64,000 bases of DNA from Dictyostelium discoideum (lineage: Eukaryota), in contig CM000151.3 of NCBI GenBank assembly GCA_000004695.1, positions 5,920,001 to 5,984,000 of the forward strand, in the 5' to 3' direction. Below, in pieces: positions 1 through 64,000 of the stretch. A program made the position numbers and the translations under genes. How positions within the stretch are numbered: the first letter of the stretch is position 1; each line of letters begins with the position of its first letter. A model generated the notes under the pieces. The model worked only from the letters and a program-made list of their open reading frames with translations, did no database searches and had not been told where the DNA came from.

Positions 1-13883: not shown

Positions 13884-14128
13884 GTTTTGTTGGTTTTGAG
13901 GAAAATTTTTTTTTTCAAAGAATACCAAAATTTAATGGCATATAAAATAATGACTAATTTTTTAAACGAATACACAATAAATTGAATATTTTGTCCAAAA
14001 TTTTATTCAAATCCATTTATTATTTTTTTAAAAATGTTTTGTTTTTTAAATTTTTTCAATATAAATAGTTAATCAAATTGTTTGATTTTTAAAAATTTTA
14101 GAAAATAAAAATTTTTTTATATTAATCT

Positions 14129-14139
14129 GGATTCGAACC
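14129..14139 (-). promoter_or_regulatory. External B box (ex-B box, GGTTCGAATCC) about 33 nt downstream of tRNA-Asn
   Basis: The minus strand reads ...GGCG ATAATTTTTT GGACACGCCCTGTAAAATCACAGGTTCGAATCCAG, i.e. a T6 Pol III terminator followed by an isolated B-box consensus. The ex-B box is a documented feature of many Dictyostelium tRNA genes. Confidence 0.7.
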
Positions 14140-14171
14140 TGTGATTTTACAGGGCGTGTCCAAAAAATTAT

Positions 14172-14244
14172 CGCCTAGACATGGGATCGAACCATGGACC
14201 TAGCGGTTAACAGCCGCTCGCTCTGCCTACTGAGCCATCCAGGC
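14172..14244 (-). tRNA. tRNA-Asn (anticodon GUU)
   Basis: The minus strand reads GCCTGGATGGCTCAGTAGGCAGAGCGAGCGGCTGTTAACCGCTAGGTCCATGGTTCGATCCCATGTCTAGGCG. It folds as a cloverleaf with the anticodon loop CUGUUAA (GTT), a T-loop GGTTCGATCC, an acceptor stem GCCTGGA/TCTAGGC, and a T-run after the 3' end. Confidence 0.9.
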
Positions 14245-14524
14245 ATTTTTGATGAAATTTCAATTTAAATAAAAGGTCAGGTTTTTAAATTTTATCCGAA
14301 AAATGCTTTTTTTTAAATTTACAACTTTCCACCAGGAGTATTGATTTTAATCAATAATCCACTTGATTTTTAATATTTAATATGGTAATTTTAAAAACTT
14401 GACCAAAAATAAAAGTAATTATAATTAATATCTATTTTAAACTGTTACAAGATTTTTTTTTCAGAAAATTCGTTCGTTTTTTTTTTTTTTTCAGTTTAAT
14501 TTTAGATTTTTACGCACAAATAAA

Positions 14525-16105
14525 ATGAATAACCAAGTAAAACCAACTTTATCAAATAAAGCAGAAATAATAAATAAATGGTTAATTGATAATGGTGTAA
14601 GAATTAATAATAAATTAATTAAAATAGTTTATTTAGGAAAGGAAAATAATTTTGAGCAAACTGAAAATACAACAGCAACAACTACTACAAGTGAAAGAAT
14701 AAATGATTCAATTGTATCAGGATTAGGTGTTATTAGTTTAAAAGAATTAAAAGTTGATGATATTGTAGCAAAAATTCCAAAATCAATTATTTTATCGATT
14801 CATACATCCTCAATTTCAAATATATTAGAGAAATATAAAATTGAAAATAATATAGGTACATCGATTGCATTAATACATGAAGCATCATTAGGTGAAAAAT
14901 CAAAATGGTATGGATATATTTCATCATTACCACGTAAAGTTGATGTACCAATTCTATGGGATTCAGAATCAAGAAAGCTTTTAAAAGGTACAGCAATAGA
15001 AGATGTTTTAAATGATGATGATATTTTAATTAATCAAGTTTACGCAGATGTAATTGAATCAATTCTCTCAAAAAATCATCCAGAAATATTTGGAGATAAA
15101 GAACTATATAGTATTGAAAACTTTAAAATTGCAAATTCAATCATTTCATCAAGAGCATTTTGTGTTGATTCTTATCATGGTGACTCATTAGTACCATTGG
15201 CAGATATATTCAATCATCAAACTGCAAGAGAACATGTTCATATTGAATCAAATGGTGATGTCTGTAATAAATGTGGTTCAATTAAAACCTGTAAACATAG
15301 AAAAGTTGTAACTCAACATCATACTGTTAATTCAACAAAAGGTAAAAGAACTCATAAAGTTGCTGGTATACCATCATCTAAAAAACATATTCATAAAGGT
15401 AATTGTTGTTCAACAACAACCACAAAAACTAATGAAGAAGATAAAGATACAATTATTGAAGAAGATGATGAACATTTATATATTAAAGTTGTTAAAGGTG
15501 TTGAAGCAAATAAAGAAGTTTATAATACATATGGTGATCATGATAATGCAATTCTTTTAAGTAAATATGGATTTTTAGAGATGGATAATCCATGTGATAG
15601 ATTATCAATTGATAAACAATTAGTTGATAAAGAATTAGAATTGATTGGAGCAGAGAATCAAATAACTAGAATGGATTTATTTAATCGTATTAGTTTTTAT
15701 GCTGAAATGTTTGATATTGATTCCAGAAATAATCATGCAATTGAAAATGATGGTAGATTAGATGATGCATTAGTTTGTTCAGTTGGTATTGCATTAGCAC
15801 CACAATCAATTTTCCAAAGTTGGAAATCAATGTCTGAACATAAAAGAGAGAAATACTTTGAACAATTAGAAGCTGAAGATATCGTCAAACAAAGTCAATT
15901 AGTACGTAATACTTTATTATCAATTTTAAATAAATTATTTTCAAATTATAATAATTCAAATGAAACAACAGCAACAACAACAATTGAACAAGATCAAGAA
16001 AAATTATCAACTTTAAAAAATCAAAGAGAAATTATTGCTCAATCTTTAAAAATTTGTGAAAAAACTTTAATTAATAAATCAATTAATTATTATAAAAATT
16101 TATAA
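14525..16105 (+). CDS. SET-domain protein lysine methyltransferase (SETD6 / Rubisco-LSMT-like)
   Basis: The 526-aa ORF contains ...SRAFCVDSYHGDSLVPLADIFNHQTAREHVHIE... (the SETD3/SETD6-type LVPLAD(M/I)xNH motif) and YNTYGDHDNAILLSKYGFLE (post-SET), followed by a Rubisco-LSMT-like C-terminal region. Confidence 0.8.
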   Translation: MNNQVKPTLSNKAEIINKWLIDNGVRINNKLIKIVYLGKENNFEQTENTTATTTTSERINDSIVSGLGVISLKELKVDDIVAKIPKSIILSIHTSSISNILEKYKIENNIGTSIALIHEASLGEKSKWYGYISSLPRKVDVPILWDSESRKLLKGTAIEDVLNDDDILINQVYADVIESILSKNHPEIFGDKELYSIENFKIANSIISSRAFCVDSYHGDSLVPLADIFNHQTAREHVHIESNGDVCNKCGSIKTCKHRKVVTQHHTVNSTKGKRTHKVAGIPSSKKHIHKGNCCSTTTTKTNEEDKDTIIEEDDEHLYIKVVKGVEANKEVYNTYGDHDNAILLSKYGFLEMDNPCDRLSIDKQLVDKELELIGAENQITRMDLFNRISFYAEMFDIDSRNNHAIENDGRLDDALVCSVGIALAPQSIFQSWKSMSEHKREKYFEQLEAEDIVKQSQLVRNTLLSILNKLFSNYNNSNETTATTTIEQDQEKLSTLKNQREIIAQSLKICEKTLINKSINYYKNL

Positions 16106-16244
16106 TATAATTAATAAATAAATAAATGAATAAATAATCATTTTGGGTTTTTTAAAAAAAGTTTTTATTTAATAATTAATTTTTAAAGTTTTTCTTTATT
16201 TTTTATTTTTTTTATTTTTTTTTATTTTTTAAAAAAAAATATAT

Positions 16245-18905
<2,661 letters not shown>

Positions 18906-19079
18906 TTTTTTTTTTTTTTTTTATTATTATTATAATCTATTATTTATTTATATTTGTACACATGTGATTTAATGAATTATCGTTTTTTAATTGATACAAC
19001 AATGAATTTTTTGGCCCACTTATACTTTTTTTTTTAAAAAAAAATTTTTAAAAAAAAAAAAAAATTAAAAAACAAAAGA

Positions 19080-19088
19080 GCGCCAAAA
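19080..19088 (-). promoter_or_regulatory. E2F-type site (TTTTGGCGC in the mcm4 sense) 175 bp upstream of the mcm4 ATG
   Basis: GCGCCAAAA is an isolated GC-only octamer inside an otherwise more than 85% AT intergenic region. It matches the E2F consensus TTTSSCGC. Confidence 0.4.
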
Positions 19089-19544
19089 GGATATTTGCCA
19101 TATGTTGAAAATCTGAAAATTTTTAAATTTCCAATAAAAAAAAAAAAAAAATAAAAAATACATGACAATGAATAATTTAAATAAAGAAGAATATGACTTC
19201 TTTAAAAATAACAAAATAATATTAAAAATAATAAAAATTTAAAATAATAAAAAAAATTAAAAAAATATAGAAAAATAGTAAAATAAAAAATAAAAAATTA
19301 ATAAATGTTTGATATCTATGATCGTAATTTGTTTTTGGTTTATTTTATAATAAAATATTAATATTAGACAAAAATAAAGTCCAACTAATGAAATGAACAG
19401 TCTTTCCAAATTAATTAATTAAAAAAAATAAAATAAAAAAAATAAAAAAAAAACAAAAAATTTATTTTTTTTTTTTTTGAATTTTTAAAAAAACGATTGG
19501 TTTCGTTGTTTATAAAAAAAAAAAAAAAAAATCTTATTTTCACT

Positions 19545-19640
19545 TTTGTATATAAATTAATAAATAAATAAATAAAATAAATAAATAAATAAATAAATAA
19601 ATAAACAAATAAATAAATAAATAAATAAACTAATACTAAT
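19545..19640. repeat. (AAAT)n/(AAATAAAT)n microsatellite in the mcm4 / cytochrome-c-synthase divergent promoter
   Basis: The sequence reads taaataaataaataaaataaataaataaat... Confidence 0.85.
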
Positions 19641-19681
19641 AAATAAATAAATTAATATATAAAAGAAAAAAAAAAAAAGAA

Positions 19682-20063
19682 ATGGGTGATGATAATACTA
19701 ATAATACATCAATAACTAAAAGTTCACCAACCGATGCAATGGGAGGTGGTTGCCCAATTGCACATGATATTAATCCAGCCAATCATATGTATAAACCAAA
19801 TCAAAATCCACACCCAGATCAAACTAAACCATTGTCAACCGAAAGAATTACATCAACCATTCCAAGAACTGAAAAAGATAATTGGCAATATCCTTCACCA
19901 CAAATGTTTTTCAATGCAATGAAAAAGAAACAATATGAACCAAAAGAAGAGGATATGAGTGTTGTCATTTCAATTCATAATACTGTAAATGAAAAATGTT
20001 GGGAAGATGTTTTACAATGGGAAAATGATTATAAAGAGTATGTTTAATAATAATAGTAACAAC

Positions 20064-20160
<97 letters not shown>

Positions 20161-20473
20161 TAAAATTAATTGATTTTTAACATAAAAATATAGTGTTTGT
20201 CCAAATCCAAAATTAAAGAAATTTAAAGGAAAAGCAACAGATTTTAGTCCAAAAGCAAAGTTTTTAAATACATTTTTAGGTTATAAATTACCATTTGATA
20301 GACATGATTGGATTGTTGATAGAAATGGTAAAGAAGTACGTTATGTAATTGATTTTTATGAAGGTAGAATTAATAAAGATTCTGGTAAATCAATTGGTAT
20401 CTATATTGATGTTAGACCAGCAATTGATGACTTTTCATCTTTAAAAGATAGGGTTTTACATTTTTTCAAATAA
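19682..20473 (+). CDS. Holocytochrome-c synthase (cytochrome c heme lyase, CCHL/HCCS). It has 2 exons, 19682..20037 and 20194..20473.
   Basis: Exon 1 contains the heme-binding CPIAH motif and [16 protein letters not shown]. The donor is AAAGA|GTATGT. The intron is 156 nt and carries about 35 units of (AAT)n. The acceptor is ATATAG|TG. Exon 2 ([14 protein letters not shown]...[26 protein letters not shown]...) matches the HCCS C-terminus. The predicted product is about 211 aa. Confidence 0.85.
20064..20160. repeat. (AAT)n microsatellite inside the HCCS intron
   Basis: Direct reading. Confidence 0.9.
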
Positions 20474-20623
20474 AAAAAAATAATTAAAATATATAAATAT
20501 AAAAAAAAAAAAACAAATAATAAAAAGTAATAAAAAAATAAATAAATAAATAAATTTTTTTTTTTTTTTTTTAATATATATAAATAATTTACAAATATAT
20601 TTTTATTGAGTTTTATTGAGTTT

Positions 20624-20658
<35 letters not shown>

Positions 20659-20659
20659 T

Positions 20660-23600
20660 TTATAAACTAAATAATTTCATTAATAAATGAATTGTTAAAG
20701 TTACATCTAAAGTTATACCTTCTAATGGGAATTCATCAATATGATTTTTTGATTTTTCCAAGAGATCATCTAATTCTAATTGTAGGGATTTTGTGATTGG
20801 ACCAAATTTAGCTTCAATTTCAAATAAACCAGGACCTAAAGATTTGATATAAATTTTTGTTTTACTAAAACTTGATTCTGGTAATTCACAACGAAGTATC
20901 ATACCTTTCTTTACAAGATCCAATAGAATGAATTTATGAGGTTTAATTGTTGATTTATCTTTTGGTAATGGAGTTAATTGAGTTGTTTTTAATTGTTTCT
21001 TTACGATTGCTTTTTCAAGTTGTTCATTTTGGAATTTAGTTAAATGTTCAAGAGGGGCGGCATCAATTCTAATCGATTTCAAAAGACTATGAAGACGAGT
21101 TAACTCTGATCTCATAACTTTATTCTTTCTTAGAATTGTAGCCAACTCTTTTTCAACATCCAATAGGAAGAGATTGAAATTATCAGGACCACCACCATCC
21201 AAACCATCGGTACATTGATCACGATCAAATGTTCTTAAACGTGAGATTAATTCATTGGATTTATTGATTATTGATAGATTCTCTGAAGAGTTACTACCAG
21301 TTTTAAAGTAATCGATAGCTTCACGAATGATCTCAATGGTATTGGCATTCTTTTTTGGTGGTTGACTCTTTGAAAGGATATCGATCATCCAAAGTTTACA
21401 TTCTTTCCAAAGATCAATGGATTGTTCATTCAATTGATCTAAACGATTGATAAAAGAGAGTTGAATTGAACGATCACCTTGTTCAGGTAATTGAATTGGG
21501 AAATCGATTTCATCTAAATACTTTTTCAATGGCCAATTTTGTGATTTTTGACTAGTCATGATGGCTGGAGTCGATTGTCTTGCGGCTGTAACATATTTAC
21601 CTTTATCCAATTTTGAGTTTATAGCTCTTTCTGCTAAATTTTGAATTGATTTCTCAGAGACCTCTTTCAATGTACCAATATCTTCAAGATCATAAAAGTT
21701 TGAAAGAATAGTTTCATGTAACCAAATGATCTCAGAGATATTAATTACTGAACAAAATTTAATATTATTTTCCAACATGATTTCATTATATTCGCTATAG
21801 TGAATTAATTCATCTAAATCTGGTACTTGTGCCACTTGACAAAGGAATTTATCAGCGGATGATGAATTTTGAATGATCCATTTATTGAGATAAACAGTTG
21901 GGAAATAATTCATCCAAGGTTTTTCAGAGAAAACCGATTGAATTAAACGTGATAATTGTGATAGATTGAAACGACTTTGTTTTGTAATGTATGGATGTTG
22001 AAGTAATACTAATTCATTTAAAAGATCTGGTGATGAAATAATTGGAATAATGAAACGATAAATAATTAAAAAGTAAGAAATATACTTTTCACGATTCTCT
22101 GGTAATTGTTTTGAACGATTATTATTTAAAGTTATATTAGCTGTGGTACTACCACTTTCATCACTTGAAATACCACCGCCATTGTGGTGATTGTTGGTAT
22201 TATTGGTTGGAAAAGCATATTTTGATTTCTCTGCAATTATTCTACAAAGATAACGTAATTGAACTGGTAGTTGTTCAATTGATTTTGTTATACGTTCTAA
22301 GAATGCATTACCAAGCTCAACCAATTGAAGACATCTTGAATTGAAAATAGATACTACATCATTATTTGCCATCAATTGTTCAAATGTTTGATCTAGTGTT
22401 TTCTTTTCACTCTTTTTACCATCTTTTAATTCTTTAGCTATTTGAATCTCTTTTTGAATCCAATAAGGATCAAAATTTAAATTTAAATCAGTTTGATCTA
22501 AAACTTTTAAAATCAATGGAGTTATAATCTCTTTTAAATATTTGAACCCTTTTTTCTTAAAATATTGGTAAAGTAATTTCATTGGCACCGATTCTGATTG
22601 AAGGAAATCTTGTAGGGTTTCAGAGTACTTAATTTGATATTCAATACCAACGGTTAAGGCTTTTAGGAATAAATCCTCTTCACGTGGTGAAATTTCATAT
22701 GGAAACATTGAAAGGAGGAGATTATCAAAAGTTTTACCCATTTGATTTCTATCTAAAAGGAATAACAGCTTACCCATTACCTCTGGTCTGGTTTGAAGAT
22801 AATAAAATAGTGATTGATAGTTTTTCATTTTATTTGGATCCAAACCATTTGGTACACCTTTAACTGGTTTAATGATTACTTTCTTTTGTTTCTTTAGTTT
22901 TTTACCTTCATTTTTATTCTCCAATACACGATCGATTGATTTAGTAAGTTTTTTCAATTCTGCTTGATGATGAGTTGTATTTCTAAGTTCACCAATGATA
23001 TTTCTTTTCAATTCTGTTATATCACCAATTAACTTTGTCATATTATCAGTGAGTGAGGTATCATCGATCATTCTCTTTTGAATTCTAATACAAATTTTAT
23101 ATTCTTTATTGTATTCTATACGTTCTAATTCACTTTGTCTAGTTATACGTTCACGTTCACGTAATTCCCTTTCGAGTCTTTCTGCTTCTAGACGTAAGGC
23201 TTCTTCACGCTCACGTTCAATACGTTCTTCTTCGAGACGTTCAAATTCTTCACGTTCAATACGTTCACGTTCGATACGCTCCATTTCTTCACGTTCAATA
23301 CGTTCTTGTTCGAGACGCTCATACTCTAGACGTTCTTGCTCTTCAAGTTCTTCACGTTCACGCTCTATACGTTCACGTTCAATACGTTCACGTTCTTCAT
23401 ATTCTAAACGCTCACGTTCAATACGTTCCAATTCCTCTAGTTCAATACGCTCACGTTCTAAACGTTCTTGCTCGAGACGCTCTTGCTCTAAACGTTCACG
23501 TTCTAAACGTTCACATTCTAAACGCTCCTGTTCGAGACGTTCACGTTCAAGACGCTCTTGTTCTAATCTTTCTTGTTCTAAACGTTCACGCTCTAAACGT

Positions 23601-24833
23601 TCACGTTCAATACGCTCCTGTTCAAGACGCTCCTGTTCTAAACGTTCACGCTCTAAACGTTCAAGTTCAATACGTTCTTGTTCAATACGTTCCATTTCTT
23701 GTCGTTGTTTCTCTAAACGTTCTCTCTCTAAACGTTCACGCTCTAAACGTTCTTGTTCCAAACGCTCCCTTTCTAAACGCTCCCTTTCTATACGTTCACG
23801 TTCTAAACGTTCACGTTCTAAACGCTCTTGATCAGTTCTATGCTTTTCTTCCCTCTCTTTACGTAAATTTGCAATTGCAGCCTCTGAATTGAATAATGAG
23901 GCAACCAATGCTAAATTTAATTTTGGATGACCTAATGCAATATCAGATGGTGTAAGGAAACATTTTACACCAATCTTTTCACATGCCTTTGTAATTAACT
24001 CAGCTCTTGAGAATAGATTTGATTCTGAATGAATTGTTGAAACTAAATTCTCAAATTCAATTGGTACTAATTGATGAAATAAATGTGAATAAACTACACT
24101 ATCTTGAATATCCTCACTGAAATTACTAATTCTTCTTTCACAACCTTCTTTCTCTAAATGATAATTTACCCATCTTAATAAAATTTCCTCTGCTGAATGT
24201 TCATCTGATTGATTTTGTGTATTATCAACTTCTTTAACTGAATCTTCTTCAAATAATATTTCTAAAATTTCATTTGCATTTTGATTAACTTTTGATAATA
24301 AACCTTGCTAATTAATTAATTTATAAAAAAAAAATAATAATAATTAGATTAATAATTAAATATAATATATTATATAATAATAATAATAATAATAATTACT
24401 TTAATAATTTGCCAAATTACACCTAATACTAAATAGGGTGTTGCATTCATTAAATCTTGTGCACCAATATTTACAATAATACAACCAACTTCAATTGCAT
24501 TTTTAATTACTATATTTTGATTTTGAATCATTTCAAATGGATTCATTTTATTTTTTATACATAGTCCTTTTAAATTAACTTGTGTTAAAAATAATGATTC
24601 CATTAATTTACTAAAAAAAAAAAAAAGAAAAAAATAGATTAATTATTATTATAAATATAAAAATATGAAAGAAAAATAAGTATATAATTTTATATTACTT
24701 TAGTAAAACACCATCTGTACAATTTACAAATAATTGATCAGTTGATGGGTCAATTGGAACATAATTTGATAAAACATCCTCTTGATCTATCAATCTTTCT
24801 GTTATAAATTTTGAATAAGCAACTATTGTTTAG

Positions 24834-24872
<39 letters not shown>

Positions 24873-25217
24873 ATACATATATTGTATAATTATTAAAGTA
24901 AATTTCATTAATTTTAAATGTTTTATATTGTATTATTATTTTTAAAAAAAAAAAATATATTGTTAATATTAATATATATAAGAATAATTTTAAATGTTTT
25001 TTTTTTTATTTTTATTATTTTTATTTTTATTTTTATTTTTACCTTTTTCTTCTTCAGAGAATGTATGAACACTACCATCCTCAGCATTTGCATTGATTAA
25101 TATATTATCTTTTTTAGATATTTTTGCACTTGCTAATACTTCTTGAGTAATGAATGGAGGGTCCATTTTCTTGCTACCTCTATTTAAAGTATTATATCGA
25201 CTATCAGTATATGTCAT
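20660..25217 (-). CDS. A 1385-aa protein that joins a fimbrin-type tandem CH actin-binding domain to an ERLE-repeat coiled coil and an IQGAP-type RasGAP-related domain + RasGAP_C. It has 4 exons: 25217..25043, 24822..24699, 24610..24400 and 24307..20660.
   Basis: Exon 1 reads MTYTDS...HTFSEEEK + G|GTAAAAAT. Exon 2 reads (V)[40 protein letters not shown] + AA|GTAATA. Exon 3 reads NKLMESLF...[34 protein letters not shown]|GTAATT, which is CH1 (plastin: [29 protein letters not shown]). Exon 4 begins after ...AATTAG| and gives CH2 ([44 protein letters not shown]...[12 protein letters not shown] vs plastin [43 protein letters not shown]...KLNLAFVANLFN). Exon 4 then flows into about 200 aa of ERLERERLE repeats and a GRD that matches IQGAP1 ([17 protein letters not shown] vs LFYLLQTNPTYLAKLIF; [14 protein letters not shown] vs LLYYRYMNPAIVAPD; [16 protein letters not shown] vs DVPELQDKFNVDEYSD). 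All splice phases are consistent. Confidence 0.75.
23140..23830. repeat. Degenerate tandem 18-24-nt repeats (cgttcacgttctaaacgttc...) that encode the ERLERERLE coiled-coil array of the IQGAP-like gene
   Basis: The periodicity is visible directly in the sequence. The antisense ORF 23109..23831 (RSRS-rich) is an artefact of this repeat. Confidence 0.85.
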
Positions 25218-25271
25218 TTTTGTATAAATTTATTTTATTATTATAATTATTATAATTATTATTATTATAAA

Positions 25272-25314
<43 letters not shown>

Positions 25315-25317
25315 AGG

Positions 25318-25369
<52 letters not shown>

Positions 25370-26897
25370 CAAAAAAAATAAATAAATAGGAAATAAATTG
25401 AATTACAAATAAAAATAATAATAAATGGAAAAATAAAACAAAAAAAAAAAAATAAAAAAATAAACAAAAAAAAATAAAATAATAAATAAACAATAAAAAT
25501 TATTTTAAATAAATTATTATAATTATTATTATTATTAATAAATTTTATTTATTAAATTCGTATAATTATATTTACTCATAAACAAATTGGGAAAAGGTAT
25601 ACTTTTATTATTGGTATTTTTAATTTCTTTTTTATATTATTATGTACGATGTTCAATTTGAAAGGAAAAAAGATAAAAAAAAAAACAAAAAAAGGTAATC
25701 TAGTTTGATTTTAGAAAAAAAAAAAAAAAAACTACCGTTATTCTTTTATATAGATAAGTTATTTATAAATTTGTTTATTTTTATCGTTTTTCTTATTATT
25801 ATTATTAGATATTGTAAACTAAAAAACTAAAGGAAAAAAAAAAAAAAAAAATTAAAAATAAAATAATGGAAAAAAAAAAAAAGGGGGAAAAAAAAAAATC
25901 TATTAAAGAAATTCCTTTATTAATATCTACCACACACCCCCCTATCTTATTTTTTTTTTCTTTTACTTTCCATATTTAAACCAAAACTAAAATTTGTGTA
26001 CGTGAATGTGTGGTTGCGTGTGTTTTGTTGAATGTGAAAGTATTTTTGTTTTAAATGTGACAAAAACAATAATATCAATAATGATAACTAAAAATAGAAA
26101 TTTGATAATAGCAATAAATGGGGATTACAATAATATTGATCATTTTACATATTCATTTTTTTATTATATATTATTATTATTATATATTAATTATATTATT
26201 TTATTATTATTATTATTATTATTATTTTAATTATTATTATTATTTATTATTAACCAGTAATAACAAATTAACTTACAGAGAGATGTTGATATTTTTGTGT
26301 GGTGACTTTTTGGTAAAAAAAACAAAAAATATTTCGAGATAAAAATAAGTTTATCAAAATGAAAAAAAAAAAAAAAGAAAAAAAAAGAAAAAAAAAGAAA
26401 AAAAAAAAAAATTGATTTTGGGATATTAATAAAAATTTCTTTGAAAAGCTTCCTCATTTTTAAAAACTCTCTTGATATTAAAAAAATAACTTATAAATTA
26501 ATTAAAATTTATTTTTATAATAGTCTAAATTATTTTTTTTTCATTTTGTTGCGGGGATAGAAAAAATCTAGTTTGCAATTTTTTTTTTTTTAAAAAATTT
26601 AAATCTTTTTTTTTTTTTTTTTTTTTTATTGATTATATTATTTTTTTAAAAAAAAAAATTGATTTATTTTTTTTTTATATAATATTTTTTTATTTTTTTT
26701 TTTTTTGTGAGTCTATTTTTTGAAAATTCCATTTTTTTTTTTTTTAATTAATCATACTTTTGATTTTCCAGTCATTTTCAATGATATGAGTAAAGCATAT
26801 CAAATAGGTTTTTGGACGACAAAAAAAAAAAAAAAAAATAAAATAAAAAATAAAAAAAAAATAAAGATTTTCTTATTAAATTATTAAAAACTAAGTA

Positions 26898-26905
26898 TCC
26901 CACAA
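26898..26905 (+). promoter_or_regulatory. DUSE (Dictyostelium upstream sequence element) box TCCCACAA upstream of the Class I RNA gene
   Basis: ATCCCACAAAATAAC matches the [A/T]CCCA[C/T]AA consensus found upstream of Dictyostelium ncRNA genes. The spacing to the RNA 5' end is about 88 nt, which is longer than the typical ~60 nt. Confidence 0.55.
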
Positions 26906-26991
26906 AATAACTTTTTATTAAAAATTTTGTAAATAATTTATTTTATAAATCTATGTTTTAATGTGTAAAACATTAAGTTAACACACAATTA

Positions 26992-27052
26992 AGTTGACCT
27001 TACAGCAAATCTTAAAGCTACTTCATTCTAAGAAAAACTCCTGTCAACTGTC
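26992..27052 (+). ncRNA. Class I ncRNA gene (Dictyostelium DdR-21 family)
   Basis: The sequence is AAGTTGACCTTACAGCAAATCTTAAAGCTACTTCATTCTAAGAAAAACTCCTGTCAACTGTC followed by T15. The 5' AGTTGAC and 3' GTCAACT form a terminal stem. The conserved 11-nt motif CCTTACAGCAA sits directly after the 5' stem arm, and the gene ends in a Pol-III-type T-run. Confidence 0.8.
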
Positions 27053-27158
27053 TTTTTTTTTTTTTTTTTTAATTTCTAATATCCCAAATAAATTGGCAAC
27101 CCACTGTAGGGTTCTGGATAGATTATAATTGAGAACCCTTTGCATTTTGGTATTAACA

Positions 27159-27168
27159 GAATCGAACC
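27159..27168 (-). promoter_or_regulatory. Ex-B box (GGTTCGATTC) about 28 nt downstream of tRNA-His
   Basis: The minus strand reads ...CGGCACTTTTTTGTCTTTAGGTCATATATACAGGTTCGATTCTG, i.e. a T6 terminator followed by an isolated B-box-like element. Confidence 0.6.
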
Positions 27169-27195
27169 TGTATATATGACCTAAAGACAAAAAAG

Positions 27196-27266
27196 TGCCG
27201 CGACCTGGAATCGAACCAGGGTCAACAGAGCCACAATCTGATGTACTACCACTATACTATCACGGC
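27196..27266 (-). tRNA. tRNA-His (anticodon GUG)
   Basis: The minus strand reads GCCGTGATAGTATAGTGGTAGTACATCAGATTGTGGCTCTGTTGACCCTGGTTCGATTCCAGGTCGCGGCA, with the anticodon loop TTGTGGC, and it is near-identical in layout to human tRNA-His-GTG. There is no encoded G-1, as expected in eukaryotes. Confidence 0.9.

Positions 27267-64000: not shown

Follow-up and report, generated by a model that had tools for sequence, protein, structure and literature searches.

The window, a 64,000-nucleotide stretch of Dictyostelium discoideum DNA, carries on its minus strand a four-exon gene that is almost certainly iqgD, an ancient dictyostelid fusion of a CH1-CH2 pair of the fimbrin ABD1 type with the C-terminal half of an IQGAP (GRD, RGCt and CT). 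Joining the exons between 25217 and 20660 gives a 4158-nt frame without internal stop, which encodes 1385 aa followed by a stop codon. By exact-sequence look-up, the spliced product matches EAL69616.1, XP_643564.1 and UniRef100_Q552W4 residue for residue. DDB_G0275731 of D. discoideum AX4 is iqgD, and Q552W4 is IqgD (alias DdIQGAP4); we found nothing that contradicts this identification. The four-exon model spliced by hand in the initial annotation is an exact match to XP_643564.1/Q552W4, and the comparison it proposed with annotated Dictyostelium IQGAP-related genes leads to iqgD. The gene and its product are laid out as follows.

25043..25217, minus strand: exon 1, with the ATG at 25217, encoding aa 1-58 and base one of codon 59
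24823..25042, minus strand: intron 1, 220 nt, GT..AG, 6% G+C
24699..24822, minus strand: exon 2 of the splice model, first part of CH1
24611..24698, minus strand: intron 2, 88 nt, GT..AG, 8% G+C
24400..24610, minus strand: exon 3, rest of CH1, closing on a codon boundary at K170
24308..24399, minus strand: intron 3, 92 nt, GT..AG, 3% G+C
20660..24307, minus strand: exon 4, one open frame holding the CH1-CH2 linker, CH2, Glu/Arg block, GRD, RGCt and CT, with the stop codon at 20660-20662
23882..24205, minus strand: CH2, aa ~205-312
23111..23875, minus strand: Glu/Arg-rich block, aa 315-569, 255 aa
21698..22834, minus strand: IQGAP-type GAP-related domain (GRD), aa ~662-1040
22082..22207, minus strand: Asn/Gly/Ser-rich low-complexity insertion within the GRD, aa ~870-912
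20948..21430, minus strand: helical RGCt region, aa ~1130-1290, boundaries approximate
20663..20947, minus strand: extreme C-terminal CT or 'RGC' domain, aa 1291-1385

The three introns begin with GT and end with AG throughout, and retention of intron 3 would bring an in-frame TAA nine codons on. All three splice junctions (25043/24822, 24699/24610 and 24400/24307) fall within invariant residues of 7-8 dictyostelid orthologues: EEEK/VAYSKF at the exon 1/2 junction is invariant in eight aligned orthologues; DGVLL/NKLME at the exon 2/3 junction is invariant in orthologues, and the plastin-3 alignment crosses it unbroken; WQIIK/xGLL at the exon 3/4 junction is conserved in orthologues and plastin-3. 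The published iqgD has the same three introns (PMC13299636), and its domain content, two fimbrin-type CH domains and GRD-RGCt-CT, does not differ from ours (PMC13628810, PMC13299636). The window carries the intron-containing L1 locus; a search for an intronless exon 1-exon 2 junction found no trace within it of the intronless L2 retrogene, which was reported in AX2-214.

A bacterial-style ORF call recovers only the exon-4 frame (1082 aa), and a Logan entry of 1082 aa falls in the same cluster as IqgD. A 240-aa, Ser/Arg-rich plus-strand ORF at 23109-23831 was rejected as a gene, as it is the Glu/Arg repeat read in antisense. One could argue from the 1082-aa frame standing alone in both the ORF call and the Logan entry, and from the need for three introns to assemble the 5' part, that the CH exons come from a distinct fimbrin-like gene lying upstream and that the fusion is an artefact of the gene model. 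We consider this hardly credible, and in fact refuted by the continuity of exon 4 and by the published work on the protein. CH2, the Glu/Arg block and the GRD run uninterrupted through exon 4, as the initial annotation had proposed for the CH pair and the ER repeats, so no splice is needed to join CH to GRD. The three junctions, besides their invariance in eight orthologues, are gapless against plastin-3, and independent annotations of other species yield proteins of 1249-1645 aa in which both Pfam domains are present. Moreover, IqgD coding sequences have been expressed and their products verified by mass spectrometry, and the intronless copy is identical in sequence (PMC13628810), which settles the junctions by experiment.

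The N-terminal part of IqgD is an actin-binding domain. Pfam called CH in two stretches (E 6.8e-29, best at aa 208-310), with CH1 (aa ~55-175) distributed over exons 1-4, and it also called RasGAP at aa 725-964 (E 2.2e-42), so that both domain types named in the initial annotation were recovered. In a PDB search, aa 45-316 aligned along their full length with ABD1 of plastin-3 (residues 113-381) at 182.7 bits, against only 17.8 bits for plastin-3 ABD2. The best matches were ABD1 of plastin-3, T-fimbrin (1aoa, E 1.4e-52) and fimbrin, with E-values from 7.7e-61 to 1.4e-52, and no IQGAP CH chain appeared at E <= 0.01; the assignment to the plastin/fimbrin type rather than to the IQGAP CH domain was therefore correct. 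Used as a homologue query, the first 318 aa returned 78 relatives, every one a plastin or fimbrin of at most 557 aa. As this search missed IqgD itself, it is uninformative about the fused architecture, for which a full-length query is required. Likeness to plastins and fimbrins is confined to ABD1 (identity ~31-44%): in Pfam, IqgD lacks both a second ABD (CH3-CH4) and N-terminal EF-hands, and CH2 leads directly into the Glu/Arg block. IqgD would thus not bundle filaments in the manner of fimbrin. Binding of the CH pair to F-actin is direct and of low affinity, and cortical localization requires the pair (PMC13628810).

The GRD is of the IQGAP type, as first proposed. As a single sequence it matched only 3fay (IQGAP1, E 5.2e-31) and 5cjp (IQGAP2, E 5.5e-24) in the PDB, and an orthologue profile placed IQGAP1 (E 4.8e-50) and IQGAP2 (8.7e-44) far above neurofibromin (1.1e-6) and p120GAP (1.4e-3). 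Gln740 occupies the arginine-finger position and aligns with the Thr of 'IVTGNP' in IQGAP1, the residue at the finger position of that protein. Across eight orthologues this position reads Q/Q/T/T/A/S/T/A, so the arginine finger is absent from all of them, and the second conserved Arg (Arg921, in the YRF motif) is invariant. Among the aligned sequences, the Asn/Gly/Ser-rich insertion in the GRD is restricted to D. discoideum and D. firmibasis. Purified IqgD has no GAP activity on human Rac1 and slows its intrinsic GTP hydrolysis (PMC13628810). With this result and Gln740, a role as Ras effector or RasGAP is unsupported.

The RasGAP_C domain of the initial annotation needs correcting. Pfam RasGAP_C (PF03836) gave no match in IqgD of D. 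discoideum, at E <= 1 or at E <= 10; it was called in four of eight orthologue C-termini, at best with E 3.5e-5. Searching PDB sequences with a profile of the last 300 aa gave nothing meaningful, and the kinship of the CT domain to IQGAPs is visible by fold only. AF2 modelling of the last 301 aa gave a mean pLDDT of 59.7; the sole usable part is aa 1291-1385 (pLDDT 83-90), and as RGCt helices are predicted at low confidence we conclude nothing about them. A published AlphaFold 3 prediction of IqgD includes the RGCt (PMC13299636). In the AF2 model, these last ~95 aa, the CT domain, share the IQGAP RGC fold: the top three Foldseek matches were 3iez (IQGAP2 RGC; E 1.7e-7, TM 0.85, rmsd 1.6 A), 3isu (IQGAP3) and 1x0h (IQGAP1), with E-values from 1.7e-7 to 1e-5, target TM of 0.74-0.85 and rmsd of 1.6-2.9 A, and the following match had E 0.04. 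IQ and WW domains gave no Pfam match in IqgD at E <= 1, and a regular-expression scan found the IQ core [FILV]Qxxx[RK] nowhere in the protein, in agreement with the published absence of IQ motifs and WW domain (PMC13628810).

The whole architecture is conserved across dictyostelids. A full-length query identified eight true orthologues; the remaining matches, unrelated Glu/Arg-rich low-complexity sequences (PEGA-domain proteins, acinus and others), were disregarded. Orthologues with both CH and RasGAP occur in D. firmibasis, Polysphondylium violaceum, Heterostelium album, Tieghemostelium lacteum, Cavenderia fasciculata and Acytostelium subglobosum.

The fusion of a plastin-type ABD with an IQGAP GRD, put forward in the initial annotation as a novel combination, is already known: it has been annotated and studied as IqgD (PMC13628810, PMC13299636). 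According to the citations in these two papers, Pikzack et al. (2005) used the name fimbrin-related RasGAP for it, and it is listed in the inventory of Friedberg & Rivero (2010); in 2026 it was described as chimeric, a fimbrin CH duplex joined to the GRD-RGCt-CT triad of IQGAP (PMC13299636). Active Rac1A/B/C and cortexillins I and II are mutually exclusive partners of the GRD and CT, and cells lacking iqgD are impaired in adhering to the substrate, in taking up surface-attached particles and in growing on bacterial lawns (PMC13628810, PMC13299636). Since gene, chimeric architecture and cell biology are all published, their recovery here has no discovery value.

IqgD shares features with two groups of IQGAP-related proteins. 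Its GRD is closest to those of IQGAP1 and IQGAP2, and like mammalian IQGAP1/2/3 it lacks the arginine finger, has the common CT fold, and binds F-actin and, without GAP activity, active Rac1 (PMC13628810). Mammalian IQGAPs, however, have a single type-3 CH domain where IqgD has the fimbrin ABD1-type pair (PMC13628810), and IqgD differs from them in lacking IQ motifs and the WW domain and in carrying a five-residue Glu/Arg repeat in place of their coiled-coil repeats. The short Dictyostelium proteins DGAP1 and GAPA share the GRD-RGCt-CT half and bind Rac1 and cortexillins, but have no CH domain and reach actin through cortexillins only (PMC13299636). IqgD also differs from them in that it binds Rac1 and cortexillins mutually exclusively and forms no four-part complex (PMC13628810).

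Between CH2 and the GRD lies the Glu/Arg block, which at 255 aa (315-569) exceeds the ~200 residues first estimated. It consists of 40% Glu and 27% Arg, contains no Pro or Gly, and is ~22% hydrophobic, with Leu or Ile at every fifth residue; its DNA is made of 15-nt (5-aa) tandem units with higher-order periods of 30-75 nt. The hydrophobic residues recur with a 5-residue period (power 2.8; 0.11 at 3.5 residues), mean a/d occupancy in the best heptad register is 0.34, and the mean hydrophobic moment is low (0.22), with the Leu residues at every fifth position spread round the helix. Opposite-charge i/i+4 pairs number 98 versus 58.5 +/- 5.6 in shuffled sequences (maximum 77), and same-charge i/i+4 pairs 6 versus 60.9 +/- 5.7. 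The corresponding segment in orthologues spans 136-255 aa with 31-40% Glu, 24-28% Arg and almost no Pro or Gly; composition is thus kept while length varies.

We propose, on about an even call from sequence properties, that the (ERLEx)n block forms a stable single alpha-helix of the ER/K type, roughly 20-38 nm long, serving as a ruler that spaces the actin-binding head from the IQGAP module that binds Rac1 or cortexillins. Such ER/K domains occur in myosin VI/X, caldesmon and similar proteins. The IqgD block resembles them in its Glu/Arg richness, dense opposite-charge i/i+4 pairs, absence of Pro and Gly, lack of a heptad seam and monomeric context. It differs in using Arg almost exclusively in place of Lys, and in the Leu/Ile at each fifth residue, its hydrophobic content of ~22% looking higher than that of ER/K helices. 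The IqgD papers draw the protein without a coiled-coil region, do not discuss the block and make no mention of a single alpha-helix (PMC13628810, PMC13299636).

The block had initially been read as a coiled coil, and a dimerizing one would make IqgD a two-headed actin crosslinker like the dimeric IQGAP1. The block is indeed long, helix-prone, free of Pro and Gly, and regular in its spacing of Leu or Ile, and mammalian IQGAPs carry coiled-coil repeats after the CH domain (PMC13628810). Against this stand a period of 5 rather than 3.5, the a/d occupancy of 0.34 and the low hydrophobic moment; moreover, fragments 1-592 and 311-1385, both of which include the block, are monomeric by mass photometry, in contrast to dimeric IQGAP1, with some extra mass species for the larger fragment (PMC13628810). 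Taken together, the five-residue period, the missing heptad signal and the monomeric fragments fit a single ER/K-type helix better than a coiled coil, which we regard as quite improbable. With one ABD and monomeric fragments, the label of actin crosslinker is likewise unsupported.

Somewhat less improbable, though still unlikely, is a fast-evolving, low-complexity and mostly disordered linker that arose as a by-product of tandem repeat expansion. The 15-nt array with its higher-order periods and the spread of lengths among orthologues would suit such an origin, as would the setting: simple repeats abound in D. discoideum, and poly-Asn and poly-A/T tracts lie nearby. Against it, composition and the strict i/i+4 charge pattern are retained across all dictyostelid groups despite sequence turnover, a sign that a helical charge pattern is under selection rather than drifting.

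Were the single-helix reading correct, the block would act as a spacer and not as a dimerizing coiled coil, reaching up to ~38 nm (255 residues x 0.15 nm) and occupying the place of the coiled-coil, WW and IQ regions of mammalian IQGAPs. IqgD would then be neither an actin crosslinker nor a GAP, but a monomeric tether holding the module that binds Rac1-GTP or cortexillins a fixed distance away from the actin filament.

The initial annotation rebuilt a four-exon eukaryotic gene from raw sequence with every junction and both domain types right, and the Glu/Arg block is the one loose end with some biological interest. Should this block be a rigid single helix, IqgD would be a monomeric spacer-tether instead of a crosslinker, and its species-variable length would set the distance from the filament at which Rac1 signals.

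Coding islands of 26-43% G+C stand out on the minus strand around iqgD from very AT-rich surroundings, and prokaryote-style ORF calling picks up no more of the gene than a 1082-aa frame at 20660-23908. Splicing the minus strand by the exons of the initial annotation gave a 4158-nt frame without internal stops, encoding 1385 aa:

25217-25043, minus strand, iqgD exon 1 of the splice model
24822-24699, minus strand, iqgD exon 2 of the splice model
24610-24400, minus strand, iqgD exon 3 of the splice model, ending at a codon boundary
24307-20660, minus strand, iqgD exon 4 of the splice model

The three introns (220, 88, and 92 nt; 3-8% G+C) are all GT...AG, and intron 3, if retained, presents an in-frame TAA 9 codons in. 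Exact-sequence look-up identified the product as EAL69616.1 / XP_643564.1 / UniRef100_Q552W4 (DDB_G0275731) of Dictyostelium discoideum AX4. As DDB_G0275731 is iqgD on chromosome 2 (PMC13628810), Q552W4 is IqgD (PMC12871552), and the known locus has three introns (PMC13299636), the hand-spliced model is exactly the annotated, IQGAP-related gene iqgD, and the four-exon, 1385-aa proposal was borne out. The 90% cluster of Q552W4 contains near-identical proteins of other D. discoideum isolates, D. citrinum, and D. dimigraforme, plus a 1082-aa Logan entry with the length of the bare exon-4 ORF. The coding sequence has been expressed and its products checked by mass spectrometry, and an intronless second copy is identical in sequence (PMC13628810). 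The intronless iqgD L2 retrogene published for strain AX2-214 has no counterpart in the window: a scan allowing up to 2 mismatches did not find the joined exon1-exon2 sequence there.

What look like ordinary housekeeping genes flank iqgD:

16245-18905, minus strand, MCM helicase subunit ORF (MCM P-loop domain, E 6.9e-102)
27660-28535, plus strand, ORF with a Thg1-type tRNA-His guanylyltransferase domain (E 5.9e-33)
28745-30205, minus strand, ALIX V-domain protein ORF (E 2.7e-76)

A plus-strand ORF at 19682-20047, extended by a poly-Asn tract as far as about 20180, aligns with positions 81-176 of the 299-position Pfam profile Cyto_heme_lyase (E 1.4e-28). It probably forms the beginning of a gene for cytochrome c heme lyase that is convergent with the iqgD 3' end. 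Upstream of the iqgD ATG, 25230-25500 (minus strand) has 6-9% G+C; a run of ~50 T precedes A10 and (TAA)n repeats, and the stretch looks like typical Dictyostelium intergenic DNA.

Pfam called two CH domains (E 6.8e-29) and a RasGAP domain (aa 725-964, E 2.2e-42) in IqgD, as the initial annotation had anticipated; at E ≤ 1 it gave no call for IQ, WW, EF-hand, or RasGAP_C. The CH pair is of the plastin/fimbrin ABD1 type, as proposed, and not the IQGAP type: against PDB sequences, aa 45-316 aligned over the whole length of plastin-3 ABD1 (residues 113-381) with 182.7 bits, and plastin-3 ABD2 scored 17.8 bits against the N-terminus. T-fimbrin, yeast fimbrin, and Arabidopsis fimbrin came next; plectin, utrophin, dystrophin, and alpha-actinin were weaker by many orders of magnitude, and no IQGAP CH chain was among the matches. 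A database search with the N-terminal 318 aa gave 78 relatives, every one a plastin or fimbrin (31-44% identity).

The C-terminal half is of IQGAP type. As a single sequence, the GAP-related domain (GRD) matched only IQGAP1 (3fay) and IQGAP2 (5cjp) among PDB sequences; a profile of eight orthologues scored IQGAP1 at E 4.8e-50 and IQGAP2 at E 8.7e-44, with neurofibromin at 1e-6 and p120GAP at 1e-3. Gln740 aligns with the Thr of IQGAP1 'IVTGNP', which stands in place of the arginine finger. Orthologues have Q, T, A, or S here, never Arg, whereas Arg921 of the YRF motif is invariant; a Gln at the finger position argues that IqgD is not a GAP. The claimed match to IQGAP1 held for the GRD. No sequence method used linked the D. 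discoideum C-terminus to RasGAP_C, although PF03836 matches four of eight orthologue C-termini (best E 3.5e-5). Modelled with AF2, the final 301 aa were poor overall but confident at aa 1291-1385 (pLDDT 83-90), a segment that superposes on the IQGAP2 RGC domain 3iez (TM 0.85, rmsd 1.6 A) and also matches those of IQGAP3 (3isu) and IQGAP1 (1x0h); every other hit was at E 0.04 or above. An Asn/Gly/Ser-rich low-complexity insertion (22082-22207, minus strand; aa ~870-912) splits the GRD, a feature that D. discoideum shares with D. firmibasis alone among aligned orthologues; the published IqgD review has a longer insertion, numbered differently, which lowers GRD pLDDT.

CH2, the Glu/Arg repeat block, the GRD, and the C-terminus all lie in uninterrupted exon 4, so the fusion is independent of any splice. 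The splice junctions fall within EEEK|VAYSKF, DGVLL|NKLME, and WQIIK|xGLL, whose residues are invariant in eight orthologues, and the plastin-3 alignment is gap-free across all three segments. Proteins of 1249-1645 aa with CH and RasGAP (Pfam) occur in D. firmibasis, Polysphondylium violaceum, Heterostelium album, Tieghemostelium lacteum, Cavenderia fasciculata, and Acytostelium subglobosum; by this distribution, the fusion predates the divergence of these dictyostelid genera.

This organization is already known, and the belief that no such protein had been described was mistaken. The two fimbrin-type CH domains (CHf1, CHf2) are published as the counterpart of fimbrin ABD1 (PMC13628810, PMC13299636). 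Both papers trace the original name, 'fimbrin-related RasGAP', to Pikzack et al. 2005, and they cite Friedberg & Rivero 2010 for a chimera of a fimbrin CH duplex with the GRD-RGCt-CT triad of IQGAP. What is new is confined to the structural character of the Glu/Arg block, which neither PMC13628810 nor PMC13299636 discusses:

23875-23111, minus strand, Glu/Arg block, aa 315-569

At 255 residues the block exceeds the ~200 first estimated. It is 40% Glu and 27% Arg, with no Pro or Gly, and its DNA repeats in tandem every 15 nt, higher-order periods reaching 75 nt. The initial annotation took it for a coiled coil, yet its hydrophobic residues recur with period 5 (power 2.8), a 3.5-residue signal is missing (0.11), just 34% of a/d positions are occupied in the best heptad register, and both published fragments containing it (1-592 and 311-1385) are monomeric by mass photometry (PMC13628810). 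Leu at every fifth residue advances ~140 degrees per step on an alpha-helix and therefore forms no hydrophobic seam; the mean hydrophobic moment is 0.22 versus 0.46 in the following HN helix. Compared with composition-preserving shuffles, opposite-charge i/i+4 pairs are enriched (98 versus 58.5 ± 5.6, maximum 77) and like-charge pairs depleted (6 versus 60.9 ± 5.7). Composition is conserved in all orthologues, whereas length varies (136-255 aa). Judged by its sequence and by general properties of ER/K helices, a coiled coil is a less likely structure for the block than a single ER/K-type alpha-helix, which would measure up to ~38 nm.

We rejected as a gene a 240-aa Ser/Arg-rich ORF (23109-23831, plus strand), an antisense reading of the GAA/CGT-rich array. 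Directly after the block, where the published HN helix begins, lies a motif, KEYxIxxRIQK (aa 571-581, about 23075-23107, minus strand), with K571, E572, I575, R578, Q580, and K581 invariant in all eight orthologues; it is similar to the beginning of an IQ motif but without the canonical IQxxxRGxxxR spacing.

Published work (PMC13628810, PMC13299636) shows that fragment 1-592 has a direct, low-affinity interaction with F-actin, that cortical localization is lost when the CH domains are deleted, that IqgD binds active Rac1A/B/C, mutually exclusively with cortexillin I/II, and that fragment 311-1385 lacks GAP activity and slows intrinsic Rac1 GTP hydrolysis; iqgD knockouts show weaker adhesion, reduced uptake of surface-bound beads, and poor growth on bacterial lawns. 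With one ABD and monomeric fragments, IqgD alone should not crosslink filaments, contrary to the crosslinker initially envisaged. Rather, IqgD is most likely a monomeric tether, in which a single low-affinity fimbrin-type ABD would sit on the actin filament, the long charged helix would serve as spacer, and the IQGAP C-terminal half would hold Rac1-GTP or, alternatively, cortexillin.

Follow-up and report, generated by a model that had tools for sequence, protein, structure and literature searches.

Three short loci that share conserved ends and an internal motif raise the question of whether they are genes for Class I RNAs and, if so, whether all three are active. They lie in a 64,000-nt stretch of DNA (hereafter, the window) that represents positions 5,920,001-5,984,000 of Dictyostelium discoideum AX4 chromosome 2. 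Class I RNAs constitute Rfam family RF01414 (Aspegren et al. 2004; Avesson et al. 2011; Kjellin et al. 2021, PMC7919456); members are expected to be intergenic, to occur in a dictyostelid genome, to be ca. 42-65 nt long, and to have a GC content of roughly 32-41%. An earlier note, composed from the raw sequence alone, had proposed this family for the three loci, and all of them were found where it had placed them.

The loci were compared to the published Class I set. The plus-strand locus is identical to DdR-41 at every base, and the first of the two minus-strand loci is likewise identical to DdR-44; because of this identity to a curated gene, DdR-44 belongs to Class I. The second minus-strand locus coincides with ddi_can_3, an unnamed candidate of Kjellin et al. 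2021, for which the authors' output lists a covariance-model (CM) match at chr2 5965907-5965863 (PMC7919456). With a single offset of 5,920,000, the window positions of all three loci become the chromosome 2 coordinates given in the publication. DdR-41 and DdR-44 were both called expressed from small-RNA-seq (Kjellin et al. 2021, PMC7919456), and their sequence, coordinates, strand and DUSE/TGTG geometry are those of the published genes, with nothing that differs. We are thus highly confident that DdR-41 and DdR-44 are genuine, expressed, low-abundance Class I genes and that ddi_can_3 (hereafter, the third copy) is a promoter-less, degenerate copy located 138 nt downstream of DdR-44. The two genes are already known, and the apparently silent candidate had been scored and rejected in the published survey; the earlier note was right, and its finding is not new. 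Its value lies mainly in validation, as a reader of raw sequence alone correctly recognized an organism-specific family of ncRNAs together with its promoter box and one dead member; nothing biologically new was learned about DdR-41 or DdR-44 themselves. The term "cluster of three" had to be abandoned, as DdR-41 is 19 kb away from the other two, which are arranged head-to-tail. The features are collected in Table 1.

Table 1. Positions of the Class I loci and their associated elements, numbered from the first nucleotide of the window.
Feature	Positions	Strand	Remarks
DUSE (TCCCACAA) of DdR-41	26898-26905	+	Exact consensus; Table S3 DUSE = 1
TGTG box (TAATGTG) of DdR-41	26959-26965	+	Sequence; Table S2/S3
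DdR-41 (r41, DDB_G0295513)	26993-27051	+	Modelled RNA 26993-27050
T18 run	27053-27070	+	Downstream of DdR-41; seen in sequence
Third Class I-like copy (ddi_can_3)	45863-45907	-	CM match; probable pseudogene
Flank block B (AATTACATAA), third copy	45908-45917	-	Directly before G
Flank block A, third copy	45919-45944	-	TAAACTC, then T19; homologous to 46221-46193
T6 run	46034-46039	-	7 nt after the modelled DdR-44 end
DdR-44 (r44, DDB_G0295515)	46045-46089	-	Modelled 46089-46046, plus U of CUGU at 46045
Flank block B (AATTACATCAA), DdR-44	46090-46100	-	Directly before G
DUSE (TCCCACAA) of DdR-44	46156-46163	-	Exact match
Flank block A, DdR-44	46193-46221	-	TAAACT, then long T run

All three loci are found in AT-rich stretches, and no ORF of at least 50 aa overlaps any of them. 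Their lengths (58, 44 and 45 nt for DdR-41, DdR-44 and the third copy, respectively) and GC contents (0.36, 0.45 and 0.40) are in keeping with the family, with the GC content of DdR-44 slightly above the usual range. Exact-protein look-ups of neighbouring ORFs returned only ca. 1-kb transcript-like contigs, which contained no flanking DNA.

Much of the architecture ascribed to the loci was borne out. Each has AAGTTG(A/G)CC at its 5' end and (C/T)TGTCAAC at its 3' end, and each carries the 11-nt motif, twice as CCTTACAGCAA and once, at 45902-45892 in the third copy, as the mismatched CCTTTCAGCAA. When at most one mismatch was allowed, the motif occurred three times in the window (0.45 expected), a count reached in none of 100 shuffles. 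The variable region had been put at 25-35 nt; this length is correct for DdR-41 only (ca. 32-34 nt), whereas both short copies have ca. 18-21 nt. Similarly, the T5-T15 run that was said to follow the stem directly is not uniform: DdR-41 is followed by T18, DdR-44 by T6 at a remove of 7 nt, and the third copy by T5 and T9 runs that start 14 and 22 nt after it. The T18 run is probably a Pol III terminator; that Pol III transcribes Class I genes was inferred in the published work. DdR-41 has both an AAG start (AA before the G) and a CUGU end (CTGT in the DNA), and its mature 3' end is likely to extend to 27051, the U of CUGU.

DUSE distances were taken from the end of the box to the first G of the RNA. 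The boxes earlier located at -88 (DdR-41) and -65 (DdR-44) are 87 and 66 nt away by our count and 86 and 67 nt away in the paper; these discrepancies reflect the counting convention. By itself, the DUSE consensus is not enriched (8 matches in the window vs. 10.1 expected), and the information lies only in the position of the box relative to the RNAs. In the published classifier, a box counts if it lies 56-64 nt ahead of either the RNA start or a TGTG box. In DdR-41, the DUSE lies ca. 60 nt before the end of a TGTG box, within this range, and its far position relative to the RNA is explained by that box 60 nt downstream; Table S2/S3 gives a TGTG distance of 26 and a DUSE-to-TGTG distance of 60 for r41 (PMC7919456). 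According to the paper, the TGTG box may be either a promoter element or the start of a precursor (PMC7919456). It had been overlooked in the first reading of the sequence. DdR-44 has no TGTG box, and its DUSE falls outside the classifier's range, which is why its DUSE entry in Table S3 is 0. Because DdR-44 is expressed and curated despite this off-distance DUSE, the distance rule should be taken as a heuristic of the classifier, not as an absolute requirement.

Other DUSE-consensus matches in the window (39679, 45179, 47446, 51809 and 58461) were set aside: their number is at chance level, and no recognizable ncRNA follows them. The match at 47446 falls within a 1138-aa ORF (47005-50421) on the opposite strand. 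A further candidate followed the DUSE at 59085-59078 (minus strand), where GTTGAT...GGCAACTGT starts exactly 60 nt downstream of the box; as a Class I-like gene, it was also rejected. A 301-nt search yielded no Rfam Class I match at E up to 10, no match was present in the authors' CM outputs or in our own unfiltered model scan, and the predicted fold was no better than those of shuffled sequences (z = -0.46). The box at 59085-59078 sits inside a direct repeat of ca. 29 nt.

Two covariance models were applied to the loci. The Rfam model (RF01414) matched DdR-41, DdR-44 and the third copy at 49.5, 34.7 and 21.6 bits, respectively; only the first exceeds the gathering threshold (41.5), which consequently misses DdR-44, a curated, expressed short member. 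Our own model was built without any sequence from the window. Over the window, it detected exactly three loci, at 66.3, 42.8 (E = 1.5e-9) and 30.3 bits (E = 4.6e-6), and the next-best score was 14.8 bits. The Class I reading of all three loci is thus upheld by RF01414 and by a window-independent model. Kjellin et al. required a CM score of at least 25 and a classifier score of at least 32 (PMC7919456). The published scores of DdR-41 (CM 49.4, classifier 66.9) and DdR-44 (32.7 and 40.2) are above both thresholds (PMC7919456). For ddi_can_3, the CM score was 30.8 with the first model and 23.8 with the final one, and the classifier score was 18.5 (PMC7919456). Recomputing the published classifier formula gave 66.87, 40.17 and 18.52 for the three loci. 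DdR-41 therefore surpasses the Rfam and Kjellin thresholds alike, and the third copy falls short of the Rfam, final-CM and classifier thresholds.

Given these scores, the third copy could be regarded as a chance resemblance in AT-rich intergenic DNA that has no kinship to Class I. Its Rfam score came from a 1-kb search in which E was 0.29, it was absent from the whole-window scan at E <= 1, and the authors' final score is below 25. This reading is effectively refuted by the match to DdR-42, which extends without gaps over 36 of 45 nt (80%), by the score that the third copy attained in a model from which it had been excluded, and by its situation on the same strand as a real Class I gene, close behind it, with flank blocks that are unique in the window. 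The 30.3 bits in our model show homology; they do not show membership as a functional gene.

Expression separates the loci further. In the published RNA-seq, DdR-41 had 3,454-10,110 reads per library and DdR-44 had 1,617-3,610, and the "Read coverage" flag is 1 for both (PMC7919456). ddi_can_3 had 0 reads in six libraries (PMC7919456); together with the subthreshold classifier score, this figure agrees with the suggestion in the earlier note that the third copy may be inactive. Only full-length 50-nt reads were mapped, which disfavours an RNA of 45-47 nt, and the libraries sampled 0, 4 and 8 h only (PMC7919456). Because of this mapping, the silence of candidates shorter than 50 nt is less firmly established than the table implies. 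Nonetheless, DdR-44 and DdR-42, which are just as short, yielded hundreds to thousands of reads despite the 50-nt filter.

The third copy might still be a working Class I gene, with a non-DUSE promoter or with expression in conditions or a size range that the published libraries missed. Its 6-bp stem is perfect, and it retains both the AAG start and the five motif positions that are most conserved (T3, C6, C9, A10 and A11); its E-value in our model is low, and the read-length filter and sampling times would have worked against its detection. We nevertheless consider this reading very improbable. As had been claimed, the third copy lacks a DUSE: no box within two mismatches was found in the 150 nt upstream, and none within three mismatches stands at a sensible distance. 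The best candidate, AAACATAA, is listed in Table S2 at a distance of 81 (PMC7919456) and corresponds to the sequence at 45995-45988; it has three mismatches and a FIMO score of -0.28 in the paper. According to the same authors, high-scoring candidates without a correctly placed DUSE are not expressed (PMC7919456). Reads were absent where equally short genes gave hundreds to thousands, and a T19 run, which stops 11 nt short of the third copy's first G, would be expected to terminate Pol III read-through from DdR-44. Finally, substitutions are found at near-invariant positions. The motif reads CCUUUCAGCAA, with T at position 5, where 36 of the 37 curated members have A, and the 3' end is CCGT vs. 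the family's CTGT; CCG at this place occurs in 0 of 37 curated members, all of which have CTG or TTG. The third copy thus deviates in both the motif and the CUGU end, with five core motif positions retained. Its variable region is UACCUUUGAUCAAAAUACC.

The terminal stem was assessed by folding and by covariation. In DdR-41, the 6-bp stem is part of the minimum-free-energy (MFE) structure (P = 0.99), and the exact motif CCUUACAGCAA has a mean unpaired probability of 0.78, vs. 0.56 for the whole RNA. The fold check that had been recommended thus favoured the stem in DdR-41 but not in the two short copies, both of which prefer a rival hairpin that pairs positions 1-4 with 11-14. For DdR-44, all six pairs of the stem can form, the one at position 5 as G-U; the probability of the stem is 0.32 at 37° C but 0.19 at 22° C, and its fold lies 0.7-1.1 kcal/mol above the MFE. 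For the third copy, P(stem) is 0.34-0.38. The same rival-hairpin behaviour is seen in 8 of 37 curated members. Thermodynamic folding alone was therefore rejected as proof of the stem: it fails for DdR-44, for the third copy, and for 8-11 of the 37 curated members, and a single-sequence test that fails on curated members is not a valid means of refutation. Family covariation serves better. Among 31 distinct family sequences, 96.8% of the stem cells are paired (83.1% in shuffles), and 18 double-sided changes were counted (2.4 in shuffles), a value matched in 0 of 500 shuffles; the signal collapses once the register is slid. Covariation in the family thus supports the Class I terminal stem. In vitro structure probing pertains to DdR-21 only.

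Another possibility is that DdR-41 and DdR-44, although transcribed, are paralogues of marginal function: by-products of rapid gene birth and death that do not contribute to the control of development. Compared with DdR-21, DdR-60 and DdR-31, they have 100-500 times fewer reads; Class I genes turn over quickly; and in DdR-44 the DUSE is off-distance and the stem only weakly predicted. DdR-44 is atypical among Class I RNAs, being 44 nt long, with its DUSE at 67 nt, no TGTG box, and a score below the Rfam gathering threshold. We regard this possibility as unlikely, as both genes keep every conserved feature of the family, from the AAG start and an exact copy of the 11-nt motif to all six stem pairs and the CUGU end, and both were called expressed, a call made only where the read coverage shows a distinct 5' end (PMC7919456). 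Moreover, DdR-44 has a plausible counterpart in D. firmibasis: DfiR-9, which appears from sequence identity (79%) to be its closest relative in that species. The putative counterpart shares with DdR-44 the rare GTTGGC variant of the 5' stem and the 3' part ACCCC(C/T)TGTCAACTG; it differs in length (48 vs. 44 nt) and in the variable region.

With the third copy probably a Class I pseudogene, its origin was sought in the flanking DNA. Two blocks upstream of DdR-44 recur upstream of the third copy (Table 1). In block A, (T)AAACT precedes a long T run; of about 203 T runs of at least 10 nt in the window, only these two are so preceded. Block B abuts the first G, and ATTACAT(C)AAGTTG occurs in the window at 46099 and 45916 only. 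Between the blocks are 92 nt in DdR-44 (46192-46101, containing the DUSE) and 1 nt in the third copy; in DdR-44, this segment of ca. 92 nt thus lies between TAAACT-T(n) and AATTACAT. Downstream, the flanks of DdR-44 and the third copy showed no homology, the score being below the shuffle mean. The RNA body of the third copy is 80% identical to DdR-42 and 75% identical to DdR-44. Because it is slightly closer to DdR-42, the case for a duplication from DdR-44 depends on flank blocks that are short and, in one instance, of low complexity.

The blocks suggest, at the level of sequence, that a local duplication of DdR-44 gave rise to the third copy, which lacks the ca. 92 nt that carry the DUSE. 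On balance, we lean toward viewing it as a natural promoter knockout, in which duplication of DdR-44 and deletion of the ca. 92-nt DUSE segment were accompanied by loss of transcription and then by two substitutions (motif A5 to U and 3' CUG to CCG). If this scenario is true, DdR-44 and ddi_can_3 would constitute a dated snapshot of Class I birth-and-death evolution and would lend natural support to the requirement for the DUSE in expression. A copy that looks promoter-deleted illustrates the fast turnover of the family and fits the published view that the DUSE is needed. Like r43, ddi_can_1 and ddi_can_2, ddi_can_3 is among the Class I-like candidates in Table S2 that are not expressed and have no proper DUSE (PMC7919456). 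It resembles r43, which is beside DdR-42: each is short and silent, and a few hundred nt separate it from a short Class I gene that is expressed. In the paper, ddi_can_3 is an unnamed row only, and its origin is not discussed (PMC7919456); as far as the paper of Kjellin et al. and its supplements were searched, the flank blocks shared with DdR-44 and the missing 92-nt segment are new.

A mechanism consistent with these observations can be proposed. Transcription of DdR-41 and DdR-44 would depend on the upstream DUSE, as the correlation in the published RNA-seq suggests, and the T runs point to Pol III as the probable polymerase. In DdR-41, the DUSE would act ca. 60 nt before the TGTG box, with the mature 5' G located 26-27 nt further downstream; either a 5' leader would be removed, or the TGTG box would be a second promoter element. 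In DdR-44, which has no TGTG box, the DUSE is 66-67 nt away from the G; a leader of ca. 7 nt would be compatible with this spacing. The mature RNA would extend from the G to ...CUGU, its ends closing in the 6-bp stem and its motif remaining largely unpaired. The third copy, as a local duplicate of DdR-44 without the DUSE segment, would not be transcribed and would be decaying at conserved positions.

By analogy to DdR-21, the mature RNAs may be expected to reside in a Class I ribonucleoprotein with Rnp1A and to help control early multicellular development. DdR-21 is the one Class I RNA with functional data, namely a knockout phenotype, structure probing, and binding to Rnp1A. DdR-21 is like DdR-41 in its GUUGAC/GUCAAC stem, its motif, and its arrangement of a distal DUSE and a TGTG box. 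The DUSE distance is 90 in DdR-21 and 86 in DdR-41, and the DUSE-to-TGTG distances are 61 and 60, respectively. In abundance, DdR-21 exceeds DdR-41 by a factor of about 150-300 and DdR-44 by a factor of about 400-650.

Two of the three loci that the earlier note called Class I RNA genes are DdR-41 and DdR-44. Their sequences (GTTGACCTTACAGCAAATCTTAAAGCTACTTCATTCTAAGAAAAACTCCTGTCAACTG and GTTGGCCTTACAGCAAACCTTTGAAGATTACCCCTTGTCAACTG, respectively) are identical to entries in the supplementary FASTA of Kjellin et al. (Genome Res 2021; PMC7919456), and exact matches in the window were confirmed by script. The published positions on DDB0232429 (chromosome 2), 5946991/3-5947050 (+) and 5966044/6-5966089 (-) (PMC7919456), equal the window positions plus 5,920,000 in both cases; the window is therefore AX4 chromosome 2, 5,920,001-5,984,000. 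Both are already named (dictyBase DDB_G0295513, r41, and DDB_G0295515, r44; PMC7919456), annotated, and expression-validated genes. The finding is thus already known, and the earlier interpretation is borne out in every essential point. With Rfam RF01414, DdR-41 scored 49.5 bits (above the gathering score of 41.5), DdR-44 34.7 bits (below it), and the third copy 21.6 bits (E 0.29). What is added here is a promoter-deletion scenario for the third copy (ddi_can_3) and two methodological notes, one on the Rfam gathering threshold, which misses DdR-44, and one on the 50-nt read filter.

The common architecture that had been claimed is present at all three places when the sequence is read: AAG, TTG(A/G)C, the 11-nt motif, a variable stretch, (C/T)TGTCAAC, and T runs, with the 3' (C/T)TGTCAAC complementary to the 5' end in each locus. 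Three particulars required correction. The variable region, put at 25-35 nt, is ~32-34 nt in the first locus only and ~18-21 nt in the other two; the runs said to follow each stem as T5-T15 are T18, T6 at a distance of 7 nt, and T5 and T9 at 14 and 22 nt; and the supposed single cluster is a singleton and a tandem pair, the first locus lying 19 kb off. The motif with at most one mismatch occurs three times in 64 kb (0.45 expected; 0 of 100 shuffles reached three). The DUSE (upstream promoter box) consensus [AT]CCCA[CT]AA alone is not enriched in the window (8 matches vs. 10.1 expected), and two of the eight are at the right upstream distance for two of the three RNAs; the information is in the placement of the box relative to the RNAs, not in its count.

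Features of the three loci and of their surroundings (window positions)
Feature	Position	Strand	Remark
DdR-41	26993-27050	+	RNA
DdR-44	46046-46089	-	RNA
Third copy (ddi_can_3)	45863-45907	-	candidate RNA
11-nt motif CCTTACAGCAA	26998-27008	+	DdR-41
11-nt motif CCTTACAGCAA	46084-46074	-	DdR-44
11-nt motif variant CCTTTCAGCAA	45902-45892	-	third copy
DUSE TCCCACAA	26898-26905	+	DdR-41; mature G at 26993
TGTG box TAATGTG	26959-26965	+	DdR-41
AAACATAA	45995-45988		81 nt from G at 45907
TAAACT(T/C), then T19-24	46221-46193		DdR-44 flank
TAAACT(T/C), then T19-24	45944-45919		third-copy flank
tRNA-His(GTG) gene	27195-27266	-	
B-box-like GGTTCGATTCT	27158-27168		
Thg1-family ORF	27660-28535	+	PF04446
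tRNA-Asn(GTT) gene	14171-14245	-	
Shared intergenic stretch	~39645-39800	+	
Shared intergenic stretch	~45120-45290	+	
Rejected candidate	58947-59115	-	
DUSE-consensus box ACCCATAA	59085-59078	-	within rejected candidate
(TTG)n / (CAA)n repeat	47500-47600	+ (as read)	
1138-aa ORF	47005-50421	-	

A covariance model that includes the 6-bp stem was built without the window's sequences, and the whole window was scanned with filters off. Exactly three hits were obtained (66.3, 42.8, and 30.3 bits), followed by an AT-rich partial match at 14.8 bits; Class I-like loci in the window are therefore limited to three. Across 31 distinct end-sequences, the stem was paired in 96.8% of cells vs. 83.1% in shuffles, and double-sided changes numbered 18 vs. 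2.4 (0 of 500 shuffles as high); this covariation signal collapsed when the register was slid. All six pairs are possible in all three loci. Single-sequence folding, which had been proposed as a check, gave the terminal stem for DdR-41 (probability 0.99) but not for DdR-44 (0.19-0.32) or the third copy (0.34-0.38), both of which preferred a rival hairpin (positions 1-4 with 11-14). This hairpin was likewise favored in 8 of the 37 curated (published) members at 22° C, and the authors' own MEA prediction has the same alternative fold for DdR-44 (PMC7919456). Because real members also prefer the hairpin, a test based on “no terminal stem when folded” would wrongly reject them.

The DUSE of DdR-41 had been reported at “-88”, a far position that is accounted for by the geometry of DUSE and TGTG box (a second upstream element) together. 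Many Class I genes of D. discoideum have a more distal DUSE, with a TGTG box, a candidate promoter element or candidate precursor start, ~60 nt downstream of it; Table S2 gives DdR-41 a DUSE distance of 86, a TGTG distance of 26, and a DUSE-to-TGTG distance of 60 (PMC7919456). DdR-44 lacks a TGTG box, and its DUSE, a perfect match, is at 66-67 nt. This distance is outside the classifier's 56-64 range, hence the flag DUSE = 0 in Table S3, despite which the gene was called expressed (PMC7919456). The DUSE neighborhoods of the two genes are alike over ~33 nt (TATCCCACAAA.T.A.TTTTTA..TTAAAAATT), a score reached by just 3 of 300 shuffles.

Reads per library (0, 4, and 8 h) were 3,454-10,110 for DdR-41, 1,617-3,610 for DdR-44, and 0.8-1.8 million for DdR-21 (PMC7919456); DdR-41 and DdR-44 are minor members of the Class I pool. 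In the published mapping, reads other than full-length 50-nt ones were discarded, and DdR-44 (44-46 nt) has 1.6k-3.6k reads despite this filter (PMC7919456); either longer precursors exist at the locus, or the filter was laxer than described. Transcription of DdR-44 may start ~7 nt before the mature G, with a short leader then removed. Such a leader, if real, would explain these reads. Pol III transcription of Class I RNAs has been suggested from their T runs (PMC7919456). Known function in the family rests on DdR-21, which binds Rnp1A directly and whose disruption results in more, smaller fruiting bodies; protein sequestering and pairing with mRNAs are candidate modes for Class I RNAs.

The third copy is neither one of the 40 Class I genes annotated earlier nor part of the curated set (PMC7919456). 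The authors' Infernal outputs list a match at chr2 5965907-5965863 (-), i.e. window 45907-45863, with a CM score of 30.8 (first model) and then 23.8 (final high-sensitivity search), and two unnamed candidates in Table S2 have a CM score of 23.8 (PMC7919456). One row's best “DUSE”, AAACATAA at distance 81, fits the site at window 45995-45988, 81 nt from the G at 45907, which identifies the third copy as ddi_can_3. The published score sums the CM score and the FIMO DUSE score and adds 5 for a distance within range or subtracts 5 for one outside it (PMC7919456); the published script reproduced the totals of all three loci (66.87, 40.17, and 18.52). With a score of 18.5 (threshold 32) and 0 reads in all six libraries (0, 4, and 8 h) (PMC7919456), ddi_can_3 agrees with the earlier guess of an inactive member and is already on record as a rejected candidate in the same supplement. 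This silence carries the caveat that the 50-nt filter disfavors a 45-47-nt RNA; DdR-44 and DdR-42, which are just as short, were nevertheless picked up in the same data (PMC7919456). The filter weakens negative calls for short Class I candidates, and those for members <50 nt (DdR-45, DdR-62, r43, and ddi_can_3) may be less secure than tabulated.

Compared to the curated set, the third copy has two substitutions at almost invariant positions: motif position 5 is U (A in 36/37), and the 3' end is CCG (CUG in 35/37, UUG in 2/37, CCG in 0/37). Its RNA body is nearest the short members DdR-42 (80%, ungapped), DdR-62 (77%), and DdR-44 (75%). The flanks favor DdR-44, which has two blocks in common with the third copy. 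In the first, TAAACT(T/C) leads into a T19-24 run; (T)AAACT precedes a T-run of at least 10 only in those two among ~203 in the window. The second, AATTACAT(C)AA, is directly 5' of the G in both, and ATTACAT(C)AAGTTG has only these two sites in the window. The gap between the blocks is 92 nt, including the DUSE, in DdR-44 vs. 1 nt in the third copy. The simplest reading of these sequences is that the third copy probably arose as a local duplicate of DdR-44, then lost the promoter segment, and then decayed; only modest confidence is placed in it because one block is of low complexity and downstream flank homology between the two was not found. Pol III read-through from DdR-44 would also be stopped by the T19 run, whose end is 11 nt 5' of the third copy's first G.

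DdR-41 is convergent with a tRNA-His(GTG) gene, the 3' ends being 142 nt apart. A B-box-like element 27 nt downstream of the tRNA gene resembles the “external B box” known from tRNA genes in Dictyostelium. On the other side, ~400 nt away, is an ORF for a Thg1-family protein (tRNA-His guanylyltransferase family); that a tRNA-His gene adjoins a member of a tRNA-His-modifying enzyme family may be coincidence. ARAGORN and Rfam agree on a second tRNA gene, tRNA-Asn(GTT).

Two intergenic stretches separated by 5.5 kb have ~150 nt in common at roughly 85-90% identity (T-run, GATTTTGTAG, ..., TTTTTTTTTATT-TCCCATAA-AC, ..., TTAACCAAA.TATTAAAGG.TTGGTT, ..., TTTTTTTTGTGGAT), including a DUSE-consensus box. 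Their 26-nt core is found only at these two sites (0 expected), and neither stretch had a match in Rfam; a duplicated promoter and an unrecognized DUSE-driven transcript are both possible explanations. Another DUSE-consensus box, ACCCATAA, is followed exactly 60 nt on by GTTGATTTCACCCCCAAGC...GGGGGGCAACTGT. The ends of this candidate are loosely similar to those of a Class I gene, an assignment that was rejected: no match was found in Rfam, the authors' CM outputs, or our own model, and the fold z-score was only -0.46. The box is part of a ~29-nt direct repeat, CACCCCCAAG(T/C)TATT(T/A)TTGTAATT, with copies starting near 59109 and 59007 and with G5-6 runs, complementary to C5 runs, nearby. Finally, the 1138-aa ORF contains a long triplet repeat, (TTG)n / (CAA)n, of the kind typical of Dictyostelium poly-Gln/Asn coding repeats.
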